A stretch of 64,000 nucleotides of DNA, from contig CAYGVI010000003.1 of the NCBI GenBank assembly GCA_964353335.1, forward strand, positions 419,694 through 483,693, given 5' to 3'. Origin of the DNA: an uncultured Methanosarcinales archaeon (lineage in GTDB: Archaea; Nanobdellota; Nanobdellia; Woesearchaeales; ARS49). How positions within the stretch are numbered: position 1 is the first letter of the stretch; each line of letters opens with the position of its first letter. The position numbers and the translations under genes are program-made. Under the pieces are notes generated by a model. The model worked only from the letters and a program-made list of their open reading frames with translations. It did not search any database and had not been told where the DNA came from. This document shows, in pieces, positions 1 through 64,000 of this stretch.

Positions 1-954
1 ACCGCCATAGCCCTGAATCCCAATCAGCGCTTTTTCCAGCGCCTTGTCAATCTGGATGTCAGCAGGAGCCCTTAATGAGCATCTTACTTCACCGCTTTTG
101 ATTCTTCCAAGCACAATAACCTTATCCTTGAACTTGTAAAGAAGCTCATTTGCAAGGTCTTTTGTCAGTGAAAGCTCGTCGTGAGAGTAAGTGTGCACCA
201 ATAATCTGTCTTTTGCAGGGTTTTGGAGTATTGTTTCAAGCATTTTTTCGTAAATGCTGTTGATGAAAGAATATTTTTTGTGGATTAATCTTCCTCGAGC
301 AGTTGTCTGCTTCAGGATTTCATCAGGATTGTCAAGCCTTGTGAGCACTTTGATGCTTTTGTTCACTTCTGAAGTCGGTCCTTTCAAATTGAATGAGAAA
401 ACCTTGACCATCTGCCCCAAAGGCGAGTTAAACAGGGCTTCCTGAACCTCTTTTATTTCAGGCAGAAGGAAGCCTGGCATTTGTTCCTGCAGTTCTTTTG
501 CGAATTTCGGCCAGTACCAGTCTCCGATTGAGCCTGTTGCCGCAATCCATAAGTCCTGAGGATTCTCTTCTCCGACTACCTGCCAGCAAAGAACTGGTGT
601 TGGAATATTGTCCCCGTTTATTCTCGGGTTGAAGTATTTCACGCCCTCCCTTTGCAATGGCGCATGGTGGTCAATCCAATAGATAGGAACTTTAACAGCA
701 TCTATGAATTCCTGGTCAACCATTGCGATGTCAAGGATAAAGACAGCGTCAGCGTCATATTCCTCAACTTTTCTCGCAAAGTCAGCAGTTATGTGCGGAA
801 ATGCCTTTACGCAGTATCCTTTTCCTTCCTTTACTTTCCTGTAGAAGAGCAAAAAGCTCGCAAGCCCATCAGGGTCGTCGTGGAAAAAGAAGATAGGATG
901 CTTGCAGTTCTCCAGTGCATCCTTTAACTGCAAGACTTCTTTTGGTGAAAGCAT
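1..954 (-). CDS. DHH-family phosphoesterase (NrnA/RecJ-like), C-terminus runs off window start
   Basis: Hand translation of the minus strand gives MLSPKEVLQLKDALENCKHPIFFFHDDPDGLASF... (DHH motif). At the window edge it reads ...DIQIDKALEKALIGIQGYGG, consistent with the DHHA1 GGGH motif continuing beyond position 1. The ORF is open to the edge in frame. Absent from the ORF track because no stop lies inside the window. Confidence 0.75.
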   Translation of the reverse strand, partial: MLSPKEVLQLKDALENCKHPIFFFHDDPDGLASFLLFYRKVKEGKGYCVKAFPHITADFARKVEEYDADAVFILDIAMVDQEFIDAVKVPIYWIDHHAPLQREGVKYFNPRINGDNIPTPVLCWQVVGEENPQDLWIAATGSIGDWYWPKFAKELQEQMPGFLLPEIKEVQEALFNSPLGQMVKVFSFNLKGPTSEVNKSIKVLTRLDNPDEILKQTTARGRLIHKKYSFINSIYEKMLETILQNPAKDRLLVHTYSHDELSLTKDLANELLYKFKDKVIVLGRIKSGEVRCSLRAPADIQIDKALEKALIGIQGYGG

Positions 955-1133
955 GCTTTTGCGTCCCCCCGCTACATTTAAAAATATATGCCTGTTTAGT
1001 CCTTTTATGAGCGATATTTGCAAAGAATGCCAGTCATTCAAGGTTTTTGGCGAAAAATGCTGGTTTTACTGGGAGCGCAAGAAAACCTGCTCGCAGTTCA
1101 AGAAAACAGAAGACGATGAGCCACACTTCTTCT

Positions 1134-1766
1134 CTATTGATTTGCATCCGGTATTTCGCTGACTGCTGACTTTACCAGCTTTTCCACATCAATTCCCTGC
1201 TCGTATTTTTCCACCTCTGCAATTCTTGACTTTGTTTTTGGGTGTTGTGCTATCATGAAGCTGCAGCAGTCCTCATAAGGCGCGTTTGAAATGTCCAGTG
1301 TGCCGAGTTCTTTTGCCATGTCCATTATTTCGCGCTTGTCCCTTCCTATTAACGGGTGCAAGACAGTGCTTTTTGTTGCAGAATAGATTGTTCTCATGTT
1401 CTCAATTGTCTGCGAAGCAACCTGGCCAATGCTGTCTCCTGTCACAAGCGCTTCTGCGCCTTCTTTTTCCCTTATTTTGTCTGCAATCCTGAACATCATC
1501 CGCCGATAAACAATCATCCTGTAATCAGCAGGAACTGCCTTGATTATTGCCATCTGGATGTCCTTGAAAGGAATCATAATCAATTTGACCTTGCCGTACT
1601 TGGACAGCTGTTCAGCAAGCCGTTCTATCTTGCTCTTTACCCCTTCCTGCTGGGGAGTCTGGTTGTAAAAATGCACAAGAACAACTTCAATGCCTTTCTT
1701 CAAGAACAAAGCTGCTGCTACAGGACTGTCAATCCCGCCGCTTAGCAATGCAACAATTTTCTTCAT
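1134..1766 (-). CDS. thiI: ThiI-like PP-loop ATP pyrophosphatase (tRNA 4-thiouridine/thiamine sulfur-transfer catalytic domain only, no THUMP or rhodanese domain)
   Basis: Has the SGGIDSPVAA PP-loop (SGGxDS) signature at the N-terminus. 210 aa. Confidence 0.65.
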   Translation of the reverse strand: MKKIVALLSGGIDSPVAAALFLKKGIEVVLVHFYNQTPQQEGVKSKIERLAEQLSKYGKVKLIMIPFKDIQMAIIKAVPADYRMIVYRRMMFRIADKIREKEGAEALVTGDSIGQVASQTIENMRTIYSATKSTVLHPLIGRDKREIMDMAKELGTLDISNAPYEDCCSFMIAQHPKTKSRIAEVEKYEQGIDVEKLVKSAVSEIPDANQ

Positions 1767-1820
1767 TCTCTTATTTGCAGTATCTAAATCCTTTTATTAA
1801 GCTCTCTATTCCTGCGGCAT

Positions 1821-3026
1821 ATGGGGCGGTGCATACATTGCAAGAGCTTGAAACATACTGAAGAGCAGTGTCCGCTCTATGCAAAAGCTCAGGCAAGGAT
1901 GAAAGTCACGCAAAAGCTTACTTCGCCTGAGTTTTTCGGAGCAGCGCCAAGCCCTTTTATCGGAAGGTTTGGCTATCCTGACGTTCAGGTCGGTATTCTA
2001 ACCCCTCCAGAAGAAAAAGAGCAGGCTTGGCTGCATGATGCTCCTAATTATTGGTCTTTTTCTGACTACAATATCCCTCAGATTGTTGATTTGCGCTCTG
2101 CTTTGGTCAATTCCAGATTCAGGGCGAATGTGAAATCACACCAGCACCAGTGGCTTGAGCTTGTTCAGGAGGTTGGAATGGCTTCGCGCCCTGTTGAAGT
2201 TGAATTATCACTGAAAGATATTCCCAAATTCAGGCTGCAGGCAGACGCTTACACCGCTCCAATGGGTCCAAATGCAGAACTTACAAAGGCAAAAATCACA
2301 AGCAACCCGAAAATTCCTACAAAAGTTGAAAAGGTTGTTTCTGACATTGATTTGAAGGCAGGGGAAGCGCTTACATCGCTATACGAGAAGGGCATTGGGG
2401 AAAATGCTCTTAGCAAGCTCTTGAGCACAGGAGTCCTTGGCGTTGGCGAGCAGAGAAAACTCGTGCCAACCAGATGGAGCATTACCGCAACAGATGATCT
2501 GCTCGGCAAGCACATCATTGAAGAAATCAAGGATTACCAGTTCGCAGACTATTCAGCATACTTCGGACACTATCTCGGAAACTATTATTTGCTGTTATTC
2601 TTCCCTGATGCATGGAGTTATGAATTATTTGAAGTCTATCTTCCCGGCGACAAAACACAGTGCTCAACAGATTATGAGCCTTTTGGAGGCAGAAAGGAAT
2701 ATGCCTTTGACACAACAGGCGGGTATTACACAGTTCGTTTGGCAATTGCAGAAAAATTAAGAGATATCAAGCGCCAGGCCAGTGTTTTGGCATTGAGATT
2801 CATAACAGACGAGTACACTTTGCCTTTGGGAGTGTGGGTTACAAGGGAAGCTTCAAGAAAATCCGCCCAAAGCAAGCCAATAACATTTGCAAGCAAGGAA
2901 TTATTGCTCCAATACGCAAGAATTTTCGTGAAAAGGCACTTTAATTATGACGCAGACTTCCTTTTAACCAAGAGCAAGCTGCTGAAAAACCTCGGAAAGC
3001 AGCAAAGATTATCCTCTTTCATCTAA
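1821..3026 (+). CDS. NreA-like DNA repair protein (DUF650/DUF651 family), N-terminal Cys4 zinc ribbon
   Basis: N-terminal CxxC...CP..C cluster. Length and overall pattern resemble the archaeal Nre family. Assigned from family recall only. Confidence 0.45.
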   Translation: MGRCIHCKSLKHTEEQCPLYAKAQARMKVTQKLTSPEFFGAAPSPFIGRFGYPDVQVGILTPPEEKEQAWLHDAPNYWSFSDYNIPQIVDLRSALVNSRFRANVKSHQHQWLELVQEVGMASRPVEVELSLKDIPKFRLQADAYTAPMGPNAELTKAKITSNPKIPTKVEKVVSDIDLKAGEALTSLYEKGIGENALSKLLSTGVLGVGEQRKLVPTRWSITATDDLLGKHIIEEIKDYQFADYSAYFGHYLGNYYLLLFFPDAWSYELFEVYLPGDKTQCSTDYEPFGGRKEYAFDTTGGYYTVRLAIAEKLRDIKRQASVLALRFITDEYTLPLGVWVTREASRKSAQSKPITFASKELLLQYARIFVKRHFNYDADFLLTKSKLLKNLGKQQRLSSFI

Positions 3027-3059
3027 ATTCTTATAAACCCCTGAATTACAGGTTAGAAT

Positions 3060-3764
3060 ATGGCTGATTTTGCCCACATTGTTGCTGATTTGAAGAAAGC
3101 GATTGAAAGCGCACGCAAGGAAAGCATTTCTTTGGCTCCTGAAAAAGCAAGCGGGTTCAAGGATTTCACAGCACAAAGGCGCGAACAGCTGAGAAGGACT
3201 ATTTTTGCAGGATTAAGCACACTCACAAATGAATCAGCAGGCGTTCTTCAGGGCAAAGCAAGCAAAATAATTCAGGAAATGCAGATTATGCAGGATTTGG
3301 AAAAGCTTGACAAGCTCGCTGACGAACTTCTCACGCTTGTTGCAGATGATGACTCGCCCCAAAGCGCGTTAATGCTGAAAAAGCCAAGGGTTCCTTTTGA
3401 AATTCACGATGAAATCCAGGCAGACATCCAGGAAATACACCGCTGCATGGAAAACCAGTGCTTCAGGTCTGCAGTTATCCTGTGCGGCAGGGTTCTTGAA
3501 ACAGCACTGCACCGCAAATACTTTGACGTAACAAAAAATGATTTATTGGAAAAATCACCAGGAATGGGTCTTGGCAATTTAGTAGCAAAGCTTTCAGAAC
3601 AGGGAGTCTTGCTTGACCCTGGTCTTGGAAACCAAATTCATCTAATCAACCAGGTCAGAATCCACAGCGTTCACCAGAAGCAGGACGCATTCAAGCCCTC
3701 AGAAGCCCAAGCTCAGGCAATAGTCTTGTACACGATTGATGTCTTGCAGAAATTATTCGCCTAA
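3060..3764 (+). CDS. HEPN-domain protein (DUF4145/Apea-like) with N-terminal coiled-coil
   Basis: C-terminal RIHSVH gives an Rx4H HEPN motif. This is preceded by a conserved helix (FRSAVILCGRVLETALHRKYF) typical of DUF4145. Confidence 0.5.
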   Translation: MADFAHIVADLKKAIESARKESISLAPEKASGFKDFTAQRREQLRRTIFAGLSTLTNESAGVLQGKASKIIQEMQIMQDLEKLDKLADELLTLVADDDSPQSALMLKKPRVPFEIHDEIQADIQEIHRCMENQCFRSAVILCGRVLETALHRKYFDVTKNDLLEKSPGMGLGNLVAKLSEQGVLLDPGLGNQIHLINQVRIHSVHQKQDAFKPSEAQAQAIVLYTIDVLQKLFA

Positions 3765-6284
3765 TTTCTTAAATTCATCAAGGTCTTTCCTGAACCGTTC
3801 TATTGTTTTTCCAATGAATTCAGGCTGTGTCTGAAGAATTTCAGATGTTTTTGCAACAACATCGCCTTCGTATTCATCTTTGGAAACAAGGGCAAACCAG
3901 TCTGAGTTAATTGGCTGCTTCTTAGACGCTGCCTTTCGCGCTTTTTTCCATTTTTCAAACAATTCCTGAGCTCTTCCAGGCACTTGTGATGGTTTGCAGT
4001 CCAAAATCTTTGCAATTTCAGACGCCCTGTCTTTTTCCTGTGAAATTACTTTCTTCGCAGCCTCGCCAGCAGCAAAATAAAGCCTTACAACACCGTCTTG
4101 CACCTTGTTTGTCTTGAGAATCTTGATTTGCTCTGCTTCAGAGGTGTTGTTCAGGTGAGTTCCTCCGCAGGCTTCAACATCAACTCCCTTGATTTCAACA
4201 ATCCTTAACTGTTTTCCTGGTACTGCGCCGCCCTGATAGATTGCAACTCCGTATTTCCGCTCAGCTTCTTCGCGGGCAACAAGCATTTTGATGACTTCTG
4301 CCTTCTTTTTGATGATTTTGTTTGCCTCTTCCTCAATGCGCGATAATTCCTCGTCGGAAACTGTCTGATAATGAGTGATGTCCAAATATGCCTTGTCAAT
4401 GTCTTTTTTCGCGCTTGCCTGGTTGCAGTGCGGTCCAAGAACGCGCCTTGCAGCTGCATTTACAATGTGCGTGCTTGTGTGGTGCTGTGAGAGCTGTTTC
4501 CTGCGGCTCAAATCCACCATTCCCTTGACTGTGTCTCCTTCCTTGAAGTCTGGCTTTTCAGCAAGAACGTGAACAATTACCCCGCCCTGCTTGAAAGCGT
4601 CAACAACATGGCCTTTGTTAAGTGTTCCGTGGTCAGCTACCTGGCCGCCAGACACAGGATAAAAGTCAGTCTTGTCCAAAACAACATTGTTTCCGATAAT
4701 CTTGAGCACTTTTGCAGAAAACTCTTTTGGCTTCCAGTCGCCCCAGTAAAGGATTTCTGTGTCAGGAATATCGTCGAGGTCAAGCTTTTCCTCTCTTTCA
4801 GTTTGTGTTTCCTGCTCTTTCTTGTCGCCTTCATGCAGTTTTGCAACCATTGAATAGAAATTCTTTGGGAAATTGACTTTTTTGCCCTGCTTTGCAGCTT
4901 CCTCAGCAACAAGTTCAGGCGCAATTCCCTGGCTGTCATAGAGCTCAATCAGTTCTTTTGTTGTAAGTTCCTTTGCAGCAATCTTTGCGAGCATTGCCTT
5001 TGTCTTTTCCTGTGTTGCCTTGTACCTTAATTTCTCAACTTCAATGATTTTGCGGACATTTGGCAATTGCTCAGACAATTCCGGGAACAATGGCTTTAAT
5101 TCTGAGGCGTGCCAGTCGCACACATCGCAAAGGTCAACCTTCCAGTTGTACTTGTCAATAAATCCGAGAGACCTGCGAAGAATAACCCTGAGGTTGTACA
5201 TTCCGCCAACATTGCTTGGCAAAGCGCCGTCAGTGAGCGCAATCAATAATGCCCTTGCATGTTCTGCGATTGCATAAACCGCGGCAATAGGCTCAACGCG
5301 CGTCCTTAACTCAGTTACATCAATTCCGATTTTGGATGCAACCTCTTTCCAGGCTTTGTCAAGGTCAGCGACTTCTCCAACATTAAGATACGGAGTCAAT
5401 GGCAAAAACTTTTTCATCAGTTCCTGGTCTATTTTCACCCCAGTTGCCTTTGTTAATTTCTTCAAAACTTCTGGGAATGTTGCGTCATAGGCAGTTGCTG
5501 TTCCCTGTGTGAACCAGGCAGCGCGTTCCTGCCCCTGCCCCATGTCAAGCACTTTAATCGAAAGTTCCTTGCTTCCAGTCGGAGTTGCTTCATACTGCAT
5601 GTAGACCTGGTTGCTTATTTCCAAGCCGTGTGAGAAGAATTCCATGCAGGGTCCGAAGTTTCCTCCTCCTGCCCAGCCGTCTTCGTGTATTGTCAAATCC
5701 TCGAGCTTAAGGCCCATTCCTTCTGTGAGCCAGGTGATGTGGTGGCTTATGTACTTGTTTATGTCATAGTCTTTTGGAGCGAAAAAGCCGTGCTGCCCCA
5801 TCATTACGAAGCAGACAAAGTGCCCTGTTATTCCGACATTGTCAATATCGCCGAATCTCAATGAAAACTGTGGTATTACCAGCGGGTTTGCAGGTGGCTT
5901 TACCTCTCCTGAAACAACATATGGCTGGAATGCAGCTATGCTCGCAATGGTGAACTCCGTGGTAGGATTCCATCTGGCGACCACTGGATAGCGTTTTATC
6001 GGAGTATAGCCCAGCTTGCTGTATACCTCTGCAAACTTCTCCCAGACGCCAATATAGCTTAATTTGTGCCCTTGTGGCTTTCCTATGAACCTGAAGCCGC
6101 CAGAACACGCAGGGTCTCCGCATACCTTTTGCTCGGGGTGTAAAGTCCAGAAGTTTCTCTTGCACTTTGTGCAGCTGTGCCTTCCAAAGCCAAGCTCCTT
6201 CAAAGTCTTTGTCGGAAAATACTTGTCAGGGCTTGCGCTTGCTGTTTTCTTGAACTTGTCCTTCAGCTCTGCATCTGTTGGCAT
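3753..6284 (-). CDS. alaS: alanyl-tRNA synthetase (archaeal type)
   Basis: 843 aa. N-terminal zinc-binding Cys pattern, class II core, and an editing domain HxxxH (HHTSTHIV) plus a CxxxH-like region. Confidence 0.9.
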   Translation of the reverse strand: MPTDAELKDKFKKTASASPDKYFPTKTLKELGFGRHSCTKCKRNFWTLHPEQKVCGDPACSGGFRFIGKPQGHKLSYIGVWEKFAEVYSKLGYTPIKRYPVVARWNPTTEFTIASIAAFQPYVVSGEVKPPANPLVIPQFSLRFGDIDNVGITGHFVCFVMMGQHGFFAPKDYDINKYISHHITWLTEGMGLKLEDLTIHEDGWAGGGNFGPCMEFFSHGLEISNQVYMQYEATPTGSKELSIKVLDMGQGQERAAWFTQGTATAYDATFPEVLKKLTKATGVKIDQELMKKFLPLTPYLNVGEVADLDKAWKEVASKIGIDVTELRTRVEPIAAVYAIAEHARALLIALTDGALPSNVGGMYNLRVILRRSLGFIDKYNWKVDLCDVCDWHASELKPLFPELSEQLPNVRKIIEVEKLRYKATQEKTKAMLAKIAAKELTTKELIELYDSQGIAPELVAEEAAKQGKKVNFPKNFYSMVAKLHEGDKKEQETQTEREEKLDLDDIPDTEILYWGDWKPKEFSAKVLKIIGNNVVLDKTDFYPVSGGQVADHGTLNKGHVVDAFKQGGVIVHVLAEKPDFKEGDTVKGMVDLSRRKQLSQHHTSTHIVNAAARRVLGPHCNQASAKKDIDKAYLDITHYQTVSDEELSRIEEEANKIIKKKAEVIKMLVAREEAERKYGVAIYQGGAVPGKQLRIVEIKGVDVEACGGTHLNNTSEAEQIKILKTNKVQDGVVRLYFAAGEAAKKVISQEKDRASEIAKILDCKPSQVPGRAQELFEKWKKARKAASKKQPINSDWFALVSKDEYEGDVVAKTSEILQTQPEFIGKTIERFRKDLDEFKKLGE

Positions 6285-6344
6285 AACGACGATTGGAGAA
6301 CGTGACAGGTTTATTAAGCTTATTGGGAAGTATGTTAGAGAAGG

Positions 6345-6722
6345 TCAAATGCCCATAATGCGCTTGAATTCTGCAATTTGCCCAGTAAGTCCGAGGTCTT
6401 TAGAAACATATTCGACTTTCTTTTCCCTGGCAGTTGCTTCTGCCTTATTGTCTGCAGAAGTAATTGCTATCTTGGCGTCTGGATGGTATTTTCTTATGAG
6501 GTCTATTGCTTCAGGCGCCAGGTAAAGAATTCGGTCTCCATCTTCGTGTGGAAAATTGCCATCAACAGCAAAAAGCTGCGCATTACAATCTTTTAGCGCA
6601 TCTTCCAGTGATTTAAGGCAGGATACGCCCATAAATGTCAGTGAATTACGCCTTATGTCCCCCTCGGCAAAGCTGAGGACATCTGGGTCATCCTCCACCA
6701 TTATTATGTCATAGTTTGGCAT
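6345..6722 (-). CDS. stand-alone response regulator receiver (CheY-like)
   Basis: IMVEDDPD acidic pocket, a putative phospho-Asp in LFAVDGNFP, and conserved T/S and K positions. 125 aa. Confidence 0.65.
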   Translation of the reverse strand: MPNYDIIMVEDDPDVLSFAEGDIRRNSLTFMGVSCLKSLEDALKDCNAQLFAVDGNFPHEDGDRILYLAPEAIDLIRKYHPDAKIAITSADNKAEATAREKKVEYVSKDLGLTGQIAEFKRIMGI

Positions 6723-6761
6723 CGGGTCGATATTTAGACGCTGTTTATTAAGCTTATTCCA

Positions 6762-7082
6762 TTAGTCAGTGTAGAGCGGGTCGTCGCTTCTTACAACCTG
6801 GTGGGTGGGTGTGTTTTGCTTCTTTGGCGCAGTGTTAGTTACTGTGCGTGCCAGTGCTTTTGCAAAAGAAAGATTGCCGCAGTTTATGCAATTGAAATAC
6901 ACACCCCAGTCGCCTTGTTTTAATTCAAGCCAGCTGCCGCACATGCACTTCATGTCAGGAAGTTTTTCCTTGTTATGGGCGTTGCAGGTCGGCACACCCT
7001 GCATATTCTGCGTTATGGCTGGCTTTTTGCAGAATGGGCAGTCCATCCTCTTTGATTCGCCATATCGCTTTGGGATGAACAT
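6762..7082 (-). CDS. zinc-ribbon protein with two C4 clusters (topoisomerase-type zinc finger-like)
   Basis: CPFCKK...CNAH and CMCGSWLELKQGDWGVYFNCINCG. Confidence 0.4.
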   Translation of the reverse strand: MFIPKRYGESKRMDCPFCKKPAITQNMQGVPTCNAHNKEKLPDMKCMCGSWLELKQGDWGVYFNCINCGNLSFAKALARTVTNTAPKKQNTPTHQVVRSDDPLYTD

Positions 7083-7154
7083 AACCGCGCGATAACTTGC
7101 AGGCTATAAAACAGTTGCGTCTCCGCTAGGAGCGCTTCAATATGAACAAATTAA

Positions 7155-7219
7155 ATGTCGGAAACCTATGGTTTTCGAGCATGCTCAAGAACCACATAGC
7201 TGAAGCTAGTGGTTCTTGA
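7155..7219 (-). repeat. family A element copy 2 (shorter variant plus extra 11-bp hairpin CAAGAACCAC/GTGGTTCTTG), upstream of the zinc-ribbon gene
   Basis: The reverse complement reads GTGGTTCTTGAGCATGCTCGAAAACCATAGGTTTCCGACAT. Confidence 0.6.
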
Positions 7220-7249
7220 CAAAAAAAGAAAGAGATAAAAAATAAAAAT

Positions 7250-8221
7250 TTACTCAGGCTGTTCGTTGCTTGAGCCCATCTTGGTAAAGCCGATTATGAG
7301 GCCGATTACAACCAAGAGTGCGACAAGGCACAACAGGATGACTTCCAAAGCCTTGCGGACTCCGCTTGTCTTTGGAACTGCGTCAACTGTGTTGTTCACA
7401 ACAGGCGGTGGCAGCTGTACTGTAGCAGTTTCCTTTTCCTGGTTGCAGGTTGGGTCTTCTGTTACTTCCATCTGTCCCTCGACGCCTGTCTTGCTGAAGC
7501 CGTCGTTGTATGCGACCTGAATGTTCATGTCGTAAACACCTGGCTTTGCGCACTTGGGAACGCGCAGGTAGAGCTCTTCAGTCTCCTTGTCCTCGTCATA
7601 CTCTATCTGATCTATGTAGTCAGATGCAGAGATTCCGAGGTCTGGAACCGAAACAGTCACCTTAACGTCTTCCTCGTCCTTCTCGCCGTAGTTGAAGACG
7701 CGCACAGTGGTCAGCAATGCCTGGCCTGCCTGAACGTGCCTTGAAGGCGTGAAGATTGCGTCAACGACCTGGAGGTCGTGGCGTGGAACATCCATCTTAA
7801 CGTTGTAGTTTTCGAATACTTCCTTTCCGTCGCGGTCAGTCACAACAACACGCACCTTGTAATTGTCCTCTTTAACCAGGTCGGGGAAGGTTATGTAGAG
7901 GGTCTTGCGGTATGTGACACCGGAGTCCATATCAAATGGTCCGACATTGTCAGAAAGTGTAAGATCCGTGCTGTGCTCAAATCCAGACACAAAGACCTGG
8001 ACTTCAACATCATCCACGTCTTCAGCTGCTTCGAGCGTGACTTCGAACTTGACCTTGCTGTCCCTGAGGACATCCAGGCGGTTGTTCTGGTCTGCGGATA
8101 TTGCGTGGTCGTCAAGCTCCACCCGAGTTATGTTAACCGGGATTGCGGCAACGGCACCGACCAGTGCCAATGCGCAGAGGAGCACAATTCCAAACATTCC
8201 AAATGCTTTGTGCGTGTTCAT
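7250..8221 (-). CDS. secreted/surface type I membrane protein (signal peptide, acidic beta-rich ectodomain, C-terminal TM anchor)
   Basis: N-terminal hydrophobic signal (GMFGIVLLCALALVGAVAA) and C-terminal TM (LEVILLCLVALLVVIGLIIGF). Confidence 0.5.
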   Translation of the reverse strand: MNTHKAFGMFGIVLLCALALVGAVAAIPVNITRVELDDHAISADQNNRLDVLRDSKVKFEVTLEAAEDVDDVEVQVFVSGFEHSTDLTLSDNVGPFDMDSGVTYRKTLYITFPDLVKEDNYKVRVVVTDRDGKEVFENYNVKMDVPRHDLQVVDAIFTPSRHVQAGQALLTTVRVFNYGEKDEEDVKVTVSVPDLGISASDYIDQIEYDEDKETEELYLRVPKCAKPGVYDMNIQVAYNDGFSKTGVEGQMEVTEDPTCNQEKETATVQLPPPVVNNTVDAVPKTSGVRKALEVILLCLVALLVVIGLIIGFTKMGSSNEQPE

Positions 8222-8556
8222 TTTTGTATTAACCCCCGACTTTAATTAGCGTGAAAAACGCTTTTGTTACCCCCAGTTAATAGTGACCTATTTATAAAGC
8301 TTCGTATCTACAACCATTATATAGTAGTAAAAACACAGGTATTAGACAAATGCCGCAATAAGGGCGCCCTACGGTCGCAGAGACCAACCATAGTGAAAGA
8401 ACTTCTCCTTATCGTTCTGTCTCTGGCGCGGTACGCGCCCGTTATTTGTAGTATCTGTTTTCTCTATGTGGTTGCGCCCGTTATTTGTATTCGTTTTTGT
8501 CGCAGTGTGCTTCCAGAGCAACTACATTTTTAAACACCGTGAAATGCCCATAATGT

Positions 8557-10311
8557 ATGATGCGACAGCCGATTGTGGCGATTATGGGCCACGTGGACCA
8601 CGGTAAAACCCTGCTTCAGGACAAGATTCGAGGTAGTGCAATCGCTGCAAGGGAAGCAGGCGGAATCACCCAGGCAATCGGAGCATCAATTATTCCATTG
8701 CAGACTATCCAGACGGTGTGCGGTCCTTTGCTTGAAGCTATGAAGCTCAAGGTTACAATTCCAGGGCTATTATTCATTGACACCCCTGGCCACGCTGCAT
8801 TCACAAACCTCAGGCGCAGAGGCGGTAACCTTGCTGACATCGCTGTTCTCGTGATTAACGTTATGGAGGGCTTTATGCCCCAGACTCTTGAGTGCGTTGA
8901 CATTCTGAAGCACTACAAGACACCTTTTATCATTGCAGCAAACAAGATTGACCTTATTTCAAGATGGCGCCCTGCTGTTAGCAAGCCTTTATTGCAGAAC
9001 ATCAAAGAGCAGGAGCCAGAAGCCCAGCGCATCCTTGACACAAAAATCTATGAAATCGTCGGCAAGATTTTCGAGCTTGGCTTTGAGTCAGAAAGATATG
9101 ACCGTGTTGACGACTACACAAAGCAGATAGCGATTGTTCCGACTTCTGCGATTACAGGCGAGGGAATCCCGGAATTGCTCGTTATGCTTACCGGTCTTGC
9201 GCAGAAATTCCTTGAAAAAGGCTTGAAAATGACAGAAAGCGGGCCTGCACAGGGAACAGTAATTGAGGTAAAGGAAGACAAGGGTTTGGGCAAGACAATG
9301 GACGCTATCCTTTACGACGGCTCATTAAAGGTCAACGACACTATTGTCATTGGCGGCCTTGAGGGTCCTATTGTAACAAGGGTAAAAGCATTGTTCACCC
9401 CTGCGCCTTTGCAGGAATTGAGGGAGAAAAAGACAAAGTTCACGTCGACAAAAGAGGTTGTTGCTGCAACAGGAGTCAAGATTGTAGCGCCTGAAACAGA
9501 AAATGTTGTCTCAGGAATGCCAATCATAGGAAACCCTGCGAACCTTGAGGAAGCAAAGGCAAAAGTCCAGCAGGAAGTTGAAAAAGTAATAATAGAGACA
9601 GGAAAAGAGGGAGTAATCATCAAGGCAGACTCTCTTGGCTCGCTGGAAGCTCTAATCACTCTTCTTACGGAAGCGAACATTCCAGTGATGCGCGCAGGCA
9701 TAGGTCCTGTCACAAAGAAAGACATTACTGACGCGTCATCTAATATAGCGAAAGACCCATTGCTTGGAGTCATCCTCGGCTTTAACATTCCGCAGCCAGA
9801 AGGCGTTCCTGAAAGTGTTTCTGTCCTCACAAACACAGTCATTTACCGTCTTATCGAGGACTACCAGAAATGGGCAGAGCACAAGAAGAAATCAATAGAG
9901 CTTTCAGCGCTTGATTTGCTCATAAAGCCGTGCAAGATTGAAATTCTCAAGGGCTATGTTTTCAGGCAGAGCAATCCTGCTGTCTGCGGAGTCCACGTCC
10001 AGGCAGGCACCCTGAAGACAGGAACTCCCTTGATGACTCATGAAGGCCGCGAATTAACAGTTGTCAAGGGTTTGCAGCAGGAGCAGGAAAACATTGAGAA
10101 GGCAGAGAAAGGAAAACAGGTCGCTGCCTCGCTGCCGCACGTCATAATCGGCCGCCAGCTTCACGAGGGGGATATATTATACTCAGCAATTCCAGAGGAG
10201 CACTACAGGAAATACAAGGAGTTCAAGGAATACCTCACACACGACGAAAAAGAGCTCCTCAAGGAAATCGGCCAAATCATGAGAAAAACTAATCCGGTTT
10301 GGGGCGTATGA
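8557..10311 (+). CDS. infB: translation initiation factor aIF5B (IF2 homologue)
   Basis: GHVDHGKTLLQDKIRG G1 motif, DTPGH G3 motif, NKID G4 motif. 584 aa. Confidence 0.9.
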   Translation: MMRQPIVAIMGHVDHGKTLLQDKIRGSAIAAREAGGITQAIGASIIPLQTIQTVCGPLLEAMKLKVTIPGLLFIDTPGHAAFTNLRRRGGNLADIAVLVINVMEGFMPQTLECVDILKHYKTPFIIAANKIDLISRWRPAVSKPLLQNIKEQEPEAQRILDTKIYEIVGKIFELGFESERYDRVDDYTKQIAIVPTSAITGEGIPELLVMLTGLAQKFLEKGLKMTESGPAQGTVIEVKEDKGLGKTMDAILYDGSLKVNDTIVIGGLEGPIVTRVKALFTPAPLQELREKKTKFTSTKEVVAATGVKIVAPETENVVSGMPIIGNPANLEEAKAKVQQEVEKVIIETGKEGVIIKADSLGSLEALITLLTEANIPVMRAGIGPVTKKDITDASSNIAKDPLLGVILGFNIPQPEGVPESVSVLTNTVIYRLIEDYQKWAEHKKKSIELSALDLLIKPCKIEILKGYVFRQSNPAVCGVHVQAGTLKTGTPLMTHEGRELTVVKGLQQEQENIEKAEKGKQVAASLPHVIIGRQLHEGDILYSAIPEEHYRKYKEFKEYLTHDEKELLKEIGQIMRKTNPVWGV

Positions 10312-10763
10312 AATCCAACCTTAGGGCGCTTTCAGGAAGGGACTTGAAGCCTGTACTTGCGAGGATAAAGGAGCAATGGGATGCTGAGATTGATTTTCCC
10401 TGGGCTTGGTATCAAAGCACCAAGAATTACTTATTCGTGATTAGCAAGGATATCACCAAGATTGACCCAACGAAATTGAGAATAAACTCAGTCGGATTGT
10501 ACATCGGCGAGTTCAAGAAAGGAGAACTAAGGCTGAGCATTGAAGGCTCGCAATTAATCGGTCCGCACGCAAAAAAGAACATTGTTGAGCTTGACCAGAA
10601 AGAATTAAGACTGTGGCTTAGAGGCGAAGATTTAATCAAGGAAGTCAAGGAAGAAGGCTATGTAATAATAAAGTCAAACACTGACTTTGTCGGCTGCGGA
10701 AGAGTTAAAGAGGGAAAAATTCTCAATTTCGTTCCAAAGGCAAGGCGCTTGCTGGTGGATTAG
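10299..10763 (+). CDS. Nip7-like ribosome-biogenesis protein with C-terminal PUA domain
   Basis: About 150 aa. The C-terminal GYVIIKSNTDFVGCGRV fits a PUA-like pattern. The ATG overlaps the infB stop (ATGA at 10308). Confidence 0.4.
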   Translation: MGRMKSNLRALSGRDLKPVLARIKEQWDAEIDFPWAWYQSTKNYLFVISKDITKIDPTKLRINSVGLYIGEFKKGELRLSIEGSQLIGPHAKKNIVELDQKELRLWLRGEDLIKEVKEEGYVIIKSNTDFVGCGRVKEGKILNFVPKARRLLVD

Positions 10764-10788
10764 CTTTTTAAGCGCAGACATTCTATGC

Positions 10789-11283
10789 ATGTTAATGAAC
10801 CCAAGAGACCCGATTACAATTCACCGCATACCCTACCGGGCAGGTGAAGGGCTGGATATTGAACGCCTGACAGCAGGAACGCTCATACCTGATGAGCGGC
10901 GCCAAAGCGCAAAAGAATACTGTTCGTTATTCAGGGCGTTTCCAGGCGAGATATCAGGGCACCAGGGATTTTTGAATTTCCAGATTGTTGAGACAGCGCT
11001 TGACAGGAGGGATTTGGGAATCACTTTGGTTTGCGTTGAGCCTTACTGCGATGCACGATACGTTGGCAGGGCGCTTATCCACGCAGCATTGGTAATTGCC
11101 CAGAATGAAGGCGCAAAGTCCCTGTTTGCTTACGTGGACCCTGACAATTTGCAATCACAGTCGTTTTTTGAGCGAAACAGCTTTTACAGGAAACAGCACA
11201 GTAACGGTGTTGAGTATACAACACCTGTTCCTTCAAAAGAAAAGCTCCCCCTTGACCAACTGCTCATACGCGCTCAAGAATAA
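10789..11283 (+). CDS. GNAT family N-acetyltransferase
   Basis: The RALIHAALVIAQNEGAKSLF acetyl-CoA binding pattern supports GNAT. I chose the internal ATG (MLMNPRD) over the track start, which overlaps the upstream gene. Confidence 0.55.
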   Translation: MLMNPRDPITIHRIPYRAGEGLDIERLTAGTLIPDERRQSAKEYCSLFRAFPGEISGHQGFLNFQIVETALDRRDLGITLVCVEPYCDARYVGRALIHAALVIAQNEGAKSLFAYVDPDNLQSQSFFERNSFYRKQHSNGVEYTTPVPSKEKLPLDQLLIRAQE

Positions 11284-11662
11284 CAACAATGTGCTCTTCA
11301 GGGTTCTTAAGAAGCTCAATCATTTTCTTTGACAAATCGCCAGCTGACTTGTCTGCATTAACAATCAGCGTGCTTGGTGACATTTGCGGCCCTTTCCTGA
11401 TAATAATGTCATTTCCAGGCATAAACCCCATATTGCACTCGCCTGTTATTGTCTCAACATAAGACTTGACTTTAAGCGTGATTTTCAGCTTTTTAGAGAC
11501 CTGCGCAAGCGCTGAAACAGCGTCTGGCTGGAAATCAGAGCGGGTTCCAATCACAGAATCCCCTTTTGGAATAACCCCTGTCTTCTGTGTTAATTCAAGA
11601 ACTCCCTTGTGCGTTCCCTCAATTCCCGCGTGTCCGTAAGCATTGAACTGCATAAAGAACAA
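11264..11662 (-). CDS. hypothetical protein (132 aa)
   Basis: Clean ORF lying between the GNAT and DRG genes. No family recognised. Confidence 0.4.
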   Translation of the reverse strand: MFFMQFNAYGHAGIEGTHKGVLELTQKTGVIPKGDSVIGTRSDFQPDAVSALAQVSKKLKITLKVKSYVETITGECNMGFMPGNDIIIRKGPQMSPSTLIVNADKSAGDLSKKMIELLKNPEEHIVVILERV

Positions 11663-11685
11663 GAAATGCCATCGAATATATTAAT

Positions 11686-12777
11686 TTACTTGATATGTAT
11701 CTCCAGAATATCGCCGTCTTCAAGCCTTTTTTCAAGGTTCCTGAACTGCTGTCCTGGGAACTTTGCTGACTTGCCCCAGATTTTGGCAAACCTGAACTTC
11801 CTTACAAAGTCCCTGTGAATCCTGCCGCAAACGTCCCCGATTGTTGTTCCCTTGCGCAAAACCATTGGCACATCCAAATCAGGCTTCTTTCCAACCTCTT
11901 TCAAAAATATCCTCATAAAGTTCAGGCGGGTAAAAATCAGCTCTTTTAAGTCAGGGATGTTCACGTTCTGCTCTGCGCTGACAGCAAGGTCAGGATTCAG
12001 CTTTTCAATCAGGTCTTCCTGCTGGAATTCATCAAGAAGGTCAAACTTTGTGACAATAGTTACTGCGGGAATATAGCGCCTGTTTCCCTCAACAGCGTCG
12101 ATAAATGTGTCAATGGTTACCGGGCTTCTGATGATGACCTCTGCGTTGTTTATCCTGAATGTCTTCAAAATCTCTGTTATTGTTTCCTTGCTGATTCCCA
12201 ATGCGACTGTTGAGCTGATGCTAATTCCTCCCTTTAATTTTTTCGCAATCTTGACATCTGGCGGATTTGTGTTTATCCTGACTCCAACATCATAGATTTC
12301 CTGCAGTATTGCCGGATAATGCTCAGGGTGCGGGGCTTCAATAAGTATCAATATCAAATCAGAAGAACGCATCATTGCGAGCACTTCTTTTCCCCTTCCT
12401 CTTCCCGAAGCAGCCCCTGCGACTATTCCTGGCACGTCAAGAATCTGGATTTTTGCCTGGTTGTACTGCATTACGCCGGGGATTACAGAGAGTGTTGTGA
12501 ATGCATAAGCAGCGGTCTTGCTTTTCGCGCCTGTAATCTTGTTAAGTAAAGTGCTTTTTCCGACAGAGGGAAAGCCCAAAAGAATAACTGTTGCATCGCC
12601 TGATTTCTTGACAAAAAATCCTGCGCCAACGCCTTTCTTTGCAGCGGCAACTTCCATTTTTTCGCGCAGCCTTGCAATCTGCGCCTTTGCGACTCCGAAA
12701 GCGTGTTCAGTTGCTTTGTTATACTGCCACTTTCTCATTGCATCTTCAATTTCCTTGATTCGTTCAGGAATACCCAT
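11686..12777 (-). CDS. developmentally regulated GTP-binding protein (DRG/Obg family, TGS C-terminus)
   Basis: GFPSVGKSTLLN, DVPG and TKFD motifs, plus a C-terminal TGS-like region. 363 aa. Confidence 0.85.
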   Translation of the reverse strand: MGIPERIKEIEDAMRKWQYNKATEHAFGVAKAQIARLREKMEVAAAKKGVGAGFFVKKSGDATVILLGFPSVGKSTLLNKITGAKSKTAAYAFTTLSVIPGVMQYNQAKIQILDVPGIVAGAASGRGRGKEVLAMMRSSDLILILIEAPHPEHYPAILQEIYDVGVRINTNPPDVKIAKKLKGGISISSTVALGISKETITEILKTFRINNAEVIIRSPVTIDTFIDAVEGNRRYIPAVTIVTKFDLLDEFQQEDLIEKLNPDLAVSAEQNVNIPDLKELIFTRLNFMRIFLKEVGKKPDLDVPMVLRKGTTIGDVCGRIHRDFVRKFRFAKIWGKSAKFPGQQFRNLEKRLEDGDILEIHIK

Positions 12778-12831
12778 TGTTATCCCACTGCTCCGAAAAG
12801 GTTTATAAAAGCATTACTGTTTTCAAGGAGC

Positions 12832-13371
12832 ATGGCATTTTTGCAGTTATGGGCAGAAGCACAGGGCTGGGTTAACACAATCGCCTCTGCAGTGATAGTC
12901 CTTCTCATAGGTTTCATTATAGGCAAGGTTTGCAGCAGGCTCGCCCAGCGCGGACTGCACGAGCTTGAACTCAATAATATCCTCGGCAAGGCAGGGATAA
13001 AGTTCGGCATGGAAGAGTTCCTCGGGCATTTGATTGAGTACCTTATCTATTTCATCGCGATTGTCATTGCCCTTGACCAGCTCGGAGTCACGGCGATAGT
13101 GCTTTACATTGTCATAGCGGCAATCCTCATAGTCCTCGCGATAGCATTCCTGCTCAGTATGAAGGACTTTATCCCGAACTTCATTGCGGGAATAAGACTG
13201 GGGCACAAGAAGCTTTTCGCAGTCGGAGACACGATAACAATCGGCTCAGTCAGCGGCAAAGTCAAGGAAATCGGCCTTCTGGAAACAAAGCTGGAAAGCA
13301 AGAACAAGGACATAATCCACGTCCCGAACGCAAACATAATGCGCCAGGAAATAAGAGTCAGGAAGCGTTAA
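12832..13371 (+). CDS. small-conductance mechanosensitive channel (MscS family)
   Basis: Three TM helices followed by a beta domain (GDTITIGSVSGKVKEIGLLET). I chose the internal ATG (MAFLQ). Confidence 0.65.
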   Translation: MAFLQLWAEAQGWVNTIASAVIVLLIGFIIGKVCSRLAQRGLHELELNNILGKAGIKFGMEEFLGHLIEYLIYFIAIVIALDQLGVTAIVLYIVIAAILIVLAIAFLLSMKDFIPNFIAGIRLGHKKLFAVGDTITIGSVSGKVKEIGLLETKLESKNKDIIHVPNANIMRQEIRVRKR

Positions 13372-13375
13372 ATCT

Positions 13376-13624
13376 CTACCTGTAAAGTGCGTTTCCTAAT
13401 TTTTTTCGCAAATAAGCAGCTTTTGAATCATATTTTTCTTTGGCCAGCTTGCCTTCTCTAAAAAGGCGTTCAATATTGGGCATTTCCAGCAGTATGACCT
13501 CGTCTATTACGCCTCGCAGTCGCGGGGTCATTTCTTCAGCGGTTCTCAGGACCAGTTCGCGCCTGAACCATGTTCTGGGGTCATACCATACGCGCAATTC
13601 TTCAGGAGTAAAGTCGTTTCGCAT
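13376..13624 (-). CDS. hypothetical protein (82 aa)
   Basis: ORF with coding-like composition. No family recognised. Confidence 0.35.
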   Translation of the reverse strand: MRNDFTPEELRVWYDPRTWFRRELVLRTAEEMTPRLRGVIDEVILLEMPNIERLFREGKLAKEKYDSKAAYLRKKLGNALYR

Positions 13625-13714
13625 CAGATGCTGTCAATTACTGGTTATTAAATATCTTCACAAAAGAATTCAGTTAAATGACTTCCAGCAAGGAAACCAA
13701 GAACTTGTTCTGTC

Positions 13715-14149
13715 TTAATGCTTTATGTGGTATTCAATGAATTTGTAGACTTCTGAGAAACCCGAATCATGAAGGCCAACACGGGCACAGACATCAGGTA
13801 TGCCCTGTTTCTTGATGCCTGCCTTGATCATTGCCTCAAATTCCCCTGCAAGCGTTTCACCAATTTTTATTCCTGACTTTTTCAGCAGGTCAACCTTTGC
13901 ATCCAGATAGCAGGTTTTAACAGTGTAAGAAATAGACCTTTCTTGTTTGTGAACCCAGACCAGCACTGTACAATCTTTATAAATCAGGTCTCCGCCATTT
14001 GGATGTTGACCAATTAAATAGGTGTTTCCCTGCCGTTCTGTCATGCCGCATTTATTTTCAACTTTCGGCAGCCTGAATTCCTTTGACAGGCGTTCAAGAA
14101 TTTGTGTCAGACTGTTTTCATCAACTTGTTTCTTAACAGCTGTTGCCAT
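13715..14149 (-). CDS. hypothetical protein (144 aa)
   Basis: ORF only. No family recognised. Confidence 0.4.
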   Translation of the reverse strand: MATAVKKQVDENSLTQILERLSKEFRLPKVENKCGMTERQGNTYLIGQHPNGGDLIYKDCTVLVWVHKQERSISYTVKTCYLDAKVDLLKKSGIKIGETLAGEFEAMIKAGIKKQGIPDVCARVGLHDSGFSEVYKFIEYHIKH

Positions 14150-14200
14150 TTACTGACGCAACCTGTCTGATTCTTATAAAGCTTCGGAAGAATGCGGTAA

Positions 14201-14449
14201 TCAGATAACTTCTAACAAACTAACAATATTGAATATCTGCGTCCTTGTGTATGCCTGCATGTTGTTGTCGTCTGTAAGCTGTTCGAGCTCCTGCAGTGCC
14301 TTTGAGACCTTTATCGGCATTTCGCCGTCCTGCTCAAGGACTGATATTGTGCTTGTGATTTTGGTCTTAATGTTCTTCGGCACCTGGTTGTCCTGCTCGA
14401 GTTCTCTCAATGCCGCAATAACCATTGTCAATTCGTCCATAGAAATCAC
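14201..14449 (-). CDS. UPF0147-family small helical protein
   Basis: DNQVPKNIKTKI and DDNNMQAYTRTQIFNIVSLLE match the conserved blocks of archaeal UPF0147 as I recall them. Confidence 0.45.
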   Translation of the reverse strand: MISMDELTMVIAALRELEQDNQVPKNIKTKITSTISVLEQDGEMPIKVSKALQELEQLTDDNNMQAYTRTQIFNIVSLLEVI

Positions 14450-14775
14450 TTCTTGAGCTTGCTCATGACCTCTTTCTGCAGCGTCTCTGCCTTGTCCTTG
14501 AGCTGCTTTTCCTGCTTGTCAATGTTCTTCAAGCGTAAATCAAGTATTTCCTTCTTTGAGCCTAATTCCGCCTTCAATGCGGTCTTGTCTGCTTTTATCA
14601 TCACATTGCCGACAATCTTGTAAGCGTCATCTGTCTTCTCAATTTCTTTCAGCGCGCTGTCAATCTCAAAAAGCTGCGCCTGGAACTGCTGTTTTTGCAT
14701 TTGAAGAGCCTGGACATTCTGCTCAATCATCTGAAGCTTGTTTATGCTTTCCTGTGTTTCTTTTGGTATGTCCAT
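14446..14775 (-). CDS. pfdB: prefoldin beta subunit
   Basis: A 109-aa two-helix coiled coil in the conserved neighbourhood with rpoP and rpl37ae. Confidence 0.65.
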   Translation of the reverse strand: MDIPKETQESINKLQMIEQNVQALQMQKQQFQAQLFEIDSALKEIEKTDDAYKIVGNVMIKADKTALKAELGSKKEILDLRLKNIDKQEKQLKDKAETLQKEVMSKLKK

Positions 14776-14782
14776 AGAACCC

Positions 14783-14920
14783 TTAAACTGCCTTGATTTT
14801 TGTCGGTGTGCTGCGGGACTTGTAAAGCATCTTGCTTCCGCAGTACGGGCACCTTACCCTCTTGCCCATCATGTCCTCTGAGATTTTCTTTCCGCAAGCA
14901 AAACAGGTGTACTTTACCAT
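14783..14920 (-). CDS. rpoP: DNA-directed RNA polymerase subunit P (Rpb12/RPC10 homologue)
   Basis: Hand translation gives MVKYTCFACGKKISEDMMGKRVRCPYCGSKMLYKSRSTPTKIKAV (46 aa), a CxxC...CxxC zinc ribbon. Too short for the ORF track. Confidence 0.75.
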   Translation of the reverse strand: MVKYTCFACGKKISEDMMGKRVRCPYCGSKMLYKSRSTPTKIKAV

Positions 14921-14922
14921 TT

Positions 14923-15228
14923 TTACGCCTCTTGTCTTTCTTCGTCAGGCTTTTCCTGCGTTTCAGCCAGTACTTCCGCGATTGGAGGCAGCGCTTCTAT
15001 GCTTGGCTTTGCCACGAATGTGTAAGCCTGCCCTGCGAATTTGTTTTTGCACTTTGTGCAGTACCAGATTCCCTTGGATTTGCGGACAACCTTGTCCTTG
15101 TTGCAGTAAGGGCACTTTGTGCTGTTCTTCTGCATTATCTCAATGGCGGCGCGCTTGAACTTTGTGGTTCTTCCATAGCGCACTCCAAACCTTTTTACAG
15201 GCCCCAAACCCTGCTTCTTTTCTGCCAT
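14923..15228 (-). CDS. rpl37ae: ribosomal protein L37Ae (L43e)
   Basis: RYGRTTKFKRAAIEIMQK...CPYCNK...CTKCK zinc ribbon. Confidence 0.85.
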   Translation of the reverse strand: MAEKKQGLGPVKRFGVRYGRTTKFKRAAIEIMQKNSTKCPYCNKDKVVRKSKGIWYCTKCKNKFAGQAYTFVAKPSIEALPPIAEVLAETQEKPDEERQEA

Positions 15229-15403
15229 AGTCCTTCGTGAAACAGCAGTTGGTTTTTAAAGGTTATTGTTTTAAACCGAAAGCACTATTGCATGCAAAGG
15301 TTAATAAACCAAGTTCCCGATTTAATTCACCATGAACACGGCAAGGCAATTCAAGGCATAGCATCTTCTTGATAGTCATTAGCCTGCCTGTCGGTCACCC
15401 AAA

Positions 15404-16504
15404 ATGAACCTTACCTCAAATGAAAAATTCCATTTGAAGAAATTTATCAAGGAATTGGATAGCTGTAAGGCTGCGCACACAGAGTTTGTCACGGTCTATG
15501 TCCCTTCAGGCTATGACCTTATCAAGATAATGCAGCACCTTGCACAGGAGCAGGGCACTGCGAGCAACATCAAGAGCGCGAGCACAAGGAACAATGTCAT
15601 TGACGCACTTGAAAGGATGATTCAGCATTTGCGCATTGTCGGAAAGACTCCGCCAAATGGCTTGGCGGTCTTTGCAGGAAACATCCTCGCAAGGGAGGGA
15701 AAGTCAGATGTCCGCGTGTGGAGCATTGAGCCGCCAGTTCCGCTGAAGATGCGCCTGTACAAGTGCGAGAAAAACTTTGACCTTGACATCCTGCGTGAAA
15801 TGATGGAGGCAAAGGAGGTTTACGGGCTTGTGGTTATGGACGCAAGGGATGCAATTATTGCGTTATTGAAAGGCAAAACAATTATTCCATTGACAAAAGC
15901 CCACTCGCACGTTCCAGGCAAGTTTAAGGCAGGAGGCCAGTCAGCGGTCAGGTTCCAGAGAAACCGCGAAATCGCAGTCAGGGAGCATTTTGGCAAAATT
16001 GCAGAAGTGATGAAAGGCCAGTTTTTCACAATGGAGGGGCTGAAGGGAATCATTGTCGGAGGTCCAGGGCCGACAAAATACGATTTCGTTGACAGCGGCT
16101 TAATCACCACAGACCTCAAGAAAAAGATTCTCGGCATCAAGGACCTGAGCTATACAGAGGAATTCGGGCTTGAAGAGCTTGTTGACAAGTCCCAGGACAT
16201 CCTTGCGCAAGAGGAGATTGCAGATGAGAAAAAGATTGTCACAAGGTTCCTTGAGCTTTTGGCGACAAAGCCCAACATGGTCGCGTATGGCGAGGCAGAA
16301 GTCAGGAGGATGCTTGAGATGGGTACAGTTGACACCCTGCTTCTTTCAGAGCAGCTGCCTGACGAGAAGATTGAGGAGTTTGAGCAGATCGCGAAGAAGT
16401 TCAGCACAACTATCAAGATTATCTCAACAGAAACAAGGGAAGGGTCGCAGTTGAAAGACCTTGGAAAAATGGGCGCGATACTGAGATACGAAGCAGGATA
16501 TTAA
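15404..16504 (+). CDS. prf1: peptide chain release factor aRF1
   Basis: NIKS (TASNIKSAST) and GGQ (KFKAGGQSAVRF) motifs are present. Confidence 0.9.
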   Translation: MNLTSNEKFHLKKFIKELDSCKAAHTEFVTVYVPSGYDLIKIMQHLAQEQGTASNIKSASTRNNVIDALERMIQHLRIVGKTPPNGLAVFAGNILAREGKSDVRVWSIEPPVPLKMRLYKCEKNFDLDILREMMEAKEVYGLVVMDARDAIIALLKGKTIIPLTKAHSHVPGKFKAGGQSAVRFQRNREIAVREHFGKIAEVMKGQFFTMEGLKGIIVGGPGPTKYDFVDSGLITTDLKKKILGIKDLSYTEEFGLEELVDKSQDILAQEEIADEKKIVTRFLELLATKPNMVAYGEAEVRRMLEMGTVDTLLLSEQLPDEKIEEFEQIAKKFSTTIKIISTETREGSQLKDLGKMGAILRYEAGY

Positions 16505-17124
16505 GCAATGTTCTTGATGATGTTTTCCTGTTCCACACGCGAGTTCTCAGCCCTTCCGTTAACCATCATTGTCGTGATGTTGTTAACGCGCTGTATGTTC
16601 ACGCTTCCCTGATAGTCCCTGAAGCTGACCTGCGTCTGGTTGAGCTTTATTGTGAACCTGTTCTCAAGCCTTATGCTTCCTGTCAGCTTCTCGCTGAACG
16701 AGGACATGTTGACAGTGAGCGCCTCAACGCTTCCGACTTTCATTACTATTGTCGCGCTTTCCCTGTTTGTGAACTTGATATTCAGCTGGTTGCCGCTAAG
16801 GCTTTCCATGTTTCCTTCAAGGACGATGTTCTTTGTGTCCCACCTTATCGTGCCGACAAAGTCAGCCACCATGAAGTTTCCTGAGCTGTTGATTTCATCA
16901 GTCCTTGTGGTAATGCGCGCAGATTCTGGCGCTGAGAACTTGATTGCGGTGTGGTCTGCAGAGATAATCACGTCGCTCTTGGTAATGTCAAATGTGCCTG
17001 AAACAGTGCTGTTGTCCAGAGCAACAAGGCCTGTGGGGCTCAAAAGGCTGAATCCGCCTCGGAATGCAAGGAAGCCCAGCAAAAGGATTAGCACCACTGT
17101 CAGTCCAGGAACCAATCCTCTCAT
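16501..17124 (-). CDS. membrane-anchored beta-rich protein, hypothetical
   Basis: Internal start at MRGLVPGLTVVLILLLGF (TM anchor), followed by a Ser/Thr/Asn-rich beta domain. The longer track ORF extends over the neighbouring gene. Confidence 0.45.
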   Translation of the reverse strand: MRGLVPGLTVVLILLLGFLAFRGGFSLLSPTGLVALDNSTVSGTFDITKSDVIISADHTAIKFSAPESARITTRTDEINSSGNFMVADFVGTIRWDTKNIVLEGNMESLSGNQLNIKFTNRESATIVMKVGSVEALTVNMSSFSEKLTGSIRLENRFTIKLNQTQVSFRDYQGSVNIQRVNNITTMMVNGRAENSRVEQENIIKNIA

Positions 17125-17199
17125 TGCCCCGTTTTTAACCAACCAAACCACCAGTGCAGTATTTTGAACAGCATTATATAAACATTTCGCGGAATATTT

Positions 17200-17889
17200 A
17201 TGTATCGCGCCAATAAGCAGTCTTCCATGGACCTTGTTAGGGAGGCATTTAACGCGGTTTTTCCTGAAAAGCCGTATGTTTATTCTGCAGAGGTGAAGTA
17301 CTCTGGAAAGTTCAAGGGCTACAATGCGAACATCAGGCTCAGCAGGATGCAGAAGCATATCGTCCTTAATCTCAGCAGGCAGTGGAAAACAGTCTCAAGG
17401 GACATCCAGCTCGGCTTGGTCCAGCATTTGCTGTGCAGGCTGTTCAAGGAAAGGCGGGGCTCAACGCCGATGGACCTGTATAATTATTTCATCAAGAGCG
17501 TCCCAAGGACAATTGCAAAGACAAAAACAAATCCTGTCCTTGAAGCCAGCTTCAGGCGCGTAAATGATGGCTTTTTCAGCGGGATTGTCGAGCAGCCAAA
17601 CCTTGTGATTGGCAATGGAGTCACAAAGCTCGGCTCCTATGACCTTGGCACTGACACTGTAAGCATAAGCTCAATCCTTTTTGAGCATCCGCATTTGATG
17701 GACTATGTGATGTACCACGAATTACTGCACAAAAAGCACCAGTTCAAGGGCGCAGGATTAAAGCGCACTTTCCACAGCTCACAGTTCAGGAAAGACGAAA
17801 AGTCATACCCGAATTCAGCGCATCTGGAAAGGGAGCTTTCACAGCTTGTTTCAAGGGCAAAGAGAAGCTCATTCTGGGACTGGTTATGA
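17200..17889 (+). CDS. SprT/DUF45-like HExxH zinc metallopeptidase
   Basis: YVMYHELLHKKH motif near the C-terminus. Confidence 0.45.
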   Translation: MYRANKQSSMDLVREAFNAVFPEKPYVYSAEVKYSGKFKGYNANIRLSRMQKHIVLNLSRQWKTVSRDIQLGLVQHLLCRLFKERRGSTPMDLYNYFIKSVPRTIAKTKTNPVLEASFRRVNDGFFSGIVEQPNLVIGNGVTKLGSYDLGTDTVSISSILFEHPHLMDYVMYHELLHKKHQFKGAGLKRTFHSSQFRKDEKSYPNSAHLERELSQLVSRAKRSSFWDWL

Positions 17890-17944
17890 TTAACACCATA
17901 TTCTAACGAAAACTATTTAAATAGCCCTCTTTCCGAAAAGGATA

Positions 17945-18346
17945 ATGTCGACGAAACTTGTGGGAGCAACGTCTATCAAGGAAGGAAGCTTTATCCTTGT
18001 TGACGGCGTTGCGTGCAAAGTCGTAAACACTGACATAAGCAAGTCAGGAAAGCACGGCCACGCAAAAGTCCGCATTGTCGCAATAGGCTTGATAGATGAA
18101 AAGAAGCGCGAAGTCATCATGCCAGGCCACGACAACGTCGAAGTTCCACTCATAGAGAAGAAGACAGCCCAGGTCCTCAGCGTTACCGGAGACAAGGCAA
18201 ACGTTATGGACACAGAGACATACGAAACATTTGATTTGGCAATACCTGCGGATATAAAGGAAGGCGTTGTCGAGGGATGCCAGGTTTTGTACTGGATCAT
18301 ACTGGGCGATAAGGTAATGAAGCAAATCAAGAGCAGTGCTGACTAA
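17945..18346 (+). CDS. eif5a: translation initiation factor 5A (aIF5A)
   Basis: Hypusine loop SKSGKHGHAK. 133 aa. Confidence 0.9.
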   Translation: MSTKLVGATSIKEGSFILVDGVACKVVNTDISKSGKHGHAKVRIVAIGLIDEKKREVIMPGHDNVEVPLIEKKTAQVLSVTGDKANVMDTETYETFDLAIPADIKEGVVEGCQVLYWIILGDKVMKQIKSSAD

Positions 18347-18507
18347 TGGTCAAGTTCCCCGAAGCTGACGCGCGGATGTTCCGCAACAAGTTTGTCTGCA
18401 GGAGATGCAAGTCTGTAATCAATGCTCCGAACAGGAAGATAGCAGAAGGCGCGGTTAAGTGCAGGAAATGCCAGAACAAGCACTTCAAGCCAAAGCGCAA
18501 GAAGTAA
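18346..18507 (+). CDS. rpl40e: ribosomal protein L40e
   Basis: Hand translation gives MVKFPEADARMFRNKFVCRRCKSVINAPNRKIAEGAVKCRKCQNKHFKPKRKK, a C4 zinc ribbon. The ATG overlaps the aIF5A stop (TAATG). Confidence 0.7.
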   Translation: MVKFPEADARMFRNKFVCRRCKSVINAPNRKIAEGAVKCRKCQNKHFKPKRKK

Positions 18508-18539
18508 ACCTTTTATACGAGTAGATTGCCTGTTCTCTA

Positions 18540-19712
18540 ATGGACTCCCAATACATTCTGCTTATCGCGTTTATCCTCCTGATGATTCTCTTTTCTATCC
18601 TGCAGCGCAAGAACATCCAGATGCAGGGGATTTTCCCAATATTGTACTTTGTGATGTGGCGCACCCAGAAGGGGCTGAAGTTCATGGACAGGCTCGCGCA
18701 GATGATGCCGAGGTTCTGGTCGTGGTTTTTCGGCATCGGGATTGTAGCAGGCTTTGCAGGAATGCTGATGATAAGCTATGAGCTAATCAGGACCACTGCC
18801 CTGCTTTTCATTTCACCCGGATCAGCCCCGGGAATCCAGCCAGTGCTTCCATTCCAGGCAGAGGGTGTGTTTTTTGTGCCGTTTGTCTACTGGCTGTTGA
18901 GCATTTTCCTTATCGCAGGAGTGCACGAGTTCTGCCACGGCATTGCTGCGAGGATTTACAAAATGCCTGTCAGGAACGCAGGGCTTGCATTCCTTGGGGT
19001 GATTGTCCCGATTGTTCCTGCTGCTTTTGTCGAGCCTGACGAAGCATACCTGCAGAAGCAGTCCAAATTCAGGCAGTTGAGCGTTTTTGCCGCAGGACCT
19101 TTCGCAAACCTTGTCATGGCGGGGATTATTTTCCTGATTGTCATTTTTGCCGCAAACCCATTGGCGCAGTCAATGCTTTTGCCTGACGGCGTTAGGATAA
19201 CCAGCGTAGAAACAGGAAGCCCTGCTGCTTTGGCAGGAATGCAGAAAGACGAGATTATAACATCAATTGACAGCCTTCCAACAGCTTACCTTGACAACCT
19301 CAGCACAGCACTATCCGCAAAAAAGCCAGGTGACACAATTGCATTGCAGACAAGGAACGCAACATACAATGTTGCGCTCGTAAAAAACCCGAAGAATGAG
19401 TCCAAAGTCTATCTAGGGGTGTTTTCAAGGCAGCACGCAGAGATAAAACCGCCATTCAAGGAAAAATACGGCGAGTGGTCTGTGCCGATAATCTTGTGGC
19501 TTTTCGGCCTGCTGTACTGGCTCTTCCTTTTGAGCCTCGGCATCGGCTTGTTCAACCTCCTGCCCATTGGCCCGATTGACGGCGGAAGGATGCTGCAGCT
19601 CGCAATGCAAAAGCTTTTTAAGCTACCGATTGGTTTGAAAGTCTCGAGGTTTATCAGCATCGCGTTTTTGCTGCTGGTGGTTATCAATGTTGTCAAAGGC
19701 TTCATTCATTAG
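18540..19712 (+). CDS. site-2 protease (M50 family, RseP-like) with PDZ domain
   Basis: HEFCHG (HExxH) motif, LLPIGPIDGG (LDG) motif, and a PDZ-like ITSVETGSPAALAGM region. Multiple TM helices. Confidence 0.8.
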   Translation: MDSQYILLIAFILLMILFSILQRKNIQMQGIFPILYFVMWRTQKGLKFMDRLAQMMPRFWSWFFGIGIVAGFAGMLMISYELIRTTALLFISPGSAPGIQPVLPFQAEGVFFVPFVYWLLSIFLIAGVHEFCHGIAARIYKMPVRNAGLAFLGVIVPIVPAAFVEPDEAYLQKQSKFRQLSVFAAGPFANLVMAGIIFLIVIFAANPLAQSMLLPDGVRITSVETGSPAALAGMQKDEIITSIDSLPTAYLDNLSTALSAKKPGDTIALQTRNATYNVALVKNPKNESKVYLGVFSRQHAEIKPPFKEKYGEWSVPIILWLFGLLYWLFLLSLGIGLFNLLPIGPIDGGRMLQLAMQKLFKLPIGLKVSRFISIAFLLLVVINVVKGFIH

Positions 19713-20172
19713 CATTGTGGCATGCGTTCTTGTGATAGCCCTGCTTGGCTGCCAGACATCGCCAACAGGCGGTGCAATAATCACTCAGGAGCAGACAGGC
19801 CCAAAGGATGTTGTTGTTACCAGCGAGCCAGTGCCACAGCCAGCCGCACAGCCAGCAAAGCCTGTGCCAGTTCCTCCGAGCGGAATTCCCACTAATGTTC
19901 TTCCAAGGCCAGAGCCTCAGGTAATAATCATACCTGAAAGCAAGCCTGCAGCAGACCCTTACAAGGCGTGCGTTGACAATTGCGATGCCTCGTGCACAAC
20001 TTCTGCGACATTCTCCTGCAGCAAGCCAAGCGGCACTGACTGCAAGGCAGCCTGCGGCAACATAATTGACCCGTCTGCCTGTTCCACAGCGTGCTCATTG
20101 AGGAGCGCGAGAATCTGCGAGCCAAAGTTCATAGAATTCTGCACAGCGCAATGCGTCGGCAAGTGTCATTAA
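19687..20172 (+). CDS. Cys-rich secreted lipoprotein-like protein (lipobox LLGC)
   Basis: Signal peptide ending ALLGC|QT, a Pro-rich linker, then a Cys-rich C-terminal domain. Confidence 0.45.
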   Translation: MLSKASFISIVACVLVIALLGCQTSPTGGAIITQEQTGPKDVVVTSEPVPQPAAQPAKPVPVPPSGIPTNVLPRPEPQVIIIPESKPAADPYKACVDNCDASCTTSATFSCSKPSGTDCKAACGNIIDPSACSTACSLRSARICEPKFIEFCTAQCVGKCH

Positions 20173-20214
20173 TTATTTCTTGCCTTCAAAGAACTTCTTA
20201 ACACGCTCATTTTT
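20173..20214 (-). pseudogene. remnant 3' end of a PadR-like gene (encodes ...KNERVKKFFEGKK*)
   Basis: The reverse complement reads NERVKKFFEGKK-stop. This matches the C-terminus (NERVKKFFEGRKENH) of the intact PadR-like gene at 20667..21008. Confidence 0.35.
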
Positions 20215-20238
20215 AATAGTGCATGGTTCCTTCCTCAA

Positions 20239-20670
20239 ATGTCTAAAGTGTTAAATATTACGAAACCTTTCGGGGGTATTGTGAGTCAAACCCTGAAATA
20301 TAATACACAACGAAATGTTGCGCTGGAAGAACGTCTGGGCAATATAGTTAACGATGCAATCAATGGAAAAATTGATTGCAACGAGCTTTACGAACGTTCT
20401 GAAGGCCTAAAGTATGAATTTCTTGAGCAGGATCCCGCAGGCTATGACGCACCTCTTGCGCACATCCTTTTGAAAGAATCGCTTGGCGATCTGCATCTTT
20501 TGCATGATCCTGATACGGGTTTACCGCTTGAAAGTCTTAGAAACTCATTGTTAGGAAATAGATCATGTGTTTTTGTGCGGGAGTGTGAAAATAAGACATT
20601 TGAAATCACATATCACCCATATCGTGACCCTAAATATCGTGCGAATCCAGTCAGTATTAAAGAACTTTAA
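20239..20670 (+). CDS. hypothetical protein (143 aa)
   Basis: ORF flanked by duplicated PadR 3'-end sequence (see findings). Confidence 0.4.
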   Translation: MSKVLNITKPFGGIVSQTLKYNTQRNVALEERLGNIVNDAINGKIDCNELYERSEGLKYEFLEQDPAGYDAPLAHILLKESLGDLHLLHDPDTGLPLESLRNSLLGNRSCVFVRECENKTFEITYHPYRDPKYRANPVSIKEL

Positions 20671-21008
20671 TGATTCTCTTTCCTCCCCTCAAAGAACTTC
20701 TTCACTCGCTCGTTTCCAACAGGCTTTGCATTTGGTCCAAGGGCATAATACTTCTTCTCAACAACAGAGCCCCAGGAATATTCGCCGTGCTCCTCTTTTA
20801 TCTCCTTGACGACAAACTCGCCTATTGCAGTTCCCTTGCGCAGGTGATAATATACATTTTCGCGCGTGCACTGCGGGAAAATCGCATTGTAAATCTTGGC
20901 AAGCTCATAACCATACGCAGAGCCCTTTACCGCGAGAATTTCAACCATACCTTGCCGAATCTCTGACTTTATAGGTCTTCCTCTTGGCATAGTTCTGTTT
21001 CCGCCCAT
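20667..21008 (-). CDS. PadR-like winged-helix transcriptional regulator
   Basis: ILAVKGSAYGYELAKIY wHTH pattern. 113 aa. Confidence 0.55.
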   Translation of the reverse strand: MGGNRTMPRGRPIKSEIRQGMVEILAVKGSAYGYELAKIYNAIFPQCTRENVYYHLRKGTAIGEFVVKEIKEEHGEYSWGSVVEKKYYALGPNAKPVGNERVKKFFEGRKENH

Positions 21009-21038
21009 TAAGTATTAATATTTTTCCATATTGTAAAT

Positions 21039-21851
21039 GTGAAGCTTTTTATTGACCTTGCCAGTTGCGTTTTTGTGAGCAAAACCAACTCTTCGGAAGA
21101 CACTGTGTTCTTAATCAGTCCTGTTCGTGATTCACAATATCCTGATGAAGTCTTTCTGATGTATTATGTGGCGCAGCTTGAGGCTCAGGGCAAAAAAGTG
21201 CATTATCCGCTCTGGGACACAAAACAGGGCGATCCTATCGGGATGAAAATATGCGAGCAGAACAGGGATGTAATAAGAAATGCAAGCGAGGTCCATTTGT
21301 ACTGGACCCCTGGCAGCGACGGAAGCAAGTTTGACCTGGGGATGGTTTTTATGGCAAGAACGCCTTTGAAAATAATCAATAAGGAAGCTGTTAAAACAAC
21401 ACCCTATCCAAGCCTTGCAAACTTTGTGCTTGCGCTTGACAGTCTTTCTGGTGTGCAGCCAAACCCTGTTGCCAGAAAATGGCCTGATGAGCACATGGCT
21501 TACATTCTTTGCCCTGAATGGAAGGATTTTCTTAACAGGGATTTTATTGAGGATTACGTGCATGCTCTTGAGTCCTTTGGCACTCATGTGTATTATCCGC
21601 CAAGAGAAGATGCAATTGACGACGTAACCTGCATTGCGGCATATAGCGCGCGCAGGGCTGCAATGGAAAAATCAAAGGATGTTCATGTTTTGTGGACAGG
21701 CAATAATAATGACAACAAGTTTGACCTTGGAATGGCATTCATGGCAGAAAAGCCAGTCTGCCTGACACGCAGTATTCCTGCAACAGACGGCAAAAAGAGT
21801 TTTAACAATGTGCTTCGCGCACTTGACGCAAAATACAAGGCAAACAGTTAA
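21039..21851 (+). CDS. tandem-duplicated nucleoside 2-deoxyribosyltransferase-like (NDT/TIR-like flavodoxin-fold) protein
   Basis: There is an internal repeat. ...VHYPLWD...GSDGSKFDLGMVFMARTP and ...VYYPPRED...NNDNKFDLGMAFMAEKP each fit the NDT signature (S/D)G(T).F(E/D).G.A.A..KP, with the nucleophile at an Asp. Confidence 0.45.
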   Translation: MKLFIDLASCVFVSKTNSSEDTVFLISPVRDSQYPDEVFLMYYVAQLEAQGKKVHYPLWDTKQGDPIGMKICEQNRDVIRNASEVHLYWTPGSDGSKFDLGMVFMARTPLKIINKEAVKTTPYPSLANFVLALDSLSGVQPNPVARKWPDEHMAYILCPEWKDFLNRDFIEDYVHALESFGTHVYYPPREDAIDDVTCIAAYSARRAAMEKSKDVHVLWTGNNNDNKFDLGMAFMAEKPVCLTRSIPATDGKKSFNNVLRALDAKYKANS

Positions 21852-21882
21852 ATTTATAATCCCCCCTTCTTAACTTACCGCT

Positions 21883-22407
21883 ATGGCAAACTGGCTAAAA
21901 CTCTTGTATGTATTGGTTATCGCACTGCTCTATGTCCCGATGGTATTCCTTGGGGCTAATGTATTCTTCCCGAAGTTCACGGGAACAGAATCATACTGGC
22001 GCGGCGCAGAGGAGTGCTATGCACAATATGCTCCGAACGCTCAGATGACTGCAGAAGAACAGAAAGTAATGACAGCAGAACAGCAGGCAAAGACAAACGA
22101 GTGCCTTGCAAAGCAGCGCGTTGCAGAACAGGCATGGAACGAGGAGCGCAATGTTTACAATGGATGGAAATATTCGCTGATAACTGGCTTCAACCTTGTG
22201 ATTTTGGTTCTCGCGATACTGCTTCCGCTTACTGACGCAGTGCTTATGGGAGTCTTCATCGGTACGGTAATCACTGCATTTGCTGGAACTGTCAGCTACT
22301 GGGATTATGCAAGGACAAAGCTCGGCTTTGCGCTGATGCTGGTAACATTCTTTGTCGTGATATGGATAGTTAACAAGCAGGCAAAGAAGCTTCTCAAGAA
22401 GAAATGA
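21883..22407 (+). CDS. membrane protein, hypothetical (174 aa)
   Basis: Three to four predicted TM helices. Confidence 0.4.
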   Translation: MANWLKLLYVLVIALLYVPMVFLGANVFFPKFTGTESYWRGAEECYAQYAPNAQMTAEEQKVMTAEQQAKTNECLAKQRVAEQAWNEERNVYNGWKYSLITGFNLVILVLAILLPLTDAVLMGVFIGTVITAFAGTVSYWDYARTKLGFALMLVTFFVVIWIVNKQAKKLLKKK

Positions 22408-23348
22408 AAGTTTTCTTCCAACTGTACAAGCGCTACGCAGATATTGCCTCAGCTGAAGCCTTGGAAGTTGCCAAGGGAAGGAAAATCGGGCTTTATGGCA
22501 ATGAAATTCTTGTTGCAGATGCCAAATCCGCTGATTTTCACCGCCTTGGGCTCTCGCATTCTGCTTATGAGTTTCTTTTTGCCTGCAACCGCTCTCAACT
22601 GGGCAGAAAAATCTCAGGATTCAACTGGCAGAAGCATTACAGGAAGAACTTCAAGGTCACCTGCCACCATGTTGACTCCTGCATTGAGCGCGCAATAGCC
22701 AAGCAGGTTGCGGAAAAAATCAAAAACTCAAAGGCAGAGATGAAAAAACCTGTTTCCTGGTTTAATTTCTTCTTTATTGACGGCAAAGTGATTGCAGGAA
22801 AGCTCTTGTGGCAGAACACAGAGGACTTTGAAAGCAGGAAAGTGCACCGCTGGCCAGCCCCGCACCCGACAGGAACACACCCGCAGCTGGCCAGGGCAAT
22901 GGTAAACCTCACAGGAATCACAAAAGGAGAGCTTGTTGACCCGTTTTGCGGAGCAGGAGGAACCTTAATCGAAGCAGGCTTGATGGGATTAACTCCAGTT
23001 GGCTATGACATTGAGCCTGAATTATTGTCAAAAGCAGTCAAAAACCTTGAGGGCTACGGAATAAAGCGCTACAAACTGCAAAAAAAGAACGCATTGACCA
23101 TCAGCAAAGCAAAATATCTTGTCGCAGACCTTCCATATGGCAGGAATACGCCGAGAAAAGGCTTGGAATTGCTTTATGCTAAGTTCCTTGCAAGGCTGAA
23201 GCAGGTCCTGACAGGCAAAGCAGTCCTTGGCTTCCCTGACACAATCAATTACAAACCATTAATCAGGAAAGCAAAGCTGAAAATCCTCAATGAATTCTCG
23301 TGGGAAATAAACAGAAACCTGAACAAGAAGATAGTTGTTGTCGAGTGA
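22404..23348 (+). CDS. tRNA (guanine-N2)-methyltransferase, Trm11/Trm-G10-like
   Basis: DPFCGAGGTLIEAG SAM motif I and DLPYG (D/N-PP-Y-like) motif IV. The N-terminal ~150 aa is THUMP-like. Confidence 0.6.
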   Translation: MKVFFQLYKRYADIASAEALEVAKGRKIGLYGNEILVADAKSADFHRLGLSHSAYEFLFACNRSQLGRKISGFNWQKHYRKNFKVTCHHVDSCIERAIAKQVAEKIKNSKAEMKKPVSWFNFFFIDGKVIAGKLLWQNTEDFESRKVHRWPAPHPTGTHPQLARAMVNLTGITKGELVDPFCGAGGTLIEAGLMGLTPVGYDIEPELLSKAVKNLEGYGIKRYKLQKKNALTISKAKYLVADLPYGRNTPRKGLELLYAKFLARLKQVLTGKAVLGFPDTINYKPLIRKAKLKILNEFSWEINRNLNKKIVVVE

Positions 23349-23385
23349 TTTCTTCCATAAGTTTTAAATACAGAACATATCTAGC

Positions 23386-23802
23386 ATGCGTATGCAAGCA
23401 GACGGCATTAGTCGAAGCAAGTATTTCTGGGTTTCGTCATTTATTCTTCCGTTGATTGTTACAATTTATTATGCGATTAGTTTTGCAAGCTCACACTACA
23501 CGCCTTGGTATCAGATACTTATTTTGTTACTCGTGGTCTGCACTTTTATAGAATTTAAAATAATACAAGAAGAAACTTGGGGCAAATCAGTAGTGTCATT
23601 GCTTTTATTCGGGTTGGCAAATGTTCTGGCAAGTTTTGTTATGTTTTCTGTAATGCTTGTTATTATGAACCAAATCTATCCAACTTTTGGCGGTGATATG
23701 GCAGGTTATGGAATTATTTTAATACCTATTTTATTTGCTGCATCGACAATCATATCTGGAATATTTGCTCTTATTGCAAAAGCAGTTGCAGGGAAGCGCT
23801 AA
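23386..23802 (+). CDS. membrane protein, hypothetical (138 aa)
   Basis: Four predicted TM helices. Confidence 0.4.
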   Translation: MRMQADGISRSKYFWVSSFILPLIVTIYYAISFASSHYTPWYQILILLLVVCTFIEFKIIQEETWGKSVVSLLLFGLANVLASFVMFSVMLVIMNQIYPTFGGDMAGYGIILIPILFAASTIISGIFALIAKAVAGKR

Positions 23803-23813
23803 ATAATTGACAA

Positions 23814-26231
23814 TCAGCGCCTGAGCTTCTTTTCCATTTCAGCAATCTTCAAAGTCGTCTTGACAACTGCGTCTGGGCTGAGAGAAATTGAGTCAATTCC
23901 GCACTTCACAAGGAACTGCGCAAAGTCAGAGTGTGTTGACGGCGCGTCTCCGCAGATTCCAATCTTCCTGTGGCAGGATTTTACTGTCTTTATTGCGTAC
24001 TCAACCATTCGCTTTACTGCCTCATTGCGTTCATCAAACAGGTCTGCGACAATCGCGCTGTCCCTATCAAGACCAAGTGTCAATTGCGTCAAGTCATTTG
24101 AGCCTATGCTGAATCCGTCAAATATCTTGCTGAACTCTTCTGCAAGTATTACATTGCTTGGAATCTCGCACATGACATAAATCTGAAGGTCATTTTTGCC
24201 CTGTTTCAATCCGTGCTTGCTCATTTCTGCGATAACATTCTTTCCTTCCTCAACTGTCCTGCAGAATGGCACCATTGCTTTCAAATTGGTCAATCCGAAT
24301 TCATCACGGACTCGTTTAAGCGCTTTGCATTCAAGTGCAAACGCCGGACTGTAGCCATCGCGGTAATACCTGCTTGCCCCGCGCCAGCCTATCATGGGGT
24401 TTTCCTCTTTCGGCTCGTAAACAGCGCCGCCAATCAGGTTTGCGTATTCATTTGTCTTGAAATCGCTCATTCTGACAATAACGTCATTGGGGTAGAACGC
24501 TGCTGCAATCATTCCGATTCCCTGCGCCAATTTGTCAACGAAAAAGTCAGCCTTGTTTGCATAGCCGTAAGTCAATTGCTCAATCTTTCTTTTGACATCA
24601 GAATCAGTTATGTTTTTGAAATTCAGCAAAGCCATCGGGTGTATCCTGATGAATTCGTTAATCACAAACTCCATTCTTGCAAGCCCGACTCCCTGATTCG
24701 GGATAAAGCTCAGCTCAAACGCCTCGTCAGGGTTGCCCACATTCATCATAATCTTGGTTTTTGTCTTTGGCATCTGCTTCAGGTCAAGCCTCTGCACCTC
24801 AAACTTGAGAATGCCCTCATAGACCCTGCCTTCCTCGCCTTCTGCGCAGCTTACAGTGACCTTCTGCCCGCTCCTTATCTTGTCAGTTCCGTTAAGAGTC
24901 CCAACGACACAGGGAATTCCCATTTCGCGCGAAACAATTGCCGCGTGGCAGGTGCGGCCGCCTTTATTCGTGACAATTGCCTTTGCCATTCTCATTATCG
25001 GAACCCAGTCAGGGTCTGTCATTTCTGTGACAAGCACATCTCCTGGCTTGAAGTGTGAGATTTCCTTTACATCCTTGATTACCTGTGCGACTCCCTGTCC
25101 TATCTTGTTGCCCACGCTCTTGCCGCAAGCCAGAACTTTTCCTTTTTCCTTCAGCTTGTATTCCTCAAGAACATTCTTTGCCTTCTGGCTCTGGACTGTT
25201 TCAGGGCGCGCCTGCACAATGAAAAGCTTTCCTGACTGCCCATCCTTTGCCCACTCTATGTCCATCGGAGTCCACTTGCCTTTTTTCTGCGAATAGTGCT
25301 CCTCAATTATTACCCCCCACTTTGCCAGCTGCAATGCCTCGTCATCTGTAATGCAGAACTTTTTCCTGTCTTCATCAGGGGTTGGAATGTTTTTTGTCGG
25401 ACGGGGGCCTTCATTTGCATAAATCATCTTTATTGCCTTTTCGCCGATTATTTTCTGTATGAGTGGTTTGTATCCTTCTTTCAAAGTCGGCTTGAAAACG
25501 TAGAATTCGTCAGGGTTGACTGCTCCCTGCACTACATTCTCGCCAAGCCCATAGCTTCCTGTCACAAAGCAGACATGCGGGAATCCTGTCTCTGTGTCTA
25601 GTGTGAACATCACTCCTGAGCTTGCCAGGTCAGACCTCGCCATCTTCTGGACGCCTATGCTCAGGTAGACCTTGAAGTGGTCAAAGCCTTTTTCTGCCCT
25701 GTATGCAATCGCCCTGTTTGTGAACAATGATGCAAAGCAGTTCCTGCAGGCGTCAAGCAGTGCGTGCTCGCCGACTATGTTAAGATAAGTCTCCTGCTGG
25801 CCTGCGAAGCTTGCTTCAGGCAGGTCTTCTGCTGTTGCAGAGCTCCTGACAGCAACATCAACCTCATTAGAGCGGTATTCCTTGCTCAAAAGCGTGTATG
25901 CCCTGAATATTGCATCCCTGAGGTCGTCTGGGAACTCTGCCCTGCGTACCAGCTCGCGGATTTTCCTTCCCCTTTCCGAAAGCTGTCTCATGTTTTTCAC
26001 GTCAAGACCTTCGAGAAGGGCCTTCATCTCTTTCTCAATTCCTGATTGCTTCAAAAGATGCTTGTAAGCGTGAGCAGTGATTGCAAATCCGTTTGGAATC
26101 CTTACCCCTTTTCTTGTTAGCTCCCTGTACATCTCTCCAAGGGATGCATTCTTTCCGCCAACCAGCGGCACATCCTCTATCCTTAAGTCCTTGAACCAGA
26201 GAATGAAATCAGTTTCGCGTGTCATTGTCAA
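23814..26231 (-). CDS. ppsA: phosphoenolpyruvate synthase (pyruvate, water dikinase)
   Basis: 805 aa. An N-terminal ATP-grasp region, a central phosphohistidine domain (GGRTCHAAIVSREMGIPCVVG) and a C-terminal PEP-utilising TIM barrel. Confidence 0.9.
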   Translation of the reverse strand: MTMTRETDFILWFKDLRIEDVPLVGGKNASLGEMYRELTRKGVRIPNGFAITAHAYKHLLKQSGIEKEMKALLEGLDVKNMRQLSERGRKIRELVRRAEFPDDLRDAIFRAYTLLSKEYRSNEVDVAVRSSATAEDLPEASFAGQQETYLNIVGEHALLDACRNCFASLFTNRAIAYRAEKGFDHFKVYLSIGVQKMARSDLASSGVMFTLDTETGFPHVCFVTGSYGLGENVVQGAVNPDEFYVFKPTLKEGYKPLIQKIIGEKAIKMIYANEGPRPTKNIPTPDEDRKKFCITDDEALQLAKWGVIIEEHYSQKKGKWTPMDIEWAKDGQSGKLFIVQARPETVQSQKAKNVLEEYKLKEKGKVLACGKSVGNKIGQGVAQVIKDVKEISHFKPGDVLVTEMTDPDWVPIMRMAKAIVTNKGGRTCHAAIVSREMGIPCVVGTLNGTDKIRSGQKVTVSCAEGEEGRVYEGILKFEVQRLDLKQMPKTKTKIMMNVGNPDEAFELSFIPNQGVGLARMEFVINEFIRIHPMALLNFKNITDSDVKRKIEQLTYGYANKADFFVDKLAQGIGMIAAAFYPNDVIVRMSDFKTNEYANLIGGAVYEPKEENPMIGWRGASRYYRDGYSPAFALECKALKRVRDEFGLTNLKAMVPFCRTVEEGKNVIAEMSKHGLKQGKNDLQIYVMCEIPSNVILAEEFSKIFDGFSIGSNDLTQLTLGLDRDSAIVADLFDERNEAVKRMVEYAIKTVKSCHRKIGICGDAPSTHSDFAQFLVKCGIDSISLSPDAVVKTTLKIAEMEKKLRR

Positions 26232-26272
26232 CCTTTTTTTAAATAAAAATAAAAAAAGAAAATAAAATTTTC

Positions 26273-26593
26273 TTAGTCCTCTGCCAGGTCCCAGATAGCC
26301 CTGAGTGCGACAAGCAGTGCTGCTGGCGCGACAAAGGCAATCATGTTGGTCAGGATTGTTCCGAGTGTCCTTCCCAATGGGGGAAGCCCGCCCATGCCTG
26401 AGACAACCAGGATTGCGATGCAGGCGACAAGGAATTCCTGTGCCTCACGTGCCCTGATGTTCAGGAACCCAACCACTAGGCCGAGAATGACGAGCACCCA
26501 TGCAACCTGTGCTGCTGGCAAGCTCGGTATAAGTCCGGCCACAACGGCGATGAGTACGCCAATCAAGAATGCCCATGTTCCTATCTTTTCCAT
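26273..26593 (-). CDS. membrane protein, hypothetical (106 aa)
   Basis: Three predicted TM helices. Confidence 0.4.
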   Translation of the reverse strand: MEKIGTWAFLIGVLIAVVAGLIPSLPAAQVAWVLVILGLVVGFLNIRAREAQEFLVACIAILVVSGMGGLPPLGRTLGTILTNMIAFVAPAALLVALRAIWDLAED

Positions 26594-26669
26594 TTTATCC
26601 CTCCATATATTGATTTAAGCAAAATAGGCGGCAGAGTGTATAAAATTATTAGTAACCACTACAGAATAG

Positions 26670-27311
26670 TCAAGCTTTGTACTTCTTCTTGTGCCAGCGG
26701 TGGCTTATTAATTCCCATACCAGCGGGACAAAAGAAATGATTATTATTGCGAGGATGACAAGTGAAAAATTCTCCTTCACATAGTTGATTGCTCCGAACC
26801 AGTAGCCCGCAAGCACAAACAGCAGCGTCCATGCAATTCCGCCAACCACGTTGTAAACCAAGAATTTTGGATATGGCATCTTTCCAATGCCTGCCACAAA
26901 AGGCGCAAATGTCCTGATAATCGGAATAAAGCGCGCGAGCACTATTGTCTTTGCGCCGTATTTCTCATAGAAAAGGTGTGTGCGTTCCAGGTATTCCTTT
27001 CTGAAGAACAATCCTTTCTTCTGCCTGAACACCTTTGGGCCGAGAATGCTGCCAACCCAGTAATTTACAGTGTCGCCGAGTATTGCCGCGATTGCAATCA
27101 ATGCAATCAGGAGTCCGATGCTGAATGAGCCCCTTGCGGCAAATGTTCCTGCGGCAAACAATAAAGAGTCTCCTGGCAAAAATGGCGTTGCAACAAACCC
27201 TGTCTCAAGGAAAACTATAATGAACAGGAGTGCGTAAGTCCATACGCCGTAATTCTGTATGATTAAGTCAAGATACTTGTCCACGTGCAGTATTATGTCA
27301 ATGATGTTCAT
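26670..27311 (-). CDS. DedA/SNARE-associated family membrane protein
   Basis: FLETGFVATPFLPGDSLLFAAG motif. Confidence 0.7.
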   Translation of the reverse strand: MNIIDIILHVDKYLDLIIQNYGVWTYALLFIIVFLETGFVATPFLPGDSLLFAAGTFAARGSFSIGLLIALIAIAAILGDTVNYWVGSILGPKVFRQKKGLFFRKEYLERTHLFYEKYGAKTIVLARFIPIIRTFAPFVAGIGKMPYPKFLVYNVVGGIAWTLLFVLAGYWFGAINYVKENFSLVILAIIIISFVPLVWELISHRWHKKKYKA

Positions 27312-28549
27312 CCGTGCGTCTCCTGCAAAAGGATTATGCTTATTGTTATGCTGCGCTGTTTCAGGTAGCTGTCTTTTGCCGCTGCATTAACAGCTGCTTC
27401 CGGAGTGCGCCACTCCCGTTTTACCTCTGCCATCACCCTGTGGTCTGAAACAAAAGTCTTCTTGTGCACTTTTTTGAATTTTGCAACAGCTTCCTTGAGC
27501 TCAAGCGGAGGTCCGGGGTGTATCATCACCGCAGGCAGTTTGCTTTCCTTGACAACATACCATAACTCTGCCTCTGGCCCCTTGTTCCAGCGCCAGCCTG
27601 CTATCTTTATTTCAAAGTCCTCAAGGTATCTCTTGATGTATTCAAACACGTGCAAAAGCCTTGTTCCGACAACATCTTCCTTACCTTTTGGCACTTTTGC
27701 GCAGACATGCACAAGGTGCCCGAGCTTTGCGAGCTTTCCAAGGTCAACCTCTGTTTCGACAAATGCCTCTTTTGACTGCTTTTTCAAAAACTTCTGCGCT
27801 GCTTTTACAAGCCCGTCATATTTTTCCTGGCTCAGGGCTGCTGCAGAGTTTCTTTCCTTTTGAACAGGGTCAATTATTATCAACGGCCCCTGAATCTTGC
27901 TGCGGTTAAGGACAAACAATGCTTTTTTGTCAAAATGATGGTAGTAATCAACAATTGTCTTAGGCTTCCATTGCGATGCTGCCTTCAGCAATGGCAAAAA
28001 TCCCTTGTAGTACCCGACAAGTATGTCAACAACGTGGCCTGAGAATCCGCGGATGTAGCTTTCTGCGCCGTAAACCCCCTGCGCCTTGCAGAATTTCTTG
28101 AAAAGCCTGATGTCATCCTTGTATTTTTTGCAGTTTTTGTTGACCCACTGCACGTGCAGCGGCGAAAAATCAGTCACGTTTTCTGCGTCGCTGCCTTTTT
28201 TGATTGCGAGCACAGGGATTATCTCAAACCTGAACCTTTTTTCGTGCACCCAGAAATAATCCCTTGAGCCGTGCACCCTTTCTGTCTTCCAGGGCTTCAA
28301 TGCCTTTGTAAGCAGGTTGCTCAGGTTCTCTTTCCTGTGCTTCAGCGAGAACCGCACGAAAACATCAACATCATAGTCGCCCTTGAGCCAGGTGTCCTTT
28401 GCATAGCTTCCGCCAAGAACCGCCTCTGCAGAGCACTTGTTCTTTTTCAATGACCTGTTGAGTTGTGAAATGAAAGTGTCAACTAATTGAAATGTAGCTG
28501 CGCGCTCTTCCCTGCACGGCGTGATGCCATTCAGGACTTCCTTTAGCAT
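27308..28549 (-). CDS. cca: CCA-adding enzyme (class I tRNA nucleotidyltransferase, archaeal)
   Basis: LGGSYAKDTWLKGDYDVDVFVRF (GS...D.D class I polymerase-beta motif). I chose the internal start MLKEVL. Confidence 0.75.
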   Translation of the reverse strand: MLKEVLNGITPCREERAATFQLVDTFISQLNRSLKKNKCSAEAVLGGSYAKDTWLKGDYDVDVFVRFSLKHRKENLSNLLTKALKPWKTERVHGSRDYFWVHEKRFRFEIIPVLAIKKGSDAENVTDFSPLHVQWVNKNCKKYKDDIRLFKKFCKAQGVYGAESYIRGFSGHVVDILVGYYKGFLPLLKAASQWKPKTIVDYYHHFDKKALFVLNRSKIQGPLIIIDPVQKERNSAAALSQEKYDGLVKAAQKFLKKQSKEAFVETEVDLGKLAKLGHLVHVCAKVPKGKEDVVGTRLLHVFEYIKRYLEDFEIKIAGWRWNKGPEAELWYVVKESKLPAVMIHPGPPLELKEAVAKFKKVHKKTFVSDHRVMAEVKREWRTPEAAVNAAAKDSYLKQRSITISIILLQETHG

Positions 28550-28647
28550 TTGTTTTTCATTAGCCACGCTTTGCCAAACGCAAAGGGTGGTATAAAAAGC
28601 TACTTGTTGCCGAAACGCTTTTATAAGAGAAGGCATAAGCAGGCAGT

Positions 28648-29070
28648 ATGCAAAAAAGAGGCAATATCGCGGTGTTTTTCGTAGTGCTGTTCATAGCGGT
28701 TATTGGCGTGCTTGTTATTTTCTCAGGCCCAAGCACCACAGGAATGGCATTCTGGGGTGCGCGCATGTCAAACCTTCCAGGAACCTGCGGAAGTGTCTGC
28801 CTGCATGACAGGGAATGCTCAGGCGAATGCGACAAGTGCTCGCCCTCAATGGGCAGGTGCATATCACTGAAAAAGAACTCGCCCGTCCAGCTTACAGAAA
28901 GGTATTCCTGGCGCAACATTGTGCGCTGCCAGAACAACTGCAATGACGCTTACAAGTGGTGCATGATGGCTGTGAAACGCCAGGCAGATATCACGAAATG
29001 CACTGCAAACAAGCCTTTGTGCATGAAGCAGTGTGACATCTTCCACATCCCTGGCGGAAAGACAGCATAG
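28648..29070 (+). CDS. small Cys-rich secreted protein with class III (pilin-like) signal peptide, family member
   Basis: MQKRGNIAVFFVVLFIAVIGVLVIFSG N-terminus, then about 100 aa containing 12 Cys. Confidence 0.45.
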   Translation: MQKRGNIAVFFVVLFIAVIGVLVIFSGPSTTGMAFWGARMSNLPGTCGSVCLHDRECSGECDKCSPSMGRCISLKKNSPVQLTERYSWRNIVRCQNNCNDAYKWCMMAVKRQADITKCTANKPLCMKQCDIFHIPGGKTA

Positions 29071-29173
29071 GCAAGCTTTAATTACCCCTTCTCGTTAATC
29101 TTTGTTGTCAAGAACCACCTGCTACCGCAGGTGGTGTGGTGACTATGATGAACAATTACGCAAGGAGGAGCAA

Positions 29174-29257
29174 GTGGTTCTTGAGCATGCTCGGAAACCG
29201 CTGGTACTCCTCCCACAGGTTTAAGCCAGAGGTGTCCGCACAAGCGGTTTCCGACAT
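29174..29257 (+). repeat. conserved structured 5' element, family A copy 1 (GTGGTTCTTGAGCATGCTCGGAAACCGCT...AGCGGTTTCCGACAT), immediately upstream of the PIN gene ATG
   Basis: Seen in sequence. Shares a 19-nt identical block with the copy at 7155-7219 and has a stem (GGAAACCGCT/AGCGGTTTCC) homologous to the copy at 62924-62990. Confidence 0.6.
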
Positions 29258-29650
29258 ATGAAAACAATTATCCTTGACACAAACTTCCTTGTAGACTGCC
29301 TTTCGTGGAAGGTTGACTTCTTCAGGGAGCTTGAGAGGATTATCCCATTCACTTACCGGCTGATGTCAGTTGACAAGACTCTTGACGAGCTTGATACCAT
29401 AATCACCAAGGGAAAGCCAGATGTCAAAATCGGTGCAAGGCTCGCAAACCAGCTCATAATGAAAAAGCGCATCGGAATAATAATTACAGACAAAAAAGGC
29501 TACACAGACACGCTTATTCTCAACGCCGCTGACAAGGACACGATTGTCGCAACACAGGACCAGGACCTGAAGCGCAAGCTGAAGGCAAAGGGAATTCCTG
29601 TTGTAATCATACGCCAGAAAAAATATCTGGAAATCATCCCCAAACCATAA
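29258..29650 (+). CDS. PIN-domain ribonuclease (Fcf1/Utp24-like)
   Basis: MKTIILDTNFLV N-terminus with the acidic residues expected of a PIN domain. 130 aa. Confidence 0.55.
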   Translation: MKTIILDTNFLVDCLSWKVDFFRELERIIPFTYRLMSVDKTLDELDTIITKGKPDVKIGARLANQLIMKKRIGIIITDKKGYTDTLILNAADKDTIVATQDQDLKRKLKAKGIPVVIIRQKKYLEIIPKP

Positions 29651-29740
29651 CCTTTAAAAAGCAACCTCTGTCCTCTCAGTCTATAATGAGATGCTTCGGC
29701 TTCTTTGGCTCGGGGCATTGATGCAAACCGAGGAAACAAA

Positions 29741-30328
29741 ATGTTTTACAAAATAACCGTGCAGGACCACATCAGGGTATCGCCAAGGTTCTTTGGCAAA
29801 GACCTGAAGGATGCAGTCAAGGCAGGAATCAAGCTAAAGTATGACGGCCTTATCGACCAGTCAATGGGTGTTGTTGTTGACGTCATTGATGTCAAGGAAG
29901 TCGGCGAGGGAGTCATAATCCCAGGAGACGGCGCAAGCTATTACGAGACAACTTTCGAGATACTCTCTTACAAGCCTGAACTGCAGGAAGTCGTTGTCGG
30001 CAGGATAAAGGACATCGCTGACTTCGGCGCGTTCATAACTTTGGGTCCGATTGACGGAATGATTCACATTTCGCAGACAATGGATGACTTTGTCTCATTC
30101 GCAAAGGACAAGGTCCTTACAGGAAGGGACTCAAAGAGATTCCTGAAGGTTGGAGACGTCTGCAGGGCTCGTGTCATTGCAGTGTCGTTCAAGGACCCGA
30201 ACAACCCGAAGATTGGATTGACAATGCGCCAGCTTGGAATGGGCAAGACAGACTGGGCAGCGGTTGCGGCACCGCCTGTAGCTGCAAAGGAAGAGAAAAA
30301 GGAAAAGAAGTCCAAGAAGGAGAAGTGA
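29741..30328 (+). CDS. rpoE: DNA-directed RNA polymerase subunit E' (Rpb7 homologue, S1 domain) with Lys-rich tail
   Basis: MFYKITVQDHIRVSPRFFG N-terminus and a C-terminal S1 fold. The tail reads AAKEEKKEKKSKKEK. Confidence 0.85.
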   Translation: MFYKITVQDHIRVSPRFFGKDLKDAVKAGIKLKYDGLIDQSMGVVVDVIDVKEVGEGVIIPGDGASYYETTFEILSYKPELQEVVVGRIKDIADFGAFITLGPIDGMIHISQTMDDFVSFAKDKVLTGRDSKRFLKVGDVCRARVIAVSFKDPNNPKIGLTMRQLGMGKTDWAAVAAPPVAAKEEKKEKKSKKEK

Positions 30329-30332
30329 AAAC

Positions 30333-30521
30333 ATGTCCAAAAAGAAATCATGCAAGAAATGCAAGCTTTTTGTCGATGGCGATGAATGCCCTGTCTGCCA
30401 CAGCGCCCAGTTTGTTTTGAACTGGAAGGGCAGGATTCACATACTTGACGCTAACAAGAGCGATATCGCAAAGAAAATGGGAATTGATGTCAAGGGCGAA
30501 TACGCAATTAAGGTGACTTAA
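30333..30521 (+). CDS. spt4: RNA polymerase subunit E''/Spt4
   Basis: CKKCKLFVDGDECPVCHS zinc ribbon. 62 aa, immediately downstream of rpoE. Confidence 0.75.
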   Translation: MSKKKSCKKCKLFVDGDECPVCHSAQFVLNWKGRIHILDANKSDIAKKMGIDVKGEYAIKVT

Positions 30522-31112
30522 ATGGACATTTCAATAAGCAAGACAAATGAAAATCCGTATCTTCAAAGGAAGGAAGTGCATGGCGAAATAAGCTTTACCG
30601 GCGCGACTCCTTCACAGAAGCAGTTGGCTGACGCTTTGGCGACAAAGCTCGGTGCAAAGGCTGAGGCAATATTTATCGTGCATGTTTTCACGAACTTCGG
30701 CAGCCAGAAGGCAGGTTTCGAGGCTCACATTTACCCAAGCAAGGAACTGCTTGAGAAAGTTGTAAAGCTTGGCAAGAAGGCAAAGGAAAAGATAGCAGGC
30801 AAGGCAGCTCCAGGAGCAGCCCCTGCAGCAGCGCCAGCAGCGGCTCCGGCAGCAGCACCGGCACCAGCGCCAAAAGCAGAAGAGAAGAAAGAGGCGCCCA
30901 AGAAGGAAGAGCCTAAAGCAAAGCCGGCAGAAAAGCCAGCTGAAGCAAAGCCTGCTGAAGCTAAGAAGGAAGAGCCGAAGAAAGAAGCAAAGCCTGCTGA
31001 AGCTAAGAAGGAAGAGCCGAAGAAAGAGGAGCCAAAGAAGGAAGCAAAGCCGGCAGAAAAGCCAGCAGAAGCTAAGAAAGAAGAACCCAAAAAGGCAGAG
31101 GTAAAGGTCTAA
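30522..31112 (+). CDS. rps24e: ribosomal protein S24e fused to a ~100-aa K/P/A/E-rich low-complexity tail
   Basis: The N-terminal 95 aa (NPYLQRKEVHGEISFTGATPSQKQLADALATKLG...FGSQKAGFEAHIYPS) match S24e. The tail is built from AAPAAAP and AKPAEAKKEEPKKE repeats. Confidence 0.75.
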   Translation: MDISISKTNENPYLQRKEVHGEISFTGATPSQKQLADALATKLGAKAEAIFIVHVFTNFGSQKAGFEAHIYPSKELLEKVVKLGKKAKEKIAGKAAPGAAPAAAPAAAPAAAPAPAPKAEEKKEAPKKEEPKAKPAEKPAEAKPAEAKKEEPKKEAKPAEAKKEEPKKEEPKKEAKPAEKPAEAKKEEPKKAEVKV

Positions 31113-31113
31113 A

Positions 31114-31305
31114 ATGGCAGACAAGAAAGCACCGAAAGGAATCTGGAACACGTACAAGAAGGAAGGCGACAAAGTCGTGAAAAAGAACAAGTACTGCCCG
31201 AAGTGCGGCTCTGGATTTGCTCTTGCCAGCCACAAGGACCGCCTTGTCTGCGGCGCATGCAACTACGCAGAATTCATCAAGGTTGAAAAGCAGGAAAAGA
31301 AGTAA
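31114..31305 (+). CDS. rps27ae: ribosomal protein S27ae
   Basis: CPKCGSGF...CGACN zinc ribbon. 63 aa. Confidence 0.8.
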   Translation: MADKKAPKGIWNTYKKEGDKVVKKNKYCPKCGSGFALASHKDRLVCGACNYAEFIKVEKQEKK

Positions 31306-32190
31306 TTAATTTTCTCCCTGCATTATAATAATGTCTTCTGTTGTTAATTTCTGGCCTTTTGCAAACTTTTCCTTGACTTCTGCCAATTTCTCAGAGAATT
31401 TCTTCTGCCTTTGATTGACGGTTGCGGCTTCTTTTTCCTTTCGCTCGGCAAAAAGCTTGGTATTCAGCTCTGCTGCCTGCTTCAAAAGCGCTCCAAGCTC
31501 TTCTGAGAGCTTTGCAATCTCTGATTTCCTGTGGCCAATGTCCTTTGTGAACGTGTCTCCCTGTCCGCGAAGCCCGTCAACTTTCCTGCTCTCCTCAACA
31601 AGCTGTTCGTGCTTCTGCTGGCTTAATTTTGCCTTTTGCTGAATCTGCCGGTGAATGTCATCTGCCTGCTCCTGCATTGTGTCAATGTCCTTGCTCATCT
31701 GGTGCGCAGCGTCCCAGACAGCGCTTGATGCCTTTGCCTCGTTATAGCGCTTCTTCAATTCCTTGATTTCCTTCATTATCGCCTTTTCTTTTTCAAAAGA
31801 AATCACATCTGTCTCTATTCTGTGCTCAAGCTTGTCCATCATCATCTTCAGATTGCCTGGATTTTCTTTCAGCCCGAGCTTTGCAGTGGCCTTTTTCTTC
31901 TCTGCATTGAGCTTTTTGGCTTCCTCAATCTTCTTCTTGATTATCTCATTCAGCCCTGTGCGGTTCTCCTTGAGCTTCTTGACTTCATCTGTCAAGGAAT
32001 CCCGCCCCTGCTTGAGCTGCTTTATGTCGTGTATTAAAGAAGAAATCTCCTTGCCGACAGGATTGCGCTGCTGGAAAGCCTTTTCCTTCTGGTCGTTTAA
32101 CTCGTTAAGTCTCTGCTTCAGCGCTTTGATACGTGGTTGAAGCTCATCCAGTTGTGCTTGAACAGCTTTTCTTTCCTCTAGTGTCAGCAT
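31306..32190 (-). CDS. coiled-coil protein, hypothetical (294 aa)
   Basis: Heptad-rich and K/E-rich along its whole length. Confidence 0.45.
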   Translation of the reverse strand: MLTLEERKAVQAQLDELQPRIKALKQRLNELNDQKEKAFQQRNPVGKEISSLIHDIKQLKQGRDSLTDEVKKLKENRTGLNEIIKKKIEEAKKLNAEKKKATAKLGLKENPGNLKMMMDKLEHRIETDVISFEKEKAIMKEIKELKKRYNEAKASSAVWDAAHQMSKDIDTMQEQADDIHRQIQQKAKLSQQKHEQLVEESRKVDGLRGQGDTFTKDIGHRKSEIAKLSEELGALLKQAAELNTKLFAERKEKEAATVNQRQKKFSEKLAEVKEKFAKGQKLTTEDIIIMQGEN

Positions 32191-32263
32191 AGAGCAGTGC
32201 CCCTAGCTCGTTGTAGGCTCGCAGCCGCTAGGCGCGTATAACTACGAGCCCTCAGCGTTCTTC

Positions 32264-32575
32264 TTATCCGAAGAGCGCGCTGAGGCCCGCAGCTGCAGCT
32301 TCTTCCTGCTTCTTGCCTTCCTCTGCGGACTTCTTTTCTTCTTTCTTATCTGCCTTTGCTTCGCCACCCGCGGGCGCAGCAGCAACAGCGACAGGTGCAA
32401 CAGCTGCTTTCTTCACTGCTTCGTCAATGTCGACGCCCTGCAATGAAGCAACCAGTGCCTTGATGCGCGCTTCGTCTGACTTGACGCCTGCTGCATCCAG
32501 CACTTTCTTGACTGTTGCCTCGTCCACCTTGCCGCCTGCCTTGTGTATTAGCATGGCCGCATAGATGTATTCCAT
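32264..32575 (-). CDS. rpl12: ribosomal stalk protein L12/P1
   Basis: [11 protein letters not shown]...[14 protein letters not shown]-terminal stalk motif. Confidence 0.85.
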
Positions 32576-32697
32576 TTTTCATACCTCCTAAACATTATTG
32601 ATTGATTTTGATGTTTTGGAGACCCGCTGACCGCACTTGGCCTCAGCCAAGTCCGCCGACCGAAGTCGGCGACAGTCAGCGATGCCTCCGATAATTG

Positions 32698-33573
32698 TTA
32701 TTTTGGTATTTCTGATTGTAATGACATTGCCTCGCGCTCTGCCTTTGCCAAAAGGTCTCCCATAAGCTCTGGCTCTGTGACTCCGCCCTCAAGCGCAACC
32801 GCCTTTGCCTCCCTAAATGCCTTCTGGAGCAATGGCTCTGTTGTGTCCTTTGAAATATAGACAGATTCCATTGCGAGGTTGAACGCCCAGCTTGCTGCTG
32901 TTGTCAAATCACTCATGAACTTAACTTCGTCAATGTCAAGGACTGTCTTTGGATAGATTGTGCCTGCTTCGTAGACAGCGACAAGGTCAAGCCCGATTTC
33001 CATTGGCTCTATGCCAAGCCTTGCGAGCATTGACGCGAGCGCCAGCTTGATTGGCTGCCCTTCCTTGCATACCGTGCAGTCCTGCTTGACAGCAACCTTT
33101 CCGCCTTCCACTCCTGCCTTGATTCCAAGCTGTGCGAGCTCGCTGAGAACAGGTCCTGGCGCAAATGCCGTCGGTCCTGCAGGAACAATAAGGTCAAATG
33201 GGGCAAGCTGTCCTGCCTTTGCAGGTGCCTTGCTCTTGTTCTTCTTGATTGTCTTGTAAACCGCGAATGGGTTGTCTTTTGTGAAAATCAGCGCAGGCAT
33301 GTCTGGCAGTATTTTTTCAAGGTTTTCAACGCCCTTGTGCGTTGCCTTTAATTTTTCAAGCGCGAGCAGGATAAGGCTCTTCTTGCACATCATCATCTCG
33401 ACATTCTGCCTTAACTGCCCCCTCATTCGTGCCAGCTGTGCTGCAGGCAATGAGTGCATGTTAAGTATGCCTATGATTGGGAATTTCTTTGCCAGGTCCT
33501 GTATCTTCTTGATTACTGCCTTTTTCTCAGGCGCTGCATTGGAGGTTTTCTTTCCACGGTCCTTGCGGCTCAT
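32698..33573 (-). CDS. rpl10: ribosomal protein L10/P0
   Basis: The position between L1 and L12, the length, and the conserved N-terminal L10 region all agree. Confidence 0.8.
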   Translation of the reverse strand: MSRKDRGKKTSNAAPEKKAVIKKIQDLAKKFPIIGILNMHSLPAAQLARMRGQLRQNVEMMMCKKSLILLALEKLKATHKGVENLEKILPDMPALIFTKDNPFAVYKTIKKNKSKAPAKAGQLAPFDLIVPAGPTAFAPGPVLSELAQLGIKAGVEGGKVAVKQDCTVCKEGQPIKLALASMLARLGIEPMEIGLDLVAVYEAGTIYPKTVLDIDEVKFMSDLTTAASWAFNLAMESVYISKDTTEPLLQKAFREAKAVALEGGVTEPELMGDLLAKAEREAMSLQSEIPK

Positions 33574-34391
33574 GGTTTCGCCTCTGCCTTCTTTGTTTTT
33601 GGAGCTTTCTTTGGTTTTTCTTCGGCAGGCTTTTCCTTGGGAGCTTCCTTTGCCGGCTCTTCCTTCTTTTCAGGAGCTTCTTTATTTGCAACTGCGTGCG
33701 CAGCCTTTTTCTTTCCTGCCCTTTCCTCTGCTGTGGCTCCAACCTTGAAAGGCGGACCCATTGAAAGCTTGAGTATTATTGACTTGATGTTGTTGATTTC
33801 CTGTGGTAGTGCGTGCAGGACTGCATTGTAAACCAGCAGTATGTTCTCAATCAGCTTTTCATCAGGCATATCTTCCTTTCCGATTGAGCACTTTGCAGAC
33901 AATTGCGTCTTTGCGACAACGTGGAGAGTCCTCTTGAGCTTCTCTGTCAATGCCTTGAGGTTTGCGTTTGGCGGTACGACACATCCTGCCTTGGGGTTTG
34001 GCATCTTTCCCCGCGGGCCGAGAACGCGACCAAAGAATTTTGCAACGTCTGGCATGATGTTTGCCTGGGCGATGAACATGTCATTTGTCTTTGCGAGCTT
34101 CCTGATTTCTTTTTTCTTGCCTTCATACTTCTTGAACTCGTCGTGCATGATGACAAGGTCGCAGTTTGCCTTTGCCTGCTCCTGCATTTCAGGGCCGACA
34201 AGGGCGGCAATCTTGATAACATTGCCCTTAGGGTTTACCAAAGGAACCCAGACATCAACCTGTTCCTCTGGCTTCTTCAGGTCAAGCTCTTTGAGATTGA
34301 TAATAAGGTCAACGCTCTGCGCAAACTTTCTCTTAGGAGAACTAGCTTTCACTTGCTGCAATGTTTGGATGAATTCTTCTTTGCTAACCAT
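33570..34391 (-). CDS. rpl1: ribosomal protein L1 with ~50-aa K/E/P/A-rich C-terminal extension
   Basis: MVSKEEFIQTLQQVKASSPKRKFAQSVDLIINLK N-terminus. The tail is KEAPEKKEEPAKEAPKEKPAEEKPKKAPKTKKAEAKP. Confidence 0.85.
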   Translation of the reverse strand: MVSKEEFIQTLQQVKASSPKRKFAQSVDLIINLKELDLKKPEEQVDVWVPLVNPKGNVIKIAALVGPEMQEQAKANCDLVIMHDEFKKYEGKKKEIRKLAKTNDMFIAQANIMPDVAKFFGRVLGPRGKMPNPKAGCVVPPNANLKALTEKLKRTLHVVAKTQLSAKCSIGKEDMPDEKLIENILLVYNAVLHALPQEINNIKSIILKLSMGPPFKVGATAEERAGKKKAAHAVANKEAPEKKEEPAKEAPKEKPAEEKPKKAPKTKKAEAKP

Positions 34392-34508
34392 TATTCGACC
34401 CTCCTACTCAATTAAGAGTAGTTGACGGGAAGTAACTCTGGCTCACAGGGGGGTATTTATAAAACTTTCTGATACTGTCTGCATTGACAAAGCATTTTAA
34501 TAGTTGAA

Positions 34509-35138
34509 TTGTTCTCAAATGCGGATATGGCACAGATGCACCACAAAGACCTGCTTCGCCAGCTCGGTTTGATTGAGGATGCTGTTAAGCGGACACAAAC
34601 AGCAACTATGGGTTTGAAAGGAGCATTTGCTGCAGGGGTTGGCGAGGGATATGTTACAGGGCAGCGCGAACGCCTGAAAAGAGAATGCACTTTGCTGATT
34701 GGACTGATGAATCAGTTTGTTGATTCTCTGAATAATGTTCTTACGGAGTGCGATGTAATGCTCAAGTGGTTTATGAGCCTGCCAAAATCAGACCAAAGAA
34801 AAAGCCTGACCGGATACGGCTCCCCGCAGATTTCAGCGTCGCTGGACAGCGCCAAATCATCTGCAAACAAATTAATCCCCAAAGTCAAGACTTACCTCCA
34901 GGCATTCTTGCGATGCACGGCAAAACCATACCCTGATGCTTCAGAAGTTGAAGAATTAATAAACGCCTTGTTTAGGGATGTTGCAATTGTTTCTTTGACC
35001 AAAGGTGTGGTTGAAGATATGGACCAGGCAATGGAACTGCAAAGGGCTCTTGCCCCTGAACCCAGGGGCGCAAAGGAACGCGGGTCCTTTTTTGGCCGTC
35101 TTTTCGGCTTCAAGCCCAAGCCTGCTTATGCCAGATAA
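34509..35138 (+). CDS. hypothetical protein (209 aa)
   Basis: ORF only. No family recognised. Confidence 0.4.
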   Translation: MFSNADMAQMHHKDLLRQLGLIEDAVKRTQTATMGLKGAFAAGVGEGYVTGQRERLKRECTLLIGLMNQFVDSLNNVLTECDVMLKWFMSLPKSDQRKSLTGYGSPQISASLDSAKSSANKLIPKVKTYLQAFLRCTAKPYPDASEVEELINALFRDVAIVSLTKGVVEDMDQAMELQRALAPEPRGAKERGSFFGRLFGFKPKPAYAR

Positions 35139-35140
35139 AT

Positions 35141-35824
35141 TCACGCTTTCTGATACATTCCGACCTTGCCGAACTTGCCGATGTATTTCATCCCTTCAGC
35201 ACAGTCAAGATTGTCTCCTGGATTAAGCAGAAGCACGCTCTTTGGGGCAGTTCTTGGAAGTGCGCAATCCTGCAGGACCTTCTGCCAGTCATCCAACCCT
35301 GTCCTTTTGGGGTCATCAAGATATACTATGTGGTATTTTTTGTCGGTCGCTGTTGAGGGGTCGCGTTCTTTATTGGCAAAGTTTCCTATCGCACTGGGAA
35401 AGTTGTGTGGGAAGTTATATCTCATCAATTCAAGGCAGGGTATTGTCCGCAAATATTCCATCAGCTGTCCGTGATTGTGCTCTTTCTCAAAGTGGTTGTA
35501 ATCCAGTCTGCCTTCCCTGACAACTTTTTGCGGTGAATTGACAAGCAAATTGAGGATTATATTGTTGACTGCATCCTCCAGCTCAGAACGTGCGCAAATG
35601 TGCCTTTTTAGAAGGGGCATAATTCCTTCATACTGGGAAAAGTCCAGCTTTACAATATCAGGAAATCCTTCGAATTTAACAATGTCAATCTTGCCTGGAA
35701 CCGCGGCAAGGCGGCGTGAAGAAGTGCTTGGCAATACCTGCTTTGCTGGCTTGTATGGCCTTGGCGGCTGAGGTGCACCTGCTGCAGGCGGTCTTATGAT
35801 GTGTTTTCTCGGGTCAAATGGCAT
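35141..35824 (-). CDS. hypothetical protein (227 aa), Pro-rich N-terminus
   Basis: ORF only. No family recognised. Confidence 0.4.
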   Translation of the reverse strand: MPFDPRKHIIRPPAAGAPQPPRPYKPAKQVLPSTSSRRLAAVPGKIDIVKFEGFPDIVKLDFSQYEGIMPLLKRHICARSELEDAVNNIILNLLVNSPQKVVREGRLDYNHFEKEHNHGQLMEYLRTIPCLELMRYNFPHNFPSAIGNFANKERDPSTATDKKYHIVYLDDPKRTGLDDWQKVLQDCALPRTAPKSVLLLNPGDNLDCAEGMKYIGKFGKVGMYQKA

Positions 35825-35927
35825 TTTGCATCACTGCCTTCTTTTTCTCTGTATAGAAAGTAACCTTGATGGTCATTATAAAGATTTGCAGCGCTATCTG
35901 CAAATGCGTAGATAAGAATCCTGAAAA

Positions 35928-36368
35928 TTAGTTGTCGTACTGGCCGCCCTGCTGATATTCTTTTGGCAGGTTTGATGCGTCCTGATAGTTAGGGAAGCTG
36001 GTGGTGACGCCTGAGACGTCCTTTACTCCTGTGCTTTGAGTCATCAGCGCGCGTGTCCTTGCAAGAAGCGCATCCTTTCCGGTTACGCCTGTAGGTGCCG
36101 GAGGCATTCCTGTTGTCGCGACCTTGGGGCCTGTTGAAATAGTAACATTCTTCATCTGCTGCTGAAGCTCCTTAAGGGCATCTGCTGCTGACACGCCTGA
36201 ATCCTGAGCTGGAGTCGGTGTTGGCTGAGGCGCAGGTGCTGCTGCTTCGTTGACTGCTGCTGCTGTCGGTGTCCTTGCGCTCAATGGCTTTGCCTTCATC
36301 TGGTTTCCGCCACATGCTGCCAAAAGAACAAGCATCGCAATCACTGCCAAAACAATCACTTTCCTCAT
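35928..36368 (-). CDS. lipoprotein (lipobox LAAC|GG), Thr/Pro/Ala-rich
   Basis: Internal start MRKVIVLAVIAMLVLLAACGG. Confidence 0.45.
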   Translation of the reverse strand: MRKVIVLAVIAMLVLLAACGGNQMKAKPLSARTPTAAAVNEAAAPAPQPTPTPAQDSGVSAADALKELQQQMKNVTISTGPKVATTGMPPAPTGVTGKDALLARTRALMTQSTGVKDVSGVTTSFPNYQDASNLPKEYQQGGQYDN

Positions 36369-36473
36369 AACTCTTGCGAAGTAGAAACAAGTATTTATAG
36401 CTTTCGCATCAGGAGGGCAAACTTTATATACACAGTTTGGCAAGCTATCTAAAAAACATAAGAGAGGTGTATT

Positions 36474-36815
36474 ATGGACAAAAGAGGTTCGATTGAGCTT
36501 ATAATTCTGGGCTTGGTCGCGGTGATTGCACTTGTCGGACTTGTCATGCTTTTCTCAGGCAAGATTACTGGAGAGGCAACAGGGCCAATGACACGGGACA
36601 CATTCCCAACATCAGAGCCATTCCGCATTGTACAGCCAGGCGGATATGCCTGCGGATGCGACGGAGTATGCGCATACAGCAGCAAGATTGTCAGGGCTTC
36701 GCCAACAGTCACATCAGCGATTGCAGATGGAGAATCCACCTGCAGGACCATGCTTGAATCAATCTGCGGCGGACAGCCGATACTAAGATTCAACTTCGGC
36801 TGCGGAACAAGGTAA
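36474..36815 (+). CDS. small Cys-rich secreted protein with class III (pilin-like) signal peptide, family member
   Basis: MDKRGSIELIILGLVAVIALVGLVMLFSGK N-terminus, with a GAGAGG-type ribosome-binding site upstream. Confidence 0.5.
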   Translation: MDKRGSIELIILGLVAVIALVGLVMLFSGKITGEATGPMTRDTFPTSEPFRIVQPGGYACGCDGVCAYSSKIVRASPTVTSAIADGESTCRTMLESICGGQPILRFNFGCGTR

Positions 36816-36849
36816 ATTTTTACTTCTTTTTCTTTATGTTTTAGAATTC

Positions 36850-37563
36850 TTACTTCCCAAACCTTCTTTCCCTTTGCGAGAATTCCTGAATCACTTTTAC
36901 CAGGTCTTCCTTTTCCATTTCAGGCCAGGTTTTGTCTACGAAGAACCACTCGCTGTAATGGCTCTGCCAGATTAGGAAGTTGCTTGTCCTGTGCTCTCCG
37001 CCTGTCCTGATTATCAGGTCAGGCTCTGAGTTAAGATACAAATACTTGCCAAACACCTCTTCATTCAGCTTTTCAATGTCAACTTTTCCTGCCTTTATGT
37101 CCTCTCCAAGCTTTTTCGCGGCGTCAATAACTTCCTCACGGCCGCCATATGCCATCGCGAAGTTGGCCACGAACGGCTTGTTTTCCTTGGTCAGTCCCAT
37201 TAACGTTCTCATTCCCTTCTGGATATTCTCTGGGAACATCCCAATCCTGCCGATAAAATTGATCCTGACCCCGTTTTTCCTCAATTCCTCAACTTGCTCA
37301 GGTGTGGAAAGCGCGGTAAATTCCTTGTCAAAGGTGTCCATCAGGAAATCAAACTCCTGTTTTGGCCTGTTGAAGTTCTGCATTGAAAAGCAGTATGCGG
37401 TTACCTCCTGCACTCCGAGCTCCCGGCTCCAGTCAAGGAACTGCCTGATTTTTTTAGCGCCCCAATCATGCCCCATCCACGGCTTCATCACCAGTTTTTT
37501 CGCAAACCTTCTGTTTCCGTCAAGGATAACTCCGATGTGCCTTGGAACTTTTTCCGGAATCAT
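36850..37563 (-). CDS. uppS: undecaprenyl/di-trans,poly-cis-prenyl diphosphate synthase (cis-prenyltransferase)
   Basis: HIGVILDGNRRFA and the RTGGEHRTSNFLIWQ motif. Confidence 0.9.
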   Translation of the reverse strand: MIPEKVPRHIGVILDGNRRFAKKLVMKPWMGHDWGAKKIRQFLDWSRELGVQEVTAYCFSMQNFNRPKQEFDFLMDTFDKEFTALSTPEQVEELRKNGVRINFIGRIGMFPENIQKGMRTLMGLTKENKPFVANFAMAYGGREEVIDAAKKLGEDIKAGKVDIEKLNEEVFGKYLYLNSEPDLIIRTGGEHRTSNFLIWQSHYSEWFFVDKTWPEMEKEDLVKVIQEFSQRERRFGK

Positions 37564-38084
37564 GGTGCCTCTGGATTAATATTTTGTTTATAAGTATTGT
37601 GAATTTTTTCAAAAAGCTGGACGAAAACCTCGTGAGGGACACTAAGCCCTGCCTCAAGGAGCACATTTGCGAGCTCTTTTCCAACAACTTCTTCTGTGTT
37701 TTCTGATGGTATGAATCCAACTGCCTGTTGCAGGGTATGCTGGCAGAGGAATCCTTCGTGCATTGAAATAACAGCAGGGTTTGTCCTGTTGATTACTTTC
37801 AGCTCAGCAAGGTCTGCAAGCACCGTTCCTTGCATCAGCATACTTTGCGAGCCTTCCTGAAAGCCATACTGCAAAAGAGTCCATTTTGCAATAGCCCTTA
37901 CTGCATCAGAGTAAGAAGTTTCTTTCAGTTCAGGCGCAGGAAGCTCTGCTGATTTGACTGGCTTGATAATCTTTCCAAGATATGCCTTGACTTTCTGCCT
38001 CGAGCCCTTGGCTGTCCATGTATTCTCAACAAGATAGCCGTATTCGCTTCCTTTGATTTTCTTGATTCGTACAAACCCGCCCAT
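37560..38084 (-). CDS. hypothetical protein (174 aa)
   Basis: ORF overlapping the uppS start by 4 nt, which suggests an operon. Confidence 0.4.
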   Translation of the reverse strand: MGGFVRIKKIKGSEYGYLVENTWTAKGSRQKVKAYLGKIIKPVKSAELPAPELKETSYSDAVRAIAKWTLLQYGFQEGSQSMLMQGTVLADLAELKVINRTNPAVISMHEGFLCQHTLQQAVGFIPSENTEEVVGKELANVLLEAGLSVPHEVFVQLFEKIHNTYKQNINPEAP

Positions 38085-38137
38085 CGTAAAACAAAGAAGT
38101 CCTTAGGCACTATATAAAGTTTTAGGATGAGAAAAAC

Positions 38138-38437
38138 TTATTTTTTTGATATGTCTTTTATTTTCTGTTCAATCGTTGAGTCGCTTATCTGTTTGAAGCT
38201 GCCGTCCTTTTGGCCAAGAAATGTCATGTATTTTCCGTTTTTCTGCATTACAACATCAGGAATCCAGTCTTCATTAATGTCAAGAATGTGTGTTTTGTCT
38301 GGTTTTTGCGCAATTATCAGTTCTGCAAGCTCTTTTTTTGCCTGCTCTGAACGCTGGAAAGTCAAATATGTCCCTGCATAAGCGCCTATCAGTCCTGCCA
38401 CGCCGCAGGTTACCAGTGTTTTTGTCCAGTATAACAT
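38138..38437 (-). CDS. small membrane-anchored protein (99 aa)
   Basis: N-terminal TM helix. Confidence 0.4.
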   Translation of the reverse strand: MLYWTKTLVTCGVAGLIGAYAGTYLTFQRSEQAKKELAELIIAQKPDKTHILDINEDWIPDVVMQKNGKYMTFLGQKDGSFKQISDSTIEQKIKDISKK

Positions 38438-38488
38438 AAGGAGTGCTATCTTTTGTCAGCTTATAATTCTTAGATGTAGTGGCAAGGA

Positions 38489-38761
38489 CTACTTCAGAGC
38501 CTTTGCTTCGTCCTTGAACTTCTCAACTGACTTGGCTATTCGCTTTATTGCTGCAGAAACAGTCTTCTTTGGGTCTGCGCCGTCTGTCTCAACAATAAAT
38601 GTCGGGATGTTAATCAGCGGGTGCTCAACATTGAATCCTGCTGCCTTGACGTGCTCGTCATTCCAAAGCTCTTTCTTGAGCATATTTGCCATTGTGGAGC
38701 CGTCTCCCTCTATGTTGAAAACAAGCCTGCTCTTCTTTTCCTCAAGAATCTTGACTTCCAT
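38489..38761 (-). CDS. rpoL: DNA-directed RNA polymerase subunit L (Rpb11 homologue)
   Basis: Internal start MEVKILEEKKSRLVFNIEGDGSTMANMLKKELWNDEHVKAAGFNVEHPLINIPTFIVETDG (90 aa). The upstream part of the 182-aa track ORF is non-coding promoter sequence. Confidence 0.7.
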   Translation of the reverse strand: MEVKILEEKKSRLVFNIEGDGSTMANMLKKELWNDEHVKAAGFNVEHPLINIPTFIVETDGADPKKTVSAAIKRIAKSVEKFKDEAKALK

Positions 38762-38780
38762 AATAAGGAGGGATAGTGGA

Positions 38781-38835
38781 CTGTTTAAAAAGCTTGCGTA
38801 GCAAGCCTCGTCAGCTCTGCTGACCGCTAGCTTGC
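38781..38835 (-). promoter_or_regulatory. family B two-hairpin promoter-proximal element upstream of rpoL (includes TTTTTAAA TATA-like box ~23 nt before the ATG)
   Basis: CTGTTTAAAAAGCTTGCGTAGCAAGCCTCGTCAGCTCTGCTGACCGCTAGCTTGC. The two stems are GCTTGC/GCAAGC and GTCAGC/GCTGAC. Confidence 0.55.
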
Positions 38836-38879
38836 GTGTGGAAAAGATTATATACGGATTTGGCATTCGAGTTAATACG

Positions 38880-39218
38880 ATGAACAAGAAAGCATCTGTT
38901 GAGCTGGTTATTCTCGGCATAGTCGCGGTTATTGCGCTGGCAGGGCTTATTTTGCTGTTCTCAGGAATGACAGGCAAGGCAGCAGAGCCGTTTTGCATTG
39001 ACACTGATAACGGGCTGAATTTCACTGTAAAGGGCACTGTTTATTCCCTTGACCGCCCTTATGTTGACACGTGCGTGAATGCCCACGGCTCAGAGGCTCC
39101 AAGCGGTGATGGCTTGTGGGAATTTATCTGCAAGGATAACAAGATGAAGAAGATATATTACAGGTGCCCCCGTTTCTGCGTAGACGCAATATGCAGGCCC
39201 AGCAAGTTCTTGCAGTAA
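38880..39218 (+). CDS. pilin-like signal peptide Cys-rich secreted protein, tandem family member 1
   Basis: MNKKASVELVILGIVAVIALAGLILLFSG N-terminus. C-terminal motif YRCPRFCVDAIC. Confidence 0.55.
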   Translation: MNKKASVELVILGIVAVIALAGLILLFSGMTGKAAEPFCIDTDNGLNFTVKGTVYSLDRPYVDTCVNAHGSEAPSGDGLWEFICKDNKMKKIYYRCPRFCVDAICRPSKFLQ

Positions 39219-39244
39219 TGTTTTAAGTAAAAGAGGAACGTCCC

Positions 39245-39580
39245 ATGAACAAGAAAGGCTCAATAGCATTGGTTATTCTCGGGATTATTGCGGTTATTGC
39301 GCTGGTCGGAATGATTTTGCTGTTTACCGGCAAGATAACAGGCAATGCTGCGATCCCGCCGTGCACTGATTCAGACGGAGGCTTAAACTATCCTGTTAGG
39401 GGGATTGTTACTGTTGTCGGCGACTATGGCGTTCCTGTCAAATTCATAGACCAGTGCGAACGTGCAATGTCTGGCGTTGCGAAAGTTTACGGCCTTTCAG
39501 AGAACTATTGCGCTGGCAGCAAAAGGAATTTCGCATATTACACCTGCCCGCGCGGCTGTCTCAATGGCGCCTGCATTTAG
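39245..39580 (+). CDS. pilin-like signal peptide Cys-rich secreted protein, tandem family member 2
   Basis: MNKKGSIALVILGIIAVIALVGMILLFTGKITGN N-terminus. C-terminal motif YTCPRGCLNGACI. Confidence 0.55.
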   Translation: MNKKGSIALVILGIIAVIALVGMILLFTGKITGNAAIPPCTDSDGGLNYPVRGIVTVVGDYGVPVKFIDQCERAMSGVAKVYGLSENYCAGSKRNFAYYTCPRGCLNGACI

Positions 39581-39648
39581 GAGATTTGAGGAAACGTTTT
39601 AATACGCATACATGATAACTCCTACAAATAAGTAAAAGAGGTATTTTC

Positions 39649-40011
39649 ATGAACAAGAAAGGCTCAGTTGCATTGATTATTCTTGGAATTGTGGCAGTTA
39701 TTGCTCTTGTCGGGCTCATATTGGTTTTCACAGGCAAAGGGTCTGTAACAGGAAATGCGCTGGCAACAAGCTGTACTGATTCAGACAACGGTAAAAACTA
39801 CAAGTCAAGGGGCTCAGTGGGTCTGGGAATATCTTCATTTGAGGATACTTGCCTGCGCTTTCCCAGTGTTTCATATGACGGGCCTGGAAATTTTGTTAAA
39901 GAAGGGCTTTACCTTGCAGAAGGATATTGCGAGAATGGCAATATTCTGCGATTTGATGTTTACACCTGCCCGCGCGGCTGTGTTAACGGCGCCTGCATTC
40001 AGGATTTTTAA
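39649..40011 (+). CDS. pilin-like signal peptide Cys-rich secreted protein, tandem family member 3
   Basis: MNKKGSVALIILGIVAVIALVGLILVFTGK N-terminus. C-terminal motif YTCPRGCVNGACIQDF. Confidence 0.55.
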   Translation: MNKKGSVALIILGIVAVIALVGLILVFTGKGSVTGNALATSCTDSDNGKNYKSRGSVGLGISSFEDTCLRFPSVSYDGPGNFVKEGLYLAEGYCENGNILRFDVYTCPRGCVNGACIQDF

Positions 40012-40073
40012 GGAAACGTTTTAATACTTATACACGATAACTTCAAAAAATCAGTCAAAAAGAGGTGCATTTT

Positions 40074-40406
40074 ATGAACAAAAGAGCTTCAGTGGAATTG
40101 GTTATTCTCGGGCTTGTTGCGGTCATCGCGCTGGTCGGAATGATTTTGCTGTTTACAGGCAAGATAACAGGAAATAGCGTGGGAAACTACGTTTGCACAG
40201 ACACAGAGCGGGACATGGACTTTTACACAAGGGGAGTCACGACTTATGCAAGCGCCCCCTTTACAGACACCTGTGCAGATAACAACAATGTCGCGATTGG
40301 AGGTGCCGGACCCAAGCTTATTGAGTATTACTGCAGGGACGGAGCCATGTATACCAACACCCAAAGGTGCATAAATGGCTGTGTGAACGGCGCGTGCATT
40401 ATTTAA
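40074..40406 (+). CDS. pilin-like signal peptide Cys-rich secreted protein, tandem family member 4
   Basis: MNKRASVELVILGLVAVIALVGMILLFTGKITGN N-terminus. C-terminal motif RCINGCVNGACII. I preferred the ATG at 40074 over the track's GTG at 40065 by paralogue alignment. Confidence 0.55.
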   Translation: MNKRASVELVILGLVAVIALVGMILLFTGKITGNSVGNYVCTDTERDMDFYTRGVTTYASAPFTDTCADNNNVAIGGAGPKLIEYYCRDGAMYTNTQRCINGCVNGACII

Positions 40407-40408
40407 GT

Positions 40409-41170
40409 TTATTTTAACATTCCGGCAATGGCTGCAATTGCCATTGCCGCAGTTTCTATTCTTAGAATATTCCTGCCAAGAGATGCGGGAATGCAGCCTG
40501 CCTTCTTCAGGGCTGCTTTTTCCTCGTCGGTAAAGCCCCCTTCTGGCCCGATAAAGGCAATAGCGCTCTTTGGCTTTTCCTGAAGGGCTTCAAGTATTGG
40601 CTTGCCTTCCTGGTCAAGCAGAAGCTTTAGCTTTGCGTCCTGCTTCAAAGCCTCTTCTATCGTCGATAAGGGTTTAAGTTCAGGTATCCAGGCCTGCTTG
40701 CTTTGCTTGCAGGCTTCTATCAGGATTCTTTGCCAGCGCTCCTGCTTTGCCTCGCGCGGAAGCACTACAGAATGCTCTGTTTTAAGGGGAATTATCGTCG
40801 ATACTCCTAATTCTGTGAGCTTTTGGAGCATCCAGTCAGCGCGGTCTCCTTTTGGCACTGCTACTGCTATTGCAAGGGAAAACTCGCTTTGGGCAACTTC
40901 ATGGCTTTCCAGAAGCCTTGCCTTACCTTCTTCAATAAGCTCTGCTATGTTTACTGTGCCCTTTCCGTTGAACAAGCTCACTTTATCCTTTGTTTCTAGC
41001 CTTTGAGCCTTCAAGTGCCTAACTTCTTCTGGGTCAAGCACTATTTCGCCCGTCTGGGGCAGTTCTGGTGCGTAAAACCAAGGATTGTCGTTTGGGTTCA
41101 TCATATACTCATTTGCCTCAAAATGCTTGCATTTTGATGACTTGCCGAACGCTGTTCGGCATCGCCTCAC
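40409..41170 (-). CDS. rsmE: 16S rRNA methyltransferase RsmE-like
   Basis: GPEGGFTDEE...LGRNILRIETAAMA C-terminal motif. The true start may be the internal MMNPNDNPW. Confidence 0.65.
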   Translation of the reverse strand: MRRCRTAFGKSSKCKHFEANEYMMNPNDNPWFYAPELPQTGEIVLDPEEVRHLKAQRLETKDKVSLFNGKGTVNIAELIEEGKARLLESHEVAQSEFSLAIAVAVPKGDRADWMLQKLTELGVSTIIPLKTEHSVVLPREAKQERWQRILIEACKQSKQAWIPELKPLSTIEEALKQDAKLKLLLDQEGKPILEALQEKPKSAIAFIGPEGGFTDEEKAALKKAGCIPASLGRNILRIETAAMAIAAIAGMLK

Positions 41171-41517
41171 TTTTGATGAATAATACCCCTATATTTAACC
41201 CTTTTGCTCCCTCAAATTGCTCACTTTTGGTCAAAAGCACTAGTTTTAGATAGTGCCTAACCTATCCTAAACCCTTTCTGAACTCTCACTTTTCACTCAC
41301 AAAGTCCCTCTTTCTGGCTCCTTCTTTACCCTTCAGGACGCCTCACTTTGACGCATATAGGCATTATGTGTTTTATTGGTTCTTAGGCACCAGCATTAGG
41401 CACTAGTAAGCCCTCCTGAAGGCCCCTTTTGCCCTGGGCCAAGATTGGCAACGGTTAGACCTTGCCTTCCCCCGTCTTGGCTCTCTTATGACATTCTTGT
41501 CGCACTATATTATATGG

Positions 41518-41960
41518 GCGCCACTGCCTCATTCCCAGTCATTCCCAGTCCCATTCTCATTCCCAGATAATCCCTGCCGGGAATAACCCTGCTTCGTTCC
41601 CAGTCCCAAACTTTTCGCAGCAGTTCCACAGATCAGTATTGCCCCATTGAGCGTTAGCGAAATGGGGCCAGCCAGCTTGCTGGCGCTGCCTCATTCCCAA
41701 CACCACATTCTCATTCCCAAACGTTCCCAGATAGTCCCACTCATTCCCAGCCTGTCGTCACGGAAAGTTTCCGATAGTCCCACTCTCATTCCCACTCATT
41801 CCCAGGATATTCCCGCCTCCGTCTCAACTCATTCCCAGCTCATTCCCAGATAGTCCCAAGTGGGAATGTGGGAATGACGTTTTACCGACGATAAAACGTT
41901 CCCAAAAGGCAGCTGATAGTCCCAAAACAGTCCTGGGAACGTCATGGGAAGGTCCTGGGA
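41518..41960. repeat. iteron/ORB-like repeat array: >=13 copies of (C)TCATTCCCA(G), 3 of ACGTTCCCAG and 4 of GATAGTCCCA in direct orientation, followed by inverted copies (TGGGAATGTGGGAATGACG; CTGGGAACGTCATGGGAAGGTCCTGGGACC)
   Basis: Seen directly in the sequence. There is also an 8-bp hairpin, GCCCCATT-12nt-AATGGGGC, at 41641-41668. The whole array sits in a ~770-bp non-coding region upstream of wHTH paralogue A. Confidence 0.7.
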
Positions 41961-42750
41961 CCGTCCCAAAAACAGCAGAAAAGAGGACAAAACAGGGTAT
42001 TGGAAAACTTTTTATACCTGCCCTTGTTTTCACTTTGCCATGGGGTGGCTTTTCGGAAAAGAGGTTGACGACAAGGTTGCGCAGCTTGACCGCGCTTTAA
42101 AGGACAGCTTTGCGCATGTCAAGCAGGACACGAACGCGATATACCAATGGCTCGCGTACTTCCAGCAGCAGACAGCCCGCCAAAACCAGCTCATAGAGGA
42201 GCAGCAGCACGACCTCGACGACTACGAGCAGGAAATAGTCAGGCAGAAACAGCTTATCGAGAGGATGCAAACGGAATTAAGGGATGTTCCAAAGGATTCT
42301 GAGACAATAAAGCGTATTATTGACGCGTATTACGATTTCGACACCATGGTAGAGCGTATGAGACAAATAGAGGATAAATTGCGCCATTTGGAGCACCAAA
42401 AGGCAGCTCCAGCAGTTCAGCAGATAAGGCACGAGGTCGAGGCATTGCCTCACATTGCCCCTCCACCGTCGAGAACACAGGCTTTGAGGGACAAGATTGT
42501 CCAGAGGATAACCAGGAATTCGAAGGAATACCTGAAGGGGCTTATCATGAGCATGATCACGAAATATGGCAAGATATCGGCGCTGCAGCTCAGGGAAATG
42601 CTCGTCGAGGAACAGGGCCTTGCCAGCAAGAGCAGCTTCTACAGGCTCTTAGAGGAGCTTGAGGATGAGTCTGCAATAGGAGTTATTCACGAAGGAAAGG
42701 AAAAGCTGCTTATGGTCGGAGGGCACCTGAAAAAGGCTGTTGGAAGATAG
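41944..42750 (+). CDS. coiled-coil protein with C-terminal winged-helix DNA-binding domain (putative regulator), paralogue A
   Basis: Gln/Glu-rich heptads, then ISALQLREMLVEEQGLASKSSFYRLLEELEDESAIGV (wHTH). The start may be the internal MGWLFGKEV. Confidence 0.45.
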   Translation: MGRSWDRPKNSRKEDKTGYWKTFYTCPCFHFAMGWLFGKEVDDKVAQLDRALKDSFAHVKQDTNAIYQWLAYFQQQTARQNQLIEEQQHDLDDYEQEIVRQKQLIERMQTELRDVPKDSETIKRIIDAYYDFDTMVERMRQIEDKLRHLEHQKAAPAVQQIRHEVEALPHIAPPPSRTQALRDKIVQRITRNSKEYLKGLIMSMITKYGKISALQLREMLVEEQGLASKSSFYRLLEELEDESAIGVIHEGKEKLLMVGGHLKKAVGR

Positions 42751-42818
42751 GGTTTCCAGCACAAAAATCCTTTTAAAGGAGCCAATCACAAGCAGCACAG
42801 TTATCGAGGATAGTTGGG

Positions 42819-43388
42819 GTGGAAAGTTTGAAGTCAAAACAAGCAGTGTTAGTGCACAGGGACGAGGCAGGCGCAGAGCTTGCCATGAACTCAATTTTCG
42901 ACGCATTCAGGGAGGAGCTCGACGACCACAGGGCAGCGATTAACGAGAACACAAACGAGCTCCAGTCAAACCACGAATACATCCGTTCTGTCGAGGAAAA
43001 GGTCGACAAGATTCACGCCCGCATAGAGGAGCTTTTCCTTCTTGTCGAGGGCAAAAAAGCAGAGCAAAAAATCGAAATCCAGCCTTTGACAAAGCGCGAA
43101 CAGGAGGTCTTCCAGGCGCTTTATATCGTCGGAGAAGGCATCCCTTTTGTCAGCTACAAGCAGCTCGCCAGGAAGCTCAACATCTCTGACACGCTTATTT
43201 CAGGATTTATCACAAACCTCGTCGAGAAAGGGGTTCCAATCCTGAAAAAGTATGACGAAGGGCAGGCATTTGTGCAATTGGAGCCCAAATTCAGGCAGAA
43301 ACAGGCAAAAGAGGTAGTTATTGGCCTGAATTCTCTGTTGTCACACTGGATGCAGGCTCCTCAGGCTGTTCAGAAGCCCCAGCCCTGA
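42819..43388 (+). CDS. coiled-coil protein with C-terminal winged-helix DNA-binding domain, paralogue B
   Basis: LTKREQEVFQALYIVGEGIPFVSYKQLARKLNISDTLISGFITNLVEKGVPIL wHTH. The N-terminal ELDDHRAAINENTNELQ is similar to paralogue A. Confidence 0.45.
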   Translation: MESLKSKQAVLVHRDEAGAELAMNSIFDAFREELDDHRAAINENTNELQSNHEYIRSVEEKVDKIHARIEELFLLVEGKKAEQKIEIQPLTKREQEVFQALYIVGEGIPFVSYKQLARKLNISDTLISGFITNLVEKGVPILKKYDEGQAFVQLEPKFRQKQAKEVVIGLNSLLSHWMQAPQAVQKPQP

Positions 43389-43842
43389 GCTTTTCCTTCT
43401 TTATCTCGCTTTGAAGCTGTTCGATAAGCTTGAAAGAGCCATCCAAATGGGTTTTTATCGTCGATTCTGCCTTTCTGAACGCCCCTTCCAGGTTTGTGCC
43501 GTTCAGCTCATAACCGATGACAACTTTTCCATTGTTCACAAAGCTGGTTTTCTTGAGGATATTCAGGTCAAGCCAGCGGTGCAGATACTCGTACATTGTC
43601 TGGCGCTTTATGCCTGCGAAAGAGCCCATATCCTCGACGGGCATTACTGCCAGCTCAGGCTTTTTCTCCCTATTGGCAGCCTTCTTGCGCTCTGATAGCT
43701 CGAGAAGGAGCTTGTGCATCTGGGCGCTGCCGTCTTTTTTCCTCGGCAAAAGCCCAAAGCGGGCCAGAAGTGTCTTTGCGATATCCTCGGGAACTGCCTG
43801 TTCAGGCGCCTCTGAATGTTCGAGTTGGATTTTCATTTTCAA
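43318..43842 (-). CDS. hypothetical protein with putative wHTH (174 aa)
   Basis: MYEYLHRWLDLNILKKTSFVNNGKVVIGYEL. Confidence 0.4.
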   Translation of the reverse strand: MKMKIQLEHSEAPEQAVPEDIAKTLLARFGLLPRKKDGSAQMHKLLLELSERKKAANREKKPELAVMPVEDMGSFAGIKRQTMYEYLHRWLDLNILKKTSFVNNGKVVIGYELNGTNLEGAFRKAESTIKTHLDGSFKLIEQLQSEIKKEKLRAGASEQPEEPASSVTTENSGQ

Positions 43843-44327
43843 GGCGTTTAGACCTTCTGGTTAAAAAGCCTTGCGTAATCCCGACCAGTGTCCAGTGAAA
43901 CCCCAGAAAGTCGCACTTTGTGGAGTTTGCCGATGCCTCAGCGTCGGCATTAACCCGACAAAGGATGATTGAAACTGTCGCCAAAATGCCAGAATTTAGC
44001 CGTTTTCGCGTTTAAACCGCTTTAGAGCAGACTTTTTTCTCAAAATGGCTCAGAATACGGTACTTCAATGCATTTTTGAGCCATCAAACCCCAGATTAGC
44101 TAAAAATCCCGACTAAAACCACCTACCATCCCCATTCCAGATGTGCACAAAATTGTGGTTTCAGCGAAAATCCAGTCGGAGTCGGCAAAAACGCTGACTT
44201 TTCCTGATTTTCCCGACGAATAAGGTCAAGGTCGACCTGCTGCATACCCGTGGTTCTACACCAAAAGACCCACTTCGAGGCCCCACTATGAGTAATTCTG
44301 GCATTTTCCCTGACAAGTTTGAGTGCC

Positions 44328-44600
44328 TCAAAAACCTTTCAAAACCCTTGATTTGGTCAAAAACTGTTTCTGTAAAAAATTCATTTTAAATCGGTTGCTT
44401 TTTTTCGCCATTTTGCCGACGGAGCGCAGAACAATTACCTTTCGCAAGTGACAGTTGTAGCATAAAATAGAAATTAGGAAAATTGTTTCACAGAATATTC
44501 TTTTACAAAATATCTTTAACAAAAGTTGTCTTGCAAAGAATATTATCCAAAGCATATTTTCGTCTATATTTTTCTAAATAAGGAAAATAAAAACCAACCA
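44328..44600. other. AT-rich non-coding stretch (candidate DNA-unwinding element or promoter-rich region) within a 930-bp ORF-free region (43860..44793)
   Basis: Seen in sequence as long A/T runs. The track has only short low-complexity ORFs here. Confidence 0.4.
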
Positions 44601-44793
44601 TGAACAAAAGTGAGGGTAAGAAAGAAAGCATGAGCAAACGCAAAGTGCCTAACTTCCAGCAACATCCCAAGAGTCGCAGGCCAGAATCAGCCAAGATACC
44701 GACTCAGGAGCCAGAACGCCCTTAGGCACCAGAAAAATTGGGCATTAAAACATAAGAAAGTGACAGGGTTGAAGAACGAAAGTGAGAGAATGC

Positions 44794-45537
44794 CTATCCG
44801 ATGTATCCAACCTGCTTTTGTTCCTTTAGTTCCTGGGCTTTCATTGTCTGGCTGAGCATGCCTTTGAGCTTCTTTTCAAACTCCTCTGCCTGCTTCAGCA
44901 ATGGTGTGTAATTCACCTTTAATCCCAGTATTTTGTCGAGAATTTCAATGATTTTAGCAGCTGCCTTGCTGTCAGGCAGTTTTGAGTGTGTTTCAGCGAA
45001 TAATGAGAGTATTGGAAGCTGGTTGCGGAGCAGTATTGCAGCTGTGACGCCCATTATGATTCCTTCGCCAAGGCAGTCAACTCCCATTTTTTCCATTGTG
45101 CTCTTCAGCTGGGGATGGTCTGTGTAGAAGAACCCGCGGGTTTCCTCAGTTTCAGAGCTGCCAACCCCTTCAAGCGTGATAACCTCTGCAGCATCAATCT
45201 GCTTGCACAGGGTAAGTATCAGGTCTGCTGCGTGGAATTCCAATCCCTGCGCAGATGTTATTGCGTGGACAATCACAAGGTTGTATTCCTTGTTGTAGTA
45301 AATGCCAATCGGGTCAACTATCTTGTCGCCGTGCACAGCCAAAGTCGCAGGCGGGTCTTCAAAGTAGTAGCTTCCTATTTTCTCGCACTTCAGATGGTCA
45401 AGCAGAAAACCTGTTGCTATTGTTCCAACAAGCCCAAGCCCGGGGAACCCTTCAATTACCGTCGCTCCCTTTGGCTTCTTTGTCAGCACGAGCTCAGCGT
45501 GCAAAGGGTGCGGACCGTGAGCCTCTTTTTTCTGCAT
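44794..45537 (-). CDS. PAC2-family (proteasome assembly chaperone-like) protein
   Basis: VIEGFPGLGLVGTIATGFL N-terminal motif. 247 aa. Confidence 0.45.
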   Translation of the reverse strand: MQKKEAHGPHPLHAELVLTKKPKGATVIEGFPGLGLVGTIATGFLLDHLKCEKIGSYYFEDPPATLAVHGDKIVDPIGIYYNKEYNLVIVHAITSAQGLEFHAADLILTLCKQIDAAEVITLEGVGSSETEETRGFFYTDHPQLKSTMEKMGVDCLGEGIIMGVTAAILLRNQLPILSLFAETHSKLPDSKAAAKIIEILDKILGLKVNYTPLLKQAEEFEKKLKGMLSQTMKAQELKEQKQVGYIG

Positions 45538-45616
45538 GCACCATTGCTTCTTTAATAAGTTTAAATACCTTTCTTTTCCGCACCTTTAAAACGAGCGCGC
45601 AATTTTCACTACTGGC

Positions 45617-48600
45617 ATGCCCGAAAACGCAGTGTTTGCGGTAGTGAACGACGCGAATGGTGACATTGATTTTCTCAGGAATCTTTTCTCAAAGCTTCCG
45701 CAGGCGGTCAGCAATGAAACAGAGAAAAAACTGGACTTAATTGCGCTTATCGGAAACACTCCTGGCTCGCAAATGAGCACTGAAGAGCTCAAGGAATTTG
45801 ACGAGCGCGCATGGCAATTGCTTTGTGACGAGTTTAATGCCAACCGCGAAGGCTGGCAAAAGAAAAAAGTAATGAATGCCGCAGACCTTGGCAGCATTTA
45901 CGCAGTTGACCCTTGCGGCAATCCTGCCAGCAAGCCTTTTAGGCATTACATCGGCGCTGTTGACACAGGCGGAATCCCTGTGGAAGGGATTCTTGTTCCG
46001 AGGTTCCGTAAATTCTACCGCGACCTTGGCGAGGCAATGAGGACTGCGAGGGGCGAGGGAATAAAAGTCAAGGTTATGGGAAACAATATCTTCCAAGTAG
46101 AGGCGCTTTCATCAGACAGTTATCTTGACTGGCAGAAGGTTGTAATCAACAGGCTGGGCATAACCAGCTCAGGGCTTGATGAAATCACAGATGCTGCTGA
46201 TGCGCCGCTGCTCGCTTATCGCAGCGGAAAATCAATTGAAGAGGACGAAGCTCTGAAAAGCACGTTCTTTTCAGATATGAAGGAATCAGGCGTGATTATA
46301 TGCAATTCAAACATACCTTCCAAGGAAAGGCTTATGACCGGCGAACGCTACATGATTATTGCAGGTCAAAAAAATCCAATTGCGCACGGCAAAATCGCGA
46401 TACGCGAATCAAACTACCTCCCAAGCAAGATTTTTGACGAGATTGCCCACAAGCTTCCGCACTCGCCTGTGGGTGTTTATGTTTTCGACGGCAGGGCAGG
46501 CGCGCACTTGCAGTTTGTCTGGCATACTGAGACAGGCGCGTTCCAAAAGGCATCAAAACACAACTTCAGGCTTCATGAGGACGCTGATGCAGAACAGACA
46601 CGGAATTTCAGCGGTGAACGCGTGCCTATTCGTCCGCCGGATGCAGACACTCCTCCCCCGGTTCCGAGCAGTGAACCAGCCCATTTCTCGCAGCCTGAAG
46701 CCGGCCAGGGAACACGGCCTTTGGCTCTTGAAGCGAGAATTCAGCAACTTGAAGGGCAGCTGGCTGCCGCTGAAAAAATACAGGGGCAGCTTGAGGATGA
46801 GAATGAAGCGATTGTAAGCAGGTCAATGAGGGTTATTGGAAAAGTAAAGCGGTGGGCCACTGAAAGAGTTGCAGCTGCAAAGAAGGATGCAGATGATGCA
46901 GATGCCTACCTGATGGATCACGTTGATGTTTTTACTCTTGTCAAGGATCTTGATGGTTATGTGACTGAGAAACATCCTGAATTCAAAGGAAAAAAGCCTG
47001 TTGAAAGGGTTCTTGGATACTTGAAATGGTTCACTGGTCTGGGAGCAACCATTGACGAGCTGAGGGCAAAGGCACAGGAGGGGCTTTCTTCAAAGGCAAG
47101 GGTCAGTGAGCTCGAGCAGCAAATTGGTGCTAAAAATCAGGAGTTTGAATCAATACAATCGCTCTATGAGCAGGCAGTTGAGCCTCTTGCCAAGCGCCTG
47201 AAGGCAATATGTGGCGGCAGAATCCAGGCTGAAAATCCCCGCGATATACTGGAACAGGTTGCAGGGCTTGTCCAAAGCGGCGAGTTTGAACCTGAATCTG
47301 ATGATAAGTTGAAGCAGCAGTACGAAGCGTTTGAGCGGCAGCGTGTTGGATACGAACAGTCTGCTGCGAAAATACAGGAAGGGCACAAAAAGGCGCGCGA
47401 AGCTGACAAAAAGGAACATGATGCAGAAATTGAGAGGCTCACCAGCGAGCAAGTCACACAATTGAATTCCCGTAATGATGATGTTGATAGCGCACGCGAA
47501 GAGCGCGACCAGGAAAAAGAAAAAGCATTGAACCTGGAAAGAACTGCTGAAAGAAAACAAAAAGAACACGCAGCGCTTGAACAACGACTTGAAACCGCAG
47601 CCACAGAACTTGAAGCACTGCGAAAAGGCCAGCCAGACGCCGGAGAATTATCCAAGCTCAGGCAGGGGCGCGAAGCTGACAAACAGACGTATGATACCGA
47701 AATCGCTGCCAAACAAAAGGAAATTGACAGCCACAAAACCGAGTTGGAAACCAGGCGCAAGAAGCTTGAACACGCAGACAAAATGTTCGGCGCAGTTGCG
47801 AAAATCATTGAATCTGTTGCTCCCTATCTGAAAACAAGGTTTGGAAACAAACTGGTTGAAACAGACCCCATGAAAGTACTTGTAGAATTCAAAACTAAGG
47901 CGCTGAAGGCAGGAGATGAGCCAGGAGCAGGCGAAATTGAGAAGCGCATTGCAGAAATTGAAGCACAGCGTGCGGCTCTTGAACAAGAAAACAACAAACT
48001 GAAAGGCGATTATGCGACAGCCCAAACAAGTATTGGGCAAGTCAAGAATGCTGCTGAACTCCAGCTTACAGAAGTGCGAAAGGGCTATGATGAACAGCTT
48101 GCTGTAAAAGTAAGGGAATACGCTGCCCTTGAACAGAGGCGCCAAACCTCAGAACAAAAGTATGGCAAGGCTGTGGAGGATCGCACTGATCTTGAAGAAC
48201 GGTTGAAAAAGACGCGCGAAGAACATGGCAAAGCGCTTGGTGAACAGCGCACAGGCTTTGAAAAACAGCTTGGCGATGCGCGCAAGCAGTATGAAGCAGA
48301 CCTTAAACGCGCAAGGGAAGAGAAAGGCGAGCCAGACACTAAGCTTGCTGCAAAAGTTACTGAGCTTGAACAGAAGCTGGAGAAAGCAGGCAAGGACTTG
48401 GCTGCAAATCGCAAAAAAATGCAGGAAGCGCATGCAAAAGCTCTTGCAGAAAAGGACAAGTCACACACTGATGCTCTTACAAGGAAGGACACTCAGCGCG
48501 AGGCAATGGAGACTCAGTATCGCCGCGAAGTTGGGAAGAAGGATCAGGAATTGCAGGAGAAGGCAGATGAAATATTGCGCATTCGCAGGAATGCTGCAGC

Positions 48601-49414
48601 GCCTGACGACCTTGTCGCGATTGTGCGCAACTGGGCATCAGCCCATCCTGTGAAGGCGCCAAGGGTCAATATCCCGAAAGGAGCGCGCTTTGAAAAAGTG
48701 CTGGAAGGCATGCGGGCAAGAATTGAGAAAAACAAGGCATATGATAATTTCAAGGAGCCACTGCTTGAAGCTTATGACGCGATGCTGCACGGCGGCGGTT
48801 ATGCAAAGCGCATCAATAACCTGAAGGAAGTTATCGGCAGTAATGCATGCGAACTGGTGAATACGCGAGCGAACCGCGAGCTCAGGACACTTGTCGCGGT
48901 AAGCAGGATGTATCTTGGCAGGACTTCATTTGCGAAGAACAATCCGAAGGAATATGCCCTGCTTTGCGAGCTCCAGTCAGGTCTGCCATTGGGCTATGTT
49001 GCCTCATTGTGGGACCAAATCCGCGCCATTGAAAATGACAAGGATGAGCTTGAGGGCAGGATTTCAAGGCTGCACGACGATTACAACTCAGCACGCTCAA
49101 TAGCAGACTACGCAGACAAAGCACTGTATGCTTCGACAGGGCTTTCTGGCAATGCAAAAATCAGGAAGCTTCAGTATGCGTGCAGGAACTACAGGGTGGC
49201 GCGCGAGGGTGTTCCATTTGATGCTGCAAAGCAGAACTGCTCTTTCAATATTGGAATGTGCCTTGCATTGATTGCAAGCGAAACGCACAATGAGGATAAG
49301 TTTGAGGAAGCACTAAGCGAGTTTAAGCTGGCGCCAAAGAGTGCTTCGAGAAAAGACTGGATGGATTATTGCAAAGGGGAGATTAAATTTGCGCCGGTCG
49401 CACGGGTGGCATAG
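45617..49414 (+). CDS. giant coiled-coil protein (1265 aa) with globular N- and C-terminal domains
   Basis: Continuous ORF. The N-terminal ~330 aa is globular with a possible degenerate calcineurin-like pattern (VVNDANGDIDF ... LIALIGNTPG). A Pro-rich linker is followed by ~600 aa of K/E/A/Q/R-rich heptads and a ~250-aa C-terminal globular domain. Confidence 0.6.
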   Translation: MPENAVFAVVNDANGDIDFLRNLFSKLPQAVSNETEKKLDLIALIGNTPGSQMSTEELKEFDERAWQLLCDEFNANREGWQKKKVMNAADLGSIYAVDPCGNPASKPFRHYIGAVDTGGIPVEGILVPRFRKFYRDLGEAMRTARGEGIKVKVMGNNIFQVEALSSDSYLDWQKVVINRLGITSSGLDEITDAADAPLLAYRSGKSIEEDEALKSTFFSDMKESGVIICNSNIPSKERLMTGERYMIIAGQKNPIAHGKIAIRESNYLPSKIFDEIAHKLPHSPVGVYVFDGRAGAHLQFVWHTETGAFQKASKHNFRLHEDADAEQTRNFSGERVPIRPPDADTPPPVPSSEPAHFSQPEAGQGTRPLALEARIQQLEGQLAAAEKIQGQLEDENEAIVSRSMRVIGKVKRWATERVAAAKKDADDADAYLMDHVDVFTLVKDLDGYVTEKHPEFKGKKPVERVLGYLKWFTGLGATIDELRAKAQEGLSSKARVSELEQQIGAKNQEFESIQSLYEQAVEPLAKRLKAICGGRIQAENPRDILEQVAGLVQSGEFEPESDDKLKQQYEAFERQRVGYEQSAAKIQEGHKKAREADKKEHDAEIERLTSEQVTQLNSRNDDVDSAREERDQEKEKALNLERTAERKQKEHAALEQRLETAATELEALRKGQPDAGELSKLRQGREADKQTYDTEIAAKQKEIDSHKTELETRRKKLEHADKMFGAVAKIIESVAPYLKTRFGNKLVETDPMKVLVEFKTKALKAGDEPGAGEIEKRIAEIEAQRAALEQENNKLKGDYATAQTSIGQVKNAAELQLTEVRKGYDEQLAVKVREYAALEQRRQTSEQKYGKAVEDRTDLEERLKKTREEHGKALGEQRTGFEKQLGDARKQYEADLKRAREEKGEPDTKLAAKVTELEQKLEKAGKDLAANRKKMQEAHAKALAEKDKSHTDALTRKDTQREAMETQYRREVGKKDQELQEKADEILRIRRNAAAPDDLVAIVRNWASAHPVKAPRVNIPKGARFEKVLEGMRARIEKNKAYDNFKEPLLEAYDAMLHGGGYAKRINNLKEVIGSNACELVNTRANRELRTLVAVSRMYLGRTSFAKNNPKEYALLCELQSGLPLGYVASLWDQIRAIENDKDELEGRISRLHDDYNSARSIADYADKALYASTGLSGNAKIRKLQYACRNYRVAREGVPFDAAKQNCSFNIGMCLALIASETHNEDKFEEALSEFKLAPKSASRKDWMDYCKGEIKFAPVARVA

Positions 49415-51638
49415 GCCTTCTTAGCACAGTTATTCCTGCAAGCGCATTGATGGCTGCATCAAGCTGGTCTGCAAGCCTGAGAAGCTTGTTTTTGACTGCA
49501 TCTGTGATTATCTGGCCTGACACCATCACTGTCTTTTTCTTTCTGAGAGTCTCAATAACTTCCTTGTTGATTGTTTCCTGCAGGTTCACAAGCACAGGCA
49601 GGACTGCTGTTTGCTCATATCTCTCAAACGTCTTGAGGTTTTGTTCCAGCTCCCTGAGTGTCCTTGATTCTGCAGGGCTGTTTTGCATCATTAGCCTTGT
49701 GCGGACATGCTCTGCTGCAGTGTGAATCTCATTGATTATTCTCTGTGAAACACTCGCAGCATCAATATCAAATCTTGCCTCTTCAACAGCCTTTTGTATT
49801 GCGTCCAAAAATGCCTGTTCTGATTTTGCGTCTATTGTCTTTTGGCCGCTCTTTCTCTTTACTGATTCTGCAAATACAATTCTGTTAATAACATCGCGCG
49901 TCTGGGCTGCGAGGCTGGCCAGGAGGCGCCTTTGTTTGTCGATGTTTCTAATTATCTCGTCAATTTCAGGAACAAGAACTACGGCTGCAGGCGGCTGGAC
50001 AGGGGCTGGCGCGCGCCTTCTGGCAGGTACCGGTGCTTGAACCCTTGCTGCAGGCGGCACAGCAACCCTTCCTGCGATTGCCGCTCTTCTCTCGTTAATT
50101 GCAGCCTGCAATGCCAAAATGCCGCTTTCAACAGCATCAAGTGCCTTTTTGACAAGCCCTTCGAAAATCTCTTTCCAGTGCTTTATCTCTGCCTGGATTT
50201 CCTTGACCTGCGCCGTGTTGAATGTGGATGCTGCAGTGAATGCCTGGCACTTGGCAGTTATCTGGCCCAGCTTGTTTTCAAGCCACTCAATCAGTTGAAT
50301 CACTTCGCGTCTGAGCGCCTCTGCCTCTTCTGGCGTTCTTGCCGCGCCTTCTTTTCTGATAAACGCCCTGATTGAATTTTTCATGGCATTAATGTCCACT
50401 TCATTTATGCTTTTTATCGCATCATCGTAAAGCGACTGCAGCTGCGCGTCTTTAAGCACAAGGAGGTGCTTTTCAAGGCGCAAAATTATATCATTTAATT
50501 GCTTCAATGAATTCTCAAGGATTTGGAGATCTCGCTTCAGGAGCGCAAGCTTCACAAGCAGTTCTGCCTGCTCAGGCCTTCCTGCAAATGTTTTTACTTC
50601 CTTCTCAATCGCTTCAACCATCTGCCCATACTGCACCATGGTGGTCCTGATTTCACTGTAATACTTCTTGAGAATTGCTTCTATCGCTGCTTTCAGGCCC
50701 ATTATCTTGGCAATGGCTGTCTTTTGTCCCTGTATTGCCTTGATTATTGATTCAATCCTTACAATAAGGTCAGTGATGTGCGCTTCTGTGTTCTTGGAGT
50801 CGCCCTGCTCAGCTGACTTGATTGCATTTTCCGCGTCTGCAATTGCAAGGTTCAATGCCTGCAGGATGTTTGCATTTCTGATATCAATATCATTGGTGGC
50901 ATTGCTTGCGGAATTGACATTCACATTGATGTTGTTAATATCCTGCCCAAGTCGTTCTCCAGGGTTTGGCGGAACAGGGGGTACAGGTCCTGGTGGTACG
51001 GGTGGAACAGGTTCTGGCGGGACAGGTTCAGGTGGAACTGGTTCTGGCGGTTCAGGTGGTCTTGGTTCTGGCGGGGTTGGTCTAGGTTCTGGTCCTGGTG
51101 CCCCTCTGAGCTTTGGCAAAAACAGCCAGAGTATGAACAAAAAGATGAGTATTGGCGCGAGAAGGGAGAGGAAGCCGAACAGGTTCCTTACTGTCTCGCT
51201 GTTTGATGTCACAAACCACGAGTCCATAATCATCCACGCCAGCAGTGCGCAGATTAGCCCTGCGACAAGCGGTGGAACATGGAGCTTTTTCAGCATGACG
51301 AAAAGTACTGCCCCAAGCAGGGCGGCAGATGCGACTGTTGTCAGCCAGTATTGGAACAAGGTTATTCCTGCTGCGCGCAGTGCGAACGCCGCAGAGGCGC
51401 CAAGGATGATTCCAAGGATTGCGCCGAACTTCCTGCCTGCGCCTTTCTTTCCTTCACCAACTCCGCCTTCGCCCCTTTCAAAAATCATAGAGCCGAGAGG
51501 CGCGAGAAGCGCAGCGAACAATCCGCAAAGGAGTATGAGGTCAACAAAGAAGCTGAATCCAGGGTTGCTGGCATACATTTGGGGGATGTCAGGCAAAGAA
51601 CTCATCAATGGTATGTTCTGGAGTCCTGCGCGTACCAT
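49383..51638 (-). CDS. multi-TM membrane protein with polyproline (PEPRP/PEPVP repeats) linker and long coiled-coil domain (751 aa)
   Basis: Four to five N-terminal TM helices, then PEPRPTPPEPRPPEPPEPVPPEPVPPEPVPPVPPGPVPPVPPNP, Asn-rich and coiled-coil segments, and an Ala/Pro/Arg-rich stretch. Confidence 0.6.
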   Translation of the reverse strand: MVRAGLQNIPLMSSLPDIPQMYASNPGFSFFVDLILLCGLFAALLAPLGSMIFERGEGGVGEGKKGAGRKFGAILGIILGASAAFALRAAGITLFQYWLTTVASAALLGAVLFVMLKKLHVPPLVAGLICALLAWMIMDSWFVTSNSETVRNLFGFLSLLAPILIFLFILWLFLPKLRGAPGPEPRPTPPEPRPPEPPEPVPPEPVPPEPVPPVPPGPVPPVPPNPGERLGQDINNINVNVNSASNATNDIDIRNANILQALNLAIADAENAIKSAEQGDSKNTEAHITDLIVRIESIIKAIQGQKTAIAKIMGLKAAIEAILKKYYSEIRTTMVQYGQMVEAIEKEVKTFAGRPEQAELLVKLALLKRDLQILENSLKQLNDIILRLEKHLLVLKDAQLQSLYDDAIKSINEVDINAMKNSIRAFIRKEGAARTPEEAEALRREVIQLIEWLENKLGQITAKCQAFTAASTFNTAQVKEIQAEIKHWKEIFEGLVKKALDAVESGILALQAAINERRAAIAGRVAVPPAARVQAPVPARRRAPAPVQPPAAVVLVPEIDEIIRNIDKQRRLLASLAAQTRDVINRIVFAESVKRKSGQKTIDAKSEQAFLDAIQKAVEEARFDIDAASVSQRIINEIHTAAEHVRTRLMMQNSPAESRTLRELEQNLKTFERYEQTAVLPVLVNLQETINKEVIETLRKKKTVMVSGQIITDAVKNKLLRLADQLDAAINALAGITVLRRPMPPVRPAQI

Positions 51639-51748
51639 AGTCTGTCAACTCTTTTAGTCTGCGTTCGTCAACTGTGTATATAAATATTTTGGCGAATACC
51701 CTCTATATTGAGTAACCGAAAAGCTTATATAGTAGTATTCACTACGTA

Positions 51749-52327
51749 GTGACAACAAAGGTGATAACTATGCCAAATCCACAACCAGTTCCCGTACAAG
51801 GGGGAGCGCCTCAGGGCGCACAGAATACTAATCCTCAGCAGTCCATACGCGATTATTTCGGGAGCCTTAGCCCTATGACAAGGCTTGCTGCCGGAACAAT
51901 TGCATTGATTGGCGCTGCTTACATGCTTACAGGACCATTTCCAAGGCACTTCTTTTACCGCAACCCGACTGCACAGGTACAAAGGGTTCAGGGAAAACAG
52001 GCTTCTGGCGATGAAGTTCAGAACACGCCTTACGCAATCAACAACAAGAACGAAATCCGCTTTATTGACGGTACTGTTGTTTCCTGCGATGATGTCGAGA
52101 CAGCATCACGCGCCGCAATCCAATACGACCTTGTAATTGACAATTTGCCGAAAACAAAAACGCTTTATGACCAGGCAAGGAGCGCAAAGCTTTCAATGTA
52201 TGAAGCTATAAAAGACGGCCACATTTCAAGGCAGGAAATGGGGCTGGCGCCGAAGCCGGTCAGCGAGGTTAAGCCTGCTGAGGCACAGTACGGCAAATGC
52301 ACAATCCACAAGACGAGAGGGGAATAA
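51749..52327 (+). CDS. hypothetical protein with one TM segment (192 aa)
   Basis: ORF only. Confidence 0.4.
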   Translation: MTTKVITMPNPQPVPVQGGAPQGAQNTNPQQSIRDYFGSLSPMTRLAAGTIALIGAAYMLTGPFPRHFFYRNPTAQVQRVQGKQASGDEVQNTPYAINNKNEIRFIDGTVVSCDDVETASRAAIQYDLVIDNLPKTKTLYDQARSAKLSMYEAIKDGHISRQEMGLAPKPVSEVKPAEAQYGKCTIHKTRGE

Positions 52328-52328
52328 A

Positions 52329-52805
52329 ATGCCGCTTATTCAAAAGTTAAAAAATACAGCAGCCGCGGTTTGGAATCAGAAGAAAAAGGCAGCAATTGCC
52401 ACAGCCTGCGCTTTCACGATTTCAGTCTGTTACCATGGTTTTCCTGATACCATGGGCTACCTGTGGTATGCAGGCAAGGAAACAGCAAAGTTTGGCGCAG
52501 ACATTTTCTGGAATGGCGCCAAGCGTGTTTTTCCGAGCGGGGACAGCCGCAGTTACATCAAATTTGAATATGGCGGCAAGACATCCTGGTTGGACGTTCC
52601 TGCGCCTTATGCGGCAAGAATTGAGGAACTTGCCAACAAGTACCCACATGGTTCAGAGGTTCACCAGGTTATGTATGACACCGATAATGCTGACTCCAAG
52701 GCGGACGGGGTTGCAACCGCACTGAATATTGAGAACATCCTGCTTAACAAGTTGAATACTGACAAGACGCCAAGGGCGACGATACATAGGGAAAAACCCA
52801 AATAG
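52329..52805 (+). CDS. hypothetical protein (158 aa)
   Basis: ORF tightly coupled to the upstream gene. Confidence 0.4.
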   Translation: MPLIQKLKNTAAAVWNQKKKAAIATACAFTISVCYHGFPDTMGYLWYAGKETAKFGADIFWNGAKRVFPSGDSRSYIKFEYGGKTSWLDVPAPYAARIEELANKYPHGSEVHQVMYDTDNADSKADGVATALNIENILLNKLNTDKTPRATIHREKPK

Positions 52806-52840
52806 GATTTTTTTCAAAGAAAACGTTTATATATTAGCAT

Positions 52841-53287
52841 TTGCCCTGCGTAGTTATGGCAGCAGCAACAGCGGCATTGATGGTTATTCCGCCAATTATC
52901 GCGGGCATTATTATCGGCATTTACGAGATTATTCTCCTGCACCGCGACGTCACTGTACCGACGCACAGGTTCGGGCACGGCATTCACGCTGTTGTTTTCG
53001 CAATCATTGCCTGCTTCGTGACAATGAACACGCCGTGGGTTTTGCAGAATTTCTCATTCCTTCAGGGCATACCGTACATGTCTGCAATAACGTTGCAGAT
53101 TATTGTCGGAATAATAACAATGGTCAAGATTCACGGAGTCAGCGCTGCAATCAAGACAAGTATGGGCGGAATGTCCCTTGGGCTTAGAGAGACCTGGTTC
53201 CACAGCGCAATGGTCGCTGCTCTTGTCGTCGCAGCGCCTTATGTCTGGCCTTTTGTGGCTCCTGTTCTGCCTTCTTGGGCTAAGTGA
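52841..53287 (+). CDS. membrane protein, hypothetical (148 aa)
   Basis: Four predicted TM helices. Confidence 0.4.
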   Translation: MPCVVMAAATAALMVIPPIIAGIIIGIYEIILLHRDVTVPTHRFGHGIHAVVFAIIACFVTMNTPWVLQNFSFLQGIPYMSAITLQIIVGIITMVKIHGVSAAIKTSMGGMSLGLRETWFHSAMVAALVVAAPYVWPFVAPVLPSWAK

Positions 53288-53314
53288 TAAAAATACCTGC
53301 TTTCTCTCACGTGT

Positions 53315-54412
53315 GTGGAGGGCTGCTTTATGAACAAACAATACCGCGTTGGAATCATCGCCGCAACAGGCGCAGTCGGACAGAGGGCAATAGATTTTTT
53401 GATTGGACATCCTAATTTCAAGGTGACCCATCTCGCAGCATCAAAGGAATCGCCGAATTATGTTGAGGCTGTCAAGGAGCGCGGGTGGGGAATAATTGAG
53501 CACGATATCCCTGAAGATATCGCAAGGATGAAGGTTCACGACGCTAAAGATATCAGCTCTGCCATAGCAAACTGCGACTTTGTTTTCAGCACGCTTGACA
53601 CTGCGCCTGCAAAAGAGCTTGAGCCAGCATATGCTGAAGTGATGCCTGTTGTCTCAACATCTGCCGCATTCAGGTGGGATCCTTTTGTGCCTATGGTGAT
53701 TCCAGAGGTGAACTCCGAGCATTTGCAGGTTATTCCGCTGCAGCAGAAAAGATACAACTGGAAAGGCTGGATGGTTACAAAGCCAAACTGCAGCCTGCAG
53801 TCATATGTGCAGCTTTTCAAGCCTCTTATTGACAAAGGCTACCCTCCCAAGGCTATCGTGCTGGCAACACTCCAGGCGCTTAGCGGAGCAGGCCGCCCTG
53901 GTGAGTCTGCGATTGACTTTACTGACAACTGGCGGCCGTATATAGGCGGCGAAGAGGAAAAGACCACAAAAGAGCCGTTGAAAATCCTCGGCCATGTTAC
54001 AGCAGATGGAATAAAGAATTATGAAGGGCTTAAAATATCCGCAACCTGCACGAGGGTGAATGTTACAGAAGGACATGGCGCCCTAATGTGGTTTGATTTT
54101 GCTGACAAGAAGCCAGAGCTTGAGGAGATAATCTCTCTTTGGGAGAATTTCAGGGCGCTTCCGCAGCAGTACAATTTGCCTTCTGCGCCTGCAAAGCCGA
54201 TAATTTACCGCAGGGAAGCCACAAGGCCACAGCCAAAATATGACAGGGATACTGCCAAAGGAATGGTGCTCACTGTTGGCAGGCTGGAAAAGGACAGTGT
54301 ATTTGATTACAAGGCTGTCGGCTTGTCGCACAACACAAAGCGCGGAGCTGCAGGCGGTGCTGTCCTTACAGCAGAACTGCTCGCTGAGCTTGGATATTTT
54401 GACAAGAAGTAA
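53315..54412 (+). CDS. asd: aspartate-semialdehyde dehydrogenase
   Basis: GIIAATGAVGQR Rossmann motif and the KPNCS active-site Cys motif. The start may be the internal MNKQYRVGII. Confidence 0.75.
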   Translation: MEGCFMNKQYRVGIIAATGAVGQRAIDFLIGHPNFKVTHLAASKESPNYVEAVKERGWGIIEHDIPEDIARMKVHDAKDISSAIANCDFVFSTLDTAPAKELEPAYAEVMPVVSTSAAFRWDPFVPMVIPEVNSEHLQVIPLQQKRYNWKGWMVTKPNCSLQSYVQLFKPLIDKGYPPKAIVLATLQALSGAGRPGESAIDFTDNWRPYIGGEEEKTTKEPLKILGHVTADGIKNYEGLKISATCTRVNVTEGHGALMWFDFADKKPELEEIISLWENFRALPQQYNLPSAPAKPIIYRREATRPQPKYDRDTAKGMVLTVGRLEKDSVFDYKAVGLSHNTKRGAAGGAVLTAELLAELGYFDKK

Positions 54413-54420
54413 GAAAACAA

Positions 54421-54684
54421 TTATTCAATCTTGACTACTTCGCCGAGGCTTTGCCCTGGCATTCCTGTCTCGAAGATTGCCCTGACAGCTCCCTTGCCGC
54501 CGTGGATTGCAGCAATCTTTCCTTTCAGCTGCTTCTTGTTTTTGCCAGGGGATGTCCAGATTACTGTCTTTCCGACAAGGGCTTTTGCCTTGTCCTTGGT
54601 GTCAACAGTGTCGACAACAATTATCATGTGGTTTCCTCTCTTTCTTCGGAAAGTTCCCCTGAATGCACTTATTCTTGCTTCCAT
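54421..54684 (-). CDS. rpl35ae: ribosomal protein L35Ae
   Basis: About 87 aa with the pattern ...ALVGKTVIWTSPGKNKKQLKGKIAAIHGGKGAVRAIFETGMPGQSLGEVVKI. Confidence 0.65.
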   Translation of the reverse strand: MEARISAFRGTFRRKRGNHMIIVVDTVDTKDKAKALVGKTVIWTSPGKNKKQLKGKIAAIHGGKGAVRAIFETGMPGQSLGEVVKIE

Positions 54685-54704
54685 AACATTGCAGAATTCA
54701 GGGT

Positions 54705-54760
54705 CTGTTTAAAAAGGTTGTGCAAGCAACCTTCGTCAGCTTTGCTGACCGCTAGCTTGC
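54705..54760 (-). promoter_or_regulatory. family B element copy 2 between the lrp stop and the rpl35ae start
   Basis: CTGTTTAAAAAGGTTGTGCAAGCAACCTTCGTCAGCTTTGCTGACCGCTAGCTTGC. Stem 1 has become AAGGTTG/CAACCTT, a compensatory change relative to copy 1. Confidence 0.55.
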
Positions 54761-55230
54761 TAGTATGACGACAGGGAAATCATTGTCTGGGTTTTGTCAA
54801 CGCCTGCCACATGGCGAAGCTTTCTGACGACAAATTCATTGAGCTCGTCAAGGTCTTTTGCGCGGACTTTTACAAGCATGTCTGCTCCGCCTGTGAGAAT
54901 GCTGACTTCCTCGACATCAGGCATTCCCCTGATTTCCTTTGCTGCGTCCTCCTGCTGGACTTTTCCTCCTGTCGGCAGGATGTATTCAAAAGAAACAAGG
55001 ATAAAAGCGAGGATTTGCTTGCCTGCTTTTCTCCAGTCAATGTCAGCAGTGTAGCGCCTGATTATGCCAAGCTGTTCGAGTTTTTTAATCCTGTTGTGCA
55101 CTGTTGTCGGCGGAAGCCCTGTTTCTTTCGCAAGGCTTTGCACTGACAGCTTGGAATTCTCCTTAATCAGTCTTAACAGCTTTTGGTCATTATTATCCAA
55201 TTTATTCATAAAAATGGAATAATATTCCAT
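54760..55230 (-). CDS. lrp: Lrp/AsnC family transcriptional regulator
   Basis: N-terminal HTH (DQKLLRLIKENSKLSVQSLAKETGLPPTTVHNRIKKLEQLGII) and a C-terminal RAM domain. Confidence 0.8.
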   Translation of the reverse strand: MEYYSIFMNKLDNNDQKLLRLIKENSKLSVQSLAKETGLPPTTVHNRIKKLEQLGIIRRYTADIDWRKAGKQILAFILVSFEYILPTGGKVQQEDAAKEIRGMPDVEEVSILTGGADMLVKVRAKDLDELNEFVVRKLRHVAGVDKTQTMISLSSY

Positions 55231-55254
55231 ATATTTAAAGATTTCGGAATATAA

Positions 55255-56499
55255 TCACAAATAATAAGTAAGGGTGGGAATGAGCAAACAGCCCATTGCG
55301 TGCGCCCTGCTCACTTTCAGCCATGGTGCAAGAAGCCCGAGCAAAGCACTTATTATCAAAATGCAAAGCCCGCGCCAGCCAACAAGGAAAGTGCACAATA
55401 CGACGAGAAAAAGCAAAATTGACGCGCTGAGCATGGGATAATTCACGCGCTCGACAAGCTCTGAAAATCCTTTTGCGCAGAGCAATGCGAGCACTGCTGC
55501 GATTAGCCCTGCTGCCAGTGCAACACCGCCGAGCAGCCATAAGTCATTTGAAGTTGTTTCAATCAATTGCTCCATCACTGCTATTGCGCCGTTCCTTGCC
55601 TTGCCCAAAACAACAAGCGTCACAAGCGATGACAAAAAGTCTGCTGTGTGCAGCCCTCCGACAAGCACAAGGTAAGAATGGCTTGATGACTTGAATATCG
55701 TCGTGGAAAGTGCTCCTGCGTGCCCTGGCCCAAGCCCTGGGAAAAGCGTCACAAGAGTTCCGCCCACGAGCCCGCCAAGGATTCCTTTTGCAGCCTCTTT
55801 TTTCTTCAGCCGCGCAAACCTGCCGATTTGGACAGGGATTTTTGTGTTCTCAAAAAGCGCCAGCGCCAAAGAGCTGGCTCCGAACAGCCCTGAGAGCAAT
55901 GGCAGCAAAGGCTGGCTGAGCTCGAGCTTTTTTAAGACAATAAAACCCAGCAAACCTGTTGCGCCGAACACAATTGCTGCCTTCCAGAAGTCCTTTCCTT
56001 CTTTCGCGATTAGCACGATTATCAGGGCAATAAGCAGCCATCCTATGAACGGCTTAAGCGCGCTGAAAAGTATTGGAAACGCCCATATTAACAATGGAAA
56101 TGCAGCAAGAGTCAGGACAAGGCAGCCTAATGCGCCGATTGTTGCAAACCTGACAGCATCATAGCCAAGCCCCTTGTGGAGCATTTTGTGGCCAGGCAGC
56201 ATTATAAGGGCAGAGCTGTCATCAGGAGCTCCGAGGAATATCGACGGCACAACCTCGACAAATGCGTGGGTTATGCCCATTGCCACGATAAAAACCGCAA
56301 TGTCTGTGTCTGCAAAATAGTCAAGCAGGTATGAGCTTCCTGCGAGTACAAGCGAGGCAATCAGGTTGATGTGGATGCCTGGCACAAGCCCTGCGATTAC
56401 GCCGAAGAAAATGCCAAGGATGAAGGCGGTTATCATTATTATTGTGCGGAAATTATTCCGGGTTTTCCGCAAGCTTTCCGACGACAGCCGCTTTGCCAT
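55255..56499 (-). CDS. TctA-family (DUF112) tripartite tricarboxylate transporter-like membrane protein
   Basis: Polytopic, with two GxxPG(I/L) repeats (GLVPGIHINL and FPGLGPGHAGAL). Confidence 0.5.
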   Translation of the reverse strand: MAKRLSSESLRKTRNNFRTIIMITAFILGIFFGVIAGLVPGIHINLIASLVLAGSSYLLDYFADTDIAVFIVAMGITHAFVEVVPSIFLGAPDDSSALIMLPGHKMLHKGLGYDAVRFATIGALGCLVLTLAAFPLLIWAFPILFSALKPFIGWLLIALIIVLIAKEGKDFWKAAIVFGATGLLGFIVLKKLELSQPLLPLLSGLFGASSLALALFENTKIPVQIGRFARLKKKEAAKGILGGLVGGTLVTLFPGLGPGHAGALSTTIFKSSSHSYLVLVGGLHTADFLSSLVTLVVLGKARNGAIAVMEQLIETTSNDLWLLGGVALAAGLIAAVLALLCAKGFSELVERVNYPMLSASILLFLVVLCTFLVGWRGLCILIISALLGLLAPWLKVSRAHAMGCLLIPTLTYYL

Positions 56500-56726
56500 G
56501 TTTTTGCGCTCTCGTCGGGACAGAACTAATCATGTTTTGATTCTTTATGTGCGTTTTGCTAAAGATTTTCGACGATATCGGAGATTTTCCGGCAGAATTG
56601 TTCCTATCTTGTAGCCACTAAATAGTGGCTACAAACCGAAAGATTTATATAGGGGAAAATGCTATTTTACACGTATCGTGAGAGAAGCTTAAGATTTATA
56701 AGAAAGCTCATAAAGGTGTTATTAAA

Positions 56727-57440
56727 ATGCAAGAATACCCGTCGCCACAAAGGAGAAGGATGGCTTCTGAGACTGCAACAGTCATGTTTGTCGACCTGGT
56801 TGAATACACACGAACAACCACTGGTTTGACGCGCGAGCACATTGACCAGCTTCTCAACGCTTTTGAGACTTTGCCTATGCCTGTCCTTGAAAGGTATGGC
56901 GGAACCATTGTCAAGAAAATCGGCGACGCTTTGCTTATCACGTTCAAATCTCCAACAGACGCAGTCCTTTGCGGAATCGCATTGCAGCACACCTTCAAGC
57001 GCTACAATGTCACAAACAGGCTCAGGCACCCGTTGCGCATACGTGTCGCAATCCACTCAGGAGAGGTTTTGAAGCGCGACAATGACGTTTTCGGCGACGC
57101 TGTCAACACAGCCTCGCGCATTGAGTCTCTTTCAAAGCCAGGGCAGGTTGTTTTCAGCGACGCTGTCTTCTCGGCTATGAACAAGAATGAGGTTCCTTTT
57201 GTCCAGCTTGGCTGGCAGCAGCTCAGGGGAGTCAAGTACCCGATAAGGCTGTTCCGCGTCAAGACGCGGGAAGATGAGGTAACGCAGCGCAGGCAGATGA
57301 TAAAGGGCTACATAAGAAGGATAATTGCAATAATCATTGTTGTCGGATTGCTTGCACTGATAGGACACTACCTCTGGCTCAACTTCGGGCTTTCCCAGCA
57401 GATGCAGGAGACTATTGAGAATCTTACGTCTATAGGCTGA
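56727..57440 (+). CDS. class III nucleotidyl (adenylate/guanylate-type) cyclase with C-terminal TM helix
   Basis: VMFVDLVEYTRTT, GGTIVKKIGDALLITF, RIRVAIHSGEV and GDAVNTASRIES motifs (CHD domain), followed by a C-terminal TM helix IIAIIIVVGLLALIG. Confidence 0.8.
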   Translation: MQEYPSPQRRRMASETATVMFVDLVEYTRTTTGLTREHIDQLLNAFETLPMPVLERYGGTIVKKIGDALLITFKSPTDAVLCGIALQHTFKRYNVTNRLRHPLRIRVAIHSGEVLKRDNDVFGDAVNTASRIESLSKPGQVVFSDAVFSAMNKNEVPFVQLGWQQLRGVKYPIRLFRVKTREDEVTQRRQMIKGYIRRIIAIIIVVGLLALIGHYLWLNFGLSQQMQETIENLTSIG

Positions 57441-57504
57441 GCCCCACTGGACATTCTAATCTCTTTGCATAAAGCATATAAATGACTGTTTTGGACACAG
57501 TCAT

Positions 57505-58359
57505 ATGCCTCGTGTGCAAAGCCCAAGCTCGATAGGCTGCTTCAAGCAGTGCCGAAGGAAGTATTATTACCAGTACATTGCCGCGCTTGAGACAAAGCCA
57601 AACGTGCACCAGGTCCGCGGCAACATCGCGCACTCTGTCCTTGAGACTTTCTTTGACCAGGATGTTACAAGGCTCACGCTTGACTCATTTGAGCTTGGTT
57701 TGATGGAGATAATGCAGGACCTTTTGCTGCGCGAGTGGCAGAAGGCAGACGCAAAGCTGAAATCACTGGGCCTTACACCTGTGCAAAGGCAGTTCTATTT
57801 CGAGGACACATTGCTTATGCTTCTCAACTGGCTAAATCATTTTGTCCGCAAGGTCTACACTCTTGCAGGCTCTTTCCCTGAGCGTTTTGCAAAGCTCACC
57901 CCAATCCGCGAGGAATTGATTATGAGCGACACATTGAAGGCAAAGGGAATCATTGACGCGATTGAGGAATACGAAGGGCAGGTAAGGATAATGGACTACA
58001 AGACAAGCAGCCACAGCGACGAGGAGGAATACCGCCTGCAATTGGCAATTTACACTTTGCTGTATCACGAAAAGCACGGAAAGCTGCCTGACAAGGCAGG
58101 GATTTACTTCCTGAAAGACAGGCCGAAGTTTATTGACGTTGACGAGTCATTGCTTGCTCTTGCAAGGAGGGAAATCGGGCTGATTCACAAGCACACCCAG
58201 TCAGACAAGGTCATTGACTATCCCCGAAGCCCGAGCAAGCTTTGCAAGTGGTCAACAGGGCAGTGTGATTTCTTGGCGGTCTGCAAGCCGTTTGACCCGC
58301 ACCCTGACGAGCAGGCATTTATTTCAGAGGCTGAGATGATAAAGAAGGCAGCCGACTAA
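57505..58359 (+). CDS. Cas4-like/RecB-family PD-(D/E)xK nuclease (DUF83-like) with Cys cluster
   Basis: N-terminal Cys residues (SIGCFKQCRRKYYYQY), a D..K catalytic pattern (IMDYKTS) and a C-terminal CKWSTGQCDFLAVC. Confidence 0.55.
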   Translation: MPRVQSPSSIGCFKQCRRKYYYQYIAALETKPNVHQVRGNIAHSVLETFFDQDVTRLTLDSFELGLMEIMQDLLLREWQKADAKLKSLGLTPVQRQFYFEDTLLMLLNWLNHFVRKVYTLAGSFPERFAKLTPIREELIMSDTLKAKGIIDAIEEYEGQVRIMDYKTSSHSDEEEYRLQLAIYTLLYHEKHGKLPDKAGIYFLKDRPKFIDVDESLLALARREIGLIHKHTQSDKVIDYPRSPSKLCKWSTGQCDFLAVCKPFDPHPDEQAFISEAEMIKKAAD

Positions 58360-58390
58360 TTTTTATACTCAATTATTCGCACATAGGGGT

Positions 58391-59005
58391 ATGGCTATCA
58401 AGGATGTCATTCTCGCGATGGAAGAGATAGGATTTACCAGCGTCATCCTGCCATTTGTTATAATATTCACTGTCGTATTCGCTGTCCTGCAGAAGAGCAG
58501 GGTTCTTGGCGCTGATTCCAAAGGCAATCCGAAAGCCAACTACAACGCGATGGTTGCGTTTATTATCGCTTTCTTTGCGCTGATAATGTTTAAGACATTG
58601 AGCGTGATGAACTATTTCATACGCTATGTCGCGGTTTTGCTTTTTATCTTCATAATCTTGGGGATAGTCCTGTCTTTTATCGGCGGGCACGTTCATATGA
58701 GCGGAGCGATAAAATCAATCGCGCTCGGCCTGATACTTATAGTCCTGCTTGAGGCGCTTGTGATGGGCGGAATGATTCCTGAAGACATCGCCTATAGGGT
58801 TATCATGCCGTTATTGGTGGCATTGCTTATCGCAGCAGGGCTCATAGCAATGATGACAAGCGGAAAAGGCGAGAAGAAAAAGCAGGAAAAAAGATCAGAG
58901 GAAAAAGTGGAGAAGAAACAGGAGAAAAGGCCAGAGAGTAAAGGGAAGAAAGTTATTGGCCCTGAATTGCCTGAGTCAGAAATGACTGAACTCCTGAGGC
59001 AATAG
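58391..59005 (+). CDS. membrane protein with K/E-rich C-terminal tail
   Basis: Four to five TM helices and the tail GKGEKKKQEKRSEEKVEKKQEKRPESKGKK. Confidence 0.45.
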   Translation: MAIKDVILAMEEIGFTSVILPFVIIFTVVFAVLQKSRVLGADSKGNPKANYNAMVAFIIAFFALIMFKTLSVMNYFIRYVAVLLFIFIILGIVLSFIGGHVHMSGAIKSIALGLILIVLLEALVMGGMIPEDIAYRVIMPLLVALLIAAGLIAMMTSGKGEKKKQEKRSEEKVEKKQEKRPESKGKKVIGPELPESEMTELLRQ

Positions 59006-59007
59006 AA

Positions 59008-59961
59008 TTAATTGTAAAATACGCTCTCGAAAGTATGCGGTTTATTGTCTGCTGTGAACTCTACCTTAACAGTTGCATTTGGACCCACATAAAGAAAATA
59101 CCTGTCTTTTTTGCGCATAACTATCGGTGCTCTAAGGTGATAGTGCCCGAATACGTTTAATGCCGGCTTGAATTTTTCATCAACTTCAACAGCGCCCTTG
59201 TCAACTCCGAATTTTGCCATGGGTTGTCCTTCCTTGTAATGAGGGTCCCATTGCTGGATTTCTGGCTTGTAAGCTTTGTGTGTGACAAAGACGTCAATTT
59301 TCCCAGTGTGCTTAAGCAGCATTTTGGCTAATTCAGATGTTTCTTTAGTGTCATAAAATTGCAAGTGCTGGTATAAATCAGGGAATTTGTTTGCTGCCTC
59401 AAAGGCTTCACCTGTTGCAGGAAGGCCTGCTATAACAAGTCCTTTGAATTCAGCGGTTTTTCCGAGCAGGTAATTGACTGCGCTTAGGCTTTTACGAGCT
59501 GAAAGAGGGTCGTGATTTCCTGATGTCCCAAATCCCAGAATGCCTGCCTGTTTGTAGTACTTGTTTATGCCTTCTGCGCGCGTATTGTAGTGGTTTATGA
59601 ATTCCTGCTTTGCTTCTTCCTCTGCGTTTAATACTTCGTTCACTGTAGGGTGATTTTGCAGGAAGTTCTGGACCTGTGCCTTTTTTCCCTCTGTTGGAGA
59701 CTCACTAAACTCCTGATAAAGCGCATTAAATTGCTGCAGTTCCTCTTCACTTGCCTTGCTTTCTGGCTGGTGCTTCCTTTTGAGCTCTTCAAGAATAATG
59801 TCTGACTCGAATCCAGCAATGTTGCCTTCTTCGTCTTGAACCTGCTGGTCAAGGTCGTCGCCTGCTGTTATCAGCGCGTCGCAGCCTTTTGCAAAGCCTG
59901 CTATCTGCTTTAATTTCTTCTCGTCGTTGTGGACGTCAGAAATGCACAGCAGGGTTGTCAT
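59008..59961 (-). CDS. calcineurin-like metallophosphoesterase
   Basis: CISDVHND, ITAGDDLD, GTSGNHD and FGHYH motifs. Confidence 0.7.
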   Translation of the reverse strand: MTTLLCISDVHNDEKKLKQIAGFAKGCDALITAGDDLDQQVQDEEGNIAGFESDIILEELKRKHQPESKASEEELQQFNALYQEFSESPTEGKKAQVQNFLQNHPTVNEVLNAEEEAKQEFINHYNTRAEGINKYYKQAGILGFGTSGNHDPLSARKSLSAVNYLLGKTAEFKGLVIAGLPATGEAFEAANKFPDLYQHLQFYDTKETSELAKMLLKHTGKIDVFVTHKAYKPEIQQWDPHYKEGQPMAKFGVDKGAVEVDEKFKPALNVFGHYHLRAPIVMRKKDRYFLYVGPNATVKVEFTADNKPHTFESVFYN

Positions 59962-59972
59962 CGCTGACCCCC

Positions 59973-61694
59973 TTATAGCTGGTCAATGTACTTGCGCCTG
60001 CGTGTGAGCACCCAGATTTCTGTTGCCAGCACTCCTACAAGCACGAGTATGACCAAGCCAAGCAGCATTGCATAGCTGTTGCTGTTCTTGAACCCTGTGC
60101 TCTTAACCTCTGCAGTCGGCGTGATTACGTCAACGCTTTCCTGCCTTGGCTCTGGCTGTGGCTGGACAGCAGGCTGGACAGTCTGATTCTTTGCTACAGG
60201 CTTTGTAGGCTCAAGCGGTATGAATGTTATCGGCTGAGTCTTGTTTTGCTGTGTGACTGTGCGGGTTGTTCCAAGGACATTGAACCTTGCAACTGACTGT
60301 TCACAGTACAGTGCGCCGTTCTCGTCCTCTCCTTTTGCAGTCAGGATGAGCCTTATGCTTCCCTTTGCATCATCTTCAACAGTGCCGCTGAGTGTTGCCT
60401 CTTCCTCATCGTCAGCGTCTATCTCCACATTGTCGCTGTCGTCAAGGTCAAGCTCATCAGTGTCGCCTGTTGCGCTGACTTCTGCTTCAATCATCGGGTC
60501 GTCATTGCCGCTGAAGCGGTTCTTCAGCTCAACTATGACATCAACATCATCATTTGCGTAAACGTCGGCAAAACCTGACTCGATTTCTTTCTTCTGCCCG
60601 CCTGCAATCTCTGCGTAGACTGAAAGTATTGCGAGCTGGTTTTCAGCCTGCATCTTTACTTCCTGTGCTGCGCTTGCGTTCTGGCTGGTGCGGACTGTCA
60701 GGGTGCCGATGCTCATTGCTTTCTTGTTGCAGTCGCTGTCGACAGCGTCAAGGTCAAGCGGGACATATGCATTCAATGTTATTGTGGCTGTCTGCCCTGA
60801 AGCAAGGCTTGCAGGGATGCCTGTAAAGTTAAGCTTGTATTTTGCGTCAATTCCGCTGAAAGTGAATCCTGTCAATGCAGCAGTTCCTGTGTTTTGCACT
60901 GTGAACTGCGTGCTGATATTCTCTCCGCGCGTCTGTGAAGAGGAACCGAGTGTTGAAATCTGCGAAATGCTGAATGCAGCTCCCGGTGTTGGGGTTATCG
61001 GATTGCCTCCTGTCTGGTTTCCGCCAGTTTGATTTCCACCAGTCTGGTTGCCCCCTGTCTGGTTTCCACCGGTCTGGTTTGCAGGCGGTGTTACAGGCGG
61101 CTGAACAGGCGTGATAACAGGGAAATACTGCAACAGGTAAGTGCTTTCGCACGGCTGTGACCAGTTGCGACCATAGCCATATGTCTGGTTGTTGCATGAA
61201 TAGTCAATAAGCGGGATAAACTTTGACAGTGTGATGTTCTGGAGAGTGCCTCCAATAACTATGTCAGATGTCTGCAGTGGGAATGTTTTCCAGTTTGCAA
61301 GCACATATGCTGCTTTCCTGGTGTCATCTGCAGTGTTTCCAAATGCGACAATCTGGGCTGTGCCATTATGGTCGTAAAGCTTGATGCGGGCGTTTCCGTT
61401 TGCAACGCTGATGCTGTTATTTGTTATCTGAGTTGTGATGCTGTTCTTTCCGACGCTGATTATGTTCCTTCCGGTAATGTTGCTTATTTCGCTTGCAAGG
61501 ACTATGCTGTTCTGGATTCCCTGCTCGTTAAGTGAGTTTACTATTGTGTTGACGCTGACAACATCCTGTGTTGTTGCATTGTCGCCGACCACAACTGAAA
61601 CCTCGCTGAAAAAAGAGGGATAATTAGACAAATCAACTGCGAAAACCGCAGGTATTGTGAACAAAATTGCAAGGAATAAAGCAAGCTTTTTCAT
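59973..61694 (-). CDS. cell-surface (S-layer-like) glycoprotein: signal peptide, GGNQT sequon repeats, C-terminal TM anchor
   Basis: MKKLALFLAILFTIPAVFA signal peptide, (GGNQT)x5 N-glycosylation sequons, and a C-terminal LLGLVILVLVGVLATEIWVL anchor followed by basic residues. Confidence 0.55.
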   Translation of the reverse strand: MKKLALFLAILFTIPAVFAVDLSNYPSFFSEVSVVVGDNATTQDVVSVNTIVNSLNEQGIQNSIVLASEISNITGRNIISVGKNSITTQITNNSISVANGNARIKLYDHNGTAQIVAFGNTADDTRKAAYVLANWKTFPLQTSDIVIGGTLQNITLSKFIPLIDYSCNNQTYGYGRNWSQPCESTYLLQYFPVITPVQPPVTPPANQTGGNQTGGNQTGGNQTGGNQTGGNPITPTPGAAFSISQISTLGSSSQTRGENISTQFTVQNTGTAALTGFTFSGIDAKYKLNFTGIPASLASGQTATITLNAYVPLDLDAVDSDCNKKAMSIGTLTVRTSQNASAAQEVKMQAENQLAILSVYAEIAGGQKKEIESGFADVYANDDVDVIVELKNRFSGNDDPMIEAEVSATGDTDELDLDDSDNVEIDADDEEEATLSGTVEDDAKGSIRLILTAKGEDENGALYCEQSVARFNVLGTTRTVTQQNKTQPITFIPLEPTKPVAKNQTVQPAVQPQPEPRQESVDVITPTAEVKSTGFKNSNSYAMLLGLVILVLVGVLATEIWVLTRRRKYIDQL

Positions 61695-61702
61695 TTTTTA
61701 CC

Positions 61703-62731
61703 TCATGCAGGCGCCACAGCAATGTCAGTCAGGGTTGTTCCTGTGACTTTGAGTGCGCTTGCGTTCATGTTGTACAAATCGTGCGTTGCGAGTGCGCGGC
61801 TAGCCTGCCTGACTTTCAGGTCATCAGAGCCGCTGACCATAAGGTACACGCTGCCGTCTGCGAGTTCAGCTGCCTGGATAAGCCCGCATCCCGGAGGAAG
61901 GACTTTTCCAACGCCGTCCCAGAGTGCTTTTACAGCAGGGTTGATTCCATACTGCCCGACAGCAAATCCATTGCTGCCTTTCAGGTCAGGAACCTCGCTC
62001 GCGAGCTTTCCTGTAACAATAGGCGCGGTGTAACCATAGTTTGTCTTTGCGTCTGCTATGAAGCGGTTTGAAATTTCAGTAGCAGCGACAATATCGCTTG
62101 CCGGAGCTGTGTCACCCACGACATTTATGATGCCTGGGTTTGGTCCGAACTGGAACAGCCTGTTAAGATAGTCAATTGCCTCAGAAGCATACATTGTGCT
62201 TGCGACCTGCTTGCCATTCCAGACCACATTTGGTTCCAGCGCGACAAGCGTGTCCTCTTCACTGCCTTTCTTCACAAGCCATTCGAGCTTGTAATTTCCA
62301 TTAGGTCCGTTCTTGACAGGGAAAACAAAAGGAGGTGTTGCAAGTCCAACGTCTTTTGTGAAGTTAAGACTTGGCGAGTAAAACTGCCAGTCAACCTTGC
62401 CTGTCGGGCTTGTGAGCCTCAAACCGACCATTGCGTCAGTAATGTCTTCTTTAGGATTGACAATAATATTGGAGTAGTGGCGCAGGTTTGTCTGCAGTGG
62501 CGGCTGTTCGTCCTGCTTGTATTTCAGCCCATCAACATTTGTTTCAAGAACATCAAACTTGCTTGCGAGCCCTGGTACAGGCGCTGTATAAGAGTCATCA
62601 TTAGAACTGTTGCATCCTGTGATTGCGTGCAATGGCGCAAGGAGTATCATTCCTGCTCCTGCTTTGCCCATATACCTAAGGAAATCGCGTCGATTGTAAT
62701 TAGTGTTCTGAGTCATTTTGGTCCACCCCAA
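61703..62731 (-). CDS. Tat-signal secreted lipoprotein, hypothetical (342 aa)
   Basis: RRDFLRYMG twin-arginine motif, then an ITGC lipobox-like site. Confidence 0.5.
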   Translation of the reverse strand: MGWTKMTQNTNYNRRDFLRYMGKAGAGMILLAPLHAITGCNSSNDDSYTAPVPGLASKFDVLETNVDGLKYKQDEQPPLQTNLRHYSNIIVNPKEDITDAMVGLRLTSPTGKVDWQFYSPSLNFTKDVGLATPPFVFPVKNGPNGNYKLEWLVKKGSEEDTLVALEPNVVWNGKQVASTMYASEAIDYLNRLFQFGPNPGIINVVGDTAPASDIVAATEISNRFIADAKTNYGYTAPIVTGKLASEVPDLKGSNGFAVGQYGINPAVKALWDGVGKVLPPGCGLIQAAELADGSVYLMVSGSDDLKVRQASRALATHDLYNMNASALKVTGTTLTDIAVAPA

Positions 62732-62841
62732 TAATGTTACTACTGTCAGGTTAGTATTAACCCCTATATAAATCTTTCTATTTTAACTACTGCGTGGGGG
62801 TAAAAGTATCTTTGTGTTTGTTCCCGCAAGGCTTTTAAATC

Positions 62842-64000
62842 ATGAGAGGCTCAGGCAAAGCAATGGCCAAAAGTTCTACTGATGTCAAGAATCGCAAGTC
62901 AGAGCGCTTTAGAAATAATGCGATTCTTGAGCACTCTCGGAAATCCGCTCAATCATATGACAAATCAGCGGATTTCCAAAGGTTTAAGACCACTGCTGAC
63001 CTGAAAGTCCCTGAGAGTATTGTTGACCAGGTCATAGGGCAGGAGGGCGCTGTTGAGATTATCCGCAAGGCAGCGATGCAGAGAAGGCACGTCCTGCTTA
63101 TTGGCGAGCCAGGCACAGGAAAGTCAATGCTCGGGCTGGCTCTTGCTGAATTGCTGCCAAAAGAGAAGCTTGTTGACGTGCTTGCACTGCCCAATCCAAA
63201 TGACGAGAACCAGCCTGTTATCCGCATTGTTCCTGCCGGCAAGGGCCGCGAGGTTGTGGCGCGCAGCAGGATGCAGATATCAGGAGCGTTCAGCGGAACA
63301 AACTGGTTCCTGCTGATACTTGCCATTATTATATCGCTGATTCCTTATTACCTGTATGCCAGAAAGATGTTTCCTTTTGACAATGCTGTTGTTTATGCAG
63401 CCTCAATGATTACAGGGATGGTTTTTGTCCTTGGCATTGCCCTTATAATTAGCCTGAGCAAACGCATAATGCCCCAGCAGAGGGTTGAGGTGCCAAAGGT
63501 TATCGTCGATAATTTCGGCAGGAAGACAGCGCCGTTCTGGGACGCGACAGGAGCCCACGCAGGAGCGCTTTTAGGCGATGTTTTGCACGACCCATTGCAG
63601 TCAGGCGGGCTTGGAACCCCTGCGCACGAAAGGGTTGTTGCTGGAATGATTCACAAGGCAAACATGGGAGTCCTTTTTGTTGACGAAATAGCGACTTTGC
63701 AGCCTGCGACACAGCAGGAATTATTGACTTCTTTGCAGGAAGGCAAGTATTCCATAACAGGCCAGTCTGAGAGGAGCTCTGGCGCAATGGTCCGCACAGA
63801 GCCAGTGCCGTGCAACTTTATTTTAGTCGCTGCTGGCAATGTTGAAACAGTCTCGCACATGCATCCTGCTTTGCGTTCAAGGATTCGCGGTTATGGCTAT
63901 GAAGTGTTCATGAAGGACACAATGCCTGACACTCCTGAAAACCGGCTAAAGATTGCCCGCTTTATCGCCCAGGAAGTTGAAAAGGACAAGAAAATCCCGC
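62842..64000 (+). CDS. lon: archaeal membrane-bound Lon protease LonB (partial, continues beyond window end)
   Basis: Hand translation gives ...[40 protein letters not shown] (Walker A) with a TM insertion in the AAA+ domain ([18 protein letters not shown] ... [12 protein letters not shown]). Not in the ORF track because no stop lies in the window. The exact start is uncertain (ATG at 62842 or 62864). Confidence 0.85.
62924..62990 (+). repeat. family A element copy 3 (TTCTTGAGCACTCTCGGAAATCCGCT-17nt-AGCGGATTTCC AAAGGTTTAAG), in the 5' region of lonB
   Basis: An 11-bp stem with compensatory T/A insertions relative to copy 1. Confidence 0.55.

Follow-up and report, generated by a model that had tools for sequence, protein, structure and literature searches.

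In iteron plasmid replicons (RepA, RepE, pi protein), tandem direct repeats are located just upstream of the gene of a winged-helix protein, inverted copies occur at the promoter of that gene, as expected for autorepression, and a nearby AT-rich stretch and helically phased sites are present. The same features were found in a segment of the window, which was the whole 64-kb stretch of DNA analysed here. However, the Woesearchaeota locus is chromosomal, order-wide and syntenic, its unit is 11 bp instead of 17−22 bp, and ORF1, the first of its three genes, encodes one winged helix and a coiled coil with no detectable Rep homology. Centromere-operator arrays, such as R1 parC/ParR, whose 11-bp iterons surround the par promoter, and the omega-heptads of pSM19035, are likewise composed of contiguous direct and inverted units by the operon promoter of the binder. 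The 10−11 bp period is shared with the locus and points to a superstructure of protein along one face of the DNA. In contrast to these arrays, the locus has no gene of a partner NTPase (ParM or ParA) in its vicinity, the putative binders are wHTH and not ribbon-helix-helix proteins, and the locus is chromosomal and also possesses A, B and D arrays as well as an AT-rich element. Archaeal oriC regions, where ORB or mini-ORB repeats surround a DUE by orc1/cdc6 or whiP, have in common with the locus long intergenic DNA, polar opposed repeats, an extreme AT-rich stretch, adjacent winged-helix genes and one conserved locus per genome region; however, the repeat modules described here are 3.3 kb apart with genes between them.

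In the Bacillus subtilis RTP/Ter system, a winged-helix dimer with a C-terminal helix has polar opposed sites near its autoregulated gene, and the third protein of the locus, ORF3, likewise consists of a winged helix and a long helix and has polar, oppositely directed sites in the neighbourhood of its gene. RTP was a weak fold match of ORF3 (rank 43; TM 0.25−0.36) reflecting generic wHTH resemblance only, and we know of no use of Ter sites in archaeal termination. The dif boundary of Thermococcus kodakarensis is located in a 1.9-kb intergenic region flanked by sites of the wHTH nucleoid protein TrmBL2, which stalls Smc-ScpAB (PMC11840125). The Woesearchaeota locus similarly has very large conserved intergenic DNA with putative wHTH sites on both sides, but ORF1−3 are not TrmB-like.

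The chromosomes of the Woesearchaeota (DPANN archaea) carry the segment as a fixed locus in single copy. The gene order UppS-p174-RpoL-(rsmE)-gap-ORF1-ORF2-(ORF3)-gap-PAC2 was common to ~80 species-level genomes, among which the identity of ORF1 was as low as 35%, and the motifs were kept at the same positions and strands. The content between ORF2 and the right-hand motif module varied by subclade, and insertions piled up immediately outside the modules. The two gaps are the largest non-coding stretches of the window; both were verified to be ORF-free, and no coding signal was detected in the non-coding DNA of the segment. The left gap extends to 42039, because ORF1 starts at the ATG at 42040 and not at 41944 as assumed in the sequence-only reading; all homologues begin with MGW, and a TATA box is present at 42010. 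The syntenic conservation found here had been named in the sequence-only reading as a finding that would speak against it, but the motifs bracket the block and are not genome-wide promoter words.

The ORF1 gene (42040..42750, plus strand) encodes a 236 aa protein with a long N-terminal helix (coiled coil) and a C-terminal winged helix-turn-helix. It is preceded by a putative promoter at 42005..42039 (plus strand) with a TATA-like ctttttatac at 42009−42018 and a short or absent leader, and this promoter was kept in the loci L001, L002 and L004. The ORF1 family is, as are ORF2 and ORF3, uncharacterised, and it is Woesearchaeota-specific, with at least 175 homologues (192 matches in species-representative genomes). 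No Pfam, NCBIfam, PHROG or PADLOC family was assigned to it. The ORF2 gene (42885..43388, plus strand) encodes ~167 aa, or 189 aa from the GTG at 42819, with an N-terminal coiled coil and an HTH, and adjoined ORF1 in 79 of 81 loci; the HTH_11 and HTH_24 profiles were matched by 13−14 of its 32 members. The proposed paralogy of ORF1 and ORF2 was not upheld (BLASTP E=6.9; hhalign probability 2.5%), the two having only their architecture in common. The ORF3 gene (43318..43836, minus strand; ~172 aa from the ATG at 43836) encodes a winged helix-turn-helix with a long C-terminal helix and is the best conserved of the three, with 65−90% identity across the order and 60 invariant columns. Its putative promoter (43861..43906, minus strand) contains the TATA box CTTTTTAAC and an upstream AATCCCGAC / CCAGTGTCCAGTG block, which was kept in close relatives, and CCGAC-type words recurred in distant ones. 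The wHTH and the long helix were confidently modelled for both ORF1 and ORF3: the AlphaFold model of ORF1 (pLDDT 79) matched generic wHTH folds only, and that of ORF3 (pLDDT 87) matched the TFE-alpha winged helix, Lrs14/AbfR2 and MarR types.

Four motif classes, A to D, were distinguished at the locus. Motif A, AACnCTCACTTTT with the core CTCACTTT, is polar, being placed on the plus strand on the left and on the minus strand on the right, and motif B, tAGTGCCTAA, was matched as GTGCCTAA. The left A/B module (40977..41403, plus strand) contains A at 40977, 41166, 41220, 41285 and 41342, all on the plus strand, and GTGCCTAA at 41015(+), 41253(+), 41383(−) and 41396(−), the leftmost copies of both motifs lying within the rsmE coding sequence. 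Its inverted counterpart, the right A/B module (44605..44786, minus strand), contains A at 44607(−) and 44779(−), the A-like GTCACTTT at 44757(−), and B at 44645(+) and 44722(−), and its end is 8 bp from the PAC2 stop codon. An outlying B at 38103..38121 (minus strand) directly follows the TATA box CTTTATATA in the promoter of the p174-UppS operon. This far-left minus-strand B had the consensus TTATAAATTCATAGTGCCTAA in 55 copies and was present in 26 of 26 loci of the xerA type, the sister subclade in which ORF3 and the D element are replaced by xerA and a dif-like site.

The edge words on which the sequence-only reading was based are real and clustered far beyond chance. The word AGTGCCTAAC was recovered at 41252 and 44644 and once more, within rsmE, at 41014, CTTAGGCACCAG at 41382 and 44721, the further copies of TTAGGCAC at 38103 and 41396, and the inverted words GTCGGCAAAAA and TTTTGCCGAC at 44181 and 44411, respectively. 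All 7 copies of GTGCCTAA in the 64-kb window fell within 38103−44729, when 1.57 were expected from shuffles, none of 100 of which reached 7, and 6 of the 7 lay within 3.7 kb (chance ~3e-7). The number of copies of the 8-mer CTCACTTT alone was not unusual (8 against 3.5 expected, reached by 2 of 100 shuffles), but their clustering was (7 of 8 in 3.8 kb, p ~2e-8). Of four left-hand copies reported for the 10-mer CTCACTTTTG, those at 41166 and 41220 were complete, and those at 41285 and 41342 matched the 8-mer CTCACTTT only; the right-hand copies exist, but at 44605 (CAAAAGTGAG) and 44777 (CGAAAGTGAG) instead of 44620 and 44775.

Across 81 loci, ~4 copies of A per locus were observed between −1250 and −250 from ORF1, exclusively on the plus strand (304 against 0 on the minus strand), and minus-strand copies occurred at +2250 to +3500. 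The right minus-strand A was recorded in 26 of 26 ORF3-type and 12 of 19 xerA-type loci. The A−A spacings were limited to 40−42, 50−54, 62−67, 73−76, 83−87 and 93−98 bp, a 10.5-bp ladder that places the A sites on the same DNA face; the Rayleigh test peaked at 10.5 bp with a nominal p of ~6e-19, a figure inflated by the shared ancestry of the loci. The arrays extended 500 bp into the neighbouring gene; 65 copies of A were counted in 32 rsmE genes and ~0 in other genes, and the copies in rsmE, or in a different methyltransferase gene, were read as in-frame KVS, KVR or KSE codons. The B sites were also present at loci lacking ORF3, hence at least one of the binders is left unassigned. The inverted pair of B was not kept beyond the close clade.

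The C array, which had been overlooked in the sequence-only reading, occupies 41516..41970, mostly on the plus strand, and consists of ~25 YA[T/G]TCCCA units at 10−11-bp spacing, seen as dense 11-bp TCATTCCCAG-type units. The word CATTCCCA occurred 16 times against 2.6 expected, 12 of these within 41516−41970. The class is an 11-bp tandem array of 5−25 copies directly upstream of ORF1 that stops ~50 bp before the gene, and inverted units at 41861−41876 and 41930−41960 adjoin the ORF1 promoter. In 77 loci, the 550 bp upstream of ORF1 contained on average 9.7 TCCCA words on the plus strand and 2.4 on the minus strand at a background of 0.67, and the enrichment of the array was 18-fold. The unit spacing peaked at 11 bp, followed by 22, 33, 44 and 55 bp, distal units were gained and lost from strain to strain, and within the 64-kb window and its flanks such clusters were essentially confined to this locus.

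A conserved non-coding element of ~318 bp, the D core (44003..44322, no strand assigned), had also been missed. It has a fixed length and contains the repeated word (A/T)TTCCCGAC and a CCCGTC-n3-GACGGG dyad. An iterated nhmmer search found it in 35 loci, and it was present in 34 of 38 loci with ORF3 and in none of the 43 others. No open frame was held across the copies, stops occurred in nearly every frame of every copy, 3-periodicity was absent, and RNAalifold returned 0 conserved pairs for 30 sequences. With its fixed length and neither coding signal nor RNA structure, the D core behaves as a DNA-level element. The AT-rich stretch proposed at 44328−44600 was confirmed (GC 29.7%). Its DUE-like part at 44440..44600 (GC 25.5%) directly adjoins the right A/B module on the inside, and no other 160 bp of the window is as rich in AT. 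Immediately inward of the first right A(−), the 150-bp interval belonged to the lowest 1% GC of the locus at 40 of the 44 loci, and this position by the A module was kept in spite of differences in sequence and in distance from ORF1. A weaker AT stretch is contained in the left A array.

We propose, at a probability of roughly 45%, that ORF1−ORF3 assemble on arrays of their own putative sites into a self-regulating higher-order protein−DNA complex similar to those of iterons and centromere-operators. This reading draws on the motifs with their strand polarity, helical phasing and order-wide conservation even within coding sequence, the co-occurrence of D with ORF3, and the DNA-binding folds; the pairing of proteins with motifs was proposed purely from adjacency and co-occurrence. 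All three proteins would be dimeric, and ORF1, possibly with ORF2, would dimerise via the long coiled coil. ORF1 may bind the 11-bp C units cooperatively, coating 200−450 bp on one helix face, and would shut off the ORF1-ORF2 promoter through the inverted units by the TATA box, which is the logic of ParR-parC, omega-heptads and Rep-iterons. ORF3 would act likewise on the D element, which lies upstream of the ORF3 promoter. On both flanks, the A arrays, polar and helically phased, may serve together with their B sites as outer anchors, with AT-rich DNA on each inner side, and the coiled-coil proteins could link the two so that a loop of ~3.5 kb is formed. It counts against this reading that ordinary autoregulation needs 1−3 operators, not ~1.8 kb of non-coding DNA conserved within a streamlined genome. 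Further, the conserved extreme AT-rich stretch and the 500-bp reach of the array into a gene go beyond gene control alone and better fit an origin or a structural element.

The main rival is a chromosomal replication origin, or one of several, which we regard as possible but rather unlikely. Such an origin would be bipartite, with one part on either side of the genes of its binding proteins, A as polar initiator boxes in both parts, 44440−44600 as the unwinding element, C and D as iteron-like control, and either Orc1/Cdc6 encoded elsewhere or ORF1/ORF2 themselves as the initiator. The polar inverted arrays, their phasing, the 11-bp iteron-like array and the AT-rich stretches near both A arrays speak for the part of the sequence-only reading that favoured an origin. 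The size of the two gaps, the minimum that the raw cumulative GC skew reaches at 41−46 kb of the window, a GC3 side effect of +0.036 ± 0.016 and the single-copy, universal and syntenic state of the locus also agree with it. However, no orc1/cdc6 or other P-loop ATPase of at least 200 residues was found within ~8 kb of ORF1−3 in ~80 loci, and the only such ATPases of the window are two translation GTPases 30 kb away. Nearly all known archaeal origins have orc1/cdc6 or whiP as a neighbour. The same search gave two GTPase-type matches 3−4 kb to the right of the three genes. The ORB/mini-ORB consensus was not enriched (15 matches against 22 expected), the pooled 4-fold-site skew did not switch at the locus (−0.003 ± 0.010), strand asymmetry and gene-orientation bias were equal on both sides, and a breakpoint at 58 kb fitted the GC3 skew of the window better than the locus.

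A Xer/dif-linked site of chromosome organisation, where A arrays of opposite orientation would halt or anchor machinery coming from either side, was judged distinctly unlikely; it could be a polar roadblock or a domain boundary like that of T. kodakarensis, a trap for replication forks or a site resembling a centromere. The parC iterons of plasmid R1 resemble the 11-bp tandem units. A tyrosine recombinase takes the place of ORF3 between the A arrays in 31 sister-clade genomes without ORF3; one representative scored 255.6 bits, above the XerA equivalog cut-off of 220 bits, and the remainder were 60−91% identical to the representatives. An 11-6-11 dif-like site was present in 22 of these 31, mostly at the xerA 5' end between the opposed arrays. 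Conserved repeats flank dif in Thermococcales, and dif is near xerA in Sulfolobales (PMC2958812). However, neither xerA nor a dif-like site was found at the locus in the window or in the whole ORF3 subclade, nor a dif-like site anywhere in the 64-kb window, no ParA, ParM or SMC partner is encoded nearby, no skew flip such as a terminus would give was seen, and ORF1−3 fall outside the TrmB, ParR and RTP families.

It is very improbable that the gaps are non-coding RNAs or very long 5' leaders with the repeated words acting as RNA. Strong nucleotide conservation without coding potential, TATA-like boxes in or near both modules, and a 14-nt perfect inverted repeat at 43983/44294, which brackets the D core of the window, would fit such RNAs. 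However, no Rfam match reached the gathering score in the window, none was obtained in the gaps even at E<10, and no tRNA was found. The folding result, which covered the D core alone, the loss of the B inverted pair in distant relatives, and the 10.5-bp A ladder and 11-bp C period, which are properties of double-helical DNA, also disagree with an RNA.

The least credible reading of all, in which an integrated plasmid, provirus or transposon with inverted repeat modules at its ends left this segment behind, was first suggested from att-like edge repeats: the inverted A/B modules do bracket the block, insertions collect just beyond them and the xerA subclade carries, between ORF2 and the right module, dif/attC-like sites that separate recombinases and small cargo genes, but the suggestion was refuted by the ~80-genome synteny and the conserved position and strand of the edge motifs, with no empty site in the order-wide survey of loci, no integrase, transposase or direct att-type repeats in the window, no ORF1 relative among 2.9 million viral contigs of IMG/VR, very strong purifying selection on ORF3 and motif-level conservation with variable spacers that points to present-day function, so that a mobile origin would at most be an ancient domestication.

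The Woesearchaeota maintain three genes of DNA-binding proteins amid extensive non-coding DNA, in which short motifs are arrayed at precise spacings and one stretch is very rich in AT. The segment looks like a big protein−DNA assembly site, possibly a replication origin, and its cellular use may be gene control only, chromosome organisation or replication.

Three genes encoding (winged-)helix-turn-helix proteins were located between rsmE (40409-41107, minus strand) and the PAC2 gene (44794-45537, minus strand), namely ORF1 (42040-42750, plus strand), ORF2 (42885-43388, plus strand) and ORF3 (43318-43836, minus strand). They were flanked by ORF-free stretches at 41108/41171-42039 and 43843-44793, longer than any other non-coding stretch in the 64-kb window, the rest of which was 87% coding. 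The window was assigned to the chromosome of a Woesearchaeota genome (DPANN, class Nanoarchaeia). It was concluded that the locus, not described before, comprises order-wide arrays of cis-elements together with three uncharacterised DNA-binding proteins, and that it falls within a known kind, that of iteron or operator arrays accompanied by the proteins that bind them.

The ORF1 family was found to have 175 or more members, and 192 matches were recorded in species-representative genomes. The ORF1 protein was 100% identical to a copy on JBGPSD010000001.1, a contig of a Nanoarchaeia MAG, and the named homologues came without exception from Woesearchaeota or Nanoarchaeota. The gene order UppS - p174 - RpoL - (rsmE) - gap - ORF1 - ORF2 - (ORF3) - gap - PAC2 was kept in the 85 loci fetched around ORF1 homologues, judged wherever the contig extended far enough and at ORF1 identities down to 35%. 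As all 85 loci were retrieved via ORF1 homologues, an empty site lay beyond detection in this sample. The A and C motifs, ORF1 and ORF2 were universal among the loci.

Some of the neighbouring DNA was more variable. Four tandem paralogous genes at 38832-40406 encoded small proteins of 111-128 aa with a signal- or pilin-like N-terminus (MNKKGS...ALVILGI..VIALVG..LLFTGK) and a Cys-rich C-terminus; a Pfam scan of one of them gave no match, and ~3, ~1 and 0 copies were counted in the close relatives L001, L002 and L004, respectively. On the other side, at 45617-49414, a very fast evolving coiled-coil protein of 1265 aa was encoded, with no match in Pfam or PADLOC. Its identity was 84% in L006, a locus of the same species, and 33% in L001, where its neighbours were ~90% identical, and three smaller genes took its place in L002. 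Additionally, the only two TTGCCGA...TCGGCAT hairpins of the window were observed at 41143-41161, in the rsmE leader, and at 43928-43949, upstream of ORF3. Each lay within a ~50-bp stretch absent from some relatives (the left one from L002; the right one from L001, L002 and the same-species L006), and they may be small palindromic insertions bearing the CCGAC word.

A 3.6-kb, repeat-bounded, low-coding segment had been described here in the sequence-only reading, and that observation was real, described only in part. The word AGTGCCTAAC was recovered at 41252 and 44644, with an additional third copy at 41014, and CTTAGGCACCAG at 41382 and 44721. Seven copies of GTGCCTAA were counted against 1.6 expected, a number reached in 0 of 100 shuffles, and all of them lay within 38103-44729; the clustering of CTCACTTT was likewise borne out (7 of its 8 copies within 3.8 kb, p about 2e-8). 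The 10-mer CTCACTTTTG was found at 41166 and 41220 only, and the right-hand copies that had been placed at 44620 and 44775 actually lay at 44605 and 44777. The AT-rich stretch held as well, being the lowest-GC 160 bp of the window with a GC content of 25%. A paralogy of ORF1 and ORF2 had also been claimed; it was rejected, as it was undetectable by sequence comparison and the two shared only a common architecture. What had been passed over were the two features that stand out most, namely a tandem array with 11-bp units at 41516-41970 and a conserved 318-bp element at 44003-44322.

The motif positions were compared in 81 non-redundant loci aligned on the ORF1 start. The A motif, AACnCTCACTTTT, occurred in about four copies per locus at -1250 to -250 from the ORF1 start, and these left-side copies were exclusively on the plus strand (304 plus, 0 minus). 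The right-side copies, at +2250 to +3500, were mainly on the minus strand. The A-A spacings were confined to 40-42, 50-54, 62-67, 73-76, 83-87 and 93-98 bp, forming a ladder of 10.5-10.75 bp, and the Rayleigh statistic peaked at 10.5 bp with a nominal p of about 6e-19 that is inflated by the shared ancestry of the loci. Such a ladder would place the A sites on one face of the helix, which is a property of the DNA itself.

The A array extended into the divergent upstream gene rsmE, where it lay on the antisense strand. In total, 65 A copies were present in 32 rsmE genes (~2 per gene), on one strand only, and practically none in UppS, PAC2 or ORF1-3. Within rsmE the motif was read as in-frame KVS, KVR or KSE codons; in other genomes a different SAM-methyltransferase gene stood in the place of rsmE, and A was kept as the same KVS/KVR/KSE codons. 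A inside rsmE is a DNA-level constraint superimposed on the coding sequence. A C/D-box sRNA was considered for the ~60-bp A units and dropped, since the TGATGA beside the first A was not conserved in the relatives L002 or L004.

The B motif, tAGTGCCTAA, accompanied A in the left and right modules, and an extra conserved copy was situated immediately 3' of the TATA box of the p174 promoter. In close relatives, the last A motif of the right side and the stop codon of PAC2 were separated by extra DNA inserted precisely there (12707-12942 in L001; 12718-13113 in L002, including a 94-aa ORF), which makes the outer edge of this module a recurrent insertion junction. At 55275-55317, within the TctA gene and 20-60 bp from its 3' end, a solitary C-type word, TGGGAATGA, was found with an A word, CTCACTTT, 35 bp away. 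No other A word and few other C words occurred in the window outside the locus, and this pair is probably due to chance.

The C motif, YA[T/G]TCCCA, formed an array of 5-25 units with an 11-bp period. In the 550 bp upstream of ORF1 a mean of 9.7 plus-strand and 2.4 minus-strand copies was recorded against a background of 0.67, and the spacings showed a sharp peak at 11 bp (218 cases), followed by 10, 22, 33, 44 and 55 bp. The final units were inverted, and the array ended ~50 bp upstream of the ORF1 ATG, with a TATA box in between. Essentially no C clusters were found elsewhere in the window or its flanks. When the window was compared with the same-species L006, which encodes an identical ORF1 protein, the promoter-proximal 240 bp of the array were identical, and the distal part differed by gain, loss and reshuffling of units (41560-41780 in the window versus 7520-7760 in L006).

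The D element was about 318 bp long, nearly invariant in length, and was found in 35 loci. It strictly co-occurred with ORF3, being present in 34 of the 38 ORF3-bearing loci and in 0 of the 43 others. It carried repeated (A/T)TTCCCGAC words, which were also found directly upstream of the ORF3 TATA box. A protein gene hidden in the D core was rejected because stops occurred in nearly every frame of every copy; among the copies compared no frame was open throughout and no 3-periodicity was detected. A structured RNA was rejected for the D core on the 0 conserved pairs returned by RNAalifold for 30 sequences of it. Rfam gave nothing at the gathering score and nothing in the gaps at E<10, and the tRNA search returned none.

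The AT-rich, DUE-like stretch at 44440-44600 had the lowest GC content of the window. Its position was tested in the 44 loci having a right-hand A motif, and in 40 of them the 150 bp directly inside the right A belonged to the lowest 1% GC of the 16-kb locus, usually being the minimum. This position was kept despite an unconserved sequence and with the right module lying anywhere from +2.4 to +5.9 kb. A weaker AT-rich stretch followed the last left-hand A motif. Each side of the locus thus reads, in the orientation of A, as an A/B module, AT-rich DNA, an array, a promoter and a gene, the array being side-specific (C on the left, D on the right).

The ORF1 protein was modeled as a long N-terminal helix (residues 4-82) followed by a C-terminal winged helix (pLDDT 79), and ORF3 as a winged helix with a long C-terminal helix (pLDDT 87, pTM 0.75). 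ORF2 showed an N-terminal coiled coil and HTH matches. Fold searches with the ORF1 and ORF3 models retrieved, among others, the TFE-alpha wH, Lrs14/AbfR2, MarR and ArsR and, lower down, AspA and TubR, so that the predicted folds match generic winged-helix regulators and no specific family. The constraint on ORF3 is very strong, with 60 invariant columns in its alignment. Pfam, NCBIfam, PHROG and PADLOC scans of ORF1-3 yielded sub-threshold coiled-coil or HTH noise only, no Rep, DnaD or RepA family was significant, and a sequence search of the PDB with ORF3 found nothing.

Strand polarity, helical phasing, the 11-bp period, conservation of motifs rather than spacers and persistence in coding DNA together argue for arrays of protein-binding sites. 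As these putative arrays surround the genes of three predicted dimeric DNA-binding proteins, and as D co-occurs with ORF3, we proposed that the locus is most likely a self-regulating higher-order protein-DNA complex; its binders and its purpose are as we infer them. ORF1, with or without ORF2, would coat the C units, and the inverted proximal units would offer a route for ORF1 to repress its own promoter. ORF3 might act on D in a like manner, and the polar A/B modules would serve as the outer anchors of the complex.

Plasmid iteron, parC-ParR and omega-heptad modules follow the same logic as the proposed complex. The likeness to a type II partition (ParR/parC-like) or omega centromere-operator lies in the short iterons arrayed in tandem at the promoter of the presumed binder's operon. 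However, type II partition employs a partner NTPase (ParM/ParA) and a ribbon-helix-helix binder, whereas no P-loop or actin-like gene was found nearby and the presumed binders are predicted wHTH proteins. An iteron plasmid replicon differs in having a Rep-family initiator, when ORF1-3 gave no significant Rep match.

Besides the self-regulating complex, a replication origin was considered, which the sequence-only reading had offered next to an integrated element, and it was retained as a tentative minority reading. The locus would then be a Woesearchaeota chromosomal origin unlinked from orc1/cdc6 and devoid of ORB boxes, bipartite around the genes of a new family of coiled-coil winged-helix origin-binding proteins, in which polar, helically phased A boxes direct the unwinding of the adjacent AT-rich element. 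The large amount of non-coding DNA, the polar repeats oppositely oriented on the two sides, the helical phasing of the sites and the conserved DUE-like stretch adjoining the repeats (40/44 loci) are consistent with it, and the raw cumulative GC skew of the window has its minimum at 41-46 kb. However, the pooled GC skew at 4-fold sites (GC4) of ~80 loci was flat, with a side effect of -0.003 +/- 0.010 in what is a weak test given the short flanks, and strand asymmetry and gene-orientation bias had the same sign on both sides. For the window only, the GC3 side effect was weakly positive (0.036 +/- 0.016), and the locus was not the best breakpoint. The ORB/mini-ORB TTCCAGTGGAAAC, with up to 3 mismatches, gave 15 unclustered matches versus 21.9 expected. 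In addition, no orc1/cdc6 or other P-loop ATPase of at least 200 residues was encoded within ~8 kb of ORF1-3 in ~80 loci, which extended 8-10 kb on each side and gave two GTPase-type matches 3-4 kb to the right, and the window matches of at least 200 residues were two translation GTPases 30 kb away. An Orc1-type Walker-A ORF was found neither within ~8 kb in the ~80 loci nor in the 64-kb window, and the literature searched yielded no relevant description of an origin in Woesearchaeota or DPANN archaea. As skews in archaea are often weak and the flanks are short, the origin was kept under consideration.

At 4-fold sites from -8 to +8 kb of ORF1 in all loci, A exceeded T in genes on the minus strand (+0.09 to +0.37), and T exceeded A in those on the plus strand (-0.05 to -0.24), whichever side of the locus was considered. 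This preference could be a replication-strand effect or, given that the minus strand encodes ribosomal proteins, an expression-linked codon bias.

A role as a boundary, terminus or centromere was judged improbable, more so than an origin. In this case, a CTCF-like pair of polar roadblock arrays would mark the boundary of a chromosome domain, and in a sister clade this boundary would accommodate xerA and dif. In 31 genomes without ORF3, a conserved tyrosine recombinase occupied the slot after ORF2, convergent to it, between about +1300 and +6000 relative to the ORF1 start (L019, L026, L027, L030, L035, L039, L043-L052, L057, L058, L061, L062, L069-L075 and L085); L024 and L040 had a serine recombinase instead. 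A representative scored 255.6 bits against the NCBIfam XerA equivalog cut-off of 220 and fell below the integron-integrase cut-off. A dif-like site of the 11-6-11 form, AcTTCgnnTAA-N6-TTATACGAACT, was present in 22 of the 31 xerA-type loci, mostly at the 5' end of the recombinase gene, so that a xerA-dif pair is placed between two oppositely oriented A arrays. This arrangement resembles the Smc boundary centred on dif in Thermococcus, where binding sites of TrmBL2, a winged-helix protein, lie on both sides (PMC11840125), and also the conserved repeats that surround dif in Thermococcales (PMC2958812). However, the window itself has no xerA, and no dif-like 11-6-11 site was found in it or in the other ORF3-type loci. 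Several xerA-type loci carried more dif/attC-like sites between small cargo ORFs, in what looks like an integron-like or Xer-exploiting array. B was considered as a Xer half-site, GCCTAA being common to B and the dif-like arms; this was not adopted, since the xerA-type loci contain both B and dif-like motifs and no copy of B forms an 11-6-11 arrangement.

An integrated mobile element, be it a provirus, a plasmid or a genomic island, was refuted by the order conserved over 85 loci, all retrieved via ORF1, the lack of a viral relative (no ORF1 relative in IMG/VR, PHROG matches of ORF1-ORF3 below significance) and the lack of any integrase, transposase or recombinase at the window locus, recombinases being confined to the sister subclade. 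Conserved synteny was among the outcomes that the sequence-only reading itself had set as refuting an island. A scan of viral contigs for paired A motifs gave chance matches only, which speak neither for nor against such an element. The supposed att-like terminal repeats proved to be inverted, motif-based modules and not direct duplications, with no direct att repeats at the locus ends. Inverted repeats around a low-coding segment therefore need not signify a mobile element.

The genomes of DPANN archaea are small and gene-dense, nearly all of these archaea are uncultivated, and to our knowledge nothing is known of replication initiation, segregation or chromosome folding in them. At this locus, ~1.8 kb of non-coding DNA has been retained over an entire order with base-pair-precise helical phasing and strand polarity, its motifs kept even within neighbouring coding sequence, beside three strongly conserved DNA-binding proteins of no described family. 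The four motifs, three proteins and one AT-rich element are concrete, testable reagents. There is a substantial chance that the locus is an unusual type of chromosome-maintenance site: if it acts as an origin or boundary, it would be the first such site defined in DPANN archaea, and if it is a regulatory complex only, it would still be unusually elaborate for an archaeon.

Follow-up and report, generated by a model that had tools for sequence, protein, structure and literature searches.

A conserved convergent gene pair of DPANN archaea encodes a coiled-coil rod protein and a five-helix membrane protein, possible parts of a membrane-anchored scaffold

Results

The gene pair and its distribution

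Two long genes meet tail to tail in the window, by which we mean the whole 64,000-nucleotide stretch of DNA that was analysed (Table 1). A encodes a protein of three modules (N-domain, coiled-coil rod and C-domain, with a proline linker after the N-domain), and B encodes a membrane protein. The overlap of their 3' ends had been described in an earlier note on this DNA, with coordinates that proved exact. Both are real genes with confirmed start codons, since the N-termini are conserved in orthologue alignments (25-99% identity), and the organism, taken in that note for an archaeon with a small genome, is indeed a small-genome DPANN archaeon. Profile and database searches matched neither protein to a curated family (SMC, Rad50, S-layer, PspA, defence or other), although homology to a well-known family had been anticipated as an outcome that would speak against the note's interpretation; A and B thus appear from their sequences to belong to no described family.

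Full-length A forms 3 clusters among 5.8 billion proteins; for the N-domain family, a set of 1.84 billion proteins yielded no more than 20 representatives. A and B share the same narrow distribution across a few uncultured lineages; those carrying the pair are nine in number and belong to the DPANN archaea (Woesearchaeota/Nanoarchaeia). Co-conservation, which the earlier note had proposed to check and whose absence would likewise have spoken against its interpretation, was found in 9/9 distinct lineages with readable flanks.

Table 1. Features of the A/B locus (window coordinates)
Feature	Position	Strand	Basis or remark
Gene A	45617..49414	+	ORF, ATG start, 1265 aa
A aa 1-335, N-domain, metallophosphoesterase-like putative pseudo-enzyme head	45617..46621	+	profile matches, ligand table
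A aa 336-368, Pro-rich linker (RPPDADTPPPVPSSEP...)	46622..46720	+	sequence, proline positions
A aa 369-995, segmented coiled-coil rod	46721..48601	+	heptad scoring
A aa 429-475, conserved HPEF/NPEL helical module	46901..47041	+	module alignment, HMM mapping
A aa 996-1265, helical C-domain	48602..49411	+	hhalign, HMM map
A aa ~1165-1235, diverged TPR-like helical pair in C-domain	49109..49321	+	position mapped via hhalign alignment
A/B 3'-end overlap, 32 nt	49383..49414	.	ORF coordinates
Gene B	49383..51638	-	ORF, ATG start, 751 aa
B aa 1-177, short external N-tail (predicted) and five TM helices	51108..51638	-	hydropathy, AF2
B aa 178-225, Pro-rich spacer (PEPRP/PEPVP)	50964..51107	-	sequence, DNA repeats, pLDDT
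B aa 226-522, predicted cytoplasmic helical domain 1	50073..50963	-	AlphaFold, orthologue alignment
B aa 523-557, Pro/Ala/Arg-rich segment (VPPAARVQAPVPARRRAPAPVQPP)	49968..50072	-	predicted disordered
B aa 558-751, optional second helical domain and Pro/Arg-rich C-terminal tail (RRPMPPVRPAQI)	49386..49967	-	
Two small ORFs, 192 and 158 aa, between B and the 148-aa gene	51749..52805	+	
148-aa multi-TM protein, possible third component	52841..53287	+	far side of B

Protein A

Hydropathy finds no hydrophobic segment in A and a signal peptide is absent; A is predicted to be soluble and cytoplasmic. Its N-terminal globular domain, first estimated at ~330 residues, corresponds to a conserved N-domain of ~335 residues that is a separate gene at loci L002 and L006. 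A faint, degenerate calcineurin-like pattern had been read in it, and weak, convergent profile evidence upholds this for the first ~60 residues, to which similarity to real enzymes is restricted (E 0.007-0.08). The top PDB match of the N-domain profile is 1uf3 (E 0.007; query 7-64 versus chain 8-55, motifs I-II), a Metallophos_3 member by Pfam profile search, and this match recurs with an independent N-domain sub-profile. Weak co-linear Pfam matches were obtained with three family members, two of them to PF14582 (12.8 bits versus a gathering threshold of 28.2). The first beta-alpha-beta unit of the N-domain thus weakly resembles degenerate metallophosphoesterases.

The motif-like sites in A are VVNDANGD (motif I), LIGNTPG (motif II) and VMGNN (motif III), and a helical insert of ~90 aa separates the second from the third; the structure model of the domain has a pLDDT of 36. 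In the ligand table, canonical GNH and GHxH occur in 0/21 members each and the motif I His in 2/21, while the motif I Asp is kept in 17/21. The window's A retains Asp12 and Asn156, its remaining ligands being conservatively changed to Asn; P0025 keeps DxH and GD, and the substitutions vary from clade to clade. The earlier note had seen no intact metal ligands in A, and none of the family members has the complete set, so that the N-domain probably serves for binding and not as an enzyme. Bacterial N-domain relatives have neither B nor the C-domain nearby.

The proline-rich linker, already recognised in the earlier note and now located precisely, has a core (TPPPVP) that is conserved in P0002 and P0003. 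Beyond it, 63% of residues ~360-995 are heptad-like, versus a mean of 8% and a maximum of 16% in shuffled controls. This rod of ~630 aa, with an estimated maximum length of ~90 nm at full extension, is not the ~600 aa of uninterrupted heptads first described: it falls into at least 10 heptad segments of 28-73 aa each, and the breaks are proline-containing conserved islands (~430-490, 523-559, 673, 736-769 and 906). Rod length varies between orthologues, and the rod gene of L006 weakly matches the crescentin rod model. The HPEF/NPEL module is a hallmark of the entire N-domain family, bacterial members included; present in a single copy per protein, it always follows the N-domain, immediately so in most members, and the N-domain is usually followed by a long rod as well.

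At the other end of A, the expected C-terminal globular domain of ~250 aa proved to be a conserved C-domain of ~270 aa, the same module as stand-alone proteins of 270-359 aa at L005, L006, L017 and L019 (hhalign probability 98.8%, E 6e-17). The profile of these relatives matches consensus TPR proteins (E 2e-14) over the stretch listed in Table 1, and the L005 module scores 28.7 bits against TPR_1 (cutoff 27.8); a Pfam-type profile search with the window's own A sequence gave no direct TPR match. The C-domain accordingly seems to contain a diverged, TPR-like helical pair.

Protein B

Hydropathy and AF2 both give five TM helices (AF2: 26-54, 67-89, 94-118, 123-143 and 148-177), where 4 to 5 had been counted before; AlphaFold modelled this domain with low confidence. 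The distribution of K/R is that of an N-out/C-in protein in 7/7 orthologues tested, and with the positive-inside rule as the sole basis for topology, the large helical part of B is predicted to be cytoplasmic and the outside N-tail to be short (25 aa). Residues 1-177 are strongly conserved, with invariant positions that include D33, P47, G72, G76, G80, Y97 and W98. The membrane domain is far more conserved than a passive anchor requires, a sign that it may do more than hold B in place.

The polyproline spacer that had caught attention earlier is present, and its sequence is not conserved: it differs even between near-identical strains and is Gly-rich in other orthologues. It is encoded by tandem DNA repeats with a period of 15/30 nt (51001..51074), has a pLDDT below 50, is predicted to be disordered or extended, and would span ~14 nm as a PPII helix. 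Helical domain 1 is predicted to be folded (pLDDT 80-90) and forms the conserved core found in all B orthologues, including the short forms P0008 and L013. A fold search with it returned only generic helical-bundle matches, all with E above 0.07; its profile has the vimentin rod as top PDB sequence match (E 6e-5, compositional), and the B profile weakly matches spectrin (E 0.03). The previously noted APAPV-rich stretch is the Pro/Ala/Arg-rich segment of Table 1, predicted to be disordered, and the short forms terminate in a similar segment. The second helical domain (aa 558-737), with a moderate pLDDT below that of domain 1, is missing from orthologues of 557-562 aa, and the Pro/Arg-rich tail occurs in 7/9 complete orthologues. 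The depiction of B as a giant coiled-coil protein had to be abandoned, as only ~100 aa are heptad-like and AlphaFold predicts helical domains instead; modelling makes B a helical-bundle membrane protein with no classic coiled coil.

Gene order and neighbourhood

Across the nine DPANN lineages, almost every arrangement of joined and separate A modules occurs. Depending on the genome, the modules take up one gene, two or three, and they therefore behave as parts of one machine. The N-domain gene is separate from a fused rod and C-domain at L002, N-domain and rod are fused and the C-domain separate at L005 and L019, all three are separate genes at L006, and L016 has a fused rod and C-domain with no N-domain detected at the locus. 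In nine lineages B lies tail to tail with whichever gene carries the C-domain. The two gene ends overlap by up to 38 nt or lie up to 12 nt apart, and this junction was kept although the proteins diverged to 18-30% identity.

The whole ~20-kb region is syntenic (prenyltransferase, RNA polymerase subunit L, PAC2, A, B, L35Ae, AsnC, TctA), and because the entire neighbourhood is syntenic in these genomes, adjacency alone discriminates poorly. Other parts are variable, with an aspartate-semialdehyde dehydrogenase gene and two small ORFs at some loci only. A second convergent overlapping pair (42819..43388 on the plus strand, 43318..43842 on the minus strand) is also conserved nearby. Downstream lie a PDDEXK/Cas4-like gene, a few genes away in all loci, and a conserved guanylate-cyclase-type gene, five to seven genes away.

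The 148-aa gene flanks B at every locus with a readable flank. Its product is rich in invariant His/Glu/Asp, shows 55-77% identity between loci and has no match in Pfam, PDB or PADLOC. The 192- and 158-aa ORFs, each with one hydrophobic segment, are a variable accessory: ORFs alike in size and place occur at L001, L005, L016 and L017, and there are none between B and the 148-aa gene at L002, L006 and L013.

Discussion

A possible membrane-anchored scaffold

The reading that fits best, quite possible if still short of probable, sees in A and B the two chief components of a cytoplasmic scaffold or tether that is anchored in the membrane and specific to its lineage, a small DPANN clade of the Woesearchaeota/Nanoarchaeia type. 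B would be oriented N-out/C-in, with its helical part on the cytoplasmic side of the membrane and thus in the compartment of A. A may dimerise through its rod, and its TPR-containing C-domain may dock on the cytoplasmic bundle or the Pro/Arg-rich peptides of B, so that rod and pseudo-enzyme heads would be suspended from the membrane. Perhaps such an assembly is structural, positioning or tethering a division, envelope or contact-site component at the membrane; a catalytic role is unlikely. The His-rich 148-aa membrane protein beside B may be a third partner. The earlier note had pictured a membrane-anchored filament or tether; A and B may bind each other or form a filament, an inference whose argument from adjacency is weakened by the synteny of the whole neighbourhood. 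Counting against the scaffold are the bacterial N-domain relatives without B or C-domain, L016 without a detectable N-domain, a B topology drawn from the positive-inside rule, the low confidence of the TM model, the poor pLDDT of the N-domain model and the unexpectedly strong conservation of the membrane domain of B.

Alternative readings

A and B might instead be functionally unrelated neighbours, their tight junction no more than frozen gene order in the compact genomes of a narrow DPANN lineage. The region around the pair is wholly syntenic in all loci, bacterial N-domain proteins lack a B neighbour, and overlaps are common in compact genomes, as the second conserved pair nearby illustrates. 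We nevertheless regard this as rather unlikely, given that the junction has outlasted both sequence divergence and repeated fission and fusion of A, that B always abuts specifically the C-domain gene, that A and B share one narrow distribution, and that the aspartate-semialdehyde dehydrogenase gene and two small ORFs are found in some loci only. Another reading takes the N-domain for a working if atypical phosphoesterase whose ligands have been replaced by Asn, Asp or Arg; B and the rod would place it near a membrane-proximal substrate, for instance a lipid head group or nucleotide second messenger. The frequent retention of the motif I Asp, the conservative changes in the window's A, the motifs of P0025 and the conserved guanylate-cyclase-type gene are in keeping with this idea, which is improbable all the same: no member has a complete ligand set, the clade-dependent substitutions are pseudo-enzyme-like, similarity ends after ~60 residues, and the closest structure, 1uf3, itself reads SNPMGD and GNL at these motifs.

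Surface proteins often carry rigid polyproline spacers, and among the best fold matches of B are elongated extracellular receptors built as three-helix bundles (T. brucei HpHbR), none of them significant. DPANN archaea are, moreover, typically ectosymbionts (PMC11291902). That the helical part of B is an extracellular stalk or fibre for host-cell attachment, with A a separate cytoplasmic protein, is nonetheless very doubtful, for K/R places the segment after TM5 in the cytoplasm in 7/7 orthologues, in many orthologues Gly takes the place of Pro in the spacer, domain searches found no Cys-rich, glycosylation-rich or adhesin domains, and every fold match had E above 0.07. Cell-cell attachment, suggested in the earlier note, loses ground with it, as an extracellular fibre is unlikely when the helical part of B is predicted cytoplasmic and A has no signal peptide. 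Most improbable of all is a fused Mre11/Rad50-like (SbcCD-like) protein for DNA-end tethering or chromosome organisation, with B incidental or a DNA-membrane anchor. Metallophosphoesterase-like motifs I and II, the long coiled coil, weak compositional matches to SMC and Rad50 models and the PDDEXK/Cas4-like gene all point in that direction; the scores, however, are far below the NCBIfam cutoffs (SMC 13.3 bits versus 567, Rad50 9.8 versus 1000), a conserved Walker A, LSGGQ signature and CxxC zinc hook occur in 0/14 family members examined, catalytic ligands are incomplete in all 21, and domain and profile searches detected no nucleic-acid-binding domain. With Walker A, signature motif and zinc hook absent, the SMC/Rad50-like scaffold without ATPase heads proposed earlier holds as an analogy only.

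Comparison with known systems

The nearest structural match of the N-domain is TT1561 of Thermus thermophilus (1uf3; PF14582, Metallophos_3, calcineurin-like superfamily). Both share the order beta-strand, degenerate DxHG, helix, beta-strand and degenerate GD, and canonical ligands are missing from 1uf3 too (SNPMGD and IGNL). Only ~60 of ~335 residues align, the family score is below threshold, and the ~90-aa helical insert, NPEL/HPEF module and rod belong to the A family only, with a predicted fold at pLDDT 36. A resembles Mre11-Rad50/SbcCD, in which a head of the metallophosphoesterase fold goes together with a very long coiled coil, but it lacks the ABC ATPase head, signature motif, zinc hook and catalytic ligands, and has a TPR tail and a putative dedicated membrane partner. 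A metallophosphoesterase fold without metal ligands also serves as a protein-interaction module in retromer Vps29 and the B-subunits of replicative DNA polymerases, and Vps29 acts as such within a membrane-associated coat; no search found sequence similarity to these proteins, whose architectures and partners are unrelated to those of A.

EzrA-type scaffolds join a membrane anchor to cytoplasmic antiparallel, spectrin-like helical bundles. B similarly has an anchor followed by a large, predicted cytoplasmic helical-bundle array. The two show no detectable homology, and EzrA was absent from the matches of B in fold and profile searches; where EzrA has a single TM helix, B has five conserved ones, and B also carries a Pro/Gly spacer and Pro/Arg-rich segments. 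Golgins, crescentin, FilP/Scy and vimentin-type rods have head and tail domains unrelated to those of A, and with all scores below cutoffs there is no homology at the level of families. Yet these long tethers and cytoskeletal proteins share with A a segmented heptad rod of hundreds of residues with non-helical breaks and terminal globular or adaptor domains, and they attach to membranes via a partner, as we propose that A may do via B.

A convergent gene pair in core chromosome

A mechanical ORF listing of the window returned two long convergent ORFs at the same coordinates as the earlier note had given for them. They encode A, a protein with a long coiled-coil rod, and B, a membrane protein, and their 3' ends share 32 nt. 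The start codons of both are backed by conserved N-termini of orthologues, and both genes are real. The surrounding DNA is ordinary archaeal core chromosome, with genes for AlaRS, PEP synthase, aIF5B, aRF1, a CCA-adding enzyme, Nre, an S2P protease, a PAC2 proteasome chaperone, ribosomal protein L35Ae and RNA polymerase subunit L. The 64-kb window, though gene-dense archaeal chromosome, contains neither tRNA genes nor matches to Rfam at gathering thresholds. The nearest named genomes are metagenome-assembled 'Candidatus Nanoarchaeia archaeon' and 'Candidatus Woesearchaeota archaeon' (DPANN), in line with the small archaeal genome supposed at the outset.

Several other features of the window deserve mention. 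A second convergent pair (42819..43842) overlaps by 71 nt at its 3' ends, and 3'-overlapping pairs matched to it by size and place occur in five of the loci fetched from related genomes (L001, L002, L003, L006 and L013); convergent genes that overlap seem to be commonplace in these compact genomes. Downstream of A/B, a cyclase-type gene and a PDDEXK/Cas4-like nuclease gene form a pairing unusual for a reduced genome, and one that is kept in all long relatives (L001, L002, L003 and L013). Further on lies what is apparently another block of orphan genes, in which neither the 573-aa nor the 342-aa ORF has a Pfam match at E ≤ 1e-5.

Features of the A/B locus and of related loci (N, N-domain; CC, coiled-coil rod; C, C-domain; a slash separates genes)
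Feature	Location	Strand	Remarks
HTH/GerE-like protein	42819..43388	+	189 aa; second convergent pair
Orphan	43318..43842	-	174 aa; second convergent pair
A	45617..49414	+	1265 aa; ORF listing
Pro-rich linker of A	aa 336-368
B	49383..51638	-	751 aa; ORF listing
Spacer of B	aa 178-225; 50964..51107	-	PEPxP run from 15/30-nt tandem repeats at 51001..51074
Helical domain 1 of B	aa 226-522		pLDDT 80-90
Disordered Pro/Ala/Arg-rich segment of B	aa 523-557
Optional second helical domain of B	aa 558-737		absent from 557-562-aa orthologues
Multi-TM protein	52841..53287	+	148 aa; flanks B on the side away from A, at every locus
Guanylate/adenylate-cyclase-type gene	56727..57440	+	237 aa; downstream of A/B
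PDDEXK/Cas4-like nuclease gene	57505..58359	+	284 aa; after cyclase-type gene
Three consecutive ORFs	59008..62731	-	317, 573 and 342 aa
A form N+CC+C (fused)	window, L001, L004, L013
A form N / CC+C	L002		two genes
A form N+CC / C	L005, L019		two genes
A form N / CC / C	L006		three genes
A form CC+C	L016 7059..9371	-	no detectable N-domain
P0024	L015 6227..7549		short N-domain protein

Conservation of the pair and fission and fusion of its modules

HMMs of four modules were run on all ORFs of all fetched loci, and the results were combined with the called genes. B lies tail-to-tail with a gene carrying the C-domain of A in nine distinct lineages, which is the co-conservation that the earlier note had asked about. 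At the junction the two genes overlap by up to 38 nt or lie up to 12 nt apart, and this arrangement has been kept despite divergence of the proteins to 18-30% identity. Around this constant junction, A itself occurs fused, as two genes split at either side of the rod, or as three genes (see table). Gene fission and fusion of this kind is classic evidence that modules act together, and from the constancy of the junction the C-domain would seem to be the module that faces B. At one locus (L016) the A-type gene has no detectable N-domain, and the head module is therefore dispensable or encoded elsewhere in that genome; the upstream divergent gene at this locus encodes a 326-aa protein without a Pfam match, in place of the usual 247-aa PAC2.

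The 148-aa protein on the far side of B is 55-77% identical across all A/B loci and thus far more conserved than A or B. Its motifs, YEIxLxxxD..PxHRFxHxI, KxHxVS, ETWxHS and APYxWP..APxLPxW, contain invariant His, Glu and Asp residues, and searches of Pfam, PDB and PADLOC gave no match for it. By appearance it is a metal-binding or hydrolase-like protein embedded in the membrane, and it is a possible third partner of A and B.

The head of A

The N-domain (aa 1-335) was found in only 20 proteins in an exhaustive HMMER scan of 1.84 billion representatives, and is N-terminal in all of them. In a 21-sequence alignment it starts with a beta-strand, followed by [ST/N]-D-x-[H/R/N/A]-G-[D/N/E] and a helix; next come a strand with G-[N/D/R/S]-x-x-[G/D] and a helical insert of ~90 aa, and last a strand with [A/G]-[D/T/N]-[T/N], a WLHW motif and further strands. 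The arrangement is that of metallophosphoesterase (MPE) motifs I, II and III, with order and spacing both compatible with the superfamily. The top PDB match of the 21-sequence profile was TT1561 of Thermus thermophilus (1uf3; E 0.0071), aligned N-terminus to N-terminus over motifs I-II (~50-60 residues); it recurred with an independent 7-sequence sub-profile (E 0.17) and was absent with a 5-sequence profile. The aligned 1uf3 fragment is a member of Pfam Metallophos_3 (30.7 bits, cutoff 28.2). Three N-domain proteins taken singly gave weak co-linear matches to Metallophos_3 or Metallophos (E 0.07-0.08), and the window N-domain had no match to the calcineurin-like families PF00149, PF12850 and PF14582 even at E ≤ 10. 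The faint calcineurin-like pattern first noticed here gains weak support from these profile matches, and none of the 21 members reaches a Pfam gathering score (best PF14582, 12.8 against 28.2 bits; best PF00149, 13.7 against 21.5).

The metal ligands, already thought not to be intact, are indeed missing. At the positions of the MPE ligand motifs tested (DxH, GDxxDR, GNH[DE], H and GHxH) the window protein has DAN, GN, GNN and GQKN, and no member has a complete set (0/21): the motif I His is present in 2/21, the motif II Asp in 3/21, and GNH and GHxH in none. Because the MPE motif order and the 1uf3 match are combined with the lack of a complete ligand set, the N-domain is a probable MPE-derived pseudo-enzyme, in which only ~60 residues are statistically linked to the superfamily and the four-layer alpha/beta sandwich fold is putative (an AF2 model from three sequences had pLDDT 35.7). 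We infer that the head is non-catalytic.

The same domain occurs in a clade of short proteins of 415-463 aa (P0023, P0024, P0026, P0028 and P0029), which consist of the N-domain, a conserved helical module (NPEL) and a short helical tail, and have no B or C-domain neighbour. Their context of CTP synthase, CMP-KDO synthetase and heptosyltransferase-type genes looks like that of Gram-negative bacteria, and the head module is therefore not archaea-specific. Where the contigs of these bacterial relatives were long enough, they showed no conserved neighbour; in L015, the short gene is divergent from that of a 984-aa protein without a Pfam match.

The rod and tail of A

The rod (aa ~369-995) is 63% heptad-like over ~630 aa, compared with a mean of 8% and a maximum of 16% in shuffled sequences, which bears out the description of A as a long coiled coil. 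Its heptads had also been called uninterrupted, a point that has to be corrected: proline-containing islands cut the rod into at least 10 segments. Its length varies freely among A orthologues, and would reach up to ~90 nm in the window protein if extended. Among the islands, the HPEF/NPEL module (aa 429-475) marks out the whole N-domain family, short bacterial members included, and is present in a single copy. A repeated NPEL-type module along the rod was considered and dismissed, as, apart from the copy from which it was built, the HMM detected just one more, a second copy in one relative (P0002); the other rod islands are of a different kind. A long segmented heptad rod between globular ends is the architecture of intermediate-filament-like proteins, and A shares it with coiled-coil-rich cytoskeletal proteins as architecture only, with no claim of homology or of filament formation. 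Because no hydrophobic segment was found in A, the protein is assigned to the cytoplasm.

The C-domain (aa 996-1265) is the same module as stand-alone proteins of 270-359 aa at other loci (profile-profile comparison, hhalign 98.8%, E 6e-17). In one of these loci (L005) the module matches TPR_1 at 28.7 bits (cutoff 27.8), and the profile of the relatives' modules matches consensus TPR proteins at E 2e-14; the window C-domain itself gave no TPR match at E ≤ 1. It probably carries a diverged pair of TPR-like helices and is no TPR domain of many repeats.

The membrane protein B

B has five TM helices, at the upper end of the four to five initially counted, and the membrane domain is its most conserved part, with many invariant residues. 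Lys/Arg counts point to a cytoplasmic position of loop 1, loop 3 and the segment after TM5 in 7/7 orthologues tested (10 against 3 in window B). By the positive-inside rule, B is therefore predicted to be N-out/C-in, with the remaining ~570 residues in the cytoplasm together with A. The spacer that follows was described in the earlier note as a rigid polyproline element. It is Gly-rich in other orthologues, and differs in length and sequence even between P0005-P0007, B proteins that are otherwise 95-99% identical; it may be repeat-driven and length-variable, and its conserved trait is flexibility or extension, not a specific polyproline element. Nor is B a classic coiled-coil protein, as only ~100 aa of it are heptad-like. 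A Pro/Arg-rich C-terminal tail is found in 7/9 complete orthologues.

The AF2 model of B had a mean pLDDT of 64.7, and a fold search with it returned generic elongated helical bundles only (all E > 0.07). The best PDB sequence match of the B profile was the vimentin rod (E 6e-5), followed by spectrin, tropomyosin and chemoreceptor bundles; we read these matches as helical-rod and coiled-coil composition and reject vimentin or spectrin homology. Two orthologues bear the source names 'phage shock protein A' (P0008) and 'phosphate/sulfate permease' (P0005), neither of which has support from family, PDB sequence or fold searches. PspA_IM30/Snf7 was not listed for window B at E ≤ 10 and was absent among the 25 most-matched families shown for seven B orthologues, and the PDB sequence and fold matches of B included no PspA, Vipp1 or ESCRT-III.

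Searches for known families

Neither A nor B reached a curated threshold in Pfam or NCBIfam, and no assignment to a well-known family arose. Across all searches of whole proteins, domains and profiles against Pfam, NCBIfam, PADLOC and PDB sequences, the TPR in the relatives' C-modules was the only match above threshold; whole A had no match among PDB sequences. PADLOC gave nothing at E ≤ 0.01 for A, B, three small ORFs and three relatives, and the B family was absent from the viral contigs searched. With these results and the core chromosome setting, we reject an origin in a defence system or mobile element. An S-layer protein or surface adhesin was likewise rejected, given that A has no hydrophobic N-terminus, the bulk of B is predicted to be cytoplasmic, and no surface domains were matched. 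A literature search returned no description of these proteins, of DPANN coiled-coil scaffolds, or of TT1561-type proteins in such a context.

A tentative model and its alternatives

We tentatively propose, as the best-supported reading and a realistic possibility, that A and B form a membrane-anchored cytoplasmic scaffold or tether. The analysis shows the module boundaries, the solubility and TM content, the heptads of the rod, how the modules of A split and fuse, that the junction is conserved and how narrowly the pair is distributed; dimerisation of A, contact between A and B, and a structural role are what we infer. B would sit in the membrane and hold its helical bundle and Pro/Arg-rich peptides in the cytoplasm on a flexible spacer. 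A would dimerise through its rod and dock on B through its TPR-containing C-domain, so displaying a pair of pseudo-phosphoesterase heads at a distance of up to ~90 nm. It is tempting to speculate further, on what we consider an unlikely reading, that this is a DPANN-specific membrane-anchored cytoskeletal or tethering machine, unrecognised until now, that organises division, cell shape or the host-contact site. Here, B would be a five-helix membrane receptor, possibly paired with the His-rich 148-aa membrane protein, and A a dimeric rod of ~90 nm, whose TPR tail would plug into the Pro/Arg-rich cytoplasmic segments of B while the paired heads would seize a cytoplasmic or membrane-proximal target.

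Perhaps, instead, A and B are neighbours without functional relation that synteny has kept in place. Synteny extends over the whole ~20-kb neighbourhood in these genomes, and adjacency alone is therefore weak evidence; in addition, the bacterial N-domain proteins are found with neither B nor the C-domain, a caveat to the A-B link. Given the fission and fusion of modules around a constant junction, we consider this alternative somewhat doubtful. That the N-domain is an atypical yet active phosphoesterase positioned at the membrane is improbable, with a full ligand set in none of the family members. The cell-cell attachment fibre that the earlier note had envisaged is disfavoured by the predicted topology of B, with its bulk in the cytoplasm, and by the missing hydrophobic N-terminus of A; we hold an extracellular fibre to be very improbable. 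Least probable of all is a DNA machine like Mre11/Rad50, which would account for an MPE-type head joined to a coiled coil; against it speaks the lack of the ATPase, of the hook and of the ligands. A scores far below the cutoffs of SMC (TIGR02168, 13.3 bits against 567.35) and Rad50 (NF041034, 9.8 against 1000), so that the SMC/Rad50-like label fell away. It has neither Walker A ([AG]x4GK[ST]) nor signature (LSGG[EQ]), such strings in 14 relatives being isolated, non-conserved chance matches only; no CxxC zinc hook occurs in A or any of 13 relatives, and the mid-rod islands match no hinge models.

Significance and relation to known systems

DPANN archaea are ultra-small, mostly uncultured symbionts. 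To our knowledge they lack most known cytoskeletal systems, and we know of almost nothing on their division, on the upkeep of cell shape or on how the host contact site is made. In so small a genome, ~6 kb for two structural proteins is a substantial outlay, and the retention of the pair through extensive divergence and gene fission and fusion implies an important role. The analysis delimits four new, very small protein families (the N-domain with its NPEL module, the C-domain, B and the His-rich membrane protein) and results in a concrete docking hypothesis for A and B. With a putative function and uncultured organisms, the finding is a well-delimited lead, not a discovery. Were the membrane-anchored scaffold true, it would constitute a new prokaryotic cytoskeleton-like or tether system, as well as a new case of the MPE fold reused as a non-catalytic module, for which Vps29 and polymerase B-subunits, MPE-fold pseudo-enzymes that act as scaffolds, are precedents.

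Of all parts of the pair, the first ~60 residues of A have the closest sequence relative, TT1561/Metallophos_3. In architecture, the closest analogues of A are long coiled-coil tethers and coiled-coil-rich cytoskeletal proteins, and that of B is the EzrA-like class of membrane-anchored helical-bundle scaffolds; the likeness to Mre11-Rad50 is limited to the occurrence of an MPE fold and a coiled coil together. A membrane-anchored coiled-coil scaffold is thus of a known general kind, whereas these families and their combination of modules are new and extremely rare.
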